A DNA stretch of 64,000 nucleotides, from positions 254,908 through 318,907 of the forward strand of contig CAWBVW010000006.1 in NCBI GenBank assembly GCA_963792365.1. The letters are read 5' to 3'. The stretch comes from an uncultured bacterium. Its GTDB lineage: Bacteria > Actinomycetota > Acidimicrobiia > Spongiisociales > ZC4RG35. Numbering within the stretch: the stretch's first letter is position 1; every line of letters starts with the position of its first letter. The position numbers and the translations under genes were made by a program. Positions 1-64,000 of this stretch are shown piece by piece. Under the pieces are notes generated by a model, which was given only the letters and a program-made list of their open reading frames with translations, was not told the DNA's origin and ran no database searches.

Positions 1-1
1 C

Positions 2-616
2 GAGGCCCACCAGGTCAGAGCGCTGCTCGCGCTGTTGCCGTTGCAACACTCGCGCCGTGACGCCCGGCATCGCCACGGCCACTTGGTGACCCTCGCCCAT
101 CAGGACCGCTCACTGTGGCATCAGAACGAGATACGAGCTGGGCTCGACCTCCTTGCCTCACGCGATCCGGGCGACGGCTACACCGAAGACCTCCGAGTCC
201 AGGCCCTCATCGCCGCGGAGCACGTTCAGGCAGCCACCGCCAAAGAGACCCACTGGGAGACGATCGCCGAGCACTATGCCACGCTCGAAGCGCTCACCGG
301 CTCAGCGATCGTGCGACTGAATCGGGCGGTCGCAGTTGCTGAAGCCCAGGGACCCCGGGCCGGCCTCGATCTCTTGCTGGGACTGGACGAAATCCTTCCC
401 GGCAATCACCGAGTCGCCGCCGTTCGTGCCGAACTCGCCCGGCAAGTCGGTGACGTCGACCTCGCGCGGATCTCCTACAGCAAAGCGGTCGAGCTGTGCA
501 CCAACCAAGTCGAGAGGACTCACCTTCGCGATCGGCTCGACGAGCTCGCAGATGTCTCGGCCGACGCGGTTCTGAGTCGCCGTGGCGGAGAACGAAGCCG
601 GCACGCGCCCTCGTAG
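2..616 (+). CDS. ECF RNA polymerase sigma factor, C-terminal DUF6596/TPR-like extension (ECF42-like); 5' end outside window
   Basis: Frame is open from base 2. Motifs ALLALL..QHSRRDAR, LAHQDRSLW, WETIAEHYATLEALTGSAIVRLNRAVAVAEAQGPRAGL and ARISYSKAVEL..ERTHLRDRL match this family from memory. Confidence 0.75.
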   Translation, partial: EAHQVRALLALLPLQHSRRDARHRHGHLVTLAHQDRSLWHQNEIRAGLDLLASRDPGDGYTEDLRVQALIAAEHVQAATAKETHWETIAEHYATLEALTGSAIVRLNRAVAVAEAQGPRAGLDLLLGLDEILPGNHRVAAVRAELARQVGDVDLARISYSKAVELCTNQVERTHLRDRLDELADVSADAVLSRRGGERSRHAPS

Positions 617-710
617 CGTGGTCATCTCCTCCGGCCTGAGGTGAGCGCTCACGCGCGGACCTGGTCGATTCGCCGGGCAGACCTTCGGAGATATGAGACC
701 CCCAAACCAG

Positions 711-734
711 AGGGCCGCCCCGAAGGGCGGCCCT
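711..734 (-). terminator. GC-rich hairpin downstream of the duplicated tRNA 3' end
   Basis: AGGGCCGCCC-cgaa-GGGCGGCCCT, perfect 10-bp stem; near-identical hairpin at 12283-12302. Confidence 0.65.
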
Positions 735-752
735 GACCTTGTGTTTCTCTTT

Positions 753-799
753 GTCGGGACGGTGGGACTTGAACCCACGACCTCAGCGTCCCGAACGCT
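753..799 (-). repeat. att site: exact 47-bp copy of the tRNA-Pro 3' half (anticodon arm to acceptor stem)
   Basis: GTCGGGACGGTGGGACTTGAACCCACGACCTCAGCGTCCCGAACGCT is identical to 12322-12368; the 5' half of the tRNA is absent here. Confidence 0.92.
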
Positions 800-889
800 C
801 CCGGGATGGATCGAGGCGGACGCCTGCGGACCAAAAACCCCAGTTCAGAGCGTTGCGCCGATACGTGCGGACAGGGGTGGACGTCTACG

Positions 890-911
890 GACGCGCGATA
901 GACGCGCGATG
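890..911 (+). repeat. Tandem 11-bp repeats, candidate integrase arm-type sites (left inner end)
   Basis: GACGCGCGATA-GACGCGCGATG; matching tandem at 12240-12261 inside the opposite end. Confidence 0.55.
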
Positions 912-924
912 GAGCGGGGTTCGG

Positions 925-1206
925 TCACGCCACCTCGAGGAATCTGCGGATCGCCTCGCGGATGATCTCGCTGGTGGTGGTGTGCTCGGCCTCGGCGCGA
1001 GCCTCGATCGCAGCCCGCAGCTCGGGGTCGATACGGACCGGCACCACCTCGGCCGGACCCGACCCCATCGAGGGTCGACCCCGGCGCCGGGTCTTGAGGG
1101 CTTCGACGTCGTAGTCGGTCTCGGCGACCTCGGTGGAGAGGGCATCGATCTCCTTGTCGGTGAGGATGTGGCCGCTTGTCGTGCGATGGGTCTTCGGTTC
1201 GCTCAT
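925..1206 (-). CDS. CopG/ribbon-helix-helix antitoxin
   Basis: GRPSMG...VVPVRIDPELRAAIEARAEAEHTTTSEIIREAIRRFL is an RHH signature; 4-bp overlap with the upstream toxin gene. Confidence 0.8.
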   Translation of the reverse strand: MSEPKTHRTTSGHILTDKEIDALSTEVAETDYDVEALKTRRRGRPSMGSGPAEVVPVRIDPELRAAIEARAEAEHTTTSEIIREAIRRFLEVA

Positions 1207-1466
1207 GGCATGTCCTCCCTGGTTTGTGGGAGCAGGTCGTAGAAGGTCGGTCGGAGGGGCATGGCGTGGATCACCAGGGTGATGTCGTCGGCGAGTTCGA
1301 GCCAGATGATCTCCAGCAGGTTGCCGGCTTTGTCGGGTCCGATAGCGAGGACCTTGGGTGGATCGGCGTCGGGATCGAGATCAATGACGGTGATGGCATG
1401 GTCAAGGGCGTGGCGGATGGCTGCGTCGTCGATACCGTGCTTGCGTGCCGACCGGTGGATCTCCAC
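1203..1466 (-). CDS. Putative type II toxin (RelE/BrnT-like fold) of a toxin-CopG pair
   Basis: 87 aa with SARKHGI...LAIGPDKAGNLLEII...VIHAMPLR; upstream of and overlapping the RHH gene. Confidence 0.65.
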   Translation of the reverse strand: MEIHRSARKHGIDDAAIRHALDHAITVIDLDPDADPPKVLAIGPDKAGNLLEIIWLELADDITLVIHAMPLRPTFYDLLPQTREDMP

Positions 1467-1473
1467 ATCAAAA

Positions 1474-1483
1474 TATTGTAATA
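1474..1483 (-). promoter_or_regulatory. Candidate -10 box and autoregulatory operator of the toxin-CopG operon (likely leaderless)
   Basis: Near-palindrome TATTGTAATA containing TACAAT on the minus strand, ~8 nt before the GTG start. Confidence 0.45.
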
Positions 1484-1554
1484 CGAAAATGGGGTGAAGG
1501 GCCGACCGCCCAACATCTCTGCAGTACGTCTACGTGTCAGCGTGTCGCCCGAAG

Positions 1555-1625
1555 CCGATCCTAGAAGTGCCGATCTGGCGCACACGGCGGAATGGGCGTT
1601 CGTGCTGCGTATTCGGTGATCGGCG
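1555..1625 (+). repeat. ~71-bp intergenic structured repeat, copy A
   Basis: CCGATC-CTAGAA-GTGCCGATCTGGCGCACACGGCGGAATGGGCGTTCGTGCTGCGTATTCGGTGATCGGCG; 50/62 identical to copy B by manual alignment. Confidence 0.85.
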
Positions 1626-1628
1626 CTG

Positions 1629-2099
1629 CTATGTCCAGAGCGGGAGTTCACCGTCTCGGTTAGGCAAGACCCGGGTCAGCCACTCGGTGAAAGTCTGGCT
1701 CCACAAGCTGACACCAGTGGAAGCCTCGTGGATGTACTGAACTGGCGGATCATGCCCAGCGCCGATCTCTACCCAGGCGACGGCACCACTTGGATCCGAC
1801 AGGAATATCGCCACGTTACCGACGAGATCTTGTGGCAGACCAGCGATCTCGAGGGTGCGCCGCATGTGCTCTCCACCTTCCGAGAGGACTTCGCTCCCGA
1901 CTCTTGTACTCGGGAACCACACAGGCCTGAGATCACCGTCTCCAAGCATGACCAGAAACTCATCGAGCGCCGCTGGTAGCGATGGATCGCTGTGTTCTAG
2001 ATCGAGGGGTTCGACACCAACGCCGAGGCGGCGCGCTGCCTCCCCTACCAATCCCCTGACGCGAGTACGCACACCGTCTGCAGACTCAGCTGCCACCAA
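1629..2099 (-). CDS. SMI1/KNR4 (SUKH) family protein, putative immunity protein
   Basis: LPAALDEFL..LGDG at the N-terminus and AIFLSDPSG..AWVEIGAGHDPPV....TFTEWL at the C-terminus are typical of SUKH; stop codon abuts repeat A. Confidence 0.7.
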   Translation of the reverse strand: MVAAESADGVRTRVRGLVGEAARRLGVGVEPLDLEHSDPSLPAALDEFLVMLGDGDLRPVWFPSTRVGSEVLSEGGEHMRRTLEIAGLPQDLVGNVAIFLSDPSGAVAWVEIGAGHDPPVQYIHEASTGVSLWSQTFTEWLTRVLPNRDGELPLWT

Positions 2100-2189
2100 A
2101 CACCATTGCCTCGGATAGTTCTCAAGCTACCACCCCTGAGCACGTACGCCTTGGTGATGCGATGAGCAGGCGGGACAGGTTGTCCATAA

Positions 2190-2263
2190 CCATTCCTCGG
2201 CGTGCCGTTCCCGGACACTCAGCGACATCCGCACTCAGTGACGTGTGCGTGTCGTGATAGAGC
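2190..2263 (+). repeat. Degenerate copy G of the ~71-bp repeat
   Basis: CCATTC-CTCGGC-GTGCCGTTCCCGGACACTCAGCG...GTGATAGAGCG; spacing of the 5' part is conserved, the rest is diverged. Confidence 0.35.
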
Positions 2264-2384
2264 GCACTCGACACCTTCGGCAAGCGTCCGTGCGGAGTCG
2301 TCTGTCAGGATTGCGAGCCGGATCGTCGATCAGGCCGCAGAGATCCGCTCGAGTCTCCGGTGATCTCCAGACTCGTTGATGCAG

Positions 2385-2455
2385 CCGCACCTGGAGGTGC
2401 CGCTCGGCGCTATCTGCCGATGTGAGCGTTTCTGTCCGGGATCAGGTGATCGGCG
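2385..2455 (+). repeat. ~71-bp intergenic structured repeat, copy D
   Basis: CCGCAC-CTGGAG-GTGCCGCTCGGCGCTATCTGCCGATGTGAGCGTTTCTGTCCGGGATCAGGTGATCGGCG. Confidence 0.85.
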
Positions 2456-2484
2456 TGGGTCTTCCCTTGGGCGATTGGGTGTGG

Positions 2485-2494
2485 CACAATTGTG
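2485..2494 (+). promoter_or_regulatory. Palindromic operator / -10 region of the phd-relE operon
   Basis: Perfect palindrome CACAATTGTG at the antitoxin start. Confidence 0.5.
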
Positions 2495-2767
2495 GCCATG
2501 TCAAGTGAATCGTTGCGAACTGTGCGTGACCGCTTCTCGGAGTTCATCGAACGCGTCCAAGCACACCATGAGCGTGTCGTTGTAACCAAGAACGGGACGC
2601 CGGCCGCCGTCCTCATCAGCCCCGAAGACCTCGAATCACTGGAAGAGACCCTTGCGGTGCTGGGTGACGCTGATGCGGTGGCTGAACTCGTCGAGGCCCA
2701 CCGCGCCTATCTGGAAGGCGACGTGGTGCGCGGGGTCGACGCCGTCAGGGCTCTCCGACCCCGGTGA
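2492..2767 (+). CDS. Phd/YefM family antitoxin
   Basis: RDRFSEFIERVQAHHERVVVTKNGTPAAVLISPEDLESLEETL; GTGA overlap with the toxin gene. Confidence 0.92.
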   Translation: MAMSSESLRTVRDRFSEFIERVQAHHERVVVTKNGTPAAVLISPEDLESLEETLAVLGDADAVAELVEAHRAYLEGDVVRGVDAVRALRPR

Positions 2768-3042
2768 CCGAATCCCGGTACGAGATCGTGGTGACCGCGC
2801 CAGCGGCGCGCGCCATCCGCGAGACGCTCCCTGAAGCAGTGGCGTTCGCTGTCATCGACTTCATCACCGGACCGCTACTCGACAACCCGCGGCGGGTAGG
2901 CGGCGCGCTCCGCAACGAGCTGAATGGCGTCTGGAGCGCTCGACGCGGCACCTACCGCATCCTCTACCGCATCGACGACGACCGGCGAGAAGTCATCGTG
3001 CTCCGTGTCGGGCACCGCCGCGACATCTACCGACCGCAGTGA
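2764..3042 (+). CDS. RelE/ParE family toxin
   Basis: YEIVVTAPAAR...LLDNPRRVGGALRNELNGVWSARRGTYRILYRIDDDRREVIVLRVGHRRDIYR. Confidence 0.92.
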   Translation: MTESRYEIVVTAPAARAIRETLPEAVAFAVIDFITGPLLDNPRRVGGALRNELNGVWSARRGTYRILYRIDDDRREVIVLRVGHRRDIYRPQ

Positions 3043-3046
3043 GCGC

Positions 3047-3117
3047 CCGCACAAAGTCGTGCCGATCCAGCGCACCCGGCGAGATGTGCGTTTCTGCTCA
3101 GTATCTGGGGATCTGCG
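3047..3117 (+). repeat. ~71-bp intergenic structured repeat, copy F
   Basis: CCGCAC-AAAGTC-GTGCCGATCCAGCGCACCCGGCGAGATGTGCGTTTCTGCTCAGTATCTGGGGATCTGCG; starts 5 bp after the relE stop. Confidence 0.85.
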
Positions 3118-3126
3118 TTCAATAGG

Positions 3127-3546
3127 ATGTTGGTGATGTCGACGAGAGCGGACTTGGGCGGTGTCGACACGGTGGATGTACCTGGGGTCGTCCTTGCCAT
3201 CACTGCCGTGCTGGCCGCTGCGGCGTCGTTCCTGGTGAAACCAGGGTCGGGTTTCGGTCCGGCTGCAACGGCGCTCGTAGCATGGCTGTCGCTGTTGTTG
3301 GCAGCCTGCTGGGTCGGCTTCGTCGATGAGGGTGCAACAACCTGGCATCGAATGGGCGCCGTGGTGTTCGGCGCAGTATGCGCCGTTGGGTTCATCACAA
3401 CATCCCAATCCGTCTGGGGTCTTACGTTTCCGTCCGTTGCATTGGCGGCGGCGCTGGGTCGGCGGCGATCGTCCCCTCGCTTGGTGGCGGCAGCCGCTTG
3501 GCTTGCCGCCATCGTCTTCGTCGTCCTGGGCAACGTGCTGCCGTGA
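3127..3546 (+). CDS. Hypothetical membrane protein (~4 TM)
   Basis: 139-aa ORF with several hydrophobic segments, lying between repeats F and C. Confidence 0.55.
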   Translation: MLVMSTRADLGGVDTVDVPGVVLAITAVLAAAASFLVKPGSGFGPAATALVAWLSLLLAACWVGFVDEGATTWHRMGAVVFGAVCAVGFITTSQSVWGLTFPSVALAAALGRRRSSPRLVAAAAWLAAIVFVVLGNVLP

Positions 3547-3671
3547 AGCACATTGAGGTGTAGACGTCATCGGTTGTCGCGAAGCACTTGAGATTCGTCT
3601 TCACCAGGCGGTGACGGTCCACCGGCCGGACCGACTTCGCCACGGTGCGTAGCAACGACCCTGTCTCGGAA

Positions 3672-3741
3672 CCGCTCCTGGACGTGCCGCTCGGCGTGGT
3701 TCGCTCAGCGGTGCGATATCGCTCATACCGGGTGATCGGCG
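3672..3741 (+). repeat. ~70-bp intergenic structured repeat, copy C
   Basis: CCGCTC-CTGGAC-GTGCCGCTCGGCGTGGTTCGCTCAGCGGTGCGATATCGCTCATACCGGGTGATCGGCG. Confidence 0.8.
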
Positions 3742-3811
3742 TGCGATCTCGCAGCCCCTTGGCGTTGAGATCGACCGTGGCCTTGTGTGGTGGGTCGGCC
3801 GGGTTGATGGT

Positions 3812-4457
3812 CTATCGGCGGCCGGCTGCGTTCAATTCGGGGTGTTCGCCTCGTGGCCGGAGGCCTGAGAGCTTGTGGGCAGGTCCTCGGATGGTTACGC
3901 CAGATTGACGTGCCCGGTCAGGGGTTATCCGTCCGAGTAGGACGCCGACGACTGGTTCGGTTGGGCCGGTGAGGATGACGTCCGGCTGGCGGGTGCGTCC
4001 GGGCGTGAGCTGCACGCGACCGGCTCGCAACTCGAGAGTGAACACGTCATCGTCGGTGGAGAGTTCGACGGTGAGATCGCTCCGTTTTGGGTCGCGGCCG
4101 TCGAAGCGTGCAAATGACCATGTGGTGGAGCCAGGGTGTCTGGAAGTGATCGTCGCCCCGTGGCCGGGCCATGAGGGGACCGGCCCATCGACCGAGGGCG
4201 TACACGGCGTCACGCAGCTCGTATCCCCAGGCGGTGAGTTCGTATCGTCTGTCTGGGTGCCGTTCGAGCACGCCGGCGTCCGTGAGACTTCGGAGTCGGT
4301 CGGCGAGGAGGTTAGTGGCCATTCCGGGGAGGCCGCTGAGGAGATCGTTGTAGCCCTTGGGGCCGTCCAGGAGCTCCCGGACGATGAGCAACGTCCACCG
4401 CTCTCCGATCACGTCGAGGGCTCGCGCCAGGCCGCAGAACTGCTTGTAGGACCTCAC
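3812..4457 (-). CDS. HxlR-family winged-helix regulator with C-terminal SCP2-like domain; frameshifted near 4115-4120 as given
   Basis: YKQFCGLARALDVIGERWTLLIVRELLDGPKGYNDL (HxlR); continuation ARFDG...VELSTDDDVFTLELRAGRVQLTPGRTRQPDVILTG in the adjacent frame; one extra T in GTCATTTGCA explains the shift. Confidence 0.75.
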
Positions 4458-4528
4458 CTTGTGAATCCTAGCTTGCTAATCTCCAGTGCTACAACTAGAT
4501 AATAGTCAAGCTACGAGAGAGGACAGTC

Positions 4529-4921
4529 GTGAATGCCGCAACCAGAGCAGTCGTCACCGACTACACGACAGCAGTGAGCGACGGCGACTTCGAACGCCTC
4601 ACCCAACTCGTCCATCCCGACGCCACCTTCGGCGGAACGGTCATGACCGAGGCGAAAGGCGTAGAAGCGTTCGTTCAGGGGTTCCGCAACCTCCGTCCGA
4701 TCACCCTGCGCACAGATGTCCGCAACGTGGTGGTTGAAGAGGATCACGCCGCCATCCTCTACGAGCTGGTCACCGACACACCGGTCGGGTCAGTGCTGTG
4801 CTCGGAGTTCCTGACCATCGACACCGACCGGATCCGGGCCAGCACCCTGATATTCGATTGGCGACACTGGCCGCAGGTCCTCGAGGAACTTCGCAGCCGT
4901 GCCACCACGCCTGTCGACTGA
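4529..4921 (+). CDS. SnoaL/NTF2-like protein
   Basis: VVTDYTTAVSDGDFERLTQLVHPDATFGG...GVEAFVQGF...VVVEEDHAAILY; divergent from HxlR. Confidence 0.8.
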   Translation: MNAATRAVVTDYTTAVSDGDFERLTQLVHPDATFGGTVMTEAKGVEAFVQGFRNLRPITLRTDVRNVVVEEDHAAILYELVTDTPVGSVLCSEFLTIDTDRIRASTLIFDWRHWPQVLEELRSRATTPVD

Positions 4922-4931
4922 GGAACCAGGG

Positions 4932-5267
4932 GTGGCCTACGACACGGATCTCGCGGAACGACTTCGAGAAGCGCTATCGAGCGAGCCAGACGTGACGGAG
5001 CGGAAGATGTTCGGCGGCCTTGCCTTCCTCGTCAGGGGTCACATGACCGTCGTGGCCAGCAGCCAGGGCGGGCTGATGATCAGAGCCGACCCCACCACCA
5101 CTGCCACTCTCGTCGAGACGACCCCCGCCGTCTACGCAGAAATGAGGGGACGCACCATGAACGGCTGGCTCCGACTCACTGCGGTAGACGTCGACCCAGA
5201 CGATGAATTCGCACGCTGGATCGACCGGGCCCTCAGCTACACCTCCACGCTACCCCCCAAGCAGTAG
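4932..5267 (+). CDS. TfoX/Sxy N-terminal domain protein
   Basis: MAYDTDLAERLREAL...ERKMFGGLAFLVRGHMTV...GGLMIR...MRGRTMNGWLRL; GTG start chosen after the AGGA RBS. Confidence 0.85.
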   Translation: MAYDTDLAERLREALSSEPDVTERKMFGGLAFLVRGHMTVVASSQGGLMIRADPTTTATLVETTPAVYAEMRGRTMNGWLRLTAVDVDPDDEFARWIDRALSYTSTLPPKQ

Positions 5268-5307
5268 CCACCGACGCCCAGCCTTGCCACACTGGGTGAT
5301 CGCAGCA

Positions 5308-5378
5308 CCGCACTCCGAGGTGCCGATCTAGCGCACTCGGCGGAGTGCTCGTTCGTGTACCCGATTTGGTGATCGGGG
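5308..5378 (+). repeat. ~71-bp intergenic structured repeat, copy B
   Basis: CCGCAC-TCCGAG-GTGCCGATCTAGCGCACTCGGCGGAGTGCTCGTTCGTGTACCCGATTTGGTGATCGGGG. Confidence 0.85.
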
Positions 5379-5404
5379 CTGATCCCAACGGCTAGCTTGC
5401 GGGT

Positions 5405-6067
5405 GTGTTCTCGGATTCGGCGTACGACGCGGCATGGCGTGACCTGGCTCCCATGTTTCGGGTCTGCCTCGACCAGGCTTGGTTATCGCTTGGTTGTCGA
5501 GGTCTTCCCGTCGGGGCCGTGGTCTCGTTCGAGGGTGAGGACATCTCCCGGGGGCGGAATCGGGTGTACGACCCGCCCGGCGGGGATGATCCTCTCCAGC
5601 GCACTCCCGTGGCACATGCTGAGATGAACGCGATCGCGTCGGTGCCGCCCGACTTTGATCTATCCGACTGCCGGTTGTGGACGACTCAGGAACCCTGTTC
5701 GATGTGTAGCGCGGCGATCGACATTGCCGAGATCGCAGGCGTCGGATACCTCGCCTCTGACCCGTCAGCGGCATCAGGGAGCCGGTTCGTCTCATCGGGC
5801 GGATCGGACGACATCTGGATCGTCGTCGCCAATGCGTTGTTCTTGCACAACATCGCCTGGGTAGGGGGCAAAGACAATCCGGTGCTGGAGCGGAACAGGC
5901 TGCATGAGCCCGAGGTGGTGTCGTTGGCTCTGAACTTCGTTGAGCACGGCTCGCTCATCGTCCCGGCGGCCCGTGGAGCGTCGATCGAGGAGACGCTTGG
6001 TGAGCTCTGGGTGCAGTTGGAGGAGACTTCGCTGAGGCGTCGTAGCCGGCTCCGCTCCAGTTCTTGA
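5405..6067 (+). CDS. Zinc-dependent nucleoside deaminase (cytidine/dCMP deaminase superfamily)
   Basis: AHAEMNA and EPCSMC zinc-binding motifs. Confidence 0.85.
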   Translation: MFSDSAYDAAWRDLAPMFRVCLDQAWLSLGCRGLPVGAVVSFEGEDISRGRNRVYDPPGGDDPLQRTPVAHAEMNAIASVPPDFDLSDCRLWTTQEPCSMCSAAIDIAEIAGVGYLASDPSAASGSRFVSSGGSDDIWIVVANALFLHNIAWVGGKDNPVLERNRLHEPEVVSLALNFVEHGSLIVPAARGASIEETLGELWVQLEETSLRRRSRLRSSS

Positions 6068-6087
6068 CCCGCCGTACGCTCCAAGAC

Positions 6088-6158
6088 CCAAGCGCATCAG
6101 TGCCGCTATGCGTGGCTCCGGCGTTGGCGTGTTATCGCTCGGGATCGGGCGATCGGCG
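6088..6158 (+). repeat. ~71-bp intergenic structured repeat, copy E (left arm degenerate)
   Basis: GTGCCGCTATGCGTGGCTCCGGCGTTGGCGTGTTATCGCTCGGGATCGGGCGATCGGCG at 6100-6158, the same 59-nt core length as A, B, D and F. Confidence 0.75.
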
Positions 6159-6317
6159 TGGACAAGGGGAGGGTGGAAGGCATGGCGTGTACGTTGGGGT
6201 CGATGGTTGCCAATCCGTTCGATCCGTAAGGACGGCTCGTCGGTTTGCCGGGGGTCGCCCCGACTACTCGACCTTCGTGTCGAACATTGGCCGAAAACTG
6301 ACCGGTAGCATCCCACG

Positions 6318-7226
6318 ATGGCGACCTACCACCCCGATCTGACCAAGGCACGGTTCTATCCGCCATCACTCGGCCTTCCCCGAACGCTGCCCTTCTTCCG
6401 CGCCATCGAGGCGCTTCAGAAGCGCTTCATCACTCCAAAGGCACGCAAGGTGTCGGTCAGCGAAACCGCCGATGTCTACTACGTCGGTCCGCCGTCAGGA
6501 CGCAGGCCCGCCCCGGCGCTGCTGTGGATACACGGCGGCGGCATGGTGGTCGGGACCGCCGTCACGGAGTTCTCGCTGACCCACAAGCGGTACATCCCCC
6601 ACATTGATATGGCGATGGCCTTCGTCGAATACCGCCTTGCCCCCAAACACCCGTTCCCGGCAGCGATGGACGACTGTGCCGCAGCGCTGGCGTGGTTGGC
6701 CGATCAACCCGATGTCGACCCCAGCCGCATCGCCATCGGTGGCCCCAGCGCAGGTGGCGGCCTGGCCGCAGGACTGGCTCTACGAGCTCGAGATGAGATG
6801 GGCGTCAAACCCGTCTTCCAAATGCTGATCTACCCGATGATCGACGACCGCACCGCCCAGCGAACAGACCTGGACGACATGCCGGTCAAGCTGTGGAACC
6901 AGACCTGCAACCGCTTCGGCTGGTCCTCGTACCTGGCTGGTGCCACGGGCGACGACGTGCACCCACACGCTGCACCATCCCGCGCCGAAGACCTGTCCGG
7001 CCTACCGCCGGCGTGGATCGGAGTCGGCACGTTGGACCTGTTTCACGACGAAGACGTCGAGTACGCTCGACGCCTGCAGGAGGCTGGCGTGCCCTGTGAA
7101 CTGAAGGTGGTCGAGGGCGGCTACCACGGCTTCGAGGCGGCGCTCAGCGCCCCGGTTGTGCAGGACTTCCACCGCAGCCAGATCGACGCACTCAGGGCGG
7201 CGTTTGATCCAGACCCGGCAGGCTGA
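6318..7226 (+). CDS. Alpha/beta hydrolase (HSL-family esterase/lipase)
   Basis: HGGG oxyanion motif, GPSAGG nucleophile elbow, D..HDE and YHGF catalytic motifs. Confidence 0.92.
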   Translation: MATYHPDLTKARFYPPSLGLPRTLPFFRAIEALQKRFITPKARKVSVSETADVYYVGPPSGRRPAPALLWIHGGGMVVGTAVTEFSLTHKRYIPHIDMAMAFVEYRLAPKHPFPAAMDDCAAALAWLADQPDVDPSRIAIGGPSAGGGLAAGLALRARDEMGVKPVFQMLIYPMIDDRTAQRTDLDDMPVKLWNQTCNRFGWSSYLAGATGDDVHPHAAPSRAEDLSGLPPAWIGVGTLDLFHDEDVEYARRLQEAGVPCELKVVEGGYHGFEAALSAPVVQDFHRSQIDALRAAFDPDPAG

Positions 7227-7340
7227 GCGCCGCCTCAACAACCTCGATCTCGATGTCGCCAAGCCAGCCTGGCTCCGCCATGTAGCAGCCGACAACTGAA
7301 GATATCGTGCGATTGACGGTCTCGAGGAAACCCCTCCCGA

Positions 7341-7385
7341 CCGAGCGCTGACGGGCCGCTATGGGCGCCTGTCTGCTCGTGGCTC
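7341..7385 (+). repeat. Truncated/degenerate copy H of the ~71-bp repeat
   Basis: CCGAGC-GCTGAC-GGGCCGCTATG keeps the 6-N6-G.GCCG spacing and resembles copy E; the 3' end is missing. Confidence 0.35.
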
Positions 7386-8148
7386 AGCCCCCGATTGTCG
7401 ACCTGCGGATTGGTCTCGCTGCTAATTGGGCGCGAACGGTGAGCAGCATGAGGGCTTGGAGGAAGACGCTCATCATCAGGGGACGGAGCCCCGCCAGGTC
7501 CAGGTCCGCCAGAACGTCCTTGCCTAGGAAGTAGACGCTGAGGCCGATGCTGATAGCGGCCAGAACGTTGATAGACCTACCGGCTTCCTCCCACCGGACC
7601 CGAGACTCCTCGGTCGATGCCCGTCGCGCGGATAGAAGGTTTGCTACGACGGTGAACACGATGACGAGGTTCGCGAGCGTGACGATTCGGATTTTCGCCC
7701 ACTGAGTTGTCACCGCTTCGTTCTGATGGATCACTGACGCAGCTACGTACCCGATGTAGGCGACTGCGGCACCGACGACCAGCGGACGCGATACTCGTTG
7801 TGGCAAGCCACTACTGGCACTCAACAAACCCAGAACCCCCCGGTCGCCGATGAGGGCGGCAACCTGGACGAAGAAATACAGTCCGGTCGTCAACAGGATC
7901 AGCGTCAACGAGTTCTCGAAGTCGGAGAGCCAGGCCACGAGCATGGGCGCCAGTCCGACAGCGACAAGGAACCGGTTGCGGTTCAGATACCGCTGGAAAT
8001 GGCGACCGTCCATAGGGGGATCGTGGACTTCCTGCAGCTTCTGTTTACCGGCGGCCTCGACTACCCGCGTCGGAAGGTAGATCGAGATCACGTACATCTG
8101 CGACAGGAGTGCGACGGTGTACAGACCGGTGAGTAGGGCGGCGGTCAT
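7384..8148 (-). CDS. Hypothetical polytopic membrane protein
   Basis: ~254 aa with ~7 hydrophobic helices; ATG after the GAGGAG RBS. Confidence 0.65.
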   Translation of the reverse strand: MTAALLTGLYTVALLSQMYVISIYLPTRVVEAAGKQKLQEVHDPPMDGRHFQRYLNRNRFLVAVGLAPMLVAWLSDFENSLTLILLTTGLYFFVQVAALIGDRGVLGLLSASSGLPQRVSRPLVVGAAVAYIGYVAASVIHQNEAVTTQWAKIRIVTLANLVIVFTVVANLLSARRASTEESRVRWEEAGRSINVLAAISIGLSVYFLGKDVLADLDLAGLRPLMMSVFLQALMLLTVRAQLAARPIRRSTIGG

Positions 8149-8299
8149 TGTCGGCTCCTCCAGCAGCGGCGCCACCGACGTTAATCCAGAACCTCTCTCC
8201 AGGCTTGACTACACCCACCAATACCCGCTCCATATCCGGCCTCTTGTTAGAACTGGACGTGATTCGGGGGCTCGGCGAGTCTTCGGGTCGGGGTCCTGG

Positions 8300-9535
8300 A
8301 TGGCTCGCTCGTGAACCGGCTGCCCGGCCCGGGTTCGGGTTGTGGCTCTTGAATGGCTGGCGGCCTGGACTCCGGATGGGGTGTGGCTGAAGAGAGGTCT
8401 GCTCTGCTCGAAGAGGCATTGCCCGTCCCGTCCACCGTCAGGACAACAAGGACGAGGAGGAGAGGGCAATGACTGAGATGATTGTGGGTCTCGATCCGCA
8501 CAAGGCGTCGAACACGATTGCTGTGTTGGATCGGGATGAGACACTCCTTGTGCGGTGTCGGTTCGATAACACGGCTGAGGGCATGGTTGAGATGCTTGCG
8601 GCGGTGGCGGGTTTCCCTACCCGGGTGTGGGCTGTTGAGGGCGCGAACGGTATCGGACGCAGTGTGGCGCAGCGGCTGGTCGCCGCCGGTGAGACAGTGA
8701 TAGATGTCCCGGCGAAGCTGGCGACACGGGTCCGGGTCTACTCGACGGGGCATGGCAACAAGACGGATGGGGCTGACGCGGTGGCTATTGCTCGGGCAGC
8801 TCTGCACAGCAAGCATCTGCGGATGGTGCGTCGCGATGACGCCAACGTGGCGTTGAAGCTGTTGTCGGATCGGCGCCACGAGTTGGTCGCATCGAGGACC
8901 CAGTCGGTGTGTCGGCTGCATCGGCTGATCCGCGAACTGGTCCCCGGAGGGACACCTCGAGCATTGACCGCTGAGCGGGCAGAAGCCCTGGTCAACGGGC
9001 TGAATGTGTCTGATGCTGCTGGGCTGATGCGGGTCGAACTCGCCCTCGACCACATCGAAGACATCAAGCGGTTCGATCGTCGCCTCGACCAGATCATGTT
9101 GCAGATCCAGGCAGCAGTCAAAGACTCTGACACCACCCTCACCCGGATCTACGGGGTCGGGACTCTCAACGCCGGTCTCATCCTCGGGGAGGTCGGTGAC
9201 GTGTCCCGGTTCCCAACCCGCAACCACTTTGCCAGCTACACCGGCACAGCCCCCATCGCGGTGTCATCGGGCGACATCAACCGACACCGACTGAGCCGGT
9301 CCGGGAATCGGCAACTCAACCACGCCATCCACGTCGCTGCCATAACCCAGATCCGCTTCGACACCCCAGGCCGTGCCTACTACCAGCCCCGTCTAGGCTC
9401 AGAACCGGTTCGGGGTGTGGCCACACCAAAGCATCAGCACCGAGGCGAACAGCTGATCACGCGGAAGGCTTCAACGCCACCAGACGTCCTCACCTGCCCA
9501 CCCCGAACCCCTCTCACTTGACAGAGAGGAGCCAT
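8300..9535 (+). mobile_element. IS110-family insertion sequence (ends approximate)
   Basis: IS110 transposase; short inverted repeats ATGGCTC (8300-8306) and GAGCCAT (9529-9535); ~170-nt 5' non-coding region. Confidence 0.75.
8469..9521 (+). CDS. IS110-family transposase/recombinase; C-terminal end appears altered or truncated
   Basis: DEDD residues in VGLDPHK, AVEG and KTDGADA; Tnp domain SSG..RHRLSRSGNRQLNHAIH; after GRAYYQ the usual K..KEALRCLKRR segment is absent in all three frames. Confidence 0.9.
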   Translation: MTEMIVGLDPHKASNTIAVLDRDETLLVRCRFDNTAEGMVEMLAAVAGFPTRVWAVEGANGIGRSVAQRLVAAGETVIDVPAKLATRVRVYSTGHGNKTDGADAVAIARAALHSKHLRMVRRDDANVALKLLSDRRHELVASRTQSVCRLHRLIRELVPGGTPRALTAERAEALVNGLNVSDAAGLMRVELALDHIEDIKRFDRRLDQIMLQIQAAVKDSDTTLTRIYGVGTLNAGLILGEVGDVSRFPTRNHFASYTGTAPIAVSSGDINRHRLSRSGNRQLNHAIHVAAITQIRFDTPGRAYYQPRLGSEPVRGVATPKHQHRGEQLITRKASTPPDVLTCPPRTPLT

Positions 9536-9982
9536 TATGCCGGTGATCCTGTCAAGAGCAGCCAGCAACTTGTTGCACGTGCGTGTGTGGTTGGAGGGTG
9601 GTAGGCGCGATTCGCGATCCGTGGCGGTGTCAGGCGGGTTTGCGGCGACGGTGGCATTGTTCGTGAGCTTCTCATTGCTAGTTCCTCTCGTTGGGCTCCG
9701 TTCCGGGATGAGTCGAGTACTCGACTTTGTTGTCGGCGGCGGGCTGCGAGTGGTCGCGTTCGCTTCGGGTGGGGCGCCCTTGGCGAGATGAGAACCGGGT
9801 CGTGGGGCCGTGGACGGTGCACAGCCGCCTCGACGGGGCGCTGCAGCCCACCTCGGCCGCGGCGGTGGCTCGCAGGACCTCTGTCCCCTGTCCCCGTCAG
9901 GCAGGCCATCGGCTGTCTCGAACCCCAGGTTCGTTGTCTCGAGGAGCCGAAGGACGGGAGCATCGTCACGATCTTCTCCCGT

Positions 9983-10126
9983 GACCCTGTCATTTCGATG
10001 TCAGCAACCCTCCAACTGGACGGCCAAAGCCAGGTTCCACAGGTCGAATCCCAGGGAGGTGGGATCGGACCGTGGGATGAGGGCTACTCGTACCTGCGTC
10101 GAAGATGACACTGAGATGACAGGGTC
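9983..10126. repeat. 21-bp imperfect inverted repeat pair (18/21) enclosing 102 bp
   Basis: GACCCTGTCATTTCGATGTCA (9983-10003) versus TGACACTGAGATGACAGGGTC (10106-10126); GT flanks both sides. Confidence 0.55.
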
Positions 10127-10204
10127 GTTGGTGCTCGGCTGACATTCGGCGGACAGGGTGGCGCGATCCGATGGGGCTAGTCGATCCCACGGAGCAGGCG
10201 GGCC

Positions 10205-10418
10205 ATGGCCGTTGACAAGCTGTTGTTGAAGCCGGAGGAGGCGGCTGAGCTGCTGTCGATCGGCCGCTCGAAGGTCTATGAAACTGATCGGAACCGGTGA
10301 GCTGGCCTCGGTACGGATCGGCACCAGCCGAAGGATCCCCGCCGACGCGCTCGCCGAATTCGTGCGAGAACTGCGAGCTCCGGTGACGAACCCGGTTTCC
10401 ACCGGGCGGCGGTTGTGA
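10205..10418 (+). CDS. xis: Excisionase / HTH_17 DNA-binding protein; +1 frameshift at 10281-10283 as given
   Basis: KLLLKPEEAAELLSIGRSKVYE then, after an extra A, LIGTGELASVRIGTSRRIPADALAEFV; stop overlaps the integrase GTG. Confidence 0.8.
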
Positions 10419-11531
10419 GCATCCATCTGCGCCTCACCGAGAGTGGTGATCGGCGCTACGACGTCCGCCTGCGCGATCCGTCCGGGAGGACCTACACGAG
10501 GACATTCCGGACCAGACGTGAGGCGGAGGCGTTCGCATCCGATGAGCAGGCGAACCGACGCCGGGGCGCCTGGCTGGACCCGCGCCGAGCCGAGACGACC
10601 CTGCGCGAGGTTGCCGCCGGGTGGCTCGACTCGAACCCCGCCAAGCGTCCATCCTCCCGCGCCCGGGACGACTCGGCGCTCCGAACCCACATCCCCCCTC
10701 GGGGACAGGCCGATCGGATCGCTCACCCCGTCCGACATCCAACGGTGCATCAATGACTGGTCACAGACACTGGCGCCCCGGTCGGTGCGGCGGGTATACC
10801 AGACCCTCGCGGCGGTACTCAACGCCGCCGTGCTCGACGATCGGATCGCACGTTCCCCCTGTCGGGGAATCCGACTTCCGGCCACCCAACCCATTGACCG
10901 GCCGGTCATCACCCCGAAGCAACTGGCGGACCTCGCAAGGGCCCTCGGCCCAGAGTTCGAGGCAATGGCGTACCTGGGTGCGGTGCTCGGTCTCCGCTGG
11001 GGCGAGTGCGCCGGTCTCCGGGTAGGGCGGATCGACTTCGACCGGTCGACCATCACCGTTGCCGAACAAGTGACACGAGGTGCCGGTGGACGATCCGTTA
11101 CCGGGCCACCCAAGTCGGAGGCAGGCCGAAGAACGCTGGCCGTTCCGGCGGCACTCATCGGCCTTCTCACACAACACCTTGGACGGCGGGGCCTCGGCCT
11201 CGAAAACCGGGACGCCTTCGTCTTCGGCACACCGGACGGTGAGCACCTCGACTACTCGAACTGGCTCCACCGCATCTGGTACCCCGCCCGGGCCAAGGCA
11301 AGCCTCGACTGGCTCCAGTTCCATGATCTCCGCCGGGCCAATGCCACCGGACTCGTCCTCGAAGGCATCGACCTCAAGACCGCCCAAACCCGGCTCGGTC
11401 ACACCGACCCCAGGCTCACCCTCGGCATCTACGCCCAGGCCAGCACCGAAGCCGACCGTCAAGCCGCAGAACGACTCGGCGAACGATTCCTTCCCCGACG
11501 CGACCTTGGCCGCGGTCAAAGCCTGTCATGA
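10415..11531 (+). CDS. int: Tyrosine integrase (phage/ICE type); frameshift in the C6 run at 10693-10698 as given
   Basis: N-terminal arm-binding-like segment (RYDVRLRDPSGRTYTRTFRTRREAEAF); catalytic LRWGE (R), FHDLRR (HxxR), LGH and TLGIYAQ (Y). Confidence 0.9.
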
Positions 11532-11564
11532 GACACCCGCCCTGCGGACACGGCACGGATTCGA

Positions 11565-11900
11565 TCAGTCTCCCGGTGCAATCTCCCGGACGAGTCTCAC
11601 GACGACCGGGACGTCTTGTGTCGCCATCGTCCACAGCTGTGAGGGGTCGATCCGGTGGTAGTGATGACTCAGCCGATCCCGCACCTTCGCCATGTCGGAC
11701 CAAGGGATGTCGGGGTGGGCGTCGGTGACATCGGACGACATCGCCTTGGATGCCTCGCCGATGATCTCGAGGCACCGTTCGACGGCGCGACGCAACACCA
11801 CGTCCTCGTCGAACGCATCGCGTCCCCGTTGGACGATCGCCGCGATCTCGTCGGCCGCCATGAGCATGTCGGCCAGGCGGTGGACGTCGGATCGGCTCAC
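11565..11900 (-). CDS. HepT-like HEPN ribonuclease toxin (DUF86)
   Basis: AVERCLEIIGEASK...IPWSDMAKVRDRLSHHY (Rx4H). Confidence 0.9.
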   Translation of the reverse strand: MSRSDVHRLADMLMAADEIAAIVQRGRDAFDEDVVLRRAVERCLEIIGEASKAMSSDVTDAHPDIPWSDMAKVRDRLSHHYHRIDPSQLWTMATQDVPVVVRLVREIAPGD

Positions 11901-12199
11901 AGCGTGACGGCGTCGCTTCGGATCTCGTCGTCTCGTTCGAGAAGCGCTCCGAGCGAGATGACGTCGACATCGACGCCCAAAAGGTCACAGAGCTCCTCCT
12001 CGAGATGGATCAGATCCAGGAGTGAGCTCCCAGGCTCGAACTCGACGAGGAAGTCGATGTCACTGTCGGCCGTTGCCTCGCCCCGCGCAACCGAACCGAA
12101 CACCGCGATCGACCGGGCGTTGTGCGGCTCCAACAACGCCCGAATCTCGGCTCGGTGTGACTCGATCAGTGAGTTGAGAGCTGTCGAACGGCTTGCCAT
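11897..12199 (-). CDS. Minimal nucleotidyltransferase (MntA-like antitoxin)
   Basis: FGSVARGEATADSDIDFLVE (GSx10DxD); 4-bp overlap with the HEPN gene. Confidence 0.9.
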   Translation of the reverse strand: MASRSTALNSLIESHRAEIRALLEPHNARSIAVFGSVARGEATADSDIDFLVEFEPGSSLLDLIHLEEELCDLLGVDVDVISLGALLERDDEIRSDAVTL

Positions 12200-12239
12200 G
12201 TGCGAATTGTACGGTCGGCCGCCCGGTTTACGGTTTCGA

Positions 12240-12261
12240 GACACGCGATGGACGCGCGATG
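12240..12261 (+). repeat. Tandem 11-bp repeats, candidate integrase arm-type sites (right inner end)
   Basis: GACACGCGATG-GACGCGCGATG; matches 890-911. Confidence 0.55.
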
Positions 12262-12282
12262 GAATCGACCTCCCAAACCAGA

Positions 12283-12302
12283 GGCCGCCCCGGAGGGCGG
12301 CC
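12283..12302 (-). terminator. Hairpin downstream of tRNA-Pro
   Basis: GGCCGCCC-cgga-GGGCGGCC. Confidence 0.65.
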
Positions 12303-12319
12303 CTGACCTGGTGTTTCTC

Positions 12320-12396
12320 TGGTCGGGACGGTGGGACTTGAACCCACGACCTCAGCGTCCCGAACGCTGCGCGCTACCAAGCTGCGCCACGTCCCG
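12320..12396 (-). tRNA. tRNA-Pro (anticodon CGG)
   Basis: Reverse complement CGGGACG-TGGCGCAGCTTGGTAGCGCG-CAGCG-TTCGGGA-CGCTG-AGGTC-GTGGG-TTCAAGT-CCCAC-CGTCCCG-ACCA folds as a cloverleaf with encoded CCA. Confidence 0.97.
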
Positions 12397-12442
12397 ATTG
12401 GAGAGGTCAGTCTACCGGAGCCTCAGACCAGCGCCATTCGCC

Positions 12443-13732
12443 TCAGTCGGACGGCGGATCGGCCTCGGACCACAGCTCGATCCGAAGGCGGTCGATGCGG
12501 CGTTTCTCCATCCGCAGCACCGTGAACTTCAGGCTGTCGAGGATCACCTGATCGCCGGCCTCGGGGATCCTGCCCGCCTCGGACATGAACAGCCCGCCGA
12601 TCGAGGTGTACGGGCCATTCGGGAGTTCGACGCCTACCTCCTGTTTCACGTCTTCGACCGGGACCCGGCCCTCGACCACCCACATCGTTTCGGCGAGCCT
12701 GTACATCGACGGCTCACGCGGGTCGTATTCGTCCTGGATCTCGCCCACGAGCTCCGATACGAGATCCTTCACGGTGACGATGCCCTCCACGCCGCCGTGC
12801 TCATCGAGCACCACCGCAAACGAGACCCTCCGGGTCCGCAACTCCTGAAGCGCCGACAGCACCGAGGTCGATTCCGGAACGAACACCGCTTCGCGGACGA
12901 GAGGGTCGATACTGCCGTTGACCGACCGTCTCAGGAGGTCCTTGACGAACAGAATCCCCGTCAGGTCGTCGAGGGTCCCGCCTGGTGCCACCACCGGAAA
13001 GCAGGAGTGTCCGTGACTCCCCACCGCCTGTCGCGCGCTCAGCTCGGTCGATCCCGCCTCGAGCGCCACCACCTCGACTCGCGGCGTCATCACATCACGC
13101 ACGGGGCGGTCAGCCAGCTCGAACAGGGATTCGAGGATCTGTCGCTCCTCGGGGTGGATCTCTCCGGCCGCCTCAGACAGCACGGCGAGCGCCATGATGT
13201 CGTCTTCGGTGGCGGTCGTGACAAGACCTCCCCTCACGCCGAACAGACCCAACAGGGCTCGCGCCGCGGCGATGAACACACGCGCGATGGGGGCGAGCAC
13301 TCGCGAGAGCCCCCAGATCGCAGGCGCCACGAACAATGCGAAGCCCTCTGGGTGACGGGCGGCGAGAGTCTTTGGCGTGATCTCTCCCACCACCAGGACC
13401 AGGGCAGTCAGAGCCAACGTGGCTGCCCAGGGTCCGATTGCCTGGCCGGTGCTCTCGTCGGTGAGCGCCGTCAGCAAGTCGACGGTGAGAATGGTCGCGA
13501 TGGAGGCGGCCAGGATGTTCACGAAGTTGTTGGCGACGAGCAGCGTGCCGAGCGTCCGTTCGGTGTCGTTCACCAGTCCGGCCAGGCGCTTGCCTCGGGT
13601 TCCACGCCCCGAGAGCTGCTGGATCCGCTCCCTGGGCAGAGCGACGATTGCGGTCTCCGAGCCCGAGAACAGCCCGGACATCCCGACGCACGCCACCAGG
13701 ATTGCCAAAAGGACCCCTTGGACGGTGGTCAC
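12443..13732 (-). CDS. Hemolysin-family / CNNM (DUF21-CBS-CorC) transporter
   Basis: GLFSGSETAIVAL, GEITPKTLA, VRDVMTPRVEV, VLDEHGGVEGIVTVKDLVSELVGEIQDEYD, C-terminal CorC_HlyC. Confidence 0.93.
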   Translation of the reverse strand: MTTVQGVLLAILVACVGMSGLFSGSETAIVALPRERIQQLSGRGTRGKRLAGLVNDTERTLGTLLVANNFVNILAASIATILTVDLLTALTDESTGQAIGPWAATLALTALVLVVGEITPKTLAARHPEGFALFVAPAIWGLSRVLAPIARVFIAAARALLGLFGVRGGLVTTATEDDIMALAVLSEAAGEIHPEERQILESLFELADRPVRDVMTPRVEVVALEAGSTELSARQAVGSHGHSCFPVVAPGGTLDDLTGILFVKDLLRRSVNGSIDPLVREAVFVPESTSVLSALQELRTRRVSFAVVLDEHGGVEGIVTVKDLVSELVGEIQDEYDPREPSMYRLAETMWVVEGRVPVEDVKQEVGVELPNGPYTSIGGLFMSEAGRIPEAGDQVILDSLKFTVLRMEKRRIDRLRIELWSEADPPSD

Positions 13733-13756
13733 GTGAATCTCATATGGAGAGGGAGG

Positions 13757-14131
13757 TCAGGCTCCCGCCGGATCGAAGGCCGTGAGAGCGCTGCGGAGCT
13801 GCTGTGACGAGAACGGCTTGACGATGAAACTGTCGGCGCCCGCACGTTTGGCGAGAAACGTGTCCGCCTGGCGATCCAGCAGCAGGATGATCGGTGTCGG
13901 GTCGACGTCCTCGGACGCCATGGCGTCCTTGAGCAGACGAATGATCGCCATCCCACCCATGCTGCCCACCTGCATGTCCACGATTGCGGCGTCGAAGCGC
14001 TGGCCGGCCAACATCTCGGCGGCCCGATCGGGCTCGTCGATCGTCTCGATGATGGTGCCAGGGTCGGTGACCGCGGCGGCGACGTCGTTCTCGACCCATG
14101 TGTCGTCGGCCACGAGGAGCAGGTGTGCCAT
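13757..14131 (-). CDS. Single-domain response regulator (receiver)
   Basis: LLVADD, AAIVDMQ (phospho-Asp), GADSFIVKPF. Confidence 0.88.
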   Translation of the reverse strand: MAHLLLVADDTWVENDVAAAVTDPGTIIETIDEPDRAAEMLAGQRFDAAIVDMQVGSMGGMAIIRLLKDAMASEDVDPTPIILLLDRQADTFLAKRAGADSFIVKPFSSQQLRSALTAFDPAGA

Positions 14132-14218
14132 GGTCCGAAAGATAGTGCGCCGCCAGGCCCGATCCCAGCCCCGGACCGAGGAGTCTGAGCGGTGCCGAGC
14201 CAGATATACACTCGCAGC

Positions 14219-15505
14219 GTGATTCCCCGACTCCTCAGAGCCCTATTCGTCGTGCTGCTGGTTGCGGCGCCGGCGCTTCCGTCGTTCGCTCAAACCGACG
14301 ACAGGACCATCGAAGTGCTCGACGTGTCCGGTCCGCTCGACGATCGGCTCGCAGAGTTCGTGATCGACTCTGTCGAAGCGGCCGCCGATGCCGGAACGGT
14401 GGAGCTCTTGATCCTCCAGATCGACTCGCCCGGCGCCGTGGCATCGGAGAACGTGATGCGTCGGCTTGCCGTCGTGGTTGCCAACCCTCCGCTCCCGCTG
14501 GTGGCGTGGGTGGGGCCGGCCCCCGGCGTGGTGCAAGGGGGCATCGCCCAAATCTTCTCCCTGGCTCCGGTACGTGTTGCCGCCCCCGGTACCGCCATTG
14601 GGCTCTGGGAGCCGACGATCGCAGGATCGAGCCCGGGATTCCTGATTGCGGAACCGCCTGGGCACGAATACATCTCCGAGCTCGTGGATGTATCCGCCGA
14701 TGAACCCGTCCAGGGGCTGATCGACATGGTGTCGGACGAGACCGCATCGGTCCGGCAGTTGGCGCAGCTTCTCGACGGCACGGAGGTGGGCGGTCAAGAG
14801 ATCGAGACCGTGACCCCGTTCGTCGCCGACGACGGCACCGAAGGTGTGACCCTCTTGACCACGGTGATTCGCCAACCCGGGTTGTGGGATCGGTTCCTCA
14901 GACTGGCCTCGACACCCGAGGCCACGTTCTTCTTCATCGTGGTCGGCCTCACGATCGCCGCTTTCGAGTTCTACGCCATCGGGCCGGGTATCGCCGCCGG
15001 TGTGGCGGCGGTGTCGCTACTTATCGGTGGATATGGACTGGCCACACTGCCATTCCGATGGTGGGCGTTGCTTCTCACAGTGGGAGCGGTGCTCCTGATG
15101 GCGATCTCGTACCAGTTGGGAGGCGTGTTGCTCTTCACGTGGCTGGGTCTGGTTGCGCTCACGGGCGCCGGCTTCATGTTGGGCGACATGTCGCCGCAGA
15201 TCACTCCGGGAGCACCGAGCGTGCTGCTGACCGTGGCCGGTGCAGCTTTCTTCTTCCTGCTTGCCATGCCGACGGTGGCACGGTCGAGGTTTTCCACACT
15301 CACCATCGGACGGGAGGCGCTGATAGGTCGCAAGGGCATTGCGGTGTCGGACCTGGCGCCCGACGGCGAGGTCGAAGTCGAAGGCGCCCGATGGCGGGCA
15401 ACGTCTCACCGGGAGGCGGGGATCAAGGCAGGCGATCCGGTGGTGGTGGTCGGTGTCGATGGCTGGTATCTCGAGGTTGATCCGGCGCCGCCTGCGGACG
15501 GATGA
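14219..15505 (+). CDS. NfeD-family membrane protein (ClpP-like N-domain, TM region, C-terminal OB fold)
   Basis: LQIDSPG, AAPGTAIG, FEFYAIGPGIAAG, LIGRKGIAVSDLAPDGEVEVEGARWRA. Confidence 0.88.
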   Translation: MIPRLLRALFVVLLVAAPALPSFAQTDDRTIEVLDVSGPLDDRLAEFVIDSVEAAADAGTVELLILQIDSPGAVASENVMRRLAVVVANPPLPLVAWVGPAPGVVQGGIAQIFSLAPVRVAAPGTAIGLWEPTIAGSSPGFLIAEPPGHEYISELVDVSADEPVQGLIDMVSDETASVRQLAQLLDGTEVGGQEIETVTPFVADDGTEGVTLLTTVIRQPGLWDRFLRLASTPEATFFFIVVGLTIAAFEFYAIGPGIAAGVAAVSLLIGGYGLATLPFRWWALLLTVGAVLLMAISYQLGGVLLFTWLGLVALTGAGFMLGDMSPQITPGAPSVLLTVAGAAFFFLLAMPTVARSRFSTLTIGREALIGRKGIAVSDLAPDGEVEVEGARWRATSHREAGIKAGDPVVVVGVDGWYLEVDPAPPADG

Positions 15506-15630
15506 CGCCGGTTCGATTGCGTGTTTCCGGTCGATGAAATTCTTTCGCTGAATTTCCAGATTTTCCCTGGCGGATTCTGGGAGGTCTTTCTAGGGTCTGA
15601 CCACCCCATCCGGCTCAAGGAGGAAAATTC

Positions 15631-15888
15631 GTGACGCTGTCGGACGAATGGCAGACCTCAGCTCTTTGTCGAGGCAACCACTCGCATCTCTTCTTTCCTC
15701 CAAGCACCTTTGAGCGCAAGGATGATCGGGAGCGGCGAGAAATGAGGGCAAAGGCGATCTGCAACGTTTGCCCCGTGATGAGCGAGTGCCGGAGCTACGC
15801 CGTCGCTATCCGCGAACCGTTCGGGATCTGGGGCGGGATGACCGAAACCGATCGCAAGCAAATTGCGGCAGTGGGTGCCGCTCGCTGA
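15631..15888 (+). CDS. whiB: WhiB-family (Wbl) Fe-S transcriptional regulator
   Basis: Four conserved Cys (C..C..CPV..C) and the GIWGG turn. Confidence 0.95.
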   Translation: MTLSDEWQTSALCRGNHSHLFFPPSTFERKDDRERREMRAKAICNVCPVMSECRSYAVAIREPFGIWGGMTETDRKQIAAVGAAR

Positions 15889-15917
15889 CCAGGTACGAAA
15901 ACTGAAGCAACAGCCGA

Positions 15918-15947
15918 CTGAGCGGGCCCCGAATCGGGCCCGCTCAG
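15918..15947. terminator. Bidirectional hairpin between convergent genes
   Basis: CTGAGCGGGCCC-cgaatc-GGGCCCGCTCAG, 12-bp perfect stem. Confidence 0.7.
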
Positions 15948-16525
15948 ACGCGTGATGGCCTCGCCCGGCCGATGGTGAGATACCACCAGAACGCAACTCC
16001 GAACATGATCCGTTGGAGCAGGCCGGCGCCGCCGTCGAGATTGAACATGGCAAGCGGAATCAGTACCGACGCCAGCACCGCCGCCGCGTCGACCAACCGA
16101 ACGGGACGGCGACGACCTAGGCGGTCGAAGAGGCTCGAGACGACGCCGAGGGCGAACGCCACGCCCATGACAGACGCTGCGACCGAGTGCAGTGTGTCCT
16201 GAGTGGCGTCGAACTGAGCGTCGAACCATGGCTTCGACGAAAACGCGGCGGCGCCAAACATGCACACGGCAAAGCCAACGTGCGCGATCGCCGTCAGCTG
16301 ATTCCAGTGTGCCCGCTCGGCCCACGCTCGTGCCATCACGCCAAGCGCCATCGACACGAATCCGAGCCGGGCGATCCACGCACCCGTCACGTTCTGGGCC
16401 GCCGATTCACTCGTAGTGTGGCCGATCCACGAATACGAATCCGGCATCGCCAGCGGAGCGAGACCGAGCAGGATGATCGCCGCGGCCATCAGTGGCGCAA
16501 CCAACCGCTCGGCCGACCAGGTCAT
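15944..16525 (-). CDS. DUF998-like membrane protein
   Basis: YSWIGHTTSESAAQ, LHSVAASVMG, GLLQRIMF; five hydrophobic helices. Confidence 0.7.
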   Translation of the reverse strand: MTWSAERLVAPLMAAAIILLGLAPLAMPDSYSWIGHTTSESAAQNVTGAWIARLGFVSMALGVMARAWAERAHWNQLTAIAHVGFAVCMFGAAAFSSKPWFDAQFDATQDTLHSVAASVMGVAFALGVVSSLFDRLGRRRPVRLVDAAAVLASVLIPLAMFNLDGGAGLLQRIMFGVAFWWYLTIGRARPSRV

Positions 16526-16788
16526 ATCGTCATTGTGGCTCGTGCCAGTGTCATGCGTGGAGGTGCGATGCTCCTAGCCCATCCGGCTCTCCCCCTCGAG
16601 CCGGACCACCTCGGCGTGGTCGGTTTGAGTCGGTCATTGTCCTCCTCCTCTGCTCTCTGGAGGGTGTGGTTCGAGGGTCGCAAACCCGTTTGGCCTTGCG
16701 TACGTGAAATCGCTGGAGAGCTTCTTTGTGCTTGGAATTGGATGCGAATCCGCCATCATGTGTCGCCATGGCCGTGTTCTTTGGGGAA

Positions 16789-17409
16789 ATGCAGACGAGA
16801 TCCGACACGAAGCGCATGAAGGCGGTTGTTTCGGTCGATCGAGGCAACATTCGGCTCTCTTCGGGGTCCACCGAACTGGGGGAGTGGCCGTTGCACTCGG
16901 TACGTCTCGAGGAATACACGGACGCCAGCATTCTCATGGCGGTGGAGGATGAGGAGTTGATCCTGTTCCTCGACGAGCGGCAGAAGTTCATCGGTGAGGT
17001 CGGCCGGTATATGAAGAAGCCCGGCGACGAGAAGCGCCGCCTCAGTCATCCCGCCTTTCGCCGCAACGACGAACCTGAGGGCCCCACCCTCGGGGAGGAG
17101 TTGAAAGACGACGTGAGCCGAGAGATGGCTCCCATCATCAATGAGGCAAAGGACTGGCTCGACCGTATACCGAGGGGGCGTCCCTTGTGGATTGCCGGAA
17201 TCGTCTTCGTGTTGCTGTTGATCTTTCTGCCCCAACCGATCGCTTTCGTGACCCTCATCGGAGGTGCCGTGGCCTTGCTGATCGGCGGCTTCGCCTACGC
17301 CGACGACCGTTTTGCCCTCAGGATTCCGAACCCGATCACGCCCGTGCAGCTGGTGGCGGGAGGTGGCGTCGCCCTGATCGTCGGGCTGGTTGTGTTGGCG
17401 ATCGCCTGA
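16789..17409 (+). CDS. Hypothetical protein with C-terminal membrane anchors (start uncertain)
   Basis: Long ORF with a soluble N-domain and three C-terminal TM segments. Confidence 0.6.
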   Translation: MQTRSDTKRMKAVVSVDRGNIRLSSGSTELGEWPLHSVRLEEYTDASILMAVEDEELILFLDERQKFIGEVGRYMKKPGDEKRRLSHPAFRRNDEPEGPTLGEELKDDVSREMAPIINEAKDWLDRIPRGRPLWIAGIVFVLLLIFLPQPIAFVTLIGGAVALLIGGFAYADDRFALRIPNPITPVQLVAGGGVALIVGLVVLAIA

Positions 17410-17411
17410 CG

Positions 17412-18197
17412 TCAGCCGCTCAGGAGCCTCCTGGTCTCTTCATCTGCGGGGTAGAAGAGCTCGATCAACATCTCGTCGATGGTGATGTCCTGCGGCGTGC
17501 CGAATGCAGTCAAGGTCGTGAAGAAGGACATCGCACGACCGTCGACCTCCAACTGGAACGGCATCAAGAGCTCCGGCGTCGGTGGCATCCGGCGGTCTTC
17601 GAGCTCCATCACCGTCGGATACGAACTCACCTCTTCGAGCAGTTCGGCGAGATTGCGATTGCCCGTGGTCGCCAGATCGCGCCGAAGCTGACGGATCAGA
17701 TGCCCAGCCCAATCGTCGAAGTTCACGGTGTGTCGAGCGAGGCCATCGGGGTGCAGTGACAACCGATACACGTTGAGTGGTGGTTGGAGCAGATGGGCCG
17801 GCAGCATCGAGATGAGGAGACCGGCCGACTGGTTGCTGCTGACCACATTCCACGCCCGGTCGACGACCACGCCCGGATAGGGGTTGTGTGCGGCGAGCAG
17901 GCGCTCGATCGCGGACTGCACAACGGCCGACGCCGGTGCCTCGAGGCGGGTCTCTGCGTACCTAGGTGCGAACCCGGCGGCCAACAGCATGGTGTTCTGT
18001 TCTCGAAGGGGTACCTCGAGCTCGATGCCGAGCGCCAAGACCAGCTCAGGGCTCGGTCGAGATCGGCCCGTTTCGACGAAGCTCAGATGGCGGGCCGAGA
18101 CACCCACCCGGTGGGCGAGGTCGAGCTGGCTGATGCGTCGACGTGAGCGCCAGTCTCTGACCAGCACACCGATGGGGTCCCTGTTCATGTTGTTCAT
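17412..18197 (-). CDS. XRE-family HTH regulator with MmyB-like ligand-binding domain
   Basis: RDWRSRRRISQLDLAHRVGVSARHLSFVETGRSRPS; HNPYPGVVVDRAWNVV; FFTTLTAFGTPQDITIDEMLIELFYPADE. Confidence 0.92.
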   Translation of the reverse strand: MNNMNRDPIGVLVRDWRSRRRISQLDLAHRVGVSARHLSFVETGRSRPSPELVLALGIELEVPLREQNTMLLAAGFAPRYAETRLEAPASAVVQSAIERLLAAHNPYPGVVVDRAWNVVSSNQSAGLLISMLPAHLLQPPLNVYRLSLHPDGLARHTVNFDDWAGHLIRQLRRDLATTGNRNLAELLEEVSSYPTVMELEDRRMPPTPELLMPFQLEVDGRAMSFFTTLTAFGTPQDITIDEMLIELFYPADEETRRLLSG

Positions 18198-18293
18198 GAA
18201 AGTCGGCCCGGATCAGGGTGTCGATTACCTGATGGGTAATCGACGAGCGGCGTTGGTTCCGAGACAGTGACACGACCTGAAGAGAGGAATCAC

Positions 18294-18695
18294 ATGAGCA
18301 GGGAAAACCTGATGCTGCTGCTCCGGATCGACTCGGCCGCGAACTTCGGCCTGGCTGCTGGGCTCATCGTCTTTGCATCGAGCGTCACCGACGGGCTGGG
18401 CTTGGGGTCGGCTGCGCCGGTTTGGGTCTTGGCCGCGGGTGTCGGCGTCAACGCCGTCTGGCTGCGCAGCATGGCTTCGTCGGCTCGATCCTCCGTCGTC
18501 CGGTGGAGTGGGTGCATCGACCTGGCCTTCGTCGGCTTGGCGTCCATGGTGGCGCTCAATGCCGGAGCAGCCGGATGGCTGCGCGTGATCGCAGCCCTGA
18601 TGGCGGTGTCGGTCGCAATCGTGGGTGTCGCCAAGCTCGCAATGGCACACGTGTTCGACATGCCCGTTTCCGGCGGGGTCAGGACGAGCGCCTGA
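18294..18695 (+). CDS. Hypothetical membrane protein
   Basis: LLLRIDSAANFGLAAG, four TM helices; divergent from the XRE regulator; AGAGGA RBS. Confidence 0.65.
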   Translation: MSRENLMLLLRIDSAANFGLAAGLIVFASSVTDGLGLGSAAPVWVLAAGVGVNAVWLRSMASSARSSVVRWSGCIDLAFVGLASMVALNAGAAGWLRVIAALMAVSVAIVGVAKLAMAHVFDMPVSGGVRTSA

Positions 18696-18710
18696 ACGCA
18701 CCTCGACGTG

Positions 18711-18968
18711 TCATCCCTCGACTGCGAAGACGCGGTCTTCGGCGTGGGCGCGGTCGGCGGCGCTGAGCCGCAGCTCGAACCTCGTCCAACCGTTCTGGCG
18801 ACGATCGGAGATCTCCCCACCGGAGACGCCAGCCAGACCGCGCACGACACCCAGTCCCATGCCCAGTGAACCGGTGGTCAGCGGTGCCGTACCCTCGTGC
18901 GCGAACGCCGTAAGTGGGTCGCCGTCGGCACCTTGAATGCCCTCATCGTCGTCGGCGACGACGATCAC
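18711..18968 (-). pseudogene. Fragment of a histidine-kinase-like HATPase_c domain
   Basis: VIVVADDDEGI (G1-like) and GSLGMGLGVVRGLAGVSGGEIS...TRFELRL (G2 box); upstream sequence does not give an intact kinase. Confidence 0.45.
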
Positions 18969-19286
18969 GTACCGATTCCCCTCGATGCGGCCGGCCCAGC
19001 GGCATTGGTGCTCGGTCCCCTGATGACCCGGGGAATTGTGCTCGAGGCGATGATCTCGGCAGGCTCTGGCCTGCTCGCTCCCACGGTGCTGCTCGTCGGA
19101 CAGTTCCTTATCCTCGTGTGGGACAGAACGGACGCAGGCTATCGTTTCCGCCGCCGATTCTCAGAACCGCCGGCAGCCGCCTGAGCGTCGGCCGACCTGA
19201 GCCACGGTACGGCATCATTGTCGAGGTAGTGGTGAACCGATGTGGCGCCCGCTCCGTATATGCACACAAGGAGAGAAGGGATTCTT

Positions 19287-20198
19287 ATGCGCATGAGGCT
19301 CACGGGCTTGCTCGCCGCGTTGTTGTTGGTCGTCACCGCGGCGCCGGCAGCGGCCACCGGTTCTTCGTTCCCAGATGTGATCGAACTACCCGGAGGGTTC
19401 TTCCCGGAGGGAATAGCCGTCGGGCGCGGCTCGACGGTGTACACCGGGTCGTTGGTCGACGGTGCGATCTGGCGTGGTGACCTTCGCAAGGGCACCGGAG
19501 ATGTGTTCATCCAGGGCGTCGAAGGCCGCATTGCGGTTGGGCTCGATTTCGACCGCCGGAGCGGCAATCTCTGGGTCGCGGGCGGGCCCGGCGGTGAAGG
19601 TCGTGTCTATGACGGGCGAACCGGTGCAGAACTAGAGGTCATCCCGCTGGCGCCCGGATTCATCAACGATGTCATCGTCACTCGCACGGCGGCCTACTTC
19701 ACGAACTCGGCGGCACCGGAGATCTACGCAGTGCCCCTCGATCGGCGAGGCAACGTAGCCGGACCGGTGCAGACGATCGCGCTCGGCGGTGCGTTCCAGT
19801 TCGAGGAAGGACAGTTCAACGCGAATGGCATCGAGGCCACCCGGGACGGCAAGACTCTCATCGTCGTCAACAGCTTCTTCGGTGAGATCTACACCGTGGA
19901 TCCGGCAACGGGATACGCCGACCTCATCGATCTCGGCGGCGCAGTGGTCAACGGTGACGGCCTGGTGCTCGCCGGACGCACGCTGTATGCCGTCGAGGGC
20001 GGCAAGAACCAGATCACCAAGATCCGGTTGTCGCCGAGTCTCGGCAGCGGCGTGGTGGTCGATGCCCTCACGAGCCCTGCGTTCGATGTGCCGACCACGG
20101 CGGCGTTGTTCGGGGAGAGCCTGTACGCAGTGAACGCGAAGTTCGGCACTCCGCCGACACCTGCCACGCCCTACGAAATCGTACGAGTAGACCGCTGA
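19287..20198 (+). CDS. Secreted beta-propeller protein (SMP-30/gluconolactonase/NHL-like)
   Basis: Signal peptide; FPEGIA, FINDVIV, NANGIEAT, NGDGLVL and FDVPTT propeller motifs. Confidence 0.8.
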   Translation: MRMRLTGLLAALLLVVTAAPAAATGSSFPDVIELPGGFFPEGIAVGRGSTVYTGSLVDGAIWRGDLRKGTGDVFIQGVEGRIAVGLDFDRRSGNLWVAGGPGGEGRVYDGRTGAELEVIPLAPGFINDVIVTRTAAYFTNSAAPEIYAVPLDRRGNVAGPVQTIALGGAFQFEEGQFNANGIEATRDGKTLIVVNSFFGEIYTVDPATGYADLIDLGGAVVNGDGLVLAGRTLYAVEGGKNQITKIRLSPSLGSGVVVDALTSPAFDVPTTAALFGESLYAVNAKFGTPPTPATPYEIVRVDR

Positions 20199-20217
20199 CG
20201 ACGGCTGGTCGACAGTG

Positions 20218-20247
20218 GCGCCCGCCCGGAATCAGCCGGGCGGGCGC
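20218..20247 (+). terminator. Hairpin terminator
   Basis: GCGCCCGCCCGG-aatcag-CCGGGCGGGCGC, 12-bp perfect stem 20 nt after the stop. Confidence 0.7.
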
Positions 20248-20288
20248 TGCCACGACGACACGAACGCGACGTGCGACGTATCGTCGGG

Positions 20289-20870
20289 ATGGTGACGGAC
20301 GGAACACTGCGCATCACAGGTGACGAGGCGGCAGATCGTCTGCTCAACAGCGATGGCACCGCCCTGTTGATCGGTATGTTGTTGGATCAGCAGGTTCCAA
20401 TGGAGTGGGCGTTCCGAGGGCCGGCCACGCTGGCCGAGCGGATGGGCGGATTGGACGCCGGACGGATCTCGGCGATGGACAAGGAGGAGTTTGTGTCCAT
20501 TTGCGCTGCGAAGCCGGCCATCCACCGGTTCCCGGCGTCGATGGGACGTCGGATCCATGACCTCTGTACGGTCCTCGTCGAGGAGTACGGCGGAGACGGC
20601 GCCAACGTGTGGGCGGATGTCGAGTCCGGCACAGAGTTGCGCAAGCGGCTCTCAGGGCTGCCCGGTTTCGGAGTCGAGAAGACGAAGATATTCATCGCCC
20701 TTCTCGCCAAGCGGATGAACCTGTCGCCGGTCGGATGGCAGGAGGCCGCCTCCCCGTTCTCCGACGGCGAACCCCGTTCGGCCGCCGACGTGCACGACGA
20801 TGCGTCTCTCGCCCTGGTCCGTGAGTGGAAACGAAGCCAGAAGGCGAAGGGCAAGTCGAAGCAGGAGTGA
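20289..20870 (+). CDS. HhH-GPD-type base-excision repair family protein (actinobacterial)
   Basis: LLIGMLLDQQVPMEWAF, KPAIHRFPASM, LPGFGVEKTKIFIALLAKR. Confidence 0.88.
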   Translation: MVTDGTLRITGDEAADRLLNSDGTALLIGMLLDQQVPMEWAFRGPATLAERMGGLDAGRISAMDKEEFVSICAAKPAIHRFPASMGRRIHDLCTVLVEEYGGDGANVWADVESGTELRKRLSGLPGFGVEKTKIFIALLAKRMNLSPVGWQEAASPFSDGEPRSAADVHDDASLALVREWKRSQKAKGKSKQE

Positions 20871-21020
20871 CCCGTGCGTTTGGGCTGGTGTCAGGCGGCC
20901 CTACCGGTGGCGCGATCGGTGCTCCATGATCGATGCATGGTTCATGACTCCCGACTCCTGAGGCCCGATCGGCTTGTGGTCCACGAAGGCGAGCGCCGAC
21001 CGAGACGAAGGAGCACCGGT

Positions 21021-21320
21021 ATGCGCCGACACCTGAGATGGCTCGCGCTGGCTCTTCTCGTCGTGGTGGTCACGGCTTGCGCGGCCGGGACGAATCCTTC
21101 GCTCGACGTGGCGTCCGGCGATGGCGACGTTGCTGGATTCTGGCTTGGGCTGTGGCACGGGATCATCGTGCCGTTCACATTCGTCATCTCGTTGTTCTCC
21201 GATGGTGTCTCGATCTACGAGGTGCACAACAACGGCGGCTGGTACGACTTTGGCTTCGTGCTGGGGGCCGGGACGTTCCTCGGTGGCAGTGGCGCCGGGG
21301 CCAAGGGTGCTCGTCGTTGA
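21021..21320 (+). CDS. Small conserved lipoprotein/membrane protein
   Basis: Lipobox VTAC; AGFWLGLWHGII.PFTFVISLF....SIYEVHNNGGWYDFGF. Confidence 0.75.
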   Translation: MRRHLRWLALALLVVVVTACAAGTNPSLDVASGDGDVAGFWLGLWHGIIVPFTFVISLFSDGVSIYEVHNNGGWYDFGFVLGAGTFLGGSGAGAKGARR

Positions 21321-21445
21321 CAGCGATGTCGTTTGGGCGGCCACCTCGCCAACAGCGACTGATGGTCTGAGCGTCAAAAAGCGCTAAACATCGTTGTAAA
21401 CCTTTGAGGGTTGACAATCCCACCGGAACGGGTAGCCTTGCCGCC

Positions 21446-22095
21446 ATGCGGAGAGGGGTACCCGTTCTTTTGGTGCTGGCGCTCGTCGTCGGTTGCTCGT
21501 CAAGCGGCGCAACCGGATCGACGACGACCACCGAAGCACCACCGACCACTGTGGAGACCACCACCACCACACAGGTCACGACCACCACGGTCGAAGCGAC
21601 CACCACGACCACCGAGCCGCCGACGACCACGAGCGTCGACGACACCATCCCTTACCCCGACAACACCGGTACAGACTGGTTCAAGATCGTCACCGAACTC
21701 GAGGCGTTCGGCGGGTGGCTCTTCGAGCACCCTGATCCCGACCTGAGTGGAGTACACCTCCGAACCCGGAAGCCCAGACTACGAATGGTTGCGGGCGGAA
21801 TCATCGAAGAGTACGCCGCCAAGGGTTGGCGCGATCTCCCAGGTGGCCGTGCTGAGATCTTGGCTGCGGAGTTTGCCTCTGGTGTCCATCGACGACGGCA
21901 GGTGTGATTCTCAGGGTGGCTTCCGCGTTTGATGGGTCGACGACCGTCGACGGAGCAGGCACAGTGGTTGCCGGACCACGCCGGCTCGGGAACCGCAAGT
22001 GCTCTCGACCTGGGTCTTGCGTGGGAGCCCAGACGGTGGATGGATGGCTCTGTGAGGACACTTCGTTTGTGGGACCTTACGAGGAGATCCGATGA
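21446..22095 (+). CDS. Lipoprotein with Thr-rich linker; apparently frameshifted several times as given
   Basis: Lipobox VVGC and TTTT-rich linker; plausible continuation in alternate frames (EYTSEPGSPDYEW; VILRVASAFDG). Confidence 0.5.
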
Positions 22096-23200
22096 GTGAT
22101 TCGTCGTACTACGTACTGGTTGACCCTCGTCTCACGGTACTGATTGCCCTTCCGGCTTCTGCGGGGTGGACGAGGTGGGGAGGAGTGGAGTGACAACGTC
22201 GTCCAGCGGTGACCGGATCACCGCCGACATCTTCCGGATCGCATCCGACGGTGAGCAGCGTTTCGATCTGGCGGAGTATTGCTTCGACGTGTTCGCCGGG
22301 CGTGAGAACGCTCATGAAGTCCAGCGGCGGATCCAGGCGAACGACGACGCCGAGGCGGCGGGGGACGAACTCCCGTATCCCGACGTTCTTGCGGACCTTC
22401 CGTACGCAGGTGTCATCCCGAACGCCGATGGTGATGTGCGGCCGTGTCTCGGGACATCGGCTCGGCTGGCCTCGGACCCGCCCGACCCTCCGTGCCAGTT
22501 CGGCGAGATCAAGGCGGTTGTCGGGTACTACTACTACGACCTGGCCGGCCGAGACTTCGTGTTCCTGTCGTCCGAGGACTACACGGCCTATCGAGACCGC
22601 GGCGGTGACTCCGGGGTGTGGGACACCGAATACGTGTGCCTTGCCGTCATCGATGAGGATGATCTGACTGCGTCGTTCGACGAACTGCTGGTGGCGCCGG
22701 CGTTCTGGAAGTCTCCGCACGTGGTCGGTCTCACCGGTCTGGACACCTGGGTCTGGTACGACTTCACCATTCCGGAGTCGCACACGCTACGCCGCGACTT
22801 CACCGTCGACGCCGACGGGCTCCCGCTGGGTGTCCTGGCCACGATCTGGGTCGACCTCGTGCGGTGGGACATGGACGGTGACGGGGAGTGGGACGTGGAA
22901 GTCGACCTGCCCGACTCGGAGCTCGCACCTGCTGCCCACGCCGAATACGTCGAGGTCGGCGGCTCCGATTCCGAGGCGGAGACGGCCGGGACCTGGCTGT
23001 ACGAGACAAAAGGCACGTATCCGGTGACCGTCGAGATCGAGTGGCGGGGCATCTACGAGTTCGTGAACTATCCGGGCAACGACAGCTTCTACGACCCGCT
23101 GTTCGCTTCGAGCATCAACGACTATCAGGTATGCGAGCTGCGTGGCGTGCTCATCGAAGAGGACGGCCCCAACGCCGTCGACTCCTGCACCGCACCCTGA
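22092..23200 (+). CDS. Secreted acidic protein with C-terminal PKD-like domain (start region possibly frameshifted near 22165)
   Basis: GLTGLDTWVWY, VRWDMDGDG and YETKGTYPVTVEIEWRG resemble actinobacterial 'ATP/GTP-binding protein'/PKD-like secreted proteins; no Walker A seen. Confidence 0.55.
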
Positions 23201-23275
23201 TCGCTCATCGGTCACGGCCGGCGCTCCTCGTCGGGCCGTCGGCAGCGAGGCCTCCCACGCCTAGATTGGCAGCCG

Positions 23276-23680
23276 ATGGAGACGATCTACGAGCGTGTCG
23301 GAGGCGATGAGTTCTTCTACAGGTTGGTCGACGCCTTCTATCAAGGCGTTTCCGGTGACGAACCGCTTGCCTCGATGTATCCCGAAGCTCCCGACTTCGA
23401 CGGTGCTCGACACCGGCTGACGTTGTTCTTGATCCAGTATTGGGGCGGTCCGACCACATACATGGAGGAGCGGGGCCATCCTCGTCTCCGGATGCGCCAC
23501 TTCCCGTTCCCGATCGGACCCGATGCGGTGGACCGATGGCTCACCCACATGCGAGCAGCGGTGGGCGAGGTCTCCGGAGCGCTGGAAGACGGCGAAGCGA
23601 TCGCAGTGGAGCTGATGGCCTACTTCGAGCCCGCAGCCAACCAGATGAGAAACAACGGCCTGTCGATTCGTCACGGTTGA
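23276..23680 (+). CDS. glbO: Group II truncated hemoglobin
   Basis: YERVGG..FFYRLVDAFY, FLIQYWGGP..Y...RGHPRLRMRH, RWLTHM. Confidence 0.92.
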   Translation: METIYERVGGDEFFYRLVDAFYQGVSGDEPLASMYPEAPDFDGARHRLTLFLIQYWGGPTTYMEERGHPRLRMRHFPFPIGPDAVDRWLTHMRAAVGEVSGALEDGEAIAVELMAYFEPAANQMRNNGLSIRHG

Positions 23681-23776
23681 TCGAGCGGCCGACCCTGCGT
23701 CGTCTTCCTCATCCTGGGTATCCACAGCCTTCCTGCGGCGTCTTTGTGTGACTGATGCCAACAAGGAGGCATTTCG

Positions 23777-24043
23777 ATGCATCAGTTTCAGCAATGGGAC
23801 ATAGCCGAACAGCGTGTCGAAGCGAGGCGTAGTGAGGCTGAGGCACGTCGGCAGCGGAAAGCTGCTCGGCGCGTTCGAGCCCGTCGTCGCCATGGCCTCG
23901 TCGGCCGGCGCCGGCGGACTCTCGTTGGTCCGGGTACCCACCTTCCGGCCGACGGTACGACAGGGCTCAGCCCGGTGACGACGGATCCCATCGGCTGGTC
24001 GATGCATCACGACGCGACGCCGCTCGAAGGCAAGGCGGCCTGA
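23777..24043 (+). CDS. Small hypothetical protein
   Basis: 88-aa ORF with a strong AAGGAGG RBS. Confidence 0.45.
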   Translation: MHQFQQWDIAEQRVEARRSEAEARRQRKAARRVRARRRHGLVGRRRRTLVGPGTHLPADGTTGLSPVTTDPIGWSMHHDATPLEGKAA

Positions 24044-24387
24044 TCGATTGGGCGGGCCTCGGGCGCTCGGCCGACCAAGGCACTGCTACATACGTCGGTC
24101 AGAGGTTCAACGGGACGATCGGTACTGACGGAGCACCCCTGCCAGCCAGCCCCGATCGTCCCGTCGAGCCTTCGGACCCCTCCGGCACCACCCAGGCCCC
24201 AAGACCGTCTCACATTCGTGCACCACAGCCCGGCCATGCAAGAGGAAAGACTACATCTCCTCTGAGACCTGGATCGAGGACCGGGCACGGATGACAGCTC
24301 ACCGCCGAGTTTCGTGTCACCAGCCGACGCTACGGTGACGCAACCGATGATTCGGATAGTGGATGACGGTTCGGGAAGGGGTCAGAG

Positions 24388-27300
24388 ATGGGTGTAGCGG
24401 TGCATGTCGGTTCGCATCCCGATGCCTTGGTCGCCACCCTGGCCGAACGTCTTCGGGCAGACCCTCTGGACCCGTTCACGTCGGAGATCATCGCCGTCCC
24501 GACCCGTGGCATCGAACGATGGCTCACCCAGCGGATCGCTCTCGAGCTCGCCGATGTCGCCGGCGGGATCGCAGCGAACATCGAGTTCCCCTCCCCTCAG
24601 GAATTCATCAGGCACATGATCGGGCAGCTGCCCGAGCTGAGTGCGTCGTTCGAGACTTGGGAGGGCCCGGCGTTCCGTGCCGCCGTGATGGCTGTGATCG
24701 ACGACGAGCTCCACCAGCCGTGGATGGTGGTGCTGCGGCGGCACCTGGCGGCCACGACGTCGTCGAGGATGGCGGCGGCGGCGAAGATCTCGCGCCTCTT
24801 CGTGTCATACGCCCGTCGCCGTCCGACGATGATCTCGTCGTGGGCTGCAGGTGGGGAGGTGGGGCCTTCGGGTGAGGCCCTCGACGATCACCAGCTCTGG
24901 CAGCCGCGGCTGTGGAGAGCACTTCGAGAGCGCATCGGACTGCCGTCCGTCCCGGAGCTCGGTCTTGCTGCACTCGGCCCGCTCTGGGACGGCGGGGCCG
25001 ACCTGCCGAAACGCCTGTCGGTGTACGGGTTGACCGCGACGGACCCCTTCGACCTCGCCGTGTTCGAAGCGGTCGGCCGTACCACCGACGTCCACCTGCA
25101 CGTGTTGCATCCGTCGCCTGCGCTGTGGGAGGCGGTCGCCGGCCACGGTGCCGTCGACCTGGAACGCGGCGCGGACACCTCGGTCCGAGAAGCGGCCCAC
25201 CCACTGCTTCGTTCGTGGGGGCGTGACAGCCGTGAACTGCAACTCGTGCTGAGCGAGGCCGGATTGACCGGGGCCGGGGAACATGTGCACCTCCAGGCGA
25301 CACCCGCTCCCGTGCCCGTCTCCCTGTTGGGAAGGCTCCAGGCCGACATTCGAGACAACCAGCCCGCTTCGCATGCTCCGCTGGATCCGATGGACCGTTC
25401 GGTCCAGATCCATGTGTGTCACGGCGCCCGCCGTCAGGTGGAGGTCTTGCGCGACGCCATCCTCCACATCCTCGCCGACGACCCGACCATCGAGCCACGA
25501 GACGTCGTCATCATGACCCCCGACCTGGCCGGTTTCGCTCCGCTGCTCGAGGCCGGCTTCCCGCAGGCCGGGTCCGATGTGCTCCCCGACCTACGCGTGA
25601 GGATCGCCGATCGATCGCCGTCCGCCACCAATCCGCTGGTTCGCTTCGGCGCCGGAATCCTCGACCTGGCCGACAGCCGGTTGGAGGCCGCTGCCGTTCG
25701 CGAGTTGGTCACAAGGCCAATCGTTCAGAACAGGTTCGGGTTCGATGCCGACACCGCCGGATCGATCGTGCGGATCATCGACGACGCCACGATTGCCTGG
25801 GGCCTGGATGCAGACCACCGCCGCAAGTGGGGTATCGAGGACATCGCCGAGCGGACATGGCGGCGAGGCCTCGACCGCGCCCTGGCGGGTGTCTTCTACA
25901 CCGATAGCCCCGTCAGGGTGGTCGGCGACGTCGCCCCGTTGGACGGTGTCGAAGGTCAGGACGCCCGGCCGGTGGGCATCCTCGCTGCCATCATCGATCG
26001 TGTGACAGCCATCAGCGCTCGTCTCTCCGAGACGATGCCGCTGTCGGAATGGGCGGCGGCCATCGCTGCCTCCACCCGGATGCTCGCCGACCCTGGGTGG
26101 GACGACGAGTGGCAGTGGAATCAGTTGGAACGTCTGCTCACCGAGACCTTTCCAAGAACCGACGCCGCCGATCCCCCCGTGACCCTCGCCGAAGCCAGAC
26201 AGGCGATGAAGTCGTGGACCGACGACCGTCCAAGCCCTTTGATGTTCCGGACGGGAGATGTGACCGTGTGCACGCTCGTGCCGATGCGTTCGGTGCCCTA
26301 TCGCGTGGTGTGTCTGCTCGGAATGGACGACGACCGGTTCCCGCGCCGGGGACGCTCCGACGGTGACGACCTTCTGGTCGGACACGAGCGGGTGGGCGAT
26401 CACGCCCGGCCGAGCGAGGATCGCCAGCTGCTGCTCGACGCGGTGATGGCGGCTGGTGACCATCTCGTCGTCACCTACTCCGGGCGGGACGAGATCACCA
26501 ACGCGGAGTACCCGCCCGCAGTCCCCATCTCCGAGCTCGGCGACGTGCTCTCGGCGATGACAGGCCGCCCGATCGCCGAGCTCGAGACCCGGCACCCGCT
26601 CCAGTCGTTCAGCGAGGCCGTGTTCACTCCGGAAGCACTCGGCGTGACCGGGCCGTGGGGCTTCGATCCGATCCAGCTCGCTGGGGCACACGCCGTGCAG
26701 CGTCGGATGCAGCCGTCGCTCGACATGGAAGTGCCATGGCCGCCTCGCGATCCTCCCGACGTGGTCAGGCTCAGTGACCTCCACCGCTTCCTCACGAACC
26801 CGGTCCGTGGCTTTGTCCGCGCGTCGCTCGGATTCGGGATTCCCGACGTCGCGGAGCTGGCGGACGATGCCGTGCCGGTCGAACTCGGCGGCCTGCAGTC
26901 GTGGGCGCTCAAGGATCGACTGATCGAGGGCTTGGCCCGAGGTCACGACCTCGAATCACTCCTTGCCCGGGAGCGAGGGGCCGACGCCCTACCTCCGGCC
27001 CGGCTCGCCGAACGCGAGATCGACAAGGCCCGCACCGATGTCGAAGCTCTGTGGACTGCGGCCGTGGGCCGTGGCTATCACCGTGCACATCATCGGCGAT
27101 ACACCGGGTCGTTGAACGTGAACGGACGTCTCGTCGAGGGCTCGGTGATCGCCGACCCCCGCGAGTCCCATCTGCCGCTCATCACCCCGTCCCGTATCAA
27201 GGCCTCGCACCGACTTCGGTCGTTCGTCGAGCTGTGCTTCTTGACGGCTCTCGAGCCCGAACACCCCTGGCATGCCTTGATGCTGACGCGCCAAGCCCGG

Positions 27301-27672
27301 GGGAGAGGCTTCCTCGAGGTCACCATCGGGCCGCTTGGAACATCATCGGACGAGCGCCGTTCGAAGGCGATGCAGTTGCTGTGGGGTTTGGTGTCGCTCT
27401 ACGACGACGGTCACAGAGCGCCAATGCCGTTGCCGTGCGAGACCGGACTCGCATGGCAACGCAAGGCGGTCGCCAACCGCACCGGTGCCACGTGGGACGC
27501 ACGCGACAAGTTCGAGCGTGACCGTTTCTCCGCCGAGCGTCGAGACTCCGCCCACGAACTGGTGTACGGCAAGGACGACACGCTGGAGCGCCTGCTGTCT
27601 TCGGGTTTCGAGGAGCACTGCCGACGGCTGTGGGAACCGATCATCCCGCTCATGAAAGACGTGGGCCTGTGA
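24388..27672 (+). CDS. recC: Exodeoxyribonuclease V gamma subunit
   Basis: PFTSEIIAVPTRGIERWLTQRIA, HGARRQVEVLRDAILH, LVPMRSVPYRVVCLLGMDD, EDRQLLLDAV, HPLQSF. Confidence 0.95.
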   Translation: MGVAVHVGSHPDALVATLAERLRADPLDPFTSEIIAVPTRGIERWLTQRIALELADVAGGIAANIEFPSPQEFIRHMIGQLPELSASFETWEGPAFRAAVMAVIDDELHQPWMVVLRRHLAATTSSRMAAAAKISRLFVSYARRRPTMISSWAAGGEVGPSGEALDDHQLWQPRLWRALRERIGLPSVPELGLAALGPLWDGGADLPKRLSVYGLTATDPFDLAVFEAVGRTTDVHLHVLHPSPALWEAVAGHGAVDLERGADTSVREAAHPLLRSWGRDSRELQLVLSEAGLTGAGEHVHLQATPAPVPVSLLGRLQADIRDNQPASHAPLDPMDRSVQIHVCHGARRQVEVLRDAILHILADDPTIEPRDVVIMTPDLAGFAPLLEAGFPQAGSDVLPDLRVRIADRSPSATNPLVRFGAGILDLADSRLEAAAVRELVTRPIVQNRFGFDADTAGSIVRIIDDATIAWGLDADHRRKWGIEDIAERTWRRGLDRALAGVFYTDSPVRVVGDVAPLDGVEGQDARPVGILAAIIDRVTAISARLSETMPLSEWAAAIAASTRMLADPGWDDEWQWNQLERLLTETFPRTDAADPPVTLAEARQAMKSWTDDRPSPLMFRTGDVTVCTLVPMRSVPYRVVCLLGMDDDRFPRRGRSDGDDLLVGHERVGDHARPSEDRQLLLDAVMAAGDHLVVTYSGRDEITNAEYPPAVPISELGDVLSAMTGRPIAELETRHPLQSFSEAVFTPEALGVTGPWGFDPIQLAGAHAVQRRMQPSLDMEVPWPPRDPPDVVRLSDLHRFLTNPVRGFVRASLGFGIPDVAELADDAVPVELGGLQSWALKDRLIEGLARGHDLESLLARERGADALPPARLAEREIDKARTDVEALWTAAVGRGYHRAHHRRYTGSLNVNGRLVEGSVIADPRESHLPLITPSRIKASHRLRSFVELCFLTALEPEHPWHALMLTRQARGRGFLEVTIGPLGTSSDERRSKAMQLLWGLVSLYDDGHRAPMPLPCETGLAWQRKAVANRTGATWDARDKFERDRFSAERRDSAHELVYGKDDTLERLLSSGFEEHCRRLWEPIIPLMKDVGL

Positions 27673-30600
27673 GCACACGCTTCGACCCCGCCGCCCCCAT
27701 CGATCAGGGCCGTACCGTCATCGAGGCGAGCGCCGGCACCGGAAAGACCTTCACGATCGCGGCGATGGTCGCTCGGCTGGTGGCGGCAGAAGGCTTGCCG
27801 ATCGACCAGATCCTCGTGATCACCTTCACTCGCGCGGCCACTGCAGAATTGCGGGCTCGCGTGCGTCGGCGGTTGGTGCAGGTGTTGGATGCCGCAGAGT
27901 CGGGCATCGTCGATGCAGACGACCTACACATGGTGGCGCTGCTCGAGGCTGCCGACCGCGCCGAGATCGCAGAGCGAGTGTTCGATGCCTTGACGAACTT
28001 CGATCGTGCACAGATATTCACGATCCACGGGTTTGCTCATCGGCTGCTGGGCGAGCTCGGATTCGGGTCTCGATTCGCCGCCGAGCTCGAACCGGCCGCT
28101 GTCGACCGCAAGCTGGTGGGTGAGGCCGCCGGCGATCTTGTCATCAGCCGATACGCCCATGAGGCCGATGACGGTGATCGGGTCTGGCCCGGGCAGGTCG
28201 GGTCGATCGGGGCGGCGGTGACCGGCGTGCCCGACGCCCGAATCGTGCCCTCACCCGGTCAGGTCTCCGGTGTGGCACGGACGAGAGCCGAGATGGCATT
28301 GGCCATGCGTCAGGAGCTCCAGCGGCGCCTGCGGTGGGCAAACCAGGTGACGTTCGACGACGGTCTGGCCGAGGTGAGAGACACGCTCGATGACCCGGAG
28401 GTCGGCACCGCCGCACGGGCATTGCTCGCCCAGCGATATGCAATCGGGCTCGTTGACGAGGCGCAAGACACGGACCCGGTGCAATGGCAGGTCATCAACG
28501 CTGTCTTCGGCGACGCGAGGCTGGTCGTGATCGGCGACCCGAAGCAGTCGATCTACCGGTTCCGGGGCGCCGACATCAACGCCTACTTGGCGGCGGCCGA
28601 GGATGCACAGCGCCGAACACTCGGGATCAACTGGCGAAGCGACCGTGCGCTGCTGCAGGCTTTCGACGTCCTGTTTCGCGACGCCACGTTCGGCGACGAG
28701 GACATCGGGTACATACCGGTCGAGGCCCCTCCTGAGCACCATGTGTCCCGCATTGCAGGCGTTTCGGCAGCCATGTCGATCCGGTGGTTCGGTGGCGACA
28801 TCCCGATCGACCGCAAGCGGAACGGCGACTTCTATGTCAATGAGGCCCGCCGCGTGGCCGCTGCCGACGCCGCGGCCGAGGTGGTGAGGTTGCTGACGGC
28901 GGGGGTCACCATCACCGACGACGCCGGTCGTACCGCTCCGATCGCCTCCTCCGACATCGCGGTGCTGTGTCGAACCATGGACCAGGTGGAATTGGTTCGG
29001 CGAGGGCTGGGGGCGCGTGACGTGCCATCGGTGGCCGGTCGGAGTGGGGCGGTGTTCCTTTCGGATGCGGCCGAACAGTGGCGGCGATTCCTGTTCGCAG
29101 TCGAGCATCCGGAGCGGATGGACCTGGTCCGCCTCGGAGCGACCTCGGACATCGTCGGGATGACCCTTCATCAGGTGGCGCAACTCGATGACGAAGCGGA
29201 GCTCGACCTTCAGGCAGAGATGCGCAGTTATCAGATGCGGCTGCGCACCGCAGGCGTCCCTGCGCTGATGGCCGATGTCGACCGCACGCACGGACTCACT
29301 GCCCGCACCCTCTCTCAGCCCGACGGCGAGCGGATGATGACCGACCTCACCCACGTGGCCGAAGAACTGCACGCCGCCTGGCGTCCGGGCCGGATCGGAT
29401 CTCTGGTGGCGTGGCTGGAGGATGCCCAACGCGAGGCGAGGCAGCGGGCAGAAGCGAGGGAGGACGAACCGGAGTCACGCCAGCGTCGCCTGGAGACCGA
29501 TGCCGAAGCGGTGCAGGTTCTGACCATCCACGCTGCCAAGGGCCTCGAGTTCCCGGTTGTGTTGGTGCCGTTCGCCTGGGACGCCCCTGTGTGGCCGCCG
29601 GACATCCCCGTGTTCCACGACCCGGTGAGTGGGGGCCGGATGATCGATGTCGGCGGCGAGGGCAACTGGCCGGAGTTCGACGCGCACCGACAGCAGCATC
29701 TGGCGGAGGAGGCTGCCGAGGAGAGCCGCAGGCTGTACGTGGCGCTGACCCGAGCGAAACATCACGTCATCGTGTGGTGGGTGAAGGACGCGCCGGGAGC
29801 GGACGCCAGCACCTTGGGGCGGCTCATGTCGCGAGCCGGATGGCGGGAAGACGCCCAGAGCGCAGAGTCGGCCGGTCTGATCGACAAACCCGGCCGCACC
29901 GACCTGCCGGCCGTCGAGCAGTACCAGGCAACCGGCCGGGATCCTGCCGGCCTCTCGATCGCAGTCTTCGATCGGTCGCTCGATCACGTCTGGACCCGGG
30001 CATCGTTCTCGCGGCTGTCGCCGGAGCACCCGCTGGCCGACCAGCCCGGTGAGGCCGAGGAGGTCCGCGCCGACGAGCAGCTCCCCGACGAGGACGTCGA
30101 CGTCGCGGAGGGACCGGAGCTCCCGATGGCGGACCTTCCGAGAGGAGCCCGGTTCGGGACACTCGTCCACGAGATCCTCGAACACATCGACTTCGATGAC
30201 ACCGACCCGGAGGCGACCCTTCGGGTGCGACTTGGCGATGCGATGGCCGGAGGAGGGTGGGACTTCGACACCGAGGCGTTCGCGGCCGGGATGATGGCCA
30301 TGCTCACCACACCGCTCGGCCCGGCCGACGGCGCTCCGACGCTCGCAGGGATCGGCAAGGTGCTGAAGGAGCTTGTGTTCGAACTCCCGGTTCGTACCGA
30401 CACCGGGCCGGTGTCGCTGGCCGACATCGGCTCCGTCATGGCAGAGCACCTCGCCGTCGATGATCCGATCCGGGGCTACGCCCGGCACCTCGACACGCTG
30501 GGAGCACAGCGGTTCCGTGGCTTCCTGACGGGCGCCATCGATCTCACCGTCGAGATGCCGAACGGCCGTTTCGTGGTGATGGACTACAAGTCGAACGCGC

Positions 30601-30884
30601 TTTCGGACTACGGCGCGGCAGGCCTCAACACCGCCATGATCGAGGGCAACTATGTTCTCCAATCGACGCTGTACCAGGTGGCACTCCACCGATATCTGAG
30701 CTGGCGCCTGCCCGGTTACGACCCCGAGTCGAGGCTCGGTGGGTCCGTCTACATCTTCCTTCGGGGCACGAGCGGCCCCGGCACGCCGGTCGCCGACGGC
30801 GTTCGGCAAGGCATCCATGTCTGGACCCCGCCGCCGGCGATGATCGTGTCTCTGAGCCGGCTGTTCGAACGGGACGACAGATGA
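27669..30884 (+). CDS. recB: Exodeoxyribonuclease V beta subunit (helicase-nuclease)
   Basis: EASAGTGKT, LVDEAQDTD, IGDPKQSIYRFRGAD, TIHAAKGLEFP, RRLYVALTRAK; nuclease GAIDL...MDYKSN. Confidence 0.96.
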   Translation: MSTRFDPAAPIDQGRTVIEASAGTGKTFTIAAMVARLVAAEGLPIDQILVITFTRAATAELRARVRRRLVQVLDAAESGIVDADDLHMVALLEAADRAEIAERVFDALTNFDRAQIFTIHGFAHRLLGELGFGSRFAAELEPAAVDRKLVGEAAGDLVISRYAHEADDGDRVWPGQVGSIGAAVTGVPDARIVPSPGQVSGVARTRAEMALAMRQELQRRLRWANQVTFDDGLAEVRDTLDDPEVGTAARALLAQRYAIGLVDEAQDTDPVQWQVINAVFGDARLVVIGDPKQSIYRFRGADINAYLAAAEDAQRRTLGINWRSDRALLQAFDVLFRDATFGDEDIGYIPVEAPPEHHVSRIAGVSAAMSIRWFGGDIPIDRKRNGDFYVNEARRVAAADAAAEVVRLLTAGVTITDDAGRTAPIASSDIAVLCRTMDQVELVRRGLGARDVPSVAGRSGAVFLSDAAEQWRRFLFAVEHPERMDLVRLGATSDIVGMTLHQVAQLDDEAELDLQAEMRSYQMRLRTAGVPALMADVDRTHGLTARTLSQPDGERMMTDLTHVAEELHAAWRPGRIGSLVAWLEDAQREARQRAEAREDEPESRQRRLETDAEAVQVLTIHAAKGLEFPVVLVPFAWDAPVWPPDIPVFHDPVSGGRMIDVGGEGNWPEFDAHRQQHLAEEAAEESRRLYVALTRAKHHVIVWWVKDAPGADASTLGRLMSRAGWREDAQSAESAGLIDKPGRTDLPAVEQYQATGRDPAGLSIAVFDRSLDHVWTRASFSRLSPEHPLADQPGEAEEVRADEQLPDEDVDVAEGPELPMADLPRGARFGTLVHEILEHIDFDDTDPEATLRVRLGDAMAGGGWDFDTEAFAAGMMAMLTTPLGPADGAPTLAGIGKVLKELVFELPVRTDTGPVSLADIGSVMAEHLAVDDPIRGYARHLDTLGAQRFRGFLTGAIDLTVEMPNGRFVVMDYKSNALSDYGAAGLNTAMIEGNYVLQSTLYQVALHRYLSWRLPGYDPESRLGGSVYIFLRGTSGPGTPVADGVRQGIHVWTPPPAMIVSLSRLFERDDR

Positions 30885-32698
30885 CCACGACAGACCGCTT
30901 CCACCTCGCTGCCTCCGACCGTCACATCGTCGTCGACGCCGGCGGCATCCTCGCCCAGTTCAACGATGCCGGCGTGCTGGACGCACTCGATGTGTTGGCG
31001 TCGATGACGCTGTGCCGGCTGCTCGACGAACCCGATGAGCTGGTGGCATTGGCTGCCGCGCTCGCCGTGCGTGGTACGAGATTCGGACATGTGTGTGTCC
31101 GTCTCGAAACCGTTCGCGACGCGGTCGTGGTCGACGGAGTCGAGCCGGAAGTCATCGAGTCACTGCCATGGCCTCCTCCCGGCGAGTGGCTGCGGACCGT
31201 GATTGCGTCCCGGATCGTGGGTGACGGTGCAGGTGATGAGCCGTTGGTGGTTGTCGACGACCGCCTCTACCTCGAGCGCTACTTTCGGTATGAGGAGCAG
31301 GTCGCCCATCTCATCTCGGGTCGGTGCGAACAACCGCAGAAGGCGCTTTCCGCCCCGATTGAGCGAATGCTCACCACACTGTTGGGGGCAGGTCCGAATC
31401 GTCAGTTCGATGCCGCCGAAGCGGCGCTGACCCGACGGTTCGCCGTGATCGCCGGCGGACCGGGCACCGGCAAGACACACACGGTGGGTGCCCTTCTTGC
31501 CGCGCTCGCCGCCGAGGGTCGCGAGGAGTTCCCGTCGGTGGCGCTGTGTGCGCCCACCGGCAAGGCTGCAGCGCGACTGGGAGAGGCCATCTCCAACGTG
31601 ACACAGCGAATCCAGGGCGGGGCGATACAGGAGACTGTCGGCCAGGTGGTGCCCTCGACGATTCATCGACTCCTCGGATGGCGTCCGGGTCGCGGGGTGT
31701 TTGTGCATGACGAGAGCTACCGGCTGCCCCACGACATGGTGATCGTCGACGAGATGTCGATGGTCTCGCTTCCGTTGGCGGGCAAGCTCCTGTCGGCGGT
31801 CCGGGACGACGCAACCGTCGTGTTGGTGGGCGACCCGTTCCAACTGGAGTCGATCGAGGCCGGCACGGTGCTGTCCGACATCGCCGAAACCGAGGCCGAG
31901 CGCGTCGACGCCCCCATCGCCGACCACATCGTGGTGCTCGAGCGAGTCCATCGATATGACGCCGACAGCGCGATGGCCGACTTCGCAGAGGCGGTGCGGC
32001 AAGGGGATGCCGACCAGGCAGTGGCGCTGCTGGGTGAAGGACACGATGCTCTGCGCTGGGTCATGGATCGCGACGAGCCCGAGTTCGAAGACCTCTGGGA
32101 GCGGGTGATGATCACGCGCTCCGAAGTCATCGACCTCGCCCGCAGCCCAGCGAATGCCCGATCCGCTCTCGACGCTCTCACGAGGGTCGCCGTCCTGTGC
32201 GCCCGTCGGCGGGGGCAAGGGAGTGTGGCGCAATGGGGCCGGGACATCGAGTCCGGTCTCGACCAGCGCTTCACCGGGCTTCGCTACGGCGGCGAATGGT
32301 ATGCCGGCCGGCCGATAATGATCACGTCGAACGACTACCGGCTCGAGTTGTTCAACGGTGACATCGGGGTCGCGGTCGAATCCGACGACGGTCTGCGAGT
32401 TGTGTTCGATCGTGGTGGCCTCCGCGACTATCAGCCGTCTCGGCTGGGCGAGCACGCGACGGTTCACGCCATGACCATCCACAAGTCCCAAGGCTCACAA
32501 TTCGAAGAGGTGGTCGTGATTCTCCCCGACGAGGCGTCGCGGCTGCTGACCCGAGAACTGCTCTACACCGCGGTCACCAGAGCGAGCACTCGCGTCTGGC
32601 TCCTGGCCGAGGAATCCGTCGTCCGACAAGCAGTCGAGCGGTCCGTCGAACGTGCATCAGGGCTGGCCGAACGCTTGTGGACCGGGACGCCGGCGTAG
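30881..32698 (+). CDS. recD: Exodeoxyribonuclease V alpha subunit
   Basis: GGPGTGKT, APTGKAAARL, STIHRLLG, VDEMSMV, AMTIHKSQGSQF, RELLYTAVTRA. Confidence 0.96.
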   Translation: MTTTDRFHLAASDRHIVVDAGGILAQFNDAGVLDALDVLASMTLCRLLDEPDELVALAAALAVRGTRFGHVCVRLETVRDAVVVDGVEPEVIESLPWPPPGEWLRTVIASRIVGDGAGDEPLVVVDDRLYLERYFRYEEQVAHLISGRCEQPQKALSAPIERMLTTLLGAGPNRQFDAAEAALTRRFAVIAGGPGTGKTHTVGALLAALAAEGREEFPSVALCAPTGKAAARLGEAISNVTQRIQGGAIQETVGQVVPSTIHRLLGWRPGRGVFVHDESYRLPHDMVIVDEMSMVSLPLAGKLLSAVRDDATVVLVGDPFQLESIEAGTVLSDIAETEAERVDAPIADHIVVLERVHRYDADSAMADFAEAVRQGDADQAVALLGEGHDALRWVMDRDEPEFEDLWERVMITRSEVIDLARSPANARSALDALTRVAVLCARRRGQGSVAQWGRDIESGLDQRFTGLRYGGEWYAGRPIMITSNDYRLELFNGDIGVAVESDDGLRVVFDRGGLRDYQPSRLGEHATVHAMTIHKSQGSQFEEVVVILPDEASRLLTRELLYTAVTRASTRVWLLAEESVVRQAVERSVERASGLAERLWTGTPA

Positions 32699-32769
32699 AC
32701 ACAGCCTCGGCGATCCGCTGGCCCGACCCCCATACACTCAGCCGAGAATTCCCATTCGAAGGAGCAGCC

Positions 32770-33243
32770 ATGCCGCAGGTAGCGACCAACCGCCACGTGG
32801 AGCGTGATGAGCTCGAAGACTTCGTCCGTACCCGTCATCAGGGGATACTTCTGACGAGGAGGCGCGACGGCTGGCCGCAGTCGTCTCTGGTGACGATGGG
32901 ACTCGACGTCGACGGGCGGATCGTGGTGTCGTCCTACCCGGAACGGGCGAAGGTCCACAACCTGAGGCGTGACCCGGCGGCGTCCATGGTCGTGCTGTCC
33001 GACGACTTCGGTGGGGAATGGGTGCAGGTCGACGGTCACGCCGAGGTCCTGGATCTCCCTCATGCACTCGAGCCACTGGTCGAGTACTTCCAGGTGATCG
33101 CAGGCGAACATGACGATTGGGACGAGTACCGCCAGGCCATGACACGCCAGGGCAAGTGCTTGATACGTCTCACCATCGACCGTTGGAGTCCGATCGCCAA
33201 GGGCGGGTTCCCCGCGCGTCTGGTGGAGGGCGCCTCCGACTGA
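32770..33243 (+). CDS. PPOX-class F420-dependent oxidoreductase
   Basis: RHQGILLTRRRDGWPQSSLV, RAKVHNLRRDP, WVQVDG, HDDWDEYRQAM. Confidence 0.9.
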   Translation: MPQVATNRHVERDELEDFVRTRHQGILLTRRRDGWPQSSLVTMGLDVDGRIVVSSYPERAKVHNLRRDPAASMVVLSDDFGGEWVQVDGHAEVLDLPHALEPLVEYFQVIAGEHDDWDEYRQAMTRQGKCLIRLTIDRWSPIAKGGFPARLVEGASD

Positions 33244-33296
33244 GGATCGAACCAAGCCGCTCCGGTGCGATCTCGGATAACCTTCAGGCCACGTCC

Positions 33297-34431
33297 ATGA
33301 GCGTCAACCGGCGTCGGCTCTTCGGAGCAGGTGATGGCGGCGCAGCCGAGCGGCGCCGGTGGACTACTTCGCCTCCGATGACTGCGCGCGTTGGGGTGCT
33401 CGTGGCTTGGTGCTGACGAGCTGTACATCACAGTCGGTCACCACCACCGCCCCCTATCTGGATCCTCCCGTGATTCCCGATCCGGTGGATGGACTGGAGG
33501 CGATCCTCGATCAGGTCATCGTTCGAGACGGCGCCGGTGTGGTGATGATCGCCTTGATCGACCCCACCGGTGCGACCTTCGTCGAGAGGGGGGCCGATCC
33601 GACGGGTAGGCACCTCGCGCCTGACACACCGATGTGGATAGCCGGGGTCGGCGCGATGTTCGCAGAGCTGACCACTCTCGTGCTGGCCGACGAAGGAGAG
33701 ATCGATCTCGACGTCGGGGTGAATCGCTATCTCGACGCCAGCGGGTGCCCGATGCGGTCACGGTCGCCGATCTGGTCGAGCACACGAGTGGCATCCCCGA
33801 CCATGCGATGAGTATCGAGACCACGGAGCGGCTGCTCGACATGGCGAGCGTGATGTGGACACCGGCGAATGCCATCCACGCCATCGCAGGCCGCACCGCC
33901 AGATATCGGCACGAGGTCCGAACCGAGTTTCCGGCGGCCGACAGCCAACTCCTCTCCAGACTGATCGAGCATGCGACCGGTACGTCGATGGCCGAGGCCA
34001 TGCGGCAGCACCTCCTGTCAGGCCTGCATCTGCAGTCGAGCCATCTGGAGGGCTCCGAGGACGGGCCGGCACCGATCGGCGGGTACAGCTCGATGGGCGC
34101 CGACTTCGACTCCGTGGTGGCTACCGACTATCGCCGCATCAGGTGGACTCGCGACACGTGGACGGCGGGGGGAATGATCAGTAGCGCCAGGGACCTCCAC
34201 ACCGCCTTCCAAGCTGTCTCCGCGGGCGTGCTCGGCGATCGCTCCTCGGCGCTCTGGCAGGGGAGTCCCGGCCGCAGCGCCGGTGTGGTCGGATATGCCG
34301 ACTCGGTGCCGGGTGCCACCACTGTCGTCGTTCATTCGCAGCGCACGACGAAGACCGCGGTGTTGATGATCACCTCCGACGAGGCCGCCTACGAGACGAT
34401 GATTCCGTTGCTCATCGAGCTCGTAAGTTGA
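33297..34431 (+). CDS. Beta-lactamase/serine-hydrolase fold protein, frameshifted as given and lacking canonical catalytic motifs
   Basis: LADEGEIDLD, VTVADLVEHTSGIPD, AGGMISSARDL; SxxK position reads GVGA; frame change near 33745; start uncertain. Confidence 0.6.
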
Positions 34432-34434
34432 CGG

Positions 34435-36189
34435 TCATCCGTCGAGCGCTCGACGGAGGAACGCCGCCATCTGAGCCCGCGTCACGAGATCATCAGGGCA
34501 GTACCGGTTGTTGAGGGGTGGGTTGCAGCCTCGGGTCACGCCCGCGGTCCCGAGCTTGTCGATGTCGGTCTCGAACACGGAGTCGTCGTCATCGACGAAG
34601 AGGTCACCGCCTCCATCGTTGGTGTAGCCGATGGCACGAACCAGGAACCCGGCCATTTGGCCACGGGTGACCGCATCGTTCGGGCAGTACCGGTCGTTGA
34701 GGGGTGGGTTGCAGCCTCGGGTCACGTGAGCGGTTCCGAGCTTGTCGATGTCGGTTTCGAACACGGAGTCGTCGTCGTCGACGAAGAGGTCGCCGCCTCC
34801 ATCCTCGGTGTAGCCCATTGCTCCTACCAGCAACGCAGCCATCTGCCCTCGCGTCAGGTGATCGTCCGGGCAGAACATGGTGTTGGCGGGCGGGTTGCAG
34901 CCCAGTGAAATGCCTTCCGTCGCCAGCCACTCGACGTCGTCGACGAACTCGTTTCCGGCGAGGACATCGATGAAGCGCTCCGCTCCGGGCGGCCATCCGA
35001 TCCAACGCACGTCGATCGCCACTTCGGCGGGATAGTCCCACGCACTCCCGAGAACGACCCAATGATTCCCGGCCTTGTAGACGGTCTCTGCCGACAAGGC
35101 ACCCTGGGTGAGCGATCCCCGGAGGTAGCTCGGTATGACCTGGCCCCACGTCTCGCCGTCGTCGGATGCCCAGATGGAGGCCCCTCGCCCGTCTCCATCT
35201 TCGTAGTCGCCCACGGCGATCAACGTGCTCCCGTCGGTCGCCACATCGAGGATGTGTCCCCAGCCGGCACCGCCCTCATGCGGGAGGGCCACGGCCGGGT
35301 TCCACGCCTTGCCGTCGGCTGAGGTCCACGCACGCGGGCCTTCGAACAAGGTGCCGAGGAGCACGTAGTGGTCGTCATGCCATACAACCCGGGCCCCGAG
35401 CGGACCCTCGCCAAGCACGTCGAACTGGGCGTCGGGCGGTGCTTCGGTCCATGTCTCTCCGTCCGTCGACCACCAGGTCCGGAGCGGGCCCGGGGCGTCG
35501 GCATCCGTCGCCGCGTGGCCGATTGCGACGAGATCACCTTGGCCGAAGGAGATCGCCCGGAGGTCGACGGCGTCGCTGCCGAACGGTGTACCCGAAACTG
35601 CGGTCCAGGTGTTGCCGTCGGTCGACATCCAGACGGCCCCGGCTCCGGCTGATTGTCCGATTGCCACGAAACCGGTTGCGGTCGCGGCCACATCGATCAT
35701 CCAGGAGCCTGTATATGCGGGACCGTCGGCGGTGGTAGGGGCGAGAACGGTTGCCACCGTCCAGGTCCGGCCGTCGGTTGACGTCCACACCGTCGGTGAG
35801 GTCTGCAACCCACCGAGATCGCGGCGCCCGACGGCAACGTACAGGTCGTGGGCGTAGACCACAGAAGTCAGCCCGATGCCGCTGATCATGTCGACCTCGA
35901 TCCAAACGAATCCGTCGGACGAGAACCAGATCGTGGTGGTCATGTCGATGCCCTCGCCCAGCGGCGTGGTCTCCACCGCTACGTGGCCGCGGGAACTCGA
36001 CGCCACTGTCTTGACCGCTCGAAAGGTGTCAGGGGCGTCGACGAGGGCCTCGGGCCGTGACCATTCGACCTCACTCGCCTCGACGGCAGATGCCGACGGC
36101 GACACCCCGACGACGAGCAACAGCAACGCCGGTACAACGATCATCAGCTTCGCCACTCGGCACCAGTGATCTGGACGGGAGCAGAACAT
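34435..36189 (-). CDS. Secreted Asp-box/BNR beta-propeller protein with C-terminal SLH-like domains
   Basis: Repeated W.S.DG motifs (WFSSDG, WTSTDG, WMSTDG, WWSTDG, WTSADG, WASDDG); three GCNPP.N..CP....TR.QMA units. Confidence 0.85.
   Translation of the reverse strand: MFCSRPDHWCRVAKLMIVVPALLLLVVGVSPSASAVEASEVEWSRPEALVDAPDTFRAVKTVASSSRGHVAVETTPLGEGIDMTTTIWFSSDGFVWIEVDMISGIGLTSVVYAHDLYVAVGRRDLGGLQTSPTVWTSTDGRTWTVATVLAPTTADGPAYTGSWMIDVAATATGFVAIGQSAGAGAVWMSTDGNTWTAVSGTPFGSDAVDLRAISFGQGDLVAIGHAATDADAPGPLRTWWSTDGETWTEAPPDAQFDVLGEGPLGARVVWHDDHYVLLGTLFEGPRAWTSADGKAWNPAVALPHEGGAGWGHILDVATDGSTLIAVGDYEDGDGRGASIWASDDGETWGQVIPSYLRGSLTQGALSAETVYKAGNHWVVLGSAWDYPAEVAIDVRWIGWPPGAERFIDVLAGNEFVDDVEWLATEGISLGCNPPANTMFCPDDHLTRGQMAALLVGAMGYTEDGGGDLFVDDDDSVFETDIDKLGTAHVTRGCNPPLNDRYCPNDAVTRGQMAGFLVRAIGYTNDGGGDLFVDDDDSVFETDIDKLGTAGVTRGCNPPLNNRYCPDDLVTRAQMAAFLRRALDG
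34496..34816. repeat. Intragenic tandem duplication, 186-bp period (SLH-like unit)
   Basis: GGGCAGTACCGG at 34496 and 34682 with near-identical sequence following. Confidence 0.85.
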
Positions 36190-36326
36190 GCCAGCCTCCT
36201 GCGCTTCGGCACCAGGGACCTGCAGCTCTCGACTGCCGGCCGCCGTCTCTGCACTCCACGGTACGGACGGAAGGAGCTCGGCGGAAGTGCCGAAGGGCCG
36301 GCGGCCGCTCGCCAGTCCTCAGACGG

Positions 36327-36716
36327 TCAGTGTCCGATGGTGCGGTTCGCTGGTGGGGCATCGACGTTCACCGTCGGGATCCCCCCACCGGAACGGGCAA
36401 TGACGGCGACCGACACCTCGGAGCTCGGGTTGCTCTCCCGATGGACGGTGAAGGCCGGCACGTGGATGAAGTCGCCCGGTTCGGCATCGATGTGCCCATC
36501 GAGTCCTTCGAACTCCATCCGCAATACTCCCGAAACGACGTAGAGAGCGGTCTCGTTGATATCGTGGTGATGCCAACCCGACACCGCTCCGGGCGCGGTC
36601 TCCACCTGACCTGCCCACAGGGTCGGCAGCTCGAACGCAAGCTTGCGGAGCATGCCCGTCGTGGGGTCTGCCGCCTCCAACTCGCCCGCCTTGATCACAC
36701 GCACTGGTGTCGGCAT
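36327..36716 (-). CDS. Cupin domain protein
   Basis: SGWHHHDINETALYVVSG...GDFIHVPAFTVHRESN. Confidence 0.88.
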   Translation of the reverse strand: MPTPVRVIKAGELEAADPTTGMLRKLAFELPTLWAGQVETAPGAVSGWHHHDINETALYVVSGVLRMEFEGLDGHIDAEPGDFIHVPAFTVHRESNPSSEVSVAVIARSGGGIPTVNVDAPPANRTIGH

Positions 36717-36787
36717 CGAGGGTCAGTGTGGCATGTGGGCGATCGCCCATCTCGTCGAGAGGTGCTGCCTGCCGCGGATTCCGGTGG

Positions 36788-37204
36788 TCATACCCGCTGC
36801 CCGTAGGCGTGAACCGGCCGGAGCCATGCGACCAGTCGGCGGTCGTTCACCATCGCCTCATCGAACTCTTCCCAATCGGGATGCTCGCCGTTGACGTGCC
36901 GATACAGCGAGCGGAGGGCATCCGTCGCTGAATCTCCGGGAGCGGCGGCGATCGGTCCCAGTTCGACCTCGGTGTCCACCGCCACCCACGACCAGAAGTC
37001 ATCCGAGCTGACGTGGAGCGTCGCCCGGGGATCGCGCCGCATGTTCTTTGTCTTGGCTCGACCGGCGGTCACCGACACGCCGATCACTCCGTCGAGGACG
37101 CCGTAGACGATGTTGGAGAGCTGCGGCCGCCCGTTCTTGCGGTGGGTGGCGAGCACTCCCTGCTTGTTTGCTTCCAGGAACGGCATGACTGTGCTGATCT
37201 CCAC
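36788..37204 (-). CDS. PPOX-class F420-dependent oxidoreductase
   Basis: GVLATHRKNGRPQLSNI, RAKTKNMRRDPR, GEHPDWEEFDEAMVNDRR; AAGGAG RBS before GTG. Confidence 0.9.
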   Translation of the reverse strand: MEISTVMPFLEANKQGVLATHRKNGRPQLSNIVYGVLDGVIGVSVTAGRAKTKNMRRDPRATLHVSSDDFWSWVAVDTEVELGPIAAAPGDSATDALRSLYRHVNGEHPDWEEFDEAMVNDRRLVAWLRPVHAYGQRV

Positions 37205-37465
37205 AGGGGGCTCCTTCGTTTGGCGTGGCATCGACCCTATCCAGTCCACGAGGTTGGGCCCCACACCCGATCGTGTCCAGCCCGGGAAGCGTGTGCCTCA
37301 GGGTATCGAGCTGGGTCTGGTTCGGAACGCAAGATCGCGTGACTGTATAGGTCGTCCGACCCGTATTCACTTCCGTTCGGTGGACACGGGCCCACACCGA
37401 GGTTCACTGTCCGTGCCCGGCGCACCGAGGAGTGACGTCGCTCGTCGTCAACGAAGGGGTGGGGA

Positions 37466-38830
37466 GTGCGGGCTGACTGGTACAGATTCTGGTCGTGGGG
37501 AGCATGGCGCGACTGGCTCGATGACCGTCGCCGCGCGCATGAACACGAGGCCGCGGTCGCCCGACTCCGGCGCGAGATCGCGGGCGCCCAAGATCTGGTC
37601 GCCTCATCCCTCACCGCCCGAGCCGATGCCATACAAAACGCCCGATGGGTCTCGGATCTGAGACCGAAGGGGCTTCCCCTGCTCTTGCCCGAGCCCGAGA
37701 TCGGCTTGGCATCGGTACCGGGTGTTCACCTCCTCGAAGAGCACGATGGAACGTGGGTCGATACCGGCAGCGGAGTCGTCTACTTCACGGACCAGCGAGT
37801 CGTCTTCTCCGGGTCCATGGACCTGACCTTCAGGTTCGGCGAGATCACCGTCGACGAAAAGCTGTCCGAAGGATGGCGCATCGGGGCGTCCTCACATCCG
37901 AAGACCTATGTGCTTGCGGGTCCCGTCGGACAGCTCAACGCGCTCAGGACCGGAGTGCTCGACGGCAGGGCTGCTGTCGACCCGATGGAGAGATTCCGTC
38001 GTGACTGGAACGAAGCGGAAGCTCGGGCCGACGCCGCCCGTGACCGGCTTGAGGCCGCCGAGGCAGAGTTGGCATCGTCGCGACGTCCTCGACGTCCGGT
38101 CAGCCCAGCCTGGTCGTTGGCGTTGGCGTTGGTGGGCGTCGGCCTTCTGGGGGTTGCCGGGAGTCCCAGCGCCACCGCCCCGGTCGCCATCGAAGCCGCG
38201 CCGGCCACGCCTGCGCCCCAGGTGCTCGGTGTGACGGTCACCACCTTGCCGGACACGTCGGTCCGCCTGGTGGAGGTCGTCTCGGCCGACGAACTGCTGA
38301 TCGAGATGGGTGGCGACCGTCAGACCATCAGACTGGCCGGCATCGCGACCGACGACCGCACCGAGGCGTCGACCCGCCAAGCCATCCGTGAGATGCTTCT
38401 GGGTCGCACGATGACGTTGGCTCCTGAGCCCGCCGATGGGCCAATGAGCTACTACGTGTACGCCGACGGGGAGCTCGTGAACGAACGTCTGATCGAGGAA
38501 GGCCTGGTGACCGCCAACGCCGTTGCGCTCCAGCTCGCCGACCTGCTCCGAGCAGCCGACGATCGGGCTCGAGCCGCCCGAATCGGGGTGTGGGCGTCCG
38601 ACGGAGCCGCGACGGGCACCTCGAGGGTCGCCACCTTCGCCGACGTGACCGTTGCCGAGTCGGCATGCCATCCGTCGTATGAAGGTCAATGCGTGCCGGT
38701 AGGGGTGGAGGATGTCGACTGCGCGGGTGGTGATGGCAACGGACCGTTCTACGTCGGGCGTGTCACCGTGGTCGGTCCCGATGAATACGGACTCGACGGC
38801 GATGGAGACGGGATCGGCTGCGCAGGCTGA
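37466..38830 (+). CDS. Membrane-anchored multidomain protein with SNase (thermonuclease)-like and Cys/Asp-rich C-terminal domains
   Basis: TM segment near residue 220; IRLAGI, YVYADGELVNERLIEEGL and ARAARIGVW (SNase fold); CHPSYEGQCVP...DVDCAGG...GLDGDGDGIGC. Confidence 0.7.
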   Translation: MRADWYRFWSWGAWRDWLDDRRRAHEHEAAVARLRREIAGAQDLVASSLTARADAIQNARWVSDLRPKGLPLLLPEPEIGLASVPGVHLLEEHDGTWVDTGSGVVYFTDQRVVFSGSMDLTFRFGEITVDEKLSEGWRIGASSHPKTYVLAGPVGQLNALRTGVLDGRAAVDPMERFRRDWNEAEARADAARDRLEAAEAELASSRRPRRPVSPAWSLALALVGVGLLGVAGSPSATAPVAIEAAPATPAPQVLGVTVTTLPDTSVRLVEVVSADELLIEMGGDRQTIRLAGIATDDRTEASTRQAIREMLLGRTMTLAPEPADGPMSYYVYADGELVNERLIEEGLVTANAVALQLADLLRAADDRARAARIGVWASDGAATGTSRVATFADVTVAESACHPSYEGQCVPVGVEDVDCAGGDGNGPFYVGRVTVVGPDEYGLDGDGDGIGCAG

Positions 38831-38866
38831 TGCGAGCAGCGGCATGAGCTGTGTTCGTGTCGGGTC

Positions 38867-40480
38867 CTACGAACGCCGCGCCATGATCGGACGGAGATAT
38901 CGACCTGCCTTGATGGGTTCGGCGGCCATCGCCGCCATCACGCCTCCGCCCAAGGCACCTGCGATTCCCGGGGCCATCACGTCGACCCCGGCCAGATACA
39001 GATGCTTGACAGACGTACGCGGCGTGAGGGCCTCTTCGAAGAACCGCTCGGGTTCGGTGACGAGTCCGTAGATGGACCCTCGTGCGGAACGTGCGAAGTG
39101 GTTGGTGCTCAGCGGCGTTGACAACTCGGCGTGACGGACCATCGGCGCCAGCGCCGGATAGAGGTCTCCGTATTGCGACAGGAGGGCCTCGATCAACTCC
39201 GCTTTGAAGGCGTCGTATTCGTCGCCGCGCCGTTTCCAGCGAGTTCCCGACCATCGCTCGAACACGTCCCAGGACACGAAGGTGACCGCTTCGCCCGTGT
39301 GTCGGAGTGCTGGTCCCGGGTCGTGGGCGGGGTCCTTGATCGATGGGAACGAGTTGAACAGCACGGGAGCGGCGGTCGAAACTTCGCCGGGGGCCACGTC
39401 CCACCGGTCCACTTCCATGTCCCAGGTATCGAAGAACCACTGGCTGTACGTGGTCGCGCCTGCAGCGCCGACGTCGCCTTCGAACCCGAGGTACAGGCTG
39501 AGATGGGCGGGACCCGGAGCGAACCGTCGAAGCCCTGGCATGGGTCGACCCAGCATGGCGGCAGTCGCCGGGGCGCCGGCCGCGCTGATCACCTTCTTGG
39601 CGTCGAGCGCCGTGCCGTCGGCCAGCCGGACACCGACGGCCGACCCATTGTTCGTGATGATCTCGGCCACCGAGCGGCGGACGGCGGTCCAACCCCCGGT
39701 GGTGGCCACCGTGTCCAGCATCTCCTCGGCGATGCGTCCCGCTCCGCCGACCGGGTAGTAGGCCCCCCGAAGGAAATGGGCAACCATGAGGGCATGCATC
39801 CCGAACGACGACTTCGAAGGGGTGCTTCCGTAGTACCCCCACTGGGCGGCGAGAACGGCTCGCAGGTGTGGGTCCTGGGTGAGGCGGCTGAGTACGTCGG
39901 CGGTGGTGGCACCGAGGTGCGGGACCGCAGCCCGCTCGGCCTGTTTTGATGCACGTGCCGCCAGCGGCCAGGGCAAGGATCGAGTCTGCAGATACCCGGC
40001 CGAGGCCCTGGCTGCCGATCGTACGAGCTGGATGTACTCGTCGATCGCTCGGCGCTCGTCGGGGAAGTACTCACCCAGCGTCTCCCGGAAGCCGTCGATC
40101 GTCGAAGGAAACTGGATCGTGAATCCCTCGGGGAAGTTGAACTCGTCGTATACGTCGCCGAGCGATGCCCAGTCGAGTCGACCGTCGGTGAGCTCGTTCA
40201 GGAGGCGTCCGGGGAAGCTGCGCGTGGTCATCTCGCCCACCAGGTGCACGCCGACATCCCACCGGTATCCGGGACGTTTGAACGTCTGAGTGAACCCTCC
40301 GGGGATGTTGTGCTGTTCCAACACCAGAACTCGCCGGCCGAGACGAGCCAGGACGGCAGCGGCGGTCATACCGCCCATTCCGGATCCGATGACGACGTAA
40401 TCCCACGTGCCGTCGGGGATCTCGTGGCTCCAGGGCCGTGTGTTGGCGTTCACGAGAGGCGAGTGTACGGCCACCGCCAT
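38867..40480 (-). CDS. FAD-dependent oxidoreductase, phytoene desaturase / retinol saturase-like
   Basis: WDYVVIGSGMGG, VLEQHNIPGGFTQTFKRPGYRWDVGVH, GAYYPVGG, STPLSTNHF. Confidence 0.88.
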   Translation of the reverse strand: MAVAVHSPLVNANTRPWSHEIPDGTWDYVVIGSGMGGMTAAAVLARLGRRVLVLEQHNIPGGFTQTFKRPGYRWDVGVHLVGEMTTRSFPGRLLNELTDGRLDWASLGDVYDEFNFPEGFTIQFPSTIDGFRETLGEYFPDERRAIDEYIQLVRSAARASAGYLQTRSLPWPLAARASKQAERAAVPHLGATTADVLSRLTQDPHLRAVLAAQWGYYGSTPSKSSFGMHALMVAHFLRGAYYPVGGAGRIAEEMLDTVATTGGWTAVRRSVAEIITNNGSAVGVRLADGTALDAKKVISAAGAPATAAMLGRPMPGLRRFAPGPAHLSLYLGFEGDVGAAGATTYSQWFFDTWDMEVDRWDVAPGEVSTAAPVLFNSFPSIKDPAHDPGPALRHTGEAVTFVSWDVFERWSGTRWKRRGDEYDAFKAELIEALLSQYGDLYPALAPMVRHAELSTPLSTNHFARSARGSIYGLVTEPERFFEEALTPRTSVKHLYLAGVDVMAPGIAGALGGGVMAAMAAEPIKAGRYLRPIMARRS

Positions 40481-40557
40481 GACATCGTCCGTGAATGCCG
40501 CCACTCCGACCGGCCACCGGGCACATTGCCTGCCAGGTCGGATCGACCTCGGGTCGG

Positions 40558-40845
40558 TCAAATGCCGGTGATGGCGACGACTGCGGCTGCCACCACCGCC
40601 GCCGTCACGGCTGCCTCGATCAGGGTTCTCAGCACCCGAGTGCGGGCCAGTCTGACCGCGATCACCACGGGCATGGTCCCCAGGAACACGATGTTGAACA
40701 CTTCCCAGTCCCAGAGCGGATTTCGCGGGCAGGTGCCGGTTCCCTTCCAACCGGCACAGTCGCCAAAGGTGAATGCCAGACCGAGGGCGGCGAGCGCGAC
40801 CACGGATGTCGCGATGACGCCGAGCACCCGGATTGCCTTCTTCAT
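40558..40845 (-). CDS. Small hypothetical membrane protein
   Basis: Three hydrophobic helices with a C..W...G.C loop. Confidence 0.5.
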   Translation of the reverse strand: MKKAIRVLGVIATSVVALAALGLAFTFGDCAGWKGTGTCPRNPLWDWEVFNIVFLGTMPVVIAVRLARTRVLRTLIEAAVTAAVVAAAVVAITGI

Positions 40846-40903
40846 GCGGTGAATATCGGCACCGTTGGGACTCGGCTCCATGGGGGATCACCCCCATTTG
40901 CAC

Positions 40904-41371
40904 TCAGCGCGCGGATTCGACGATCGGCAGCAGACGGGAATCTTCCAGCGCGGCGGTTCGATGGCCGATCGTGGCCAGATAGTCCTCATTGTGGGCCATT
41001 CCCAGGAAGTCGGCGACATCGGGATACGCCACCAGCATCATCCGGTCCCAACGTTGATCGGTCGGGCCGATGAGGTAGTGCCCCGCATCACCGAGGAAGG
41101 CCACGCGTGCGCCGACCGCGTGCACGAAGGGTGTCGCCTCCCGCATGTAGATGTCATATGCAGCTGCGCCGGTGATCGGCTCGACAGGGCTGAGGTGGGG
41201 AGAGGCGGAGTAGTCGGCCGTCTCGCAGAACCGGAGGAGGTTCAGCATGGTGACCGGGCCGCTCAGACCGCGACCGAAGACGAGGCGGCCGTTCTCGTCG
41301 GTTGCGTCGATGTACATGGGAACGACCGTACGCAGATCACCGATGTGCCCGCCAGTCGATGCACCCGGCAT
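40904..41371 (-). CDS. DUF1330 domain protein
   Basis: GPVTMLNLLRF, ITGAAAYDIY, LIGPTDQRWD..LVAYP..ADFLGM, HRTAALEDSRL. Confidence 0.85.
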   Translation of the reverse strand: MPGASTGGHIGDLRTVVPMYIDATDENGRLVFGRGLSGPVTMLNLLRFCETADYSASPHLSPVEPITGAAAYDIYMREATPFVHAVGARVAFLGDAGHYLIGPTDQRWDRMMLVAYPDVADFLGMAHNEDYLATIGHRTAALEDSRLLPIVESAR

Positions 41372-41401
41372 CCGATCTGTGACAGCGCAGTCGGATGCGG
41401 C

Positions 41402-43930
41402 TCAGGCACCGATGCACAAGAGGGCGTGAAGCACTATGGACTGTGGTTCTTGGGCCAGCGCTTCACTCAGCGCCGTCGCCGGGTTCCGCGCCGCCGCCAA
41501 CCCCCGATGGATCCGCACCATGGCGGCGGTGACGGCCGGCGTATCGGGCAGTGGCCACGACGAGGTCAGGATCGATCGGGTTCCCGCAGCCATAAGAGTG
41601 GCCGCCGTCTCCAACATCTCACCTCCGGTGCGCTGAACGAACCCCGTTTCTCGCACCGAGAGCACCATGTGGGTCGGTACGGCGGGCTGCGACGCCAGCT
41701 CGTGGATGAAGAGATCGCCGTCGGCGAATGCGAGCGAGTTGAAGAGCGGCTGATGCGATCGAAAGCGCCCCGGACCTGCAACATGGACTGTGTCGGCATA
41801 TGAGAAGATGTTCGACGCCTCGGCAACGGTCGGTGCTACCGCGATGTTCGACACCACGTGCACCAGCCCCACCGTTGTGGCTTCGTTGTCGGCGTGCGTC
41901 AGGTCCGGGCCGGCGAGCACGGCCACAGTCCCGAGGTCGTCGACACGCTCTTGCGCCCCGAGCCAGAGCGCAGTCGATGGTGACAACGTGACTGGCCCGC
42001 CGGCCGGGAGCACCGTGGCCCATGGCACCGCCGCCAGTTCTGGAGTGGGCAAGACGATCACCGGGCCGTCGTGGTGGGGCAGGAGCTCGCAGAGCTCATC
42101 TCCCAACTCCGCCCGTCGTGCGTCGAAGTCCAGCCTCCGATCGTCGTCGTGGGCGGCATACAGGGCTCGTCTCATCGTGGATCCGAGGACCTTGGCAGCG
42201 TCGTACCAGCGCGACTTGTTCCCGAACGGTATGAGCTCCACCTTCTGGTACTTAGCGACCACGGCCCACAGATCATCTCCGATGGAGGCGAGCTGCACGA
42301 GAGCGGATTCCCCGAGAGCGTCCATGGCTCGGTCCACGAGCCCTGCACCGGCGACGATGGGACGCCGGTTCTCACGAGCTCGTGCGATCGTCTTCTCGAT
42401 CTGCCGCTGACGTTCGACGAGTTCGGCTTCGTCGTCGGCATCGGCATGTTGGATCCGCGCTGTGATCGAGCGGAGTTCGGCCATGAGCCCGGCGACGTCG
42501 GGATGTTCGCCGATCCGAGGGGCCTGAGGGTCGAGCGCGACATGCCGCTCGTGTTCGATCCACGCCCATACCCGTCTTGGATTACCGCTCTCGATCGCAA
42601 GCTCGAGCCCGCGATTCGCCAGGTTGTGGGCGTGGCGCATCACACCTGCTCTGGCATCGGTGGCCGATACGGTGCGGTGCTGGTTGGCGAGGCCCCTGAG
42701 GCCGGCCGCCGCCACCCGTGCCGCGCCGGCTGGGTCGCCATTGGCGATGCGGACTTCCACTTCCGCCGATCGGAGGTCCACTTCGAGGTCGAGTGGCGCC
42801 CACTCGATGGCGGTTCGCGCAGCTTCCAGGTGCCCGCGCGCCTCTTGCCCACGTCCCGATCGGGCTGCCACCCTGGCTGCGATCGCCTCGACGCGGGCCA
42901 TCGAGACCCGCTGTCCCGACGCTGCCAGCTCGTCGATCGCCGCATCGAGTTGATCGGCATCGAGCGATGGTTCTGCTGCTGCCATCTCCACCACGATCGC
43001 CCGTGCCTCCCACGCCGGACGCCCTTGCGCAAAGAACATCGAGCGGCTCTTCGAGGCGAACTCGAGGGCTTCTGCCGGGTGCCCGGCGAGCAATGCGGCT
43101 TCGGAAGCGAGCAGGTACGTCTCTGCTGCTTCCCGGTGGCGTTCGGTGGCAGTCAGCTTGCCTGCCACGTTGACCGCCTCGCGGCGAGCCTCGTCGAACC
43201 GACCGGCCGCCAAGAGCGCCTCAGCCCGTCCGGTTTCGATGTATGCGCCCGCCACGTTCACGATCAGCGGCTCCCCCCGGTCGAATCGACGGAGTGCCTC
43301 AGCCGGAGACCCGGATGCGAGCTCGGCCAATCCCAGGTTGTGCTCGGTCATTCCGATCTCGTAGGTATCACCGAGCCGATCGAACAAGGCCCGAGCCCGG
43401 TCCAGGTCGCGGCGGGCTTCGTCGGCCCGGGCCAGCGCCAGTTGGACGATTCCCCGGTTCTTGTACATCCGGGCGAGGACTGCAGGATCGGTCTCCTCTT
43501 CGAGGTGGTACTCGGCGAGGTCGAGCGCATCCACGGCGCCGGCGGTGTCGCCGGTGCGGGCGAGGATGAGACCGCGCTGGAAGTGGAGTCGGCCGGCCAG
43601 CGATGCCGGGTCGCCTACCTCGTCCAAGGTCGCGAGTGCATCGTCGCTTCGACCGGCTGCCGCCAGGGCGCCGGCGAGGGAGATGGCGGCGGCGACGAGG
43701 GGCTCGCGATCGGGGAGGCGTCGCGCCACCTCCACCGCCTCTTCGAATGCCGCCAACGAGCGCGTGGTGTCGTTTCGAAACTGCAGTGCCGTGCCGAGGG
43801 TGCGCAGAAGCGTCACTCGATCGGTGGGTGAAGGGCCCTGTTCGAGCATCCTCCGAGCGCGTGCCACGGCCTCCAGCGGGTCGGCGGCTGCCAACGCCAT
43901 GAGCCCGGACATCGTGGTTGCGTAGGTCAC
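41402..43930 (-). CDS. TPR repeat plus CHAT domain protein; catalytic dyad degenerate
   Basis: TPR-like helical repeats; CHAT-type VLAGPDLTHADNE, VHVAGPG, MVLSVRETG, LMAAGTRSILTSSWP. Confidence 0.85.
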   Translation of the reverse strand: MTYATTMSGLMALAAADPLEAVARARRMLEQGPSPTDRVTLLRTLGTALQFRNDTTRSLAAFEEAVEVARRLPDREPLVAAAISLAGALAAAGRSDDALATLDEVGDPASLAGRLHFQRGLILARTGDTAGAVDALDLAEYHLEEETDPAVLARMYKNRGIVQLALARADEARRDLDRARALFDRLGDTYEIGMTEHNLGLAELASGSPAEALRRFDRGEPLIVNVAGAYIETGRAEALLAAGRFDEARREAVNVAGKLTATERHREAAETYLLASEAALLAGHPAEALEFASKSRSMFFAQGRPAWEARAIVVEMAAAEPSLDADQLDAAIDELAASGQRVSMARVEAIAARVAARSGRGQEARGHLEAARTAIEWAPLDLEVDLRSAEVEVRIANGDPAGAARVAAAGLRGLANQHRTVSATDARAGVMRHAHNLANRGLELAIESGNPRRVWAWIEHERHVALDPQAPRIGEHPDVAGLMAELRSITARIQHADADDEAELVERQRQIEKTIARARENRRPIVAGAGLVDRAMDALGESALVQLASIGDDLWAVVAKYQKVELIPFGNKSRWYDAAKVLGSTMRRALYAAHDDDRRLDFDARRAELGDELCELLPHHDGPVIVLPTPELAAVPWATVLPAGGPVTLSPSTALWLGAQERVDDLGTVAVLAGPDLTHADNEATTVGLVHVVSNIAVAPTVAEASNIFSYADTVHVAGPGRFRSHQPLFNSLAFADGDLFIHELASQPAVPTHMVLSVRETGFVQRTGGEMLETAATLMAAGTRSILTSSWPLPDTPAVTAAMVRIHRGLAAARNPATALSEALAQEPQSIVLHALLCIGA

Positions 43931-44052
43931 AGCGTATCAATAGCAAATCGGGGGAGGCCACGGTGCCATTCCCTGGCGCCGTCGTTGTGAGCCGAGATCC
44001 CATGACGCCATGGGGCTTGACATGTGAGTAAACACTCACATATGGTCTGAAC

Positions 44053-44811
44053 GTGGATGAGGTGTTCAAGGCGATCAACGACCCCGGTCGACGACAGCTG
44101 CTCGATGCGTTGTTCGAGCACAACGGCCAGACACTCGGAGCGTTGTGCGAGGTGCTTCCCACGATGACCCGCTATGGGGTCATGAGCCACCTGAGGGTGT
44201 TGGAGGGTGCCGGGCTGATCACCACGATCAAGCGCGGCCGCTCCAAGTATCACTATCTGAACCCGGTCCCGATCAGGCTGATCCACGATCGCTGGATCGG
44301 CAAGTACGCCGAGAGGAGGGTCGGAGCGATCGCCGGCCTCAAATCTCGGCTCGAGAAAGGACGGCCCATGGACAAGCCGGCACATGTGTACAAGGCGTAC
44401 ATACTCGCCACGGTCGAGGATGTCTGGACCGCCATCGTCGACGGCGACAAGACGGTCCAATACTTCTACGGCACTCGGGTGAGCTCTGATTGGCAACCTG
44501 GAAGCTCGATGAATTACTACGACGCCAACGGCGGGCTGGTGAGCGAGGGCTCCGTCATCGCCATCGATCCACCAAGTCGACTCGAGTTCACGTTCCACGC
44601 ACTGTGGGACCCGGCCGTGTCCTCAGAGCTACCGGTTCGAGAGGTGTGGTCGATCAGAGAGGTGAATGGCATGGCCGAGTTGACCATCGAGCTCTACGAC
44701 ACCGCACCGGGAAGCGCCGCCTACGAGGATTTCGTGAACGGCTTCCCGTACATCGTCTCGGGACTCAAGAGCCTGCTCGAGACCGGGAAAGGGCTCCCCG
44801 CCCCGTACTGA
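44053..44811 (+). CDS. ArsR-family regulator fused to SRPBCC/AHSA1 domain
   Basis: VFKAINDPGRRQLLDALF...KHYLNPVPI; HVYKAYILATVEDVWTAI...GWPYIV-like C-terminus. Confidence 0.9.
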   Translation: MDEVFKAINDPGRRQLLDALFEHNGQTLGALCEVLPTMTRYGVMSHLRVLEGAGLITTIKRGRSKYHYLNPVPIRLIHDRWIGKYAERRVGAIAGLKSRLEKGRPMDKPAHVYKAYILATVEDVWTAIVDGDKTVQYFYGTRVSSDWQPGSSMNYYDANGGLVSEGSVIAIDPPSRLEFTFHALWDPAVSSELPVREVWSIREVNGMAELTIELYDTAPGSAAYEDFVNGFPYIVSGLKSLLETGKGLPAPY

Positions 44812-44933
44812 CCGGAAGATCGCGGCCGGCCACCAACACGAAGTCGATCTCCTGTGCCCGGGTGACAATATGGGTCGACCCAGTCGCATCCGGATTCGGG
44901 GGCGTAGCCTCAGACCGGGCGAAAGGAGACGGC

Positions 44934-46205
44934 GTGGAACTCGGTTCCGTCGCGTTGGTGGCCGGTTTCGTGCTGGCCTACTCCATGGTGTCGAAACGCA
45001 TCGAGACCATGTGGATCACAGGCCCGATGATCTTCGTGGGTGCGGGCGTTGTCATGGGGCCGGTGGCGACGGGCGTGCTCGACATCGGCATGAGCGAAGG
45101 CGTGGTGAGAGGTTTCGCCGAAGCGACGCTGGTGCTCGTCCTCTACACCGACGCCATTCGCATCGACCTGCGAAAGCTCCGCAGCCAGTTCCAGCTGCCG
45201 GCTCGGCTCCTCGGTGTTGGGCTTCCCCTCACGGTGGTGGCGGGCGCGCTGGTCGGGTGGTGGCTCCTCCCGGAGTTCGGGTTTTGGGAGGCGGCGTTGC
45301 TGGCGGCCGTCCTCACCCCGACCGACGCTGCTCTGGGGCAGGCGGTGGTCGCCAACCCAAAGGTGCCGGGAAGGATCCGCCAGGCACTCAACGTCGAAAG
45401 CGGGCTCAACGACGGGCTGATGTTGCCACTGATCACCGCGCTCCTGGCGGTGGTGGCAGCCGAGGTGGATCTGGAGACCCCCGGATATTGGATCTCATTC
45501 GTCGCAGCCCAGGTCGGATTCGGTGTGCTGGTCGGGGTCGCCTCGGGGTGGGCCGGCGGACGGCTGATCGACCGTTTCGTCCGGGCAGGCTGGGTCGACG
45601 GGGCGTTTCGACAGCTTGCAACGCTGGCCGTCGGGGTCCTGGCCTTTGCCGTAGCCGACGTCGCAGGCGGGAACGGATTTGTGGCCGCATTCGTTGCCGG
45701 CCTCGCCTTCGGGGCGGCGGCTCGCACTCAGTGTGAGGGTGCGTACGACTTCGCCGAAGACGAGGGCCAGCTTCTCACGTTGTTGACGTTTCTCTTCTTC
45801 GGGGCGGCGATGGCGGGTCCGGCGCTGACCGAGCTGACCTGGCGCATCGCCGGATATGCGGCGGCGAGCCTCACCGTCGTCCGGGTGCTGCCCGTCGGTC
45901 TGGCGGTGCTCGGCTTGGGACTGGCACGGCCCACCGTTGGGTTCCTCGGATGGTTCGGGCCGCGCGGGCTCGCGTCCATTCTCTTCGGGCTCTTCGTGCT
46001 CGAAGAGGCCGCTATCCCACGATTCGACGAGCTGTTGCTGGTGGTCACCTGGACTGTGCTGTTGAGCATCGTCGTGCACGGAGCAACGTCCGTGCCGTTG
46101 TCCGATCGCTACGGCCGCTGGGCTGGATCGCCGGACCGAGCCGAGATGGCAGAGCGCACCGAGGTCGAGATGATGCCGAGTCGCGGTGGTCGACGCACAG
46201 GGTAA
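44934..46205 (+). CDS. Cation:proton antiporter (CPA1/NhaP-like)
   Basis: PARLLGVGLPLT, LTPTDAALG, LNVESGLNDG, GWFGPRGLASI; GGAG RBS. Confidence 0.92.
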   Translation: MELGSVALVAGFVLAYSMVSKRIETMWITGPMIFVGAGVVMGPVATGVLDIGMSEGVVRGFAEATLVLVLYTDAIRIDLRKLRSQFQLPARLLGVGLPLTVVAGALVGWWLLPEFGFWEAALLAAVLTPTDAALGQAVVANPKVPGRIRQALNVESGLNDGLMLPLITALLAVVAAEVDLETPGYWISFVAAQVGFGVLVGVASGWAGGRLIDRFVRAGWVDGAFRQLATLAVGVLAFAVADVAGGNGFVAAFVAGLAFGAAARTQCEGAYDFAEDEGQLLTLLTFLFFGAAMAGPALTELTWRIAGYAAASLTVVRVLPVGLAVLGLGLARPTVGFLGWFGPRGLASILFGLFVLEEAAIPRFDELLLVVTWTVLLSIVVHGATSVPLSDRYGRWAGSPDRAEMAERTEVEMMPSRGGRRTG

Positions 46206-46279
46206 GGGGGGCATGGCTCCGGCGGTGCTGGCATATTGCGGTCGAAAGGTGGGTCCGATCGAAGACCAAGCGCCCGGAT

Positions 46280-46768
46280 CTAATCGAGGAACGTGCGCGG
46301 GTAGAGGACGTCCACCAGATCGGACAACCCGGAGAACAGCTCGACCCACGCTTCGATCGGAACGCTGATCACCGCCACCGCACCCGTCTTCATGTCGACG
46401 TGCTCGCCGGTCAGGTCATGGACGATGGCCGACCATGTGGGTTGGTGTCCCACGAGCATCAAGCGTTGGACGTCGGGTGCCGCCGACGCCACGTCGATGA
46501 CTTCCCGGGAGGACGCGCCGTACAACACCGGGTCGAGCGTGATCGCCGCCGGCCAGGACCCCGACTCGGCGGCCAGCTCGGCGGTGGTCCGCGCCCGCAC
46601 CGCTGTCGAGCTGATCACCAAGTCGGGAGCGAGATCCCTGGCGGTGAGCACTTCGCCCATCTTCCTGGCGGAGAGCACGCCCCGTTGGTTGAGTGGCCGT
46701 TCGTGGTCGCCCGAGTAATCGGAGCCCCAGTCCGACTTGGCGTGCCGCATGAGCAGCAGCGTTCGCAT
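46280..46768 (-). CDS. sixA: SixA-like histidine phosphatase
   Basis: LLLMRHAKS, DHERPLNQRG, SSTAVRARTT, MLVGHQP. Confidence 0.88.
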   Translation of the reverse strand: MRTLLLMRHAKSDWGSDYSGDHERPLNQRGVLSARKMGEVLTARDLAPDLVISSTAVRARTTAELAAESGSWPAAITLDPVLYGASSREVIDVASAAPDVQRLMLVGHQPTWSAIVHDLTGEHVDMKTGAVAVISVPIEAWVELFSGLSDLVDVLYPRTFLD

Positions 46769-48570
46769 CAGCGCACCAACTGGTGTTTGGCCAGCCGGGT
46801 GTAGAGACCGTTGGCGGCGATGAGTTGATCGTGGGTGCCTTCCTCGATGATTCGCCCTTCCTCCAGCACGATCAGGCGATCGGCAGCTCGAACCGTCGAC
46901 AGGCGATGTGCGATGACCACCGTGGTTCGACCTCGCATCAGGATTCCGAGCGCCGACTGCACGAGGGATTCGGATTCGGCGTCGAGGGAACTCGTGGCTT
47001 CGTCGAGGATGAGAATGCGGGGGTCGGCGAGCAGCGCTCGAGCGATTGCCACCCTCTGACGCTGTCCACCGGACAACTTGATGCCTCGCTCTCCCACCAC
47101 GGTGTCATAGCCGTCGGGGAACGCGGTGATGAACTCGTGGGCGTGGGCGCTGCGGCAGGCCTCCTCCAACTCGGCATCGGTGGCGTGGTGCTTGGCGATC
47201 CGGAGGTTCTCGGCGATGGTGCCGCTGAAGAGCTGCACCTCCTGGGGGACTGCTGCCATCGCACCCCGGAGAGTGTCGAGGGTCTGGTGCCGCACGTCGA
47301 CGCCGTCGACCAGAATGTGTCCGGCCGTAGCGTCGTAGAAGCGGGGAATGAGTTGGACGAGTGTCGACTTGCCCGCGCCGCTCGGTCCCACCAGTGCCAC
47401 CACTTCGCCAGGGGAGATGTCGAGATCGATACCTGACAGCACCTCCATCTCTCGACCTGGATAGCTGAAGTCGACCGATACGAACGTGACGGCGCCGCCG
47501 ATGTGGTCGAGTGACATCGCATGCTCGGGTTCGGCGACCTCCGGCGGCTCGTCCAGGAGTTCGAAGATCCGACGGGAAGCTCCGAGCGCCTCCTGGAGCT
47601 CGGAGTACAGGCCGGTGAACGAGCCGATGGCGCCGGCCACTATCAGGGTGTAGAGGAGGAAGGTGACGAGTTCTCCGGCGGTCAGGTTGCCGGCGAGGAC
47701 CTGGCGCCCGCCCACCCACAGCACGAGGGCGAGCGTGCCGAAAGCGATGAAGGTGACGAACGGAATGAACAGTGCCCGTAGCCGGGTGCGGCGGACGGCG
47801 ATGGCGTAGGAGTTGCGGATGTCTCGGTCGTACTGGGCGGCCGCCGTGCCCTCGGCGGTGAACCACTTGACCACCCGGATCGAGGCGATCGACTCGTCTG
47901 CATAGGCGTTGGCCGTTGCCACCTCGTCCTGGAAGGCCGTGGAGATGCGACGCAACCTCCGCCCGAAGAATGCGCCACCGATGATCATCAACGGCAGGAA
48001 GGTGAGCACTGCGAGCGACAGCAGCGGGCTCAGGAATACGAGCAACACGATGCCACCGATCATCGAAATGCCTTGGAACAGCGCTTGGGCGACGGCGGTG
48101 GAAACCGTGGACTGCACCACGGCGACGTCCGAAGTGAGCCGGGAGGTGATCTCACCGGTCTTGCGCCCGTCGAAGAACGGCACCGGAAGTCGGACGATGC
48201 GGGTGAACACCGCCCGCCTGAGATCGGCGACAACCCCTTCGCCCACCAGCCCCAGCGCGTAGATCCGCAGGTAGTTGAACGCGCCCTGCACCAGGAACAC
48301 AACGAGCAGGAGCAAGGCGATGTTGTCGAGGGTGGAAACGTCGGAGTTGGCGAGCGCCGTGTCCACGAGCGTTCCCATGATGCGCGGAAACACGAGACCC
48401 AACAGCGCCGACACGGTCACGCCGATGGCGGCGACCAACAGCCACCCCCGATACGATCTCAGAAACCCGAAGAGGCGCCGGAACTGGGCCATCTGTGCCT
48501 GGTCGAAGCGCAAGCGCTCCGACTGTTCGCCATCGGATCGCCGCCTTCGAGACCGCATCGTTCGCATCAA
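46768..48570 (-). CDS. ABC exporter, fused permease/ATPase (MsbA-like)
   Basis: Six TM helices; GPSGAGKS, LSGGQRQ, ILDEATSSLD, IAHRLST. Confidence 0.95.
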   Translation of the reverse strand: MMRTMRSRRRRSDGEQSERLRFDQAQMAQFRRLFGFLRSYRGWLLVAAIGVTVSALLGLVFPRIMGTLVDTALANSDVSTLDNIALLLLVVFLVQGAFNYLRIYALGLVGEGVVADLRRAVFTRIVRLPVPFFDGRKTGEITSRLTSDVAVVQSTVSTAVAQALFQGISMIGGIVLLVFLSPLLSLAVLTFLPLMIIGGAFFGRRLRRISTAFQDEVATANAYADESIASIRVVKWFTAEGTAAAQYDRDIRNSYAIAVRRTRLRALFIPFVTFIAFGTLALVLWVGGRQVLAGNLTAGELVTFLLYTLIVAGAIGSFTGLYSELQEALGASRRIFELLDEPPEVAEPEHAMSLDHIGGAVTFVSVDFSYPGREMEVLSGIDLDISPGEVVALVGPSGAGKSTLVQLIPRFYDATAGHILVDGVDVRHQTLDTLRGAMAAVPQEVQLFSGTIAENLRIAKHHATDAELEEACRSAHAHEFITAFPDGYDTVVGERGIKLSGGQRQRVAIARALLADPRILILDEATSSLDAESESLVQSALGILMRGRTTVVIAHRLSTVRAADRLIVLEEGRIIEEGTHDQLIAANGLYTRLAKHQLVR

Positions 48571-49178
48571 GCGATGCTACGAGGACTGACACCATCCTCG
48601 GAATCTCCCCTTGTTCCGTTCACGGCTACGCCTTTCCGAAACTCTCTGCATGCGGGACGGACAGCGCTCACGATGACGCGGAGACCTGCGATGCGCTCCA
48701 AACAAGCAACCAGCCACCACCGCCGTCCTCATGCGCATGCCGACACACCATGGACTCGCTCGGCAAAGGCGCACATGACGAGCAGGATCGAACGGCTGAC
48801 CGATGTGGTGGACCGAGAGAAGGCCAAGAAGCCAAGCACCACGCTTGGCTCGCCGCAGCGCAAGGAGAGGTCTCGGGCGGTAGTGGAGCGGACCAGGTCG
48901 ACAGCAGCTCAGCCGTTCTCGGTCGTCGCACCACCTATGAGGTCCGTGGGCCCGATGCAAGGAACATACGCGTATTGCCTCGGAGGTGGGCACCGTCGTC
49001 ACTCTGAGCCTCAATCGCGAATATGTCCACAGCGGCCATGTCCTCCTGGCGGTGGCGTGGTACCCACCCGCAACCGCGGTTGACCGCTGGGATCATCGGC
49101 TCGAGGCGCCGTGCATTCGGCTGCGCGACCGGGCGGCGGGACCGTGGCCCCGCCGCCCGCGTTCGAACTCCCGGTACG

Positions 49179-50711
49179 TCAGGAACCGGGGATGGTCAGC
49201 AGCATGAGCTGACCCGATTCGCGTTTGACGAGAACGCCGCCGTCCATCTCTTCGAAGACGTTGGCGCCGTGGCCCTGCACGTCGAGCAGCCAGCGGCCGC
49301 CACCGAACCACGGCGAGGCGTCGACGATGCCCGACGACTCTCCAAACGGATCGTTGATGCTGGCCACGACTCGCCAGGTGCCCTGGCGGAGCCGGTATTG
49401 GAAGATCTGGGCGCCGTCCGTGTCTTCTTGCACCATCAGGCTCTTCTTCGATGTGTCCACGTTGTCGGGGCTGGTGAATGGCACATATTTGCTGCTTCCC
49501 GCCGCGTCACCATCGGCCAAGACGGTCAGGCTGTCGACCACCGTGGGGTCGTCGGCGTTGAACACCAGTTGGATGATCCGACCATTGTCGGCGAACCCGA
49601 CGGTCCCCGAGGGTCCTCGCACCAATCGGCCGGTGAGGGGATCCGGGACCACCCGGGTGGCGCCGGTGTCGGCGATGTAGACAACCCGCGGGTCGTTCTT
49701 GTCGTAGGCGAGGTCCTCGAGCCGGATCGATTGGAACACGTTGTTGTTGTTGGACCAGTCCTCAAGGCCATCCTGGGGCCCGTCGGCGATGGCGTCGGGC
49801 ACCGGGATGAACTCCGCCGTCATCTGGTCGTCGACCCCGAGGTCGAGGTAGTCGTTGGCTCCGTTGAACGCATCGGTGGGAACCACCGGTGTCCCGTTCT
49901 TCGACGTCACCCGCATGGCCCACAGGGTGCCCTCGTCGTTGAACACAGCGTCGTCGTCGTCGGCCAGGTATAGGTAGAGCTGTGACGACGGGGCCGAGAA
50001 GGTGTCGTCGGTGGTGAGAAGCGCCAGCTGATCCCATCCACCCGGCACCACCACGGTGTTCTCGTGGTTGAGCCGCCCCATACCCACGATCGGTGTGGAC
50101 TCGCCGGTATCGGTGTTCAACGCTACCGCGTATCCTCCCTGCCGTTGGGGTGCGAACTCCGGATCGGGCCCGTAGGGCGCACCTGGCGGCACGTCGACCA
50201 CGTCGTTGGTCTCTTCACCGGTGAAGAACGTGTAGCTGGAGAAGCCTTCGGCGGGGCCCGCCATGGACGCCGAGCAGAAGCGCAGGTAGCCAAGCTCTGG
50301 TCCGAGGGCCACCGACGCCGACAGCACCGAGCCTTGGCGACTCCCGGCCTTGGTGTCGAGTGTCAGCCTCGAGATCGAGGAGTCCTGGATGTCGCGGGCG
50401 TTGCGAAATGGCACCGTGCTCTGCTCGTGGGCGACATACACGTCGACGGTGTTCGGGGCTGCTCCGGGTCGGACACCGATCCCATCCGGGATGCCTTCGA
50501 AGGTGAAGTCGCCGAGGACATCACCGCTGTTGATGATCCCCTTGACGGTGGCTCCGGCCGGCAGCCCCGGGTCGATCGTGATGTAGGGGCTCTCGCCGGT
50601 GAGATAACCCGATTGGGGTGCGGCGGGTGCCGATCCCATCACCCCCATGGTGAGAATGATCGTCAAGACCATGAAGACCGTGACGGTGCCTCTTCGTTGA
50701 TGTCGGCGCAT
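49179..50711 (-). CDS. PhoX-like (DUF839) secreted alkaline phosphatase
   Basis: RR signal peptide; FCSA, TGEE, MGRLNHEN, RLED, PDN, QED, ESSGI and DVQGH motifs. Confidence 0.8.
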   Translation of the reverse strand: MRRHQRRGTVTVFMVLTIILTMGVMGSAPAAPQSGYLTGESPYITIDPGLPAGATVKGIINSGDVLGDFTFEGIPDGIGVRPGAAPNTVDVYVAHEQSTVPFRNARDIQDSSISRLTLDTKAGSRQGSVLSASVALGPELGYLRFCSASMAGPAEGFSSYTFFTGEETNDVVDVPPGAPYGPDPEFAPQRQGGYAVALNTDTGESTPIVGMGRLNHENTVVVPGGWDQLALLTTDDTFSAPSSQLYLYLADDDDAVFNDEGTLWAMRVTSKNGTPVVPTDAFNGANDYLDLGVDDQMTAEFIPVPDAIADGPQDGLEDWSNNNNVFQSIRLEDLAYDKNDPRVVYIADTGATRVVPDPLTGRLVRGPSGTVGFADNGRIIQLVFNADDPTVVDSLTVLADGDAAGSSKYVPFTSPDNVDTSKKSLMVQEDTDGAQIFQYRLRQGTWRVVASINDPFGESSGIVDASPWFGGGRWLLDVQGHGANVFEEMDGGVLVKRESGQLMLLTIPGS

Positions 50712-51050
50712 GGACGCTTCCTTTCCCAATTGTCATCCACCCTTCGCGCCATCGAAGCTACACGGCCCCAGCTCGTCGCGTCGGACGGGGCGCCACCTTG
50801 GCCATGAGATCAGGCCAGCGTTGACCCGGAATCCTGGCGCTGTGCCATTGCGGCCAGCACGTCGGCCAGCTCGGCTGGGCGCGACAACATCGGAGATGCG
50901 AGCTGTCGATTACCTCGCCATCGATGGCAGCAGCGGCAGCGGTCATCGGGGTCGCCCTGGGTCTTGCCGAATCGACCAAGGAGATGACCGGTCAACAGGC
51001 CTGGACCGGGTGCTGAATCACCGACGGCGGCCGTGAGGAGCTGACGAGCT

Positions 51051-51407
51051 ATGGGTGGACGCCCTGGTTGCCGAAGGCCGATCCTCGAGGTCGAGGGTCA
51101 ATTGCGTGTGATGCTGGCGCCGCTTTGCGCCGATCTGGCAGCTAGGTTGAAGGACATCTGCACCGATATCGCCGGCACGCTCGAGAACACCACGCGGATC
51201 CGACGCAAGTACCACCGGTCCAGGGTCCACGACTGCTTGTCGTCGTTCGCCGTGCTGGTCGACGATTGGGCTGAGCGATCACAGAACAGACTCGATGCAT
51301 GGGCGCACCAACCCGCCGATGAGCGCGAGCACGCAGCTCTTGCGGTATTCGAACGCCTTCCTTATCCCGACTTACGGCGTCGGTCTGACCACGACTTCGG
51401 CTTCTGA
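51051..51407 (+). CDS. Hypothetical protein
   Basis: 118-aa ORF ending 2 bp before the DUF1801 gene; no family recognised. Confidence 0.3.
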   Translation: MGGRPGCRRPILEVEGQLRVMLAPLCADLAARLKDICTDIAGTLENTTRIRRKYHRSRVHDCLSSFAVLVDDWAERSQNRLDAWAHQPADEREHAALAVFERLPYPDLRRRSDHDFGF

Positions 51408-51409
51408 TC

Positions 51410-51862
51410 GTGAGCCTTTCCAGTCGAGACGACGTCCGAGCCATCATCGAAGACGTGCCGCACGAGGGTCGCCGGGCGGATGCCCTGGCCTTGCTCGAAC
51501 TGATGGCCGAGGTCACCGGCGAGGAACCCAAGGCGTGGGATGCCGGCACCATCGGGTTCGGGCAGTACCACTACCGCTACAAGACGGGTCAGGAGGGTGA
51601 CTTCTTCACCATCGGTTTCTCGCCTCGAAAGGATCGAATCACGCTCTATGTGATGTCGGGCCTGCGTGGCTTCGAAGACATCCTCGAGCGGCTCGGTAGA
51701 CACTCCACCGGCAAATCGACGGTCCACCTGAAGCGGCTGGCCGACGTGGACCCCGCCGTGCTCGGCGAGTTGATCACGGCGTGCGTCGAGCATGTGGCGT
51801 GGGTGGAGCGCTCTTTGGGAGCGATACCTCGAATGAGCGAGATTCCGCCGCGGGAGCCCTGA
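51410..51862 (+). CDS. DUF1801 domain protein
   Basis: RRADA..LLELM.EVTGEEPKAW...IGFGQYHYRYKTGQEGD....GFSPRK..ITLY; GKHST-like GKS.VHLKRLADVD. Confidence 0.88.
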   Translation: MSLSSRDDVRAIIEDVPHEGRRADALALLELMAEVTGEEPKAWDAGTIGFGQYHYRYKTGQEGDFFTIGFSPRKDRITLYVMSGLRGFEDILERLGRHSTGKSTVHLKRLADVDPAVLGELITACVEHVAWVERSLGAIPRMSEIPPREP

Positions 51863-52109
51863 TCGCCAATGGGCACGCCGTTCGAACGAGCCGGAGACTC
51901 GATGGTGGCAGGCAAGTCACCAGCCGTGTGCACGATGGGCTGCAGGTCGCGTTCATCCAGCGCAATAGATCGTCGGTCTCAGCAGGTCAATGACGCGCCG
52001 TGTGGATGTGCCGACTCTGTTGTGCCAATCAGGCCACCGCCATCGGCTCGCATCGCACGGGGCCGACCGACCAGATAGAGTCTCGCTCAAGCTCGTTTGG
52101 AGGTACTCA

Positions 52110-52955
52110 ATGCAGATGGTCGACATGACGCACACGATGAACGTGCACACACCGGGATGGGTGGGCTATGCCGGCAACAAGATGTTCTACACACAGAACC
52201 TCCAGACCCAGCGGATAGTGGCCCAACGCGTGGAGATGGCCCTCCACACCGGAACACACCTCGATGGCGCGATGCATGGTGCCGATGGGATGGGAGACAT
52301 GGCCTCCTATGGCCTTCCGTTCTTGGTCAACAAGGGCGCGATCGTCGACATCTCGGACATGGTCGACGACTGGTCGGTCATCACACCAGACATGCTCACT
52401 GCCAATGTCGAGATCGAGAAGGGTGACATTCTCATCATTCACACCGGTTGGCACCGGTACTGGGAGGGTCAGTCACAGCAGGACCTCGTCCGATACTTCA
52501 CCATGCACCCCGGAGGGAAGCTGGAACTCCTCCAATGGATGCTCGACATGGAGATCAAGTGGTTTGGAATCGACGCCGGTTCAGGCGACCATCCGATGTG
52601 GACCACCATCCGCAACATGCGGCCCGATCTCACGACGCTTTTCGAAGAGCAGGTCGGGATGGCCGTCGATGAGTTCTTCCCGCGCTACGAATACACGCAC
52701 AAGCTGTCGGGCCGGCGAGTGTCGAACGATCTCTTTCCGTTTCACAACTGGGCCTTCCAGGAGAATCTGATCCACGCTGAGAACGTGGGCGGCGATATCG
52801 AGAAGGCCCTCAACACCAGGGCGATCATCGGCGCCTTTCCCTGGAAATATGAGGGACTCGAGGCATCACCGTGCCGGATCATTGCCTTCTACGACGTCGG
52901 CGATCTCAAGATCGGCGAATATCGCGAAGCAGCTGCAGAGGCTGTGTCCGGATGA
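52110..52955 (+). CDS. Cyclase-family (kynurenine formamidase-like) metal hydrolase
   Basis: HTGTHLDGAMH, GDILIIHTGW, GIDAGSGDHP, IHAENVGG. Confidence 0.9.
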   Translation: MQMVDMTHTMNVHTPGWVGYAGNKMFYTQNLQTQRIVAQRVEMALHTGTHLDGAMHGADGMGDMASYGLPFLVNKGAIVDISDMVDDWSVITPDMLTANVEIEKGDILIIHTGWHRYWEGQSQQDLVRYFTMHPGGKLELLQWMLDMEIKWFGIDAGSGDHPMWTTIRNMRPDLTTLFEEQVGMAVDEFFPRYEYTHKLSGRRVSNDLFPFHNWAFQENLIHAENVGGDIEKALNTRAIIGAFPWKYEGLEASPCRIIAFYDVGDLKIGEYREAAAEAVSG

Positions 52956-52958
52956 GTC

Positions 52959-53840
52959 TTGGGCGGTGAGGACCATCGCAGGGGCCTCGCCCTCGCGGTG
53001 GTCGGAATTGTCGCGCTGAGCCCCGAGTCGCTCCTCATCCGCTTGGTTGCGGTCGATCGTTTCACGATCCTCGTGTGGCGAGGGGCTCTGTTGTGCATCG
53101 GCCTCCTTGTCGCCTCGTCGATCATCGCGCGGACGCCCCGGGTGATCACCTCGATCGGTCGGGGTGGATTGCTGGTGGCGTTGCTCTTTGGAATCCAAAC
53201 GGTTGGTTTTGTCGTGTCGATCACGAACACCACCGTGGCGAATACGCTCGTGGCAATGAGCGCTGCCCCGCTCTTCGCCGCTCTGTTCGAACGAGTGCTC
53301 TTCCGCCGGCGACTGCAACGAAGACTCTGGGCGGTGATCATCGTCGCGATGCTCGGCATCGTGGTCATGTTCTCCGACTCGCTGGCCACCGGAGGTCTGG
53401 GCGGTGACCTCGCTGGACTGGGCGCCGCTGCGGCGTTCGGAGCCTCGTTCGTCGTGATCGGCCGTCACCAGGATCGGACCATGGTTCCAGCCATGGGCTT
53501 GGGTGGCTTGGTGGCGGCTGCAATAGCACTCCCGTTTGCGGCCCCGATGTCAGTGTCGGCTGCCGACATCGGGTACCTCACCATCAGTGGATTGGCCGTG
53601 TTGCCCATCGGGTTCGGGTTGCTCGCTGTCGCGCCCAGATACATTCCCGCTCCCGAGGTGGGACTCATCACGCTTCTCGAGTCCATCCTTGGCCCGTTCT
53701 GGGTCTGGCTCGCTCTGGGCGAAGAGCCCGGGCTGCGGACGATCCTCGGTGGAACGATCGTCATCGGGAGTCTGGGGGTCAACTCGTACCTCAGTCTCAA
53801 AGCGACGAGGCAGCCTGCTCAGAGCGTCTCACCTGCATAG
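52959..53840 (+). CDS. DMT/EamA family transporter
   Basis: Ten TM helices in two repeats; APEVGLITLLESILGPFWVWLALGEEP. Confidence 0.9.
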   Translation: MGGEDHRRGLALAVVGIVALSPESLLIRLVAVDRFTILVWRGALLCIGLLVASSIIARTPRVITSIGRGGLLVALLFGIQTVGFVVSITNTTVANTLVAMSAAPLFAALFERVLFRRRLQRRLWAVIIVAMLGIVVMFSDSLATGGLGGDLAGLGAAAAFGASFVVIGRHQDRTMVPAMGLGGLVAAAIALPFAAPMSVSAADIGYLTISGLAVLPIGFGLLAVAPRYIPAPEVGLITLLESILGPFWVWLALGEEPGLRTILGGTIVIGSLGVNSYLSLKATRQPAQSVSPA

Positions 53841-54673
53841 GTGATGGCGTAGATATCTGTCCGCCGATCGGCGCGGGGGGTGATGAACTCGCCCCTCACC
53901 TGAGCGCGTTTGGCCGCTCCGATGTCGACTCGGGCGACGGCGACTTCCTGATCGCGACCGGACAGCGGACCGATCACCCGCGCGCCGTAGGGGTCGATCA
54001 GAATCGAGCTCCCGAGGAAGTCGCAGCTTCCGTGCGTGCCAGCCTGGGATGCGGCACCGATGAACACCTGGCTGAGATTGGCCTGGAGCTCGACTCCTCT
54101 GCCCTGCGGCGACATGCCCTCGTCGTCCCATCTGACCTGATCGAATCCTGGCAGCCACGCTGTTGGCACGCAGATGAGGTCCGCGCCGCGCAGGGCCATG
54201 AGCCGCACGACCTCGATGAAGCGGAGGTCGTAGCAGACGCACAACCCGACGGCCCCGAACCGAGTTCGAGCAACAGGGAACCCCAGGTCTCCGGGTGCGA
54301 AAGCGATCTTCTCTTCGGCGAACAGGTGGGTCTTGCGATAATGAGCGATCGTGCCATCCGGACCGACCGCTACCGCAGTGTTGTAGAGGCGCTCACCCTC
54401 CAATTCCGCGAGGCCACCGATCACGTACCCACCCGCGTCACGAGCAAGGCGTTGCCACTCATCTGTCGTGGGGCCGGGCACCGACTCGGCAACCTCGACT
54501 AGCCCGCGGGCATCGGCGACATACCCTGGCACGATGAGCTCGGGAAGGATCACAATGTCGGCGTCCTGGTCGAACGCAGAGCTGATTGCCTGGCGGCATC
54601 GCGCTCGATTGACTTCGACCTCGAACGGTTCCCCGGAGATTTGGGCGATTCCGATCCCGACCTCGTGGCTCAC
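53819..54673 (-). CDS. Carbon-nitrogen hydrolase (nitrilase superfamily amidase)
   Basis: Glu (LPEL), Lys (YRKTHL) and Cys (VCYDLRF) triad. Confidence 0.92.
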   Translation of the reverse strand: MSHEVGIGIAQISGEPFEVEVNRARCRQAISSAFDQDADIVILPELIVPGYVADARGLVEVAESVPGPTTDEWQRLARDAGGYVIGGLAELEGERLYNTAVAVGPDGTIAHYRKTHLFAEEKIAFAPGDLGFPVARTRFGAVGLCVCYDLRFIEVVRLMALRGADLICVPTAWLPGFDQVRWDDEGMSPQGRGVELQANLSQVFIGAASQAGTHGSCDFLGSSILIDPYGARVIGPLSGRDQEVAVARVDIGAAKRAQVRGEFITPRADRRTDIYAITYAGETL

Positions 54674-55503
54674 CGGCCGAGCCTCTTGTACCCACCGACT
54701 TTGACCAGCATGTTCCAGTCGACCGGAGCAGGTCCGCCGACGCTTTCGATGCGCGAACCTCGGTCGGCCCTGACAGCATGCATCACCCCAACCGGAACGT
54801 GGACGGCACAGGGCGCCTCGAACTCAATCTCCCTGCCGTGGGTGAGATCTTCGATGGTGCCAACTCCGTCCAGCACATACAGCGTGTCCTCCGAACCAGC
54901 ATGGAGATGAGGAACGTTGCGCTCGCCTGGCTGCATGTCCACGTAGTTCATGTTGGCAGTCTGTGAGCCCCGTCCAGCCCAGACGACCAGTCGGGCGTCT
55001 TTGGCGATGATCGGCATCATGAGGTCGGGTTTGTCGCGGTGGAACAGATCGATGGCACCCTCCCTCCAGGCGAGCCGGCCCAGCCCGAGGTCGGCGTAGG
55101 ATCCCGGGTCTGCCGGGCAGGGTCCACCAACGAGCTCGGCGCCACCCGCGATCCCTTTGAAGCGGTAGCCGGCACCGGGGTGTACGAGTACCATCGTGCC
55201 GGCCGGCATCGTCCATTCCGTTCTTGGGCCGATCCCTTGCACCATCGCGGTCCCGCTGATCACGTAGTACACGGCTTCCATGGGATGCGCCATGCTCCTG
55301 GTCTTACCACCCGAGTGCAGGCTGATCCGATGCATTGATCGGAGGTGCGCCCCCACGCCAGGCCACACCACCGCCCAGGCGCTCCCTCCCGATTCGATGA
55401 TCGGCAGTGGCATGGCGGCAGGATCATCAGGCAGGACCCGCACGGCCTGCGCGGCGTGCAATCCTGCGGGATCTGAATTCAATGAGACTGCATGTTCGTT
55501 CAC
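54670..55503 (-). CDS. Bicupin protein (start uncertain)
   Basis: Two cupin barrels; the C-terminal one keeps PHLH..SEDTLY...HVPVGVMH, the N-terminal one lacks most metal ligands. Confidence 0.75.
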   Translation of the reverse strand: MNEHAVSLNSDPAGLHAAQAVRVLPDDPAAMPLPIIESGGSAWAVVWPGVGAHLRSMHRISLHSGGKTRSMAHPMEAVYYVISGTAMVQGIGPRTEWTMPAGTMVLVHPGAGYRFKGIAGGAELVGGPCPADPGSYADLGLGRLAWREGAIDLFHRDKPDLMMPIIAKDARLVVWAGRGSQTANMNYVDMQPGERNVPHLHAGSEDTLYVLDGVGTIEDLTHGREIEFEAPCAVHVPVGVMHAVRADRGSRIESVGGPAPVDWNMLVKVGGYKRLGR

Positions 55504-55556
55504 GTGGCTCAAGTCTAGATGGTAGCGTCCGGTCAGTGGAGCAAGACCGAGGTCCG

Positions 55557-56531
55557 ATGACAACGCTTTCACGGCACTGGCATCCAATCGCCACGTCGGA
55601 AGAGGTCGAGGAAAGCCCGAGGCGATTCACGCTGCTGGGGACCGAACTCGTCGCCTTCCGGACCGTCAAGGGGATCAGCGTGTTCACCGACTTGTGCATA
55701 CATCGGGGGGTGGCGCTCTCCCTGGGGTTCGTCGAGGATGGCATTCTGCATTGCGGATATCACGGTTGGGCGTACGACGCCACCGGCGCCTGCGTCGAGA
55801 TCCCGTCGCTCTCACCCGGATCACCGATACCTCCGAAGGCACGAGCCATCACCCATTCGGTTGACGAAAAATACGGCCTCGTCTGGGTGGGTATGGACGA
55901 GCCAACCTCGCCCGTCCCCCCGTTCCCGGACGACGAGTGGGACCGATCCGACTTTCGCGCGTTCGTTTCGCACCACTACCGATGGCAGACCTCAGCCGGG
56001 CGTGCGGTCGAAAACTTCATGGATATCTCACATTTCCCGTACGTGCACGAGGGCATTCTCGGATCCCGAGACGCCACCGAGGTGGCGGAGCATCAAGTCG
56101 TCGATCGTGACGGCGGCCTGTACTACTACCTCGAGGCACCCGAGCCCGCCAACCTCCACAGCCGTCCTGATGACGTGATCAGGTGGGAATACTTCCTCAC
56201 CGGCCCGTTCACGATCCACCTACGGAAGACCGTGCCCTCCGGCGATGTCACGCTGATCTCGATGGCCGCCTCGCCGACCGCCGAAACCACGACCGACATG
56301 TTCGTGTGGATCGGCCGGAACCACCAACTCCACCCTTCCGAAGACGCCGGGTTCTCCGACTTCACCCACGAGATCATGGAGCAGGACCGCCGGATCGTGG
56401 AGAGCCAGCGCCCCGAAATGATCCCAACTGACCTGCGTGAAGAACTCCACTTGAAGGTGCCCGATGCCTCGGGAATCGCCTACCGAAGGTTCCTCAGTCA
56501 GTTCCGAGACGCAACCCCGTTCCTGCCGTGA
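55557..56531 (+). CDS. Rieske non-heme iron oxygenase alpha subunit (VanA/Ndm demethylase-like)
   Basis: CIHRG..LSLG...CGYHGW (Rieske); ENFMDISHFPYVH and late QD (mononuclear Fe). Confidence 0.92.
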   Translation: MTTLSRHWHPIATSEEVEESPRRFTLLGTELVAFRTVKGISVFTDLCIHRGVALSLGFVEDGILHCGYHGWAYDATGACVEIPSLSPGSPIPPKARAITHSVDEKYGLVWVGMDEPTSPVPPFPDDEWDRSDFRAFVSHHYRWQTSAGRAVENFMDISHFPYVHEGILGSRDATEVAEHQVVDRDGGLYYYLEAPEPANLHSRPDDVIRWEYFLTGPFTIHLRKTVPSGDVTLISMAASPTAETTTDMFVWIGRNHQLHPSEDAGFSDFTHEIMEQDRRIVESQRPEMIPTDLREELHLKVPDASGIAYRRFLSQFRDATPFLP

Positions 56532-56541
56532 GGAATAGCGA

Positions 56542-57600
56542 GTGACAGCGAACGTCATCGAGTTGAGCGACCGGCGGGAGACCCCAACCTGGGTTCGAAC
56601 ACTGATCGCTTTCATCGGCACCTTGGCGGCAACCGGCGTCTTGGTCTTGGCGCTCGGCGCCAGTCCCGTGCAGGTCGCCAAGGCGATCGTGATCGGCTCG
56701 GTAGGCAACTCGTTCAACATCTCGCAAACCATCATCACAATGGGAATCCTGATCGGCACAGCTCTTGCGGCCGCCATTCCGTTCTCCGCCCGACTGTGGA
56801 ACGTTGGCGGGGAGGGTCAGATGACCTTCGGTGCCATCGCCGCGGCCGTACTTGGCATCGTCCTGCCTGAAGGATGGCCGGCCTGGATCATGATCCCGGC
56901 GGTCATGCTGGGCGCCATGGTGGCAGCTGCCGGGTTCGCCGCCATCCCTGGCTGGCTCAAAGCCCGATGGGATGCCTCCGAGATTGTGACGACGTTGATG
57001 CTCAACTTCGTGGCGGTGAACGTAGCGGCATGGGTCATCTTCGATGTCTTTCCTGAAGGCTTCGTTCAGAAGACCGAGAGCATCCACGCAGCCGCAGAGC
57101 TTCCTCGCCCGATCGAGGGCTGGCTTGTGGACGTCGGGATCATCGCCGCGGTCGTGGCCGCACTATTCGCCTGGTTCGCGGTTCGCCAGACCCGGCTTGG
57201 GTTCTCGATCCGAGCTATCGGCGCCAACGCCCGCGCCTCCAGGCTGGCGGGTATACGGACAGAGCGGGTGACCGTACAGACCTTCTTGCTGGCGGGTGCG
57301 TTCGCGGGACTGGCTGGAGCACTGATCGTCCAGGGAAGGGACCACGCCCTCCTCCAGGATTTCTCGGCGAATGTCGGGTTCGTCGGCATCGGAGTGGCAC
57401 TGGTCGCCCGGTTGCATCCGCTGGCGGTCATCGCCTCGGCGGCACTGTTCAGCGTTCTCCGCGTTGGATCGAACAGCCTCCAGGCGGGAGCCGGGCTGTC
57501 CCCCGTCGTCGGCGAGATGATCATCGCCACGTTCGTCGTACTGCTGATGGTCACCGGAGTGATCAGATTCCGATACCCCGAGGGCGCTGATGCTCACTGA
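56542..57600 (+). CDS. ABC transporter permease (BMP/nucleoside-type importer)
   Basis: WNVGGEGQ, EIVTTLMLNFVA, LGFSIRAIGANARASRLAGI, GFVGIGVALV. Confidence 0.9.
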   Translation: MTANVIELSDRRETPTWVRTLIAFIGTLAATGVLVLALGASPVQVAKAIVIGSVGNSFNISQTIITMGILIGTALAAAIPFSARLWNVGGEGQMTFGAIAAAVLGIVLPEGWPAWIMIPAVMLGAMVAAAGFAAIPGWLKARWDASEIVTTLMLNFVAVNVAAWVIFDVFPEGFVQKTESIHAAAELPRPIEGWLVDVGIIAAVVAALFAWFAVRQTRLGFSIRAIGANARASRLAGIRTERVTVQTFLLAGAFAGLAGALIVQGRDHALLQDFSANVGFVGIGVALVARLHPLAVIASAALFSVLRVGSNSLQAGAGLSPVVGEMIIATFVVLLMVTGVIRFRYPEGADAH

Positions 57601-58519
57601 GGCGCTGCTCATCGCGTTCTTCGTGATCGGAATCCAGCTCATGGTGCCGATCGTGCTGGCCGCGTTGGGAGAGACGATTGTAGAAAAGGCCGGTGTCTTG
57701 AACGTCGGCATCGAAGGAGTGATGCTCATCGGTGCCCTGGCCACGGCGTTCATCGGTATCACTCTGCAGGCTGTCGTCCTAGCGCTTGTGACCGCAGTCG
57801 CGGCCGGCGCGGCGTCGGGCGCCATCCTGGCGTTCCTGTACGTGCGACGCGGCACCGACCAGATCGTGACTGGGTTGATGTTCAACATCTTCGCCGTCGG
57901 TCTAACCGGAACGATTCACTCGCGCTACATGGCGGGCCAGAACGGCGTTACGCTCGATGGGATAGCGATCCCCGGAATCTCCTCGATTCCTTGGGTCGGC
58001 GAGATCGTCTCGAAGCAGAACGCAATGCTGTACATCGCAATAGGGTTGGCACTTGGCGTCTGGTACCTCCTCAATCGCACGTGGTACGGCCTGTATGCAC
58101 GTTCCGCTGGCGAACGACCGATGGCGGCAGAGTCCGGTGGTCTCGATGTCCGCCGGTTGCGATATCCTGCGGTCGTTCTGGGCTGTGCGTTGGCGGCGCT
58201 GGGCGGATCAGCGCTGGTCCTTTCGACCTCCGGTGGTTTCGTACCGGGGATGACCGCCGGGCGCGGCTTCATTGCCATGGGTGTGGTCGTTCTCGCCAAG
58301 TGGCGACCTCGGTGGATCTTCATTCATGCTCTGGGATTCGGCATGACACAGGGACTCCAGTTCCTAGCCGGCCAACTCAGCGCCCTCCAGGCCGTACCCA
58401 GTCAGTTCTGGGTTGCGCTTCCGTATCTGGTGACGGTTCTGGCCGTGGTGTTCGCCCCGGGTTCGCGGTACCCGGCGGCGGTCGGGATCCCGTACCGGCC
58501 CGCAGCCAACGCTGCGTGA
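57590..58519 (+). CDS. ABC transporter permease (BMP/nucleoside-type importer), second subunit
   Basis: EKAGVLNVGIEGVML, RSAGERP, GRGFIAMGVVVLAKW, LPYLVT. Confidence 0.9.
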   Translation: MLTEALLIAFFVIGIQLMVPIVLAALGETIVEKAGVLNVGIEGVMLIGALATAFIGITLQAVVLALVTAVAAGAASGAILAFLYVRRGTDQIVTGLMFNIFAVGLTGTIHSRYMAGQNGVTLDGIAIPGISSIPWVGEIVSKQNAMLYIAIGLALGVWYLLNRTWYGLYARSAGERPMAAESGGLDVRRLRYPAVVLGCALAALGGSALVLSTSGGFVPGMTAGRGFIAMGVVVLAKWRPRWIFIHALGFGMTQGLQFLAGQLSALQAVPSQFWVALPYLVTVLAVVFAPGSRYPAAVGIPYRPAANAA

Positions 58520-58593
58520 TCATGCGGAAGTCCCCGCACTACCCCGCGTTCTCGCAGGCTCGCGACGTTTGCTCTGACTAAAGTCCGTCGAGT

Positions 58594-58613
58594 CATGCTC
58601 TTGAGAGAGCATG
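58594..58613 (+). promoter_or_regulatory. Intercistronic hairpin upstream of the substrate-binding protein gene
   Basis: CATGCTCT-tgag-AGAGCATG, perfect 8-bp stem. Confidence 0.35.
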
Positions 58614-58640
58614 TTCCGTTCACGACTTGGGAGGAAACAC

Positions 58641-59846
58641 ATGCGAGCCAGCCTGGGTCCTCGGACCCTCCGCTTGCCGATCGCGCTATTGGCGCTCGTG
58701 GTTGTGCTAGCCGCCTGCGGCGATGGAGCCGCAGACGAGACGACCGCAGCATCCGAACCATCGACCGGCGACACCACTGCCACGACGGAACCCACAACCG
58801 AAACGACGGCCGGCTCCGGCTCCGACACCACCGTGGCGGCAGGAGGTGACGAATACCGGGTGGCGCTCATCTATCCGGGAACGGCCGACGATCTGTCGTG
58901 GTCGAACGCCTGGTTCGACGGGGCGGAGCAGGCGATGGCGGAGAACCCGAACATCACTGTCGAATCGGTCGAGCTGCTCAATGACCCGGCTGCAGTCGTC
59001 CAGCAGGGCTCTGCATTCGCGTCGCAAGGCTTCGACTTCATCATGATCGCTCATGGCGCCATGGTGGAACCGGCCGTCACGCTGGCTCAGCAGTTCCCCG
59101 ACGTCCAGGTGTGCCTTGCGCCCCACCACCCCGATGGGAGCATCGACCAGCCCGCCAACCTGTGCTGGGTGGATGTCGCGCAGCACAACGCCAACTTCCT
59201 GGCCGGCGCTCTTGCGGCGATGGTGACTGAAACGGGGCACGTTGCGTCGCTGAATGGTTTCGCTTTCCCCGGACTGACGAGACAGCCCGAAGCGTTCGAT
59301 CTCGGTGCCCGATGTGTCAATCCCGAGATCACCTTCACACAGCAGTACATCGAGACCTGGACCGACACCGGCATCTCCAAGTCGGCGGCCCAGGCCCAGA
59401 TCGCCGGCGGGGCGGATGTGATCCTCTCAGCAACAGACAGCGCCGTATTTGGAATCCTCGAGGCTGCCGATGAGGCGTCGAGTCAGGTGTGGGTGGTGCC
59501 CTCGTACTACGAGAGCCAGTCGCTCGATCCCGACCATGTGCTGACCTCGGCGATCCACGGACTCACGTTCGCATCGAAGTCGATGATCGAAATGGCGTCT
59601 GCGGGCGAGATCGGCGACAGCGCGTTCGTCGAGTTCGACGCACTCAATGATCCTGAGATCGACGCACCGCTCTACGACAACATCAAGGCGCTGTTGACGG
59701 CCGAGCAGCTCGCCAAGTACGAGTCGATCGTGGCGGACGTGAAGTCGGGGGCCATCGCCATCCCGGATGAGACGGCCGGCGATGTGACCATCGGCGCCGA
59801 GGGATCGGGAGCCACCGTGGATCTCGCATCCATCGGGTGCGGATGA
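58641..59846 (+). CDS. BMP-family ABC substrate-binding lipoprotein (PnrA/TmpC-like)
   Basis: Lipobox LAAC; DDLSWSNAWFDG, FLAGALAAMVTETGHV, GADVI; GGAGG RBS. Confidence 0.88.
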   Translation: MRASLGPRTLRLPIALLALVVVLAACGDGAADETTAASEPSTGDTTATTEPTTETTAGSGSDTTVAAGGDEYRVALIYPGTADDLSWSNAWFDGAEQAMAENPNITVESVELLNDPAAVVQQGSAFASQGFDFIMIAHGAMVEPAVTLAQQFPDVQVCLAPHHPDGSIDQPANLCWVDVAQHNANFLAGALAAMVTETGHVASLNGFAFPGLTRQPEAFDLGARCVNPEITFTQQYIETWTDTGISKSAAQAQIAGGADVILSATDSAVFGILEAADEASSQVWVVPSYYESQSLDPDHVLTSAIHGLTFASKSMIEMASAGEIGDSAFVEFDALNDPEIDAPLYDNIKALLTAEQLAKYESIVADVKSGAIAIPDETAGDVTIGAEGSGATVDLASIGCG

Positions 59847-59878
59847 CCTGAGATGCACACCGGAGGAGAGGAGCAACT

Positions 59879-60676
59879 GTGAAGACAGAGATGTACTGCT
59901 ACATGGAAGATCGCGACAAGTTGGTCCTCCCCTCCGGTGTCCCCGACTACGACGACGCCTTCGAGAGCTGGCTCGATCCCGGTCACACTGCGGTTCTGGA
60001 GATCGACATGCATCGCGGACATGTCGGGCCCGAAGAGAAGCTCACCCTGGCTGTACCGCGCGCCCGCGAACGCGTAGCGGCGCACGACCGCTTCCAGACC
60101 GAATGCCGCAAGCTCGGCATCCCGATCGTCCACGTGCAGCACTGGCAGCGCCACGGCGGGATCGATGATCTCAACAACCGCAAGCACAACCGTATGGCCA
60201 ACTGGCGCGTTCTATACCACCTCTACGTCGAGGACAACGAACTCATGGACGAGCATTCGTGGGAAGGCACCAAGTGGCTCGATCTCATCACCGAGGAGGA
60301 GGAGGGCGACTACTACATCAGAACCAAGAAGCGACTCTCCGGGTTCTACCCGACCGATCTCGAGTTCCTGCTTCACAACCTCGACGTTCACACCGTGGTG
60401 CTGACTGGCACCATGACCGACGCCTGCGTTCTGTCGACGGCGTTCGATGCAGCCAACCGAGACTTCCGGGTCATCGTTCCTCGTGACATCGTCGGCGGTT
60501 ACTCGGAGGAGGCGGAGCATGGCGCCCTCCAGGTGATCTCGCTGCATCTCGGACTCGTCGTGGACTCTCCAGCCCTCCTCGCCGAGTACTTCGCTCGGAA
60601 GGACATGACGCTGCCCGCCGACCTCGTGGGTATCACGGACATCAATCAGGCCACCGGCACCCACGCCGGGGTGTGA
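59879..60676 (+). CDS. Isochorismatase-family cysteine hydrolase
   Basis: Asp (LEIDMH), Lys (KKRLSGF) and Cys (TDACV) triad; STAFDAANRDF. Confidence 0.92.
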   Translation: MKTEMYCYMEDRDKLVLPSGVPDYDDAFESWLDPGHTAVLEIDMHRGHVGPEEKLTLAVPRARERVAAHDRFQTECRKLGIPIVHVQHWQRHGGIDDLNNRKHNRMANWRVLYHLYVEDNELMDEHSWEGTKWLDLITEEEEGDYYIRTKKRLSGFYPTDLEFLLHNLDVHTVVLTGTMTDACVLSTAFDAANRDFRVIVPRDIVGGYSEEAEHGALQVISLHLGLVVDSPALLAEYFARKDMTLPADLVGITDINQATGTHAGV

Positions 60677-60692
60677 CGAAAGGAGCCAGAAA

Positions 60693-62066
60693 ATGGCAAG
60701 TGACCGACAGGCCGTCTGGGGAGAAGAGCCCAAGCCCCTGATGCCGTACAGCCCGGCCATCAAGGCGGGCGGATGGGTGTTCGTTGCCGGACAGCTGGCA
60801 TCCGACTTCAAATCTGGACTGGCGCCCGAAGCCGGCGGCGATGGACGCAATCAATTCGTCGAGAATCAGCTCGAGATTCAGTCGCGATTCGTGATGAACA
60901 ATCTCCAGCGAACCGTGGCAGCGGCAGGTCTGGACATCGGTTCGGACATCATGCGCATCTACCAGTGGTTCACGTCGCCATACCCAACGATGGACGAGTT
61001 CGCGGACGGGAACACATGGCCGAGGATCTCGATCACACCATATTTGAACACGAGGAACGAGTTCATCTTCGATCCACGCCCCGCCTCGACGGGGATGGGT
61101 ATTCGCGAAACCGGTCTTCTCGTCAAGGACACGATTCTCGAGGTCGATATGATCGGCTTCGACCCGGAAGTCATCCCGGGGCCAAGCACCGGGACATCCG
61201 TCCCGGAGGGCACGCCGTCGCCGCTCGCTGGCTACTCACCGGCCATCAGCCGCGGAGACTGGGTCTTCCTCGCCGGTGAGATTCCGGTTGACTGGACCGG
61301 TGACTGGGGACGGTCTGAGTACTACGGCGCTCCGAGCGGCGTGGCCCTCAAGGCGCGGACTGATCCGAACTTCTGGTACGACTCCGACATCGAGCGCCAA
61401 ACCGATTATGTGCTCGAGAAGCAGGCCGCCATCGCTCAGGCGGCAGGCACGTCGCTCGACCGTGCCGTCAAGGCCACGGTTTACATTGGGCATCCGTCCG
61501 ACTTCGAAGGCATGGACAAGGTCTGGAAGCGCTGGTTCCCCGAGAACCCGCCGGCCCGGGTCGTCATTCCCTACATGGGCCTCGGCGGTCGTGGGAGCCG
61601 CATCGAGGTCGCCTTCAAGCTCCTGGCCGGCGACTCGGATCTGGAGATCGAGACGATTGAGGCCACCGGAGCGCCGCCGGGGCTGGGACACGAGCCGCAG
61701 GCAGTGAAGGCCGGCAAGTTCCTCTTCTTTTCGACCGTGACCCCTGCGAACCACAAGGGCTCGTTGGAGGAGTCGACCAAACGGCATACCAACTTCCCGT
61801 GGTACGGGCAGCCACCAAAATTGCAGATGCGGTACATGCTCGAGAACGTGGCCAAGGTCTGCGAGGCGGCGGGGACGACGCTCGATCAGCTGTGCCGGCG
61901 GCAGGCTTTCCACGACGACTTCGCGTGGTTCGCACAGACCATCGAGGAGTGGGCAGACCACTTCGAGGGTGACAAGCCCGCATCCACGACGCTCGAGATT
62001 GGCGGACCTCTCATCGTGCCCGGCGCCCACGTTCAACTCGACCTCATCGGGTACTGCCCCGACTGA
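60693..62066 (+). CDS. Rid (RidA/YjgF) family protein with three tandem domains
   Basis: Three repeats starting PYSPAIKAGGWVFVAGQ, GYSPAISRGDWVFLAGE and GHEPQAVKAGKFLFFS; 457 aa is about three Rid domains. Confidence 0.88.
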   Translation: MASDRQAVWGEEPKPLMPYSPAIKAGGWVFVAGQLASDFKSGLAPEAGGDGRNQFVENQLEIQSRFVMNNLQRTVAAAGLDIGSDIMRIYQWFTSPYPTMDEFADGNTWPRISITPYLNTRNEFIFDPRPASTGMGIRETGLLVKDTILEVDMIGFDPEVIPGPSTGTSVPEGTPSPLAGYSPAISRGDWVFLAGEIPVDWTGDWGRSEYYGAPSGVALKARTDPNFWYDSDIERQTDYVLEKQAAIAQAAGTSLDRAVKATVYIGHPSDFEGMDKVWKRWFPENPPARVVIPYMGLGGRGSRIEVAFKLLAGDSDLEIETIEATGAPPGLGHEPQAVKAGKFLFFSTVTPANHKGSLEESTKRHTNFPWYGQPPKLQMRYMLENVAKVCEAAGTTLDQLCRRQAFHDDFAWFAQTIEEWADHFEGDKPASTTLEIGGPLIVPGAHVQLDLIGYCPD

Positions 62067-62117
62067 AAGGTTCGGGTCCGGTGCGGACCTCCCGCGCACC
62101 GGACCCGCCCTTCCCCG

Positions 62118-64000
62118 ATGCAAGGCGGTGGCAGCATCCTCGGACACGCGGTCAAGCGGCGGGAGGACCCGGCGCTCGTTACGGGACGTGGTACCTACAT
62201 CGGAGACATGAACCCTCCCGGGATGCTGCACGCCGTATTCGTCCGCTCGCCCATCCCCCATGGAATGGTCTCGCGGATCGACACCGTCCAGGCATTGGAT
62301 GTGCCTGGTGTCGTCGCGGTTTTCGGACCCGACGATCTCGAACTCAACCCGCTCACGCCGTGGAACGTCGACGCTGCGTTCTCGCGACCGCCGCTGGCGA
62401 GGCATGCCCGCTACGTCGGTGATCCTATCGCGGTGGTCATCGCCGAGTCCGAGGCGAGGGCAGTCGATGCCGCGGCCCTCGTCTGGCCGTCCTTCGAAGA
62501 GCTGGAATCCGTGATCGATCCCTTTGAAGCCATGGGGCCGAACGCGCCGCTCTTGTTTCCTGACTATGACACCAACGTTGCGTTGTCCGAAGGACTGAAT
62601 ACCGACACCGACCCGACCGACCACGGTGAGATAGTGGTACGCCACCGGCTCGTCAACCAGCGGCTAGCACCGGTGCCGATGGAGCCCGCTGCGGCTCTCG
62701 TCGTACCCGGTCCGGACGGTCGCATGACCGCTTGGATCGGCACTCAGGATCCATTCGGTGCCCGAGCCGATCTTGCCGCCACCTTGGGTCGCGACCCGGA
62801 GAGCATCAGGGTGGTGGTACCTGCGATCGGTGGAGGATTCGGCGCCAAGGGTGATCTCTACCCGGAGCATGCGGTGGTGGCTGCCGCTGCCAGCGCCCTC
62901 GCACGCCCTGTCCGTTGGCTGGAGCGCCGCGGCGAGAACTTCGTCAACATGGTGCACGGCCGCAACCAAGTCCAGGACATCGCACTCGCCGCCGACCGCG
63001 ATGGACGGATCACTGGGCTGTCCGTCGACATCGTCGCCGACGTTGGTGCCTATCCGGGAGTGGCGACGTGGCTCCCTCGCTATACCGTCGAGATGGCCAG
63101 TGGTACCTACCGCATTCCCGAGATCCGAGTCCAGTTCACCAGTGTGGCGACCAACACCACGCCGGCAGGGCCATATCGGGGAGCCGGTCGGCCGGAAGCA
63201 ACCCAGATGATCGAGCGGATGATGGATCTGCTCGCCGGCGAAGTCGATCTCGACCCCGTCGAGTTGCGGCGGCGCAATCTCATCCCACGTTTCGAGGAAC
63301 CACACATCACCGCATCGGGCGCCATCTACGACTCCGGGGACTACGAGGCGGCGCTCGAGGCGTTGCTGGCAACTGCGGAATACGGGACATGGATGGCCGA
63401 ACGCGACCGTCGCCGCAGAGCGGGATCGAGCCATCCCATCGGCGTCGGGGTCTCGACGTACGTCGAGGTGACCGTAGGCAAGACGCCCGACCATGACCAC
63501 GCCACAGTCAGGGTGCTTTCGGACGGAATCATCGAAGCCAGATGCGGTGGATCATCGCATGGCCAGGGCCACCAAACGGCGTTCGCGATGATCGTGGCGG
63601 ATCGGTTCGACGTGCCCGTCGAGCGCGTCGACGTGATCCAGTCCGACACCGACCTGGTGCCGCGCGGTGGAGGCACGTACGCCTCGCGGACGCTCCAGCT
63701 CGCTGGAAGCTCGCTGCTCCTCGCCTCTGACGACGTGATCGAGGACGCACGACGAGCGGCAGCAGATGAGTTGGAAGCAGCCCCGCAAGACCTGGTGGTC
63801 CTCCCCGGCGTCGGCCTCGGGGTTGTCGGAGATCCTGGCTCGTTGATCACTTGGGGAGAAATCGCCATGCTGATCGAGTCGGGGGGTGACGAACTCAGCC
63901 GGTCCCGCGATGAGCGACAGGGCGCGAGCACCTACCCCTTCGGAGCTCATCTCGCGGTCGTCGAGGTGGATGTTGACACCGGATGGTGCAGGTTGGTGAC
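62118..64000 (+). CDS. Molybdenum hydroxylase large subunit (xanthine dehydrogenase / form II CoxL-like); 3' end outside window
   Basis: Open frame from ATG 62118 to the edge: KRREDPALVTGRG, IGGGFGAK, PYRGAGRPEA, HGQGHQT, TYASR, TYPFGAH. Confidence 0.92.
   Translation, partial: MQGGGSILGHAVKRREDPALVTGRGTYIGDMNPPGMLHAVFVRSPIPHGMVSRIDTVQALDVPGVVAVFGPDDLELNPLTPWNVDAAFSRPPLARHARYVGDPIAVVIAESEARAVDAAALVWPSFEELESVIDPFEAMGPNAPLLFPDYDTNVALSEGLNTDTDPTDHGEIVVRHRLVNQRLAPVPMEPAAALVVPGPDGRMTAWIGTQDPFGARADLAATLGRDPESIRVVVPAIGGGFGAKGDLYPEHAVVAAAASALARPVRWLERRGENFVNMVHGRNQVQDIALAADRDGRITGLSVDIVADVGAYPGVATWLPRYTVEMASGTYRIPEIRVQFTSVATNTTPAGPYRGAGRPEATQMIERMMDLLAGEVDLDPVELRRRNLIPRFEEPHITASGAIYDSGDYEAALEALLATAEYGTWMAERDRRRRAGSSHPIGVGVSTYVEVTVGKTPDHDHATVRVLSDGIIEARCGGSSHGQGHQTAFAMIVADRFDVPVERVDVIQSDTDLVPRGGGTYASRTLQLAGSSLLLASDDVIEDARRAAADELEAAPQDLVVLPGVGLGVVGDPGSLITWGEIAMLIESGGDELSRSRDERQGASTYPFGAHLAVVEVDVDTGWCRLV

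Follow-up and report, generated by a model that had tools for sequence, protein, structure and literature searches.

We suggest, with a probability of about 0.8, that the copies of a 75-base repeat are double-strand, sequence-defined sites of site-specific recombination, which split a tRNA-linked island of an acidimicrobial chromosome into mobile gene cassettes. The crossover of this cassette system very probably lies in the hexamer GTGCCG of the repeat. A tyrosine-recombinase chemistry is the more plausible one, and a tandem pair of Xer-like recombinases, YrecB-YrecA (YrecAB), is put forward tentatively as the enzyme.

Repeats and gene cassettes in the window

The window, that is, the whole 64-kb stretch of DNA that was analysed, contains six good copies of the repeat, all of them intergenic and on the + strand (nhmmer E-values of 1e-9 to 1e-17), as the earlier note had described. 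These are repeats A (1555-1625, with its hexamer at 1567-1572), B (2385-2455; hexamer 2397-2402), C (3047-3117; 3059-3064), D (3672-3741; 3684-3689), E (5308-5378; 5320-5325) and F (6088-6158; 6100-6105). No other copy was reported by nhmmer in the whole window at E <= 1e-3. Below this threshold were two degenerate copies on the + strand that had also been pointed out before, and both are indeed decayed repeats. Of copy g (2190-2260), the hexamer (2202-2207) and just some 25 nt from the start of the repeat are left, and it borders an empty unit of 195 bp. Copy h (7341-7400) has a normal cassette 3' end, CCGAGCGCTGAC, then GGGCCG in place of GTGCCG (7353-7358) and F-type remnants. A further sub-threshold remnant is a decayed repeat interrupted by an IS110-family element (8226-9540, + strand; DEDD_Tnp_IS110 and Transposase_20).

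The island is marked by its attL (697-799), a direct repeat of the tRNA-Pro 3' region with 94% identity to 12267-12368, and by tRNA-Pro(CGG) (12320-12396, - strand) on the attR side. Between them, the repeats tightly bracket small units. The first cassette is a toxin-antitoxin pair on the - strand (925-1466), with an RHH antitoxin (925-1206) and a BrnT/DUF4258-like toxin (1203-1466); its 3' end GCCGATCCTAGAA directly adjoins the hexamer of repeat A, and it is present in the congener G001 too. It is followed by a gene for 156 aa (1629-2099, - strand), for which the SMI1/KNR4 assignment was not borne out, there being no Pfam match, and which had no homologue in four congeneric genomes. Pfam agreed with the calls of phd/ParE, HxlR, SnoaL, TfoX, deaminase and esterase. 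A phd (PhdYeFM) and parE toxin-antitoxin cassette (2492-3042, + strand) is found again in G001-G004, in other arrays and beside different neighbours; in G004, a deletion of 66 bp at repeat C (3063-3128) fuses two cassettes. A 139-aa hydrophobic protein without a Pfam match (3127-3546, + strand) is followed by a three-gene cassette (4047-5267) of an HxlR regulator (4047-4457, - strand), a SnoaL-like protein (4529-4921, + strand) and TfoX_N (4899-5267, + strand), which has an 81% paralogue immediately upstream of the window. Then come a cytidine/dCMP-type deaminase (5405-6067, + strand), an alpha/beta-hydrolase (Abhydrolase_3) esterase (6318-7226, + strand) and, as the last cassette gene, a 263-aa membrane protein with a weak Nodulin-like/MFS match (7384-8175, - strand).

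Contrary to what had been thought, copies are not limited to the tRNA-Pro island. By nhmmer the source genome (G000) has 43 copies at no fewer than 16 loci, which make up about 8 co-oriented arrays and some singletons, one of them 380 bp away from the probable dif site. Copies are found genome-wide but are clustered and co-oriented; co-orientation held at the 8 multi-copy loci of the genome and at each of the first 20 array loci retrieved from relatives. Sites follow one another at a median spacing of ~840 bp. Among 41 aligned copies from the source genome, every position of GTGCCG was at least 90% conserved while its flanks were variable, and the arms beside the hexamer were palindromic at GA/TC only. 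The repeat family occurred in 27 of 41 relatives and, class-wide, in 48 of 301 genomes, belonging to 7 families and 32 genera, all from one order of Acidimicrobiia.

Cassette exchange at a fixed point

The deaminase unit (5320-6105) has a 99.7% identical counterpart at C1:529254-528469 of the same genome, next to the recombinase pair, and at both ends the flanks of the two copies change precisely at GTGCCG. The esterase unit (6100-7353), with 98.8% identity to C9:6953-5688 and 96% to G002:C10, has junctions that behave in the same way. A census of 128 repeat copies, from the source genome and 33 loci of relatives, yielded 22 junction pairs (12 left and 10 right). All 22 break inside GTGCCG (from base -1 to base +7 of the hexamer), and none of them has both flanks in common, which indicates site-specific cassette exchange rather than homologous recombination or REP/MITE spread.

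Cassettes are also common to different genera, for example a 132-aa unit in G023 and in G002/G003. In G003, the array of the orthologous tRNA-Pro island still starts with the first toxin-antitoxin cassette but goes on with different ones, and among four congeners the distribution of the window cassettes differs cassette by cassette. The unit boundaries, the fixed place of crossover and cassette exchange among arrays and among genomes are thus direct observations. Together, identical cassettes in different arrays and genomes and the breaks in GTGCCG support the earlier suggestion of an undescribed system for cassette capture or shuffling. A tyrosine-recombinase core around GCAC-N6-GTGC, as then proposed, was close, and it is the GTGC(CG) half that contains the crossover.

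The mobile unit extends from one GTGCCG up to the next, and is made up of the hexamer, ~52 more conserved bases (aTCnnGCGCACTCGGCGAnaTGnGCGTT...GATnTGGTGATCGGCG), 1-3 genes and, at the 3' end, a short stretch (aCCGCaCnCnGAn). Crossover takes place at a single fixed spot inside the hexamer, most probably its 5' edge. In the mechanism that we propose, excision of a cassette as a circle would leave it with one regenerated site, through which it could be inserted at any other, and such re-entry would yield co-oriented arrays. The enzyme would be a tyrosine recombinase acting in trans.

Candidate recombinases

YrecAB comprises YrecB (~320-356 aa) and YrecA (429 aa; C1:529309-530595 in the source genome), and the pair sits in a cassette slot as a discrete module of ~2.5 kb. 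On the left, the 3' end of a cassette is followed by GTGAGG-ATATGGGGGTAATC; on the right, two 14-bp direct repeats (GATTACCCCCATAT-N17-GATTACCCACATAA) adjoin the hexamer GTGCCG, with which the next cassette begins. This right end could serve in an attI-like manner to capture new cassettes. The right-hand cassette was different at each of 7 loci (one in G000, one in G002, two in G003 and three in MAGs), and so was the left-hand flank in all 7 loci with a left end that was read. In G000 (786 bp) and in G003 (1623 bp), the cassette next to YrecA has a second copy elsewhere in the same genome with 99.7% identity or more, apparently a fresh duplication; no such duplicate was found in G002 or G323. 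Relatives of YrecAB elsewhere in Actinomycetota (~50% identity) are multicopy elements of 2.9 kb with 13-15-bp inverted repeats immediately beside a 6-bp direct repeat; strand exchange by this enzyme family is therefore exactly beside ...CATAA.

YrecA was present in just 6 of the 41 relatives, against 27 with repeats, and G023, a complete genome, lacks it despite its 17 repeats. Because YrecAB is absent from most array-bearing genomes, it remains a candidate as the enzyme. The YrecB of the source genome is truncated, with 190 aa left, which makes current activity there doubtful, and a second copy has a frameshift. The inverted-repeat motif of YrecAB was absent from ordinary cassette repeats (the best PWM scores average -4.1, compared with -5.6 +/- 4.4 for shuffles). 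YrecAB could be no more than a transposon with the hexamer as its target, which is exactly how a second IS110-type element behaves. Two IS110-family elements that differ from each other have fixed insertion points in the repeat: the first (8226-9540 type) lies just before TGATCGG in 4/4 genomic copies, and the second separates the first two bases of the hexamer. These elements are passengers and not part of the cassette machinery.

It is also conceivable, if rather unlikely, that the sites are real and another enzyme works on them: the host XerC/XerD, as in pdif modules and IMEX, a dedicated recombinase such as XL, a 303-aa Xer-like protein inside arrays of congeners, or a plasmid- or phage-borne enzyme, with YrecAB and the IS110-family elements as parasites. 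Many repeat-bearing genomes have neither YrecA nor XL, while XerC/D is universal; YrecAB has transposon-type ends and transposon relatives, an unrelated element targets the same hexamer, and the singleton near the probable dif site would also fit. However, the cassette site has no ATAA/TTAT arms and the genome's sole ATAA-N6-TTAT belongs to the probable dif site, XL occurs in just 4 of the 41 relatives and is absent from the source genome, and fresh duplicates occupy the YrecA-proximal slot in two genomes.

Structure of the repeat and other explanations

RNAalifold gave no consensus structure of the repeat on either strand. Stem covariation was absent, with 65.4% of cells paired compared to 64.8% in shuffles and a score equalled in 73 of 500 shuffles, and single copies folded no better than shuffles, with the exception of copy E. 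Rfam had no match even at E <= 5. The conserved stems of the earlier note, and a hairpin as a single-strand substrate, therefore find no support. This refutes the idea of a structured site and leaves the cassette system untouched.

An ordinary dispersed repeat (REP/BIME/MITE-like) or a regulatory element (promoter, operator or 5'-UTR RNA), with the mosaic produced by homologous recombination, might be imagined from the genome-wide copy number, the long part of the repeat lying upstream of most window cassette genes and the G.U-type pairs possible in some inner stems. However, the copies are clustered and strictly co-oriented, conserved structure and Rfam matches are wanting, and no sigma-70-like promoter match was found. 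All junctions fall in one 6-bp segment despite 50+ other conserved bases usable for homologous exchange, and the census thereby largely refutes a dispersed repeat combined with homologous recombination; we consider this explanation very improbable.

Equally improbable is that the phage-type integrases of the tRNA-linked islands also recombine the cassettes. Six of the 8 such genes in the genome are within 5 kb of an array, and the order attL, array, integrase and tRNA was seen again in other genera. However, the island att sites (the tRNA-Pro 3' end) are unlike the repeat and lack GTGCCG, the integrases are 27-55% identical to one another and yet the site is uniform, and no integrase lies within 10 kb of several of the G023 arrays. 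The integrase of the window (10443-11531, + strand; PF00589) also appears to be damaged, its N-terminal ~100 aa apparently being out of frame, and this neighbour of the array is not the likely cassette enzyme.

A true integron or CALIN with very divergent attC and an IntI elsewhere in the population would account for the co-oriented arrays, the ~0.8-kb units, the abundance of toxin-antitoxin pairs, crossover at just one point and the targeting of the repeat by IS110-family elements, but it is the least probable explanation of all, as the best TIGR02249 score was 67 bits (38 for the window integrase) against a cut-off of 265, the ends RYYYAAC/GTTRRRY are absent as had been noted, the site is conserved by sequence and not by fold, its long part lies 5' of the cassette gene in reverse of attC, and published surveys had no complete integrons in Actinobacteria (PMC9024848). 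IntI, attC and a conserved fold are all absent here.

Comparison with known systems

The arrays nevertheless share much with sedentary chromosomal integrons and CALIN: co-orientation, small and mostly promoter-poor units with many toxin-antitoxin pairs, one recombination site per unit with exchange at a fixed point in an invariant core that is short, complete platforms far rarer than arrays with no recombinase close by, and parasitism of the site by IS110-family elements. Besides the differences in integrase and site, the candidates here, a tandem of two Xer-like proteins, have the orientation of the array and are themselves in a cassette slot, and there are multiple arrays per genome, mostly on tRNA-linked islands. 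The insertion of two IS110-family elements at fixed repeat positions recalls the IS1111-attC elements, although the target here is a non-attC repeat.

The pdif or Xer-dependent modules of Acinetobacter plasmids and IMEX likewise have short double-strand sites for a tyrosine recombinase at their borders, with 6 bp as the central region; our candidate enzymes are Xer-like, and the YrecA end (...CCCACATAA plus 6 bp) resembles half a dif site. In contrast to those modules, the ordinary cassette sites lack ATAA/TTAT arms, are co-oriented and not alternating, and have ~50 additional conserved bases each, and the core of the host dif (TTTACATAA-CGAACA-TTATGGGCG) is unrelated to the cassette site. With Tn554, the RIT ('recombinase in trio') elements and strand-biased circularising integrative elements, YrecB-YrecA shares the tandem arrangement of tyrosine recombinase genes, short inverted repeats at the termini, a junction sequence of 6 bp and insertion at specific sites; multicopy elements of 2.9 kb across Actinomycetota are related to it. 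The sole signal in this direction is a weak GmtY match far under the cut-off. In contrast, YrecAB has two genes instead of three, and its Acidimicrobiia subfamily was found only at cassette hexamers, among ordinary cassettes.

The 75-base repeat would thus mark the exact cut-and-paste points of small gene modules that move between chromosomal arrays. Integron-like gene shuffling in this bacterial order would be built from different parts, in a phylum that is nearly without true integrons.

Results

Units that run from one GTGCCG hexamer of the repeat to the next, hereafter cassettes, have moved among arrays and among genomes, and their exchange was confined to the hexamer. The deaminase unit of the window (5320-6105) recurs on another contig of the same genome (C1:529254-528469) with 99.7% identity, and the alignment of the two collapses exactly at GTGCCG on both sides. 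The esterase unit (6100-7353), likewise bounded by hexamers, has a second copy on contig C9 (98.8%) and another in the congener G002 (96%), and one cassette was common to different genera, being found in the complete relative G023 and in the congeners G002 and G003. A census of 128 repeat copies, taken from this genome and from 33 loci of its relatives, contained 12 pairs with matching downstream and unrelated upstream sides and 10 pairs with matching upstream and unrelated downstream sides. The switch fell between bases -1 and +7 of the hexamer in all 22 junction pairs, and no copies from different loci were alike on both sides. Homologous breakpoints would scatter across about 50 more conserved bases and none of them did so, which argues for site-specific exchange. 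Each hexamer position was at least 90% conserved among 41 aligned copies of this genome, as expected of the segment in which a conservative site-specific recombinase exchanges strands. The junctions and the co-orientation of the arrays thus sustain the suggestion of the earlier note that the repeats are recombination sites of a cassette shuffling system. An exchange point at G/TGCCG, deduced from rare variants that do not begin with G, was abandoned because the 'A' variants mark the right-hand termini of another IS110-type element, the second of two.

Identical gene order in related genomes, which the earlier note had named as evidence against such a system, was not seen. The orthologous tRNA-Pro island of the congener G003 (locus L007) lies in flanking chromosome kept at 90-95% identity and retains the first TA cassette (87%), with different cassettes thereafter. 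The window cassettes also differed individually in their distribution over four congeners: all four carried the phd-parE cassette (in different arrays), one had the esterase cassette, and none had the 156-aa gene. In the congener G004 (L024, G004:C307, 3150-3300) a precise 66-bp loss of the repeat body after the hexamer of copy C (window 3063-3128) joins the parE and membrane-gene cassettes into one two-gene unit, an example of how units with several genes can originate.

In the window (C6:254908-318907) the repeat, about 75 bp long, is present in six good copies, all on the + strand and every one intergenic, where the earlier note had placed them, together with a partial copy at 2190, a decayed copy at 7341 and another remnant interrupted by an IS110-type element (8226-9540). 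The consensus is aCCGCaCnCnGAn-GTGCCG-aTCnnGCGCACTCGGCGAnaTGnGCGTTnnnGCnCnnGATnTGGTGATCGGCG, and the ends read aCCGCaC...GTGCCG...TGATCGGCG. The repeat is not confined to the tRNA-Pro island, as had been thought; iterated nhmmer searches found 43 copies in the 4.4-Mb genome (65% G+C), where eight co-oriented arrays hold 2-7 copies each and about eight copies stand alone. The proposed wider search by covariance model was made with a sequence-only model and detected the family in 27 of 41 relatives and in 48 of 301 genomes sampled evenly across the class. These 48 genomes cover 7 families and 32 genera and all belong to the same order. In all of the 20 array loci that were retrieved first from other genomes, the copies of an array had the same orientation. 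The median distance from site to site was 843 bp. The cassette genes themselves were scored as 88 co-oriented with the repeat and 82 opposite over all arrays, counts that a crude ORF caller made unreliable and that were set aside. At locus L100 of an Acidimicrobiales MAG (CALJDK01, about 7315-7383), a distant relative of the recombinase YrecA (49% identity) precedes the sequence …GATTACCGACATAA/TGCCGGTTCTGCGTGGCC…TGATCGGCC, where the slash marks the junction; the model left unscored this variant cassette repeat, whose core is ATGCCG, so that the count may miss further, related families of sites.

Two copies of a 104-bp stretch of the tRNA-Pro 3' region, in direct orientation (697-799 and 12267-12368), mark the ends of the island. 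Most of the earlier gene calls were supported by Pfam (phd/parE, HxlR, SnoaL, TfoX, deaminase and esterase, as well as the IS110 transposase), and the SMI1/KNR4 call had no Pfam match. The island integrase gene (10443-11531) is probably frameshifted; some 100 N-terminal residues of its ORF are of low complexity, rich in Arg and Pro and unlike those of its paralogues. Beside attL, 3.2 kb (window 1-700 and the preceding 2.5 kb; C6:252243-255607) are missing at the orthologous G003 locus. This stretch carries an HxlR-SnoaL-TfoX paralogue (81% to window 3832-5276) and a yciI/ECF-sigma-like pair (84% to the array on contig C8), and no recognisable repeats were found around these two paralogous cassettes. 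Of the eight phage-type integrases of the genome, six are no more than 5 kb away from an array, which indicates that arrays ride in tRNA-linked islands; the att sites of the island are unrelated to the cassette repeat.

The idea that the repeat is a structured element with conserved stems did not survive. RNAalifold returned no consensus pair on either strand of the repeat copies, and in 41 copies the proposed outer (GCCGATC/GATCGGC) and inner stems were paired in 65.4% of cells, compared to 64.8% in shuffles, with a covariation score matched by 73 of 500 shuffles. Folds of single DNA copies were unremarkable. Rfam 15 gave tRNA-Pro as the sole match in the window at the gathering score and nothing in 1400-7600 even at E <= 5, so the known ncRNA families that the earlier note wished to exclude are absent from the repeat region. 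A structured site or RNA was therefore rejected; the terminal inverted repeat is conserved sequence, and nothing shows that it pairs. The earlier note had regarded absent covariation as fatal to the whole proposal; it defeats the folded site and leaves cassette movement standing. A promoter was rejected as well, there being no sigma-70-type match in 1400-7600.

Two IS110-family elements exploit the repeat. All four copies of the first (window 8226-9540; C4:~392888-397370; C9:~1260-1572; C1:1107139 onwards) sit at the same position, between ...GGnAnCCGG and TGATCGG, in parallel with the IS1111-attC elements of integrons. The second (C9:4283-5687), with a 343-aa DEDD transposase, lies directly 3' of the esterase cassette copy and splits the hexamer between bases 1 and 2 (…GACG/IS…CTTGACAGGAACTGCCCGCTCAGGGA/TGCCG). 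Related right ends were seen in G003 (L022:~10317), in G007 (L025:~4443) and at C4:~398059.

The genome has 13 PF00589 matches, among which a tandem pair of Xer-like tyrosine recombinases, YrecB and YrecA, directly adjoins the C1 array; PF00589 is present in both. YrecA is intact (429 aa) and YrecB is cut to 190 aa. In congeners and in eight further MAGs of Acidimicrobiia, YrecB and YrecA make up a discrete module of about 2.5 kb with the layout [cassette 3' end]/GTGAGG-ATATGGGGGTAATC ... YrecB YrecA ... GATTACCCCCATAT-N17-GATTACCCACATAA/GTGCCG-[cassette], whose ends ATATGGGGGTAATC and GATTACCCACATAA are inverted repeats. Between the YrecA stop and GTGCCG lie two 14-bp direct repeats. The right-hand, first cassette was different in each of seven loci compared, and so was the left neighbour in 7/7 loci in which the left end was read. 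Because the neighbours vary from locus to locus, the module occupies a cassette slot. Its left hexamer (GTGAGG) and right hexamer (GTGCCG) each remain on their own side, a sequence pattern that points to one place of exchange only, the 5' edge of the hexamer.

Relatives of YrecB-YrecA with about 50% identity occur in Nocardioides, Nonomuraea, Micromonospora, Streptomyces and others as 2.9-kb multicopy elements, with 2-4 identical copies per genome and CGCCGG flanks. Their 13-15-bp inverted repeats (…GATCACCCGCATAA) abut a 6-bp direct repeat, which indicates that the family exchanges strands exactly next to ...CATAA, where cassettes join. Elements of the family lie at L034/L035, L065/L068/L070, L064/L066, L043, L049, L052, L072, L092 and L101 of other Actinomycetota, and several subfamilies occupy IS3-type transposase genes, within their conserved 3' part (…CATAAGTTCAACCAC…). 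None of the papers searched was found to describe this family of transposons.

Discussion

Integrons are the textbook case of gene capture by site-specific recombination. The system described here works like an integron, in that co-oriented cassettes move as units at one fixed crossover point, yet it fails both defining tests, IntI and attC. With IntI defined as a match to NCBIfam TIGR02249 or NF011946 above cut-off, none was found in the whole genome, which widens the earlier remark that the array has no IntI nearby and rejects IntI as the enzyme; the top TIGR02249 match scored 66.9 bits against a cut-off of 265 (YrecA 35.9, YrecB 66.7, island integrase 38.4, and 69.4 for XL, a separate 303-aa Xer-like recombinase). 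Sites of the attC type combine RYYYAAC...GTTRRRY ends and a conserved fold with low sequence conservation, and the repeat does not have this form; its ends had been correctly read as different. The YrecA end, which abuts GTGCCG with a varying first cassette, might correspond to an attI site; however, the module has in addition a left end of transposon type. In layout and ends the module is of the Tn554/RIT type, with tandem tyrosine recombinase genes, short terminal inverted repeats and site-specific insertion at a 6-bp junction sequence. Published surveys have turned up no complete integron among the Actinobacteria (PMC9024848). Our literature search found no paper that describes such cassettes in Acidimicrobiia or that joins Acidimicrobiia with integron and attC.

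One order of Acidimicrobiia may have an independently evolved analogue of the integron, with a domesticated YrecB-YrecA pair, an attI-like end, duplex cassette sites and a platform that is itself mobile, and we put the probability of this reading at roughly 35%. The pair would have been domesticated from a two-recombinase transposon, of which the two 14-bp repeats and the junction hexamer may be the retained end. This attI-like end would recombine with the double-stranded, sequence-defined cassette sites of about 75 bp at one point, the 5' edge of GTGCCG. The enzyme is probably a tyrosine recombinase, for which we propose duplex sites of about 13-6-11 bp whose arms are asymmetric; some 40 bp at the distal end of the repeat would then serve as accessory sequence, and the cassette intermediates are presumed to be circular. 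Where present, the candidate pair and its attI-like end would be the capture enzyme, and most arrays might be CALIN-like leftovers. As the module appears to be a cassette too, the whole platform could move between arrays in tRNA-linked islands.

The strongest alternative is that YrecB-YrecA may be a mere parasite of the repeat site, like the two IS110-family elements that already exploit it. YrecA was found in 6 of 41 relatives compared to 27 with repeats, the complete genome G023 has no YrecA, and the pair is broken in the genome studied here. A position weight matrix of 37 distinct right ends of the module matched ordinary repeats no better than shuffles, and the two share only GGTGATC; on the same evidence, we rejected the derivation of ordinary cassettes from the module as MITE-like elements. 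Against the parasite stands the fresh duplication of the YrecA-proximal cassette, which in both G003 and the genome studied here is at least 99.7% identical to a cassette elsewhere in the same genome; in two other genomes examined it had no duplicate.

Other recombinases fit less well than the YrecB-YrecA pair. The XL gene lies inside congener arrays (L013:10080-10991, L007, L010 and L014, in G002/G003), always opposite to the repeats and in several copies as a pseudogene, with a terminator hairpin and then an ordinary cassette 3' end (CCGCACGAAAC/TGCCGGATC) behind it. It was rejected as a universal enzyme, since it is found in only 4 of 41 relatives and not in this genome and merely sits in a cassette. 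Host XerC/D is universal. The sole ATAA-N6-TTAT site in the 4.4-Mb genome (C5:41665-41692, TTTACATAA-CGAACA-TTATGGGCG), at a GC-skew switch, is the probable dif site of the chromosome and does not resemble the cassette core. A singleton cassette repeat (C5:41216-41285) lies 380 bp from it, with 3-4 iteron-like GAGATTTCGCCA repeats between. The pdif sites are 28-bp, 11-6-11 sites with XerC/XerD arms (…ATAA-N6-TTAT…) that usually alternate, whereas the cassette sites of an array all point the same way, and GA/TC is the only palindromic part of their arms. Repeat orientation agreed with the sign of GC skew at 10 loci and disagreed at 5, so that a strict dependence on the replication strand, as in single-strand transposons, was not supported, which speaks against an obligatory single-strand route. 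Elements of the REP, BIME or MITE kind are scattered both ways as hairpin palindromes without cargo units, whereas the clustered, co-oriented repeats bound exchangeable units and have no conserved hairpin, contrary to what the earlier note had listed as grounds for doubt.

The order concerned is abundant in soil, freshwater, marine water and wastewater. Its members use the logic of the integron, with small cassettes, one crossover point and many arrays per genome, without IntI and with a site unrelated to attC. If the enzyme is confirmed, cassette platforms would have arisen a second time, independently, here with duplex, sequence-defined cassette recombination that might be a tool for high-GC Gram-positive hosts, and some of the turnover of the accessory genome of these uncultured bacteria would be accounted for.

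Follow-up and report, generated by a model that had tools for sequence, protein, structure and literature searches.

The window analyzed here is a stretch of 64,000 nucleotides from an uncultured bacterium of the Acidimicrobiia. Toward its 3' end lies an open reading frame that encodes three tandem Rid domains in one chain (Table 1). A Shine-Dalgarno-like GAAAGGAG, 7 nt 5' of the ATG, falls in the 16-nt gap that separates this gene from the stop of the upstream isochorismatase-family gene, and the two belong to one operon on the same strand.

Table 1. Features of the triple-Rid locus, numbered by position in the window
Feature	Position	Strand	Basis and remarks
Two BPD_transp_2 permease genes	56542-57600, 57590-58519	+	Pfam
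Bmp/PnrA-type binding lipoprotein gene	58611-59846	+	Pfam
Isochorismatase-family cysteine amidohydrolase gene, upstream	59879-60676	+	PF00857, 103.8 bits
Shine-Dalgarno-like GAAAGGAG	60678-60685	+	Read from sequence
Three-domain Rid ORF	60693-62066	+	457 aa plus stop, ATG start; ORF listing and translation
Rid domain 1 (aa 1-160)	60693-61172	+	Pfam 37.8 bits alone; DSSP elements 6-156
Ser132 codon (PAS, PRPAS(132)TG, domain 1)	61086-61088	+	Read from sequence; conservation counts
Rid domain 2 (aa 161-314)	61173-61634	+	Pfam 63.6 and TIGR00004 62.1 bits alone; PH0854/TTHA0137 alignment
Arg289 codon (PAR, NPPAR(289)VV, domain 2)	61557-61559	+	Only Arg105 equivalent of the chain
Rid domain 3 (aa 315-457)	61635-62063	+	Pfam 34.5 bits alone; most degenerate domain
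Ser431 codon (PAS, DKPAS(431)TT, domain 3)	61983-61985	+	Read from sequence
CoxL-type molybdenum hydroxylase large subunit, downstream	62118-64000 (past window end)	+	754 aa; Pfam

The locus and its neighbors

In Actinomycetota the Rid gene is found within a Bmp-type ABC importer operon, between the isochorismatase-family amidohydrolase and the CoxL-type Mo-hydroxylase, and the gene order is identical in a relative with 61% identity. The fused ABC ATPase of the importer is encoded beyond the window end, 3' of the Mo-hydroxylase gene. The best full-length solved relatives of the upstream amidohydrolase are biuret hydrolase and RutB (PDB 6xjm, 8bkd), with weak BiuH and RutB matches in NCBIfam, and the Mo-hydroxylase matches CoxL, 6-hydroxypseudooxynicotine dehydrogenase and quinoline 2-oxidoreductase in the PDB. 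Judged by these matches, the two enzymes resemble biuret hydrolase/RutB and the Mo-hydroxylases of N-heterocycles, respectively. Rieske oxygenase, nitrilase-family and cupin genes are also present in the neighborhood, and a RutA-type monooxygenase is absent from it.

An earlier note on this DNA proposed a survey of three-domain Rid homologues and their neighbors. Across 80 genome loci, the genes found at a distance of at most 6 kb were those for the ABC ATPase (58), the Bmp protein (54), the permeases (50-51), the isochorismatase (42) and the Mo-hydroxylase (36), so that the closest linkage is with the importer genes rather than with any single enzyme. The partners in Proteobacteria are a Peptidase_S15/CocE-NonD type hydrolase or Amidohydro_1, plus beta-hydroxyacid, aldehyde or SDR dehydrogenases. 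Given these swaps, the recurring set is a hydrolase, the Rid protein and a dehydrogenase. The importer-plus-hydrolase operon with the Rid gene is conserved and is common in soil and sponge-associated Acidimicrobiia. The triple-Rid gene itself is accessory, with a patchy distribution (3 of 40 related genomes). The host genome also encodes a separate single-domain Rid protein (120.8 bits) and a classical triple Rid, P0121, which has arginine in all three domains (R-R-R) and an inter-domain identity of 62-69%.

Three Rid domains and their non-equivalent pockets

Pfam PF01042 (Ribonuc_L-PSP) matches three stretches of the whole 457-aa protein with 124.6 bits, and each third scanned alone scores above the gathering score of 27.3 bits (Table 1). 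The three-domain layout is far above chance level. DSSP assignment on the AlphaFold model gives the pattern β1-β2-β3-α1-β4-α2-β5-β6 three times, in residues 6-156, 166-311 and 319-454. The earlier note had read three tandem Rid domains in the chain, a reading that fewer than three Rid folds would contradict; Pfam and DSSP both find three. The identity between the domains is only 21-27%, therefore the fusion is old and diverged and a recent triplication is excluded.

A structure prediction, which the note had also proposed, gives one compact body (pLDDT 94.9, pTM 0.94), and the single chain is thus predicted with high confidence to fold as a compact pseudo-trimer. The model contains the fold of the Rid superfamily, which is chorismate-mutase-like (β-α-β-α-β-β) with threefold packing. 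Single-domain Rid structures match it per domain at TM 0.82-0.90. Among the structural matches listed, the only full-length ones are the chorismatases FkbO/Hyg5, which superpose over ~417 columns with TM 0.62-0.64 on target and 12% identity. When the PDB was searched by sequence for a triple Rid of known structure, only single-domain matches came up. In the phmmer search of PDB sequences, domain 2 could be aligned with PH0854 and TTHA0137 through the PAR motif. Together, the domain scans and the predicted model show the gene product as a monomeric pseudo-trimer in which three Rid domains of ancient divergence are covalently fused.

The conserved RidA pocket consists of Tyr17, Gly31, Asn88, Arg105, Pro114 and Glu120, and each site is made of the Arg side (Arg105, Cys107, Asn88) of one subunit and the Tyr17/Gly31/Glu120 side of its neighbor (PMC1884159). 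Arg105 is required for imine hydrolysis (PMC4433059). The three domains of the window protein retain different parts of this pocket. Just as the earlier note had it, the PAR motif is intact in domain 2 only and reads PAS in domains 1 and 3. Domain 1 keeps Tyr19, Gly33 and Glu150 and has Ser132 in place of Arg105; a clade-specific insertion of ~15 aa lies between its strand β4 and the PAS motif. Domain 2 is the most RidA-like, with Tyr181, Gly195, Asp275 (at the Asn88 position), Arg289 and Glu305, and has a clade-specific insertion of ~11 aa after Gly195. In domain 3, Tyr17 is replaced by Glu334, Gly31 by Ser347, Arg105 by Ser431 and Glu120 by Gln448, and Pro443 (at the Pro114 position) is kept. 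Domains 1 and 2 thus have an intact Tyr/Gly/Glu side, and domain 3 has lost it.

The residues at these sites were counted in a close set of 119 homologues with an identity of at least 60% and in a wider set of 82 diverged asymmetric representatives. The Ser132/Arg289/Ser431 (S-R-S) pattern is present in all 119 close homologues, and within the clade there is little or no variation at Arg289, at Asp275 or in the Tyr/Gly/Glu sets of domains 1 and 2. The Gln448 position is variable among the close homologues (Leu 81, Val 24, Gln 7, Ile 5, Glu 1). In the diverged representatives, Glu305 is kept in 76, Ser347 in 77 and Ser132 in 68 of 82, and the Arg289 position is Arg in 57. Ser431, invariant in the close clade, is variable in the wider family (S24, I8, L8, F7, A6 and others). 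On this pattern of conservation, the asymmetry of the sites is real and under selection. Since Ser132 is conserved far past the close clade, at least the Ser132 site has been kept on purpose. The Arg289 position is Thr, Leu or Val in ~30% of the diverged members, and the Arg pocket is therefore not a universal core of the family. The triple-Rid protein is shown by these data to be a member of a large, length-conserved family with three non-equivalent inter-domain pockets.

As to which half-sites face each other, the raw associations tend to link the Arg side of one domain (i) to the Tyr/Gly/Glu side of the next (i+1), and we lean toward an arrangement in which Arg289 would face the altered half of domain 3 (Glu334/Ser347). 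The raw association of R289 with E334, for example, is 44:28 and 2:24. On a tree, the co-variation comprises only 3-10 phylogenetically independent contrasts, with which a sign test cannot reach 0.05, and the pairing is for this reason given as a lean and not as a result. If Arg289 does face domain 3, no site is fully canonical, as the Arg289 pocket would be without equivalents of Tyr17 and Glu120. The earlier note had proposed an asymmetric pseudo-trimer with one active and two repurposed sites. The asymmetric pseudo-trimer is borne out by the S-R-S pattern and by the model; the division into one active and two repurposed sites is not established by these data, and would not hold if Arg289 faces domain 3 with its Glu334, Ser347 and Gln448.

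Proposed function and alternative readings

On balance, the protein is probably an enamine/imine deaminase in the importer-linked catabolism of a nitrogen-containing compound, working downstream of the amidohydrolase. The Bmp-type ABC system would import the compound, probably a heterocycle or an amide, and the Mo-hydroxylase and oxygenases would activate and open it. The adjoining isochorismatase-family amidohydrolase would then cut a C-N bond to give an enamine or imine that is unstable. This intermediate would be hydrolyzed by the Rid protein to a keto or aldehyde product and ammonia, and dehydrogenases would process the product onward. This logic would parallel that of RutB followed by RutC. 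Catalysis would most likely take place in the Arg289 pocket, where the Arg would bind a carboxylate of the substrate. The pocket of the conserved Ser132, which has the two clade-specific insertions on its flanks, may be a second retained pocket of different specificity, and the Ser431 pocket is the least constrained in the wider family. A point against this proposal is that the single domains all miss the cut-off of 106.25 bits for the RidA subfamily (TIGR00004), with 29.6, 62.1 and 35.2 bits, and the whole protein passes it, at 118.6 bits, only as a three-domain sum. The use of the same fused fold by chorismatases for quite different chemistry also counts against it, as do the replacement of Arg289 in ~30% of the diverged members, the closer linkage with the importer than with any one enzyme and, if Arg289 faces domain 3, the lack of Tyr17 and Glu120 equivalents in its pocket. 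A literature search for a characterized pathway that combines RidA, an isochorismatase, a xanthine-dehydrogenase-family enzyme and an ABC importer found none.

It is possible, though unlikely, that instead of simple imine deamination the fused fold carries out a different chemistry on a pathway intermediate, such as hydrolysis, ring opening, isomerization or decarboxylation. The new active site would consist of conserved non-canonical residues, either Ser132 with Tyr181/Glu305 or Arg289 with Glu334/Ser347, and would have arisen much as the chorismatases did from the same pseudo-trimer. The chorismatases are the best full-length structural match and use a Glu of domain 3 as catalytic acid (PMC7170507). 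In the wider family Ser132, Ser347 and Glu305 outrank Arg289 in conservation, and the two clade-specific insertions adjoin Ser132 and Gly195. A further precedent is cyanuric acid hydrolase/barbiturase, a three-repeat YjgF-like ring-opening amidohydrolase that is followed by an isochorismatase-family biuret hydrolase (PMC4051656). However, neither the chorismatase nor the AtzD family gives a sequence or profile match to the window protein, and the identity to the chorismatases is just 12%. Where the chorismatases have their catalytic Glu, the window protein has Gln448 and most relatives have Leu. The Arg side of domain 2 is, moreover, essentially canonical and aligns with PH0854 and TTHA0137 via the PAR motif. 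A specific form of this idea, which we likewise regard as improbable, is that the asymmetric triple-Rid proteins would be something other than plain imine deaminases, namely monomeric enzymes in which a new pocket has evolved for a distinct step, for example hydrolysis or tautomerization of an intermediate that arises by ring opening of an N-heterocycle and has no α-carboxylate. The pocket would be one of two candidates: Ser132 with Tyr181/Gly195/Glu305, where the two clade-specific insertions form the frame, or else Arg289 with Glu334/Ser347. If true, the chorismatases would be joined by a second example of new chemistry gained through fusion and specialization of a Rid trimer.

It is quite unlikely that the protein is a non-catalytic small-molecule binding or buffering protein tied to the importer, with pockets that are no longer catalytic and serve to retain or sense either the imported compound or a reactive intermediate. 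The linkage is strongest with the ABC importer genes (58 of 80) despite varying enzyme partners, two of the three Arg positions are lost, and various small acids are known ligands of Rid pockets (PMC1884159). However, the operon already has a dedicated Bmp binding protein, the co-occurrence with a hydrolase and a dehydrogenase suits an enzymatic step, and Arg289 and Asp275, like the Tyr/Gly/Glu sets of the first two domains, hardly vary in the clade, if at all. A general housekeeping RidA that guards PLP enzymes against 2-aminoacrylate, with a meaningless fusion and meaningless loss of arginines, would agree with the label 'enamine deaminase RidA' given to homologues in public sources and with the summed TIGR00004 score, but is likewise quite unlikely for a gene that is patchy, is embedded in a catabolic importer operon, strictly conserves its non-Arg residues and shares its genome with a much better single-domain RidA candidate and an R-R-R triple Rid.

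Comparison with known systems

To our knowledge, Rid proteins are among the most widespread enzymes of poorly known function, with firm activities for RidA and RutC only. The fused chain locks three pockets into fixed, differing roles, and the family shows which half-sites have been kept by evolution (Ser132, Glu305, Ser347, Arg289) and which have decayed, something that a homotrimer cannot reveal. The importer-plus-hydrolase operon offers a handle on a catabolic route for a nitrogen compound and on the role of Rid pockets without Arg.

The chorismatases (FkbO, Hyg5, XanB2 type; PDB 4BPS, 5AG3, 5A3K) share with the window protein a single-chain pseudo-threefold arrangement of three Rid/YjgF-like domains with non-equivalent interfaces. 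They differ in length (~335 aa versus 457 aa), and their identity to the window protein is 12%. The window gene stands in a catabolic, importer-linked context that is unconnected with polyketide or aromatic biosynthesis. They are the only solved single-chain Rid-like pseudo-trimers that we know of. Glu334 of Hyg5, in the C-terminal strand of domain 3, is an essential catalytic residue (PMC7170507). Membership of the window protein in the chorismatases was rejected, as there is no phmmer match against PDB sequences and no profile match, and the catalytic Glu is replaced by Gln448.

The AtzD family (cyanuric acid hydrolase/barbiturase, 'Toblerone' fold) also forms a barrel from three YjgF-like repeats in one chain, and in the catabolism of N-heterocycles its step precedes that of an isochorismatase-family biuret hydrolase (PMC4051656). 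AtzD differs in having one central site only, which contains Ser-Lys dyads, and the kinship of AtzD to YjgF proteins may be convergent. It is missing from the best 50 fold matches and no sequence relationship to it was detected; membership was rejected on the lack of a sequence or profile match.

The E. coli Rut pyrimidine pathway likewise has an isochorismatase-family amidohydrolase gene beside a Rid-family gene. RutC has been shown experimentally to be a 3-aminoacrylate deaminase whose substrate is released by RutB (PMC8113886). The two window proteins have weak RutB and RutC matches in NCBIfam, and the solved RutB structure aligns with the upstream neighbor. However, the scores are far below the equivalog cut-offs (38 versus 378 and 89 versus 169). 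Membership in RutC (TIGR03610) was rejected: against an equivalog cut-off of 169.1 bits, the whole protein scores 89.2 and no domain scores more than 45.5. RutC is a single-domain homotrimer whereas the window protein is a fused chain, and the presence of genes for a Mo-hydroxylase, a Rieske oxygenase, a nitrilase-family protein and a cupin suggests another substrate.

The earlier note had named membership in a known, characterized family as grounds against its reading, and half of this applies. The architecture is known: tandem-fused Rid proteins were named 3x-RidA by Niehaus et al. (2015, BMC Genomics 16:382), with EF_0115 of Enterococcus faecalis as an example (PMC4433059). As to characterization, that paper gives the architecture one sentence, without structure, assay or site asymmetry, and no biochemical characterization of it was found in the literature. 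The same paper reports Ser instead of Arg in ~10% of RidA proteins (PMC4433059). In both 3x-RidA and the window protein, one chain of ~400-460 aa holds three tandem Rid domains and is presumed to form a covalently joined trimer unit. The name 3x-RidA implies Arg-bearing RidA-type domains throughout, whereas the window protein is S-R-S, has only 21-27% inter-domain identity, lacks the Tyr/Gly/Glu side in domain 3 and carries two clade-specific insertions. In this comparison the classical type is represented by the R-R-R paralogue of the same genome (62-69% inter-domain identity). The lopsided, importer-linked S-R-S subfamily is a variant of a fused architecture that has been known since 2015, and its value therefore lies in the discovery of function and not in a new principle.

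Gene, domains and predicted fold

The triple-Rid gene has a GAAAGGAG ribosome-binding site 7 nt ahead of its ATG, and the gap to the stop of the upstream gene is 16 nt. The earlier note had described three tandem Rid domains, and this is borne out by Pfam PF01042 (Ribonuc_L-PSP, Rid/YjgF family). The whole 457-aa protein is matched over three stretches (124.6 bits), and its thirds, scanned singly, score 37.8, 63.6 and 34.5 bits, all above the gathering score of 27.3 bits. No single domain reaches the NCBIfam RidA-subfamily cut-off of 106.25 bits (29.6, 62.1 and 35.2 bits); the whole protein passes it solely through the summed score. The motifs of domains 1, 2 and 3 are PAS (residues 130-132), PAR (287-289) and PAS (429-431), exactly as that note had read them. 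The triple Rid with Ser, Arg and Ser at the Arg105-equivalent positions (S-R-S) is confirmed as a genuine feature and the original observation as correct.

An AlphaFold2 model built on an 82-sequence homologue alignment is a single compact body (mean pLDDT 94.9, pTM 0.94), which agrees with the earlier suggestion that one chain forms the trimer body. The Rid secondary-structure pattern occurs three times in the model (residues 6-156, 166-311 and 319-454), with linkers of just 7-9 residues. The top Foldseek matches in the PDB are the chorismatases 5AG3, 5A3K and 4BPS, which are 12% identical and align over about 417 columns with TM 0.62-0.64 on the target. The remaining Foldseek matches are all single-domain Rid proteins, each covering one third of the query with TM 0.82-0.90. 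A PDB sequence search returned single-domain Rid proteins only, and neither PDB search found a solved structure of such a triple Rid. By prediction the chain forms a pseudo-trimer that shares domain order and handedness with the chorismatases.

Positions of the Rid genes and adjoining features (L008, L013 and L099 are loci or contigs; G000 is the host genome)
Feature	Position	Strand	Size	Remark
S-R-S triple Rid	window 60693-62066	+	457 aa	one ORF
Rieske/VanA_C oxygenase	window 55407 (listed GTG start)	+		~180 nt overlap with 5' end of bicupin ORF
Bicupin	window 54670-55587	-		divergent
P0121	L008:10621-11880 = G000:C6:327520-328779	-	419 aa	second triple Rid, ~11 kb downstream, beyond window end
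P0273	L099:5451-6653	+	~380-400 aa	third triple-Rid-like ORF
Single-domain Rid	L099 ~3745-4151 (together with P0273, G000:C5 ~377.7-380.7 kb)	+	~135 aa	near P0273
Two multi-domain Rid genes	L013:4088-6333		397 and 351 aa	4-6 kb upstream of a homologue

Half-sites, their pairing and their conservation

The three domains are 21-27% identical to one another. Seven conserved pocket residues are described for TdcF (Tyr17, Gly31, Asn56, Asn88, Arg105, Pro114 and Glu120), and Glu120 hydrogen-bonds to residue 107 across the interface between subunits (PMC1884159). Because this bond crosses the interface, a Rid pocket is made of the Arg side of one subunit and the Tyr/Gly/Glu side of its neighbour. In domain 1 Tyr19, Gly33 and Glu150 are present and Ser132 takes the place of the Arg. 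The residues of domain 2 are Tyr181, Gly195, Asp275 (at the Asn88 position), Arg289 and Glu305. In domain 3 the Tyr, Gly, Arg and Glu are replaced by Glu334, Ser347, Ser431 and Gln448, and Pro443 occupies the Pro position.

When the Arg side of domain i is set against the Tyr/Gly/Glu side of domain i+1, three pockets result: Ser132 with Tyr181/Gly195/Glu305, Arg289 with Glu334/Ser347/Gln448, and Ser431 with Tyr19/Gly33/Glu150. On the family tree this pairing brings conserved halves to conserved and variable to variable. Phylogenetically independent contrasts sum to about 5.6 for it against 0.4 opposite, and to about 3.5 against 4.0 for the alternative pairing, with too few informative contrasts for significance in either case. 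Judged from these patterns the i/i+1 pairing is probably correct, and no pocket would therefore be fully canonical: the sole Arg would oppose a Glu/Ser half and both intact Tyr/Gly/Glu halves would oppose serines. Under the alternative pairing Arg289 would meet Tyr19/Gly33/Glu150 in one canonical RidA site, as the earlier note had supposed.

Of 981 relatives from a word-indexed search, the top 120 are 60-93% identical to the triple Rid and nearly all 448-466 aa long (range 441-489), together with one 305-aa fragment; where they carry a source name it is 'enamine deaminase RidA' alone. When cluster representatives at 50% identity were searched exhaustively, 2818 matches had E<=0.001 and 126 had E<=1e-30; many of these align co-linearly over the full length, down to identities of about 28-30%. 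The Ser-Arg-Ser pattern is present in 119/119 close homologues. The more diverged asymmetric representatives, 82 in number, keep Ser347 in 77, Glu305 in 76, Gly33 in 75, Gly195 in 73, Pro443 in 71, Ser132 in 68 and Arg289 in 57 (else Thr, Leu or Val). The Arg position of domain 3 varies among them (Ser in 24, then Ile, Leu, Phe and Ala), as does the Tyr/Glu side of domain 1. Since Ser132 is conserved across the close and the diverged family, it is a selected and not a decayed feature. It is also more widely conserved than Arg289, and its pocket is framed by insertions peculiar to the window's clade, of 15 aa directly before the domain 1 PAS and of 11 aa directly after Gly195.

Importer operon and proposed role

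The order on the + strand is a Rieske oxygenase, two BPD_transp_2 permeases, a Bmp/PnrA-type lipoprotein, an isochorismatase-family hydrolase, the triple Rid, a CoxL-type Mo-hydroxylase large subunit and a fused ABC ATPase. Upstream of this operon lie cyclase-family, EamA, nitrilase-family and bicupin genes. The start of the Rieske/VanA_C gene, the bicupin gene or both probably lies further in than listed. In window 56542-64000 and L008:126-3921 the hydrolase, triple Rid and Mo-hydroxylase genes sit between the binding-protein and ATPase genes of the Bmp-type importer, so three catabolic genes are embedded within an importer operon, and the Mo-hydroxylase gene there has no flanking genes for FeS or FAD small subunits. 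The gene order is identical at the locus of a 61%-identical homologue (L011/L012).

Genes lying up to 6 kb from the Rid gene were compared across 80 genome loci that carry a homologue, drawn from Acidimicrobiia, Thermoleophilia, Alpha- and Gammaproteobacteria and Verrucomicrobiales. An ABC ATPase is found in 58, Bmp in 54, permeases in 50-51, isochorismatase in 42, Mo-hydroxylase in 36, nitrilase in 19 and bicupin in 16. Proteobacterial members have none of these partners; a Peptidase_S15/CocE-NonD-type hydrolase or else an Amidohydro_1 protein lies beside them, as do beta-hydroxyacid, aldehyde or SDR dehydrogenases, and an ABC importer of the BPD_transp_2 type is often there too. The evidence shows a triple-Rid protein that is fused, asymmetric and conserved, in an importer/hydrolase operon that is itself conserved.

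The best full-length alignments of the isochorismatase-family neighbour are to biuret hydrolase and RutB, and the matches to the Mo-hydroxylase are CoxL, 6-hydroxypseudooxynicotine dehydrogenase and quinoline 2-oxidoreductase. It is proposed that the adjacent amidohydrolase would release an enamine or imine, which the triple Rid would hydrolyse to a keto or aldehyde product and ammonia, and that the dehydrogenases would take on this product. RutB followed by RutC, whose 3-aminoacrylate deaminase activity is proven (PMC8113886), parallels this scheme. Because loss of the Arg105-equivalent abolishes imine hydrolysis in RidA (PMC4433059), the imine chemistry would most plausibly belong to the Arg289 pocket. 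The Ser132 pocket may accommodate another moiety or another intermediate.

That the triple Rid carries out new chemistry in a chorismatase-like manner is unlikely. A non-catalytic binding role is quite improbable. Generic RidA housekeeping is equally improbable; the gene is accessory since it is present in only 3/40 related genomes, and elsewhere in the host genome a single-domain protein scoring 120.8 bits is a strong candidate for RidA.

Other Rid genes and comparison with known systems

Rid-domain matches in the host genome number 13. Each of the three domains of P0121 bears Arg (PPAR, PPPR and PPAR; R-R-R), with an inter-domain identity of 62-69%, so P0121 is of the symmetric type, whereas the triple Rid in the window is of the asymmetric type. 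P0121 adjoins a Peripla_BP_6 branched-chain-type ABC importer, an Old-Yellow-Enzyme-type flavin oxidoreductase and a HAD hydrolase. P0273 has Ser in domain 1 (LPAST) and lacks Arg in its other two domains. As these three genes differ, three triple-Rid site patterns exist in one 4.4-Mb genome. The single-domain Rid near P0273 reads HRPAST, with Ser at the Arg105 position. The two multi-domain Rid genes on L013, a metagenome contig with a 70%-identical homologue, lie next to an ABC importer of the kind found around the triple Rid of the window.

Niehaus et al. presumed that the triple fused Rid (3x-RidA) amounts to a trimer whose units are covalently joined, and reported Ser at the Arg position of about 10% of RidA proteins (PMC4433059). 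No description of the S-R-S family, the half-site pattern or the importer-embedded context, and no assay of any triple Rid, was found in the literature searched. Chorismatases are a solved and characterised asymmetric single-chain Rid-like pseudo-trimer. The pseudo-trimer concept is not new, since both 3x-RidA and chorismatases have been described, and the S-R-S triple Rid is an uncharacterised form of a known architecture. The present analysis adds the question of pocket pairing, the R-R-R contrast within one genome and the family-wide tabulation of conservation.
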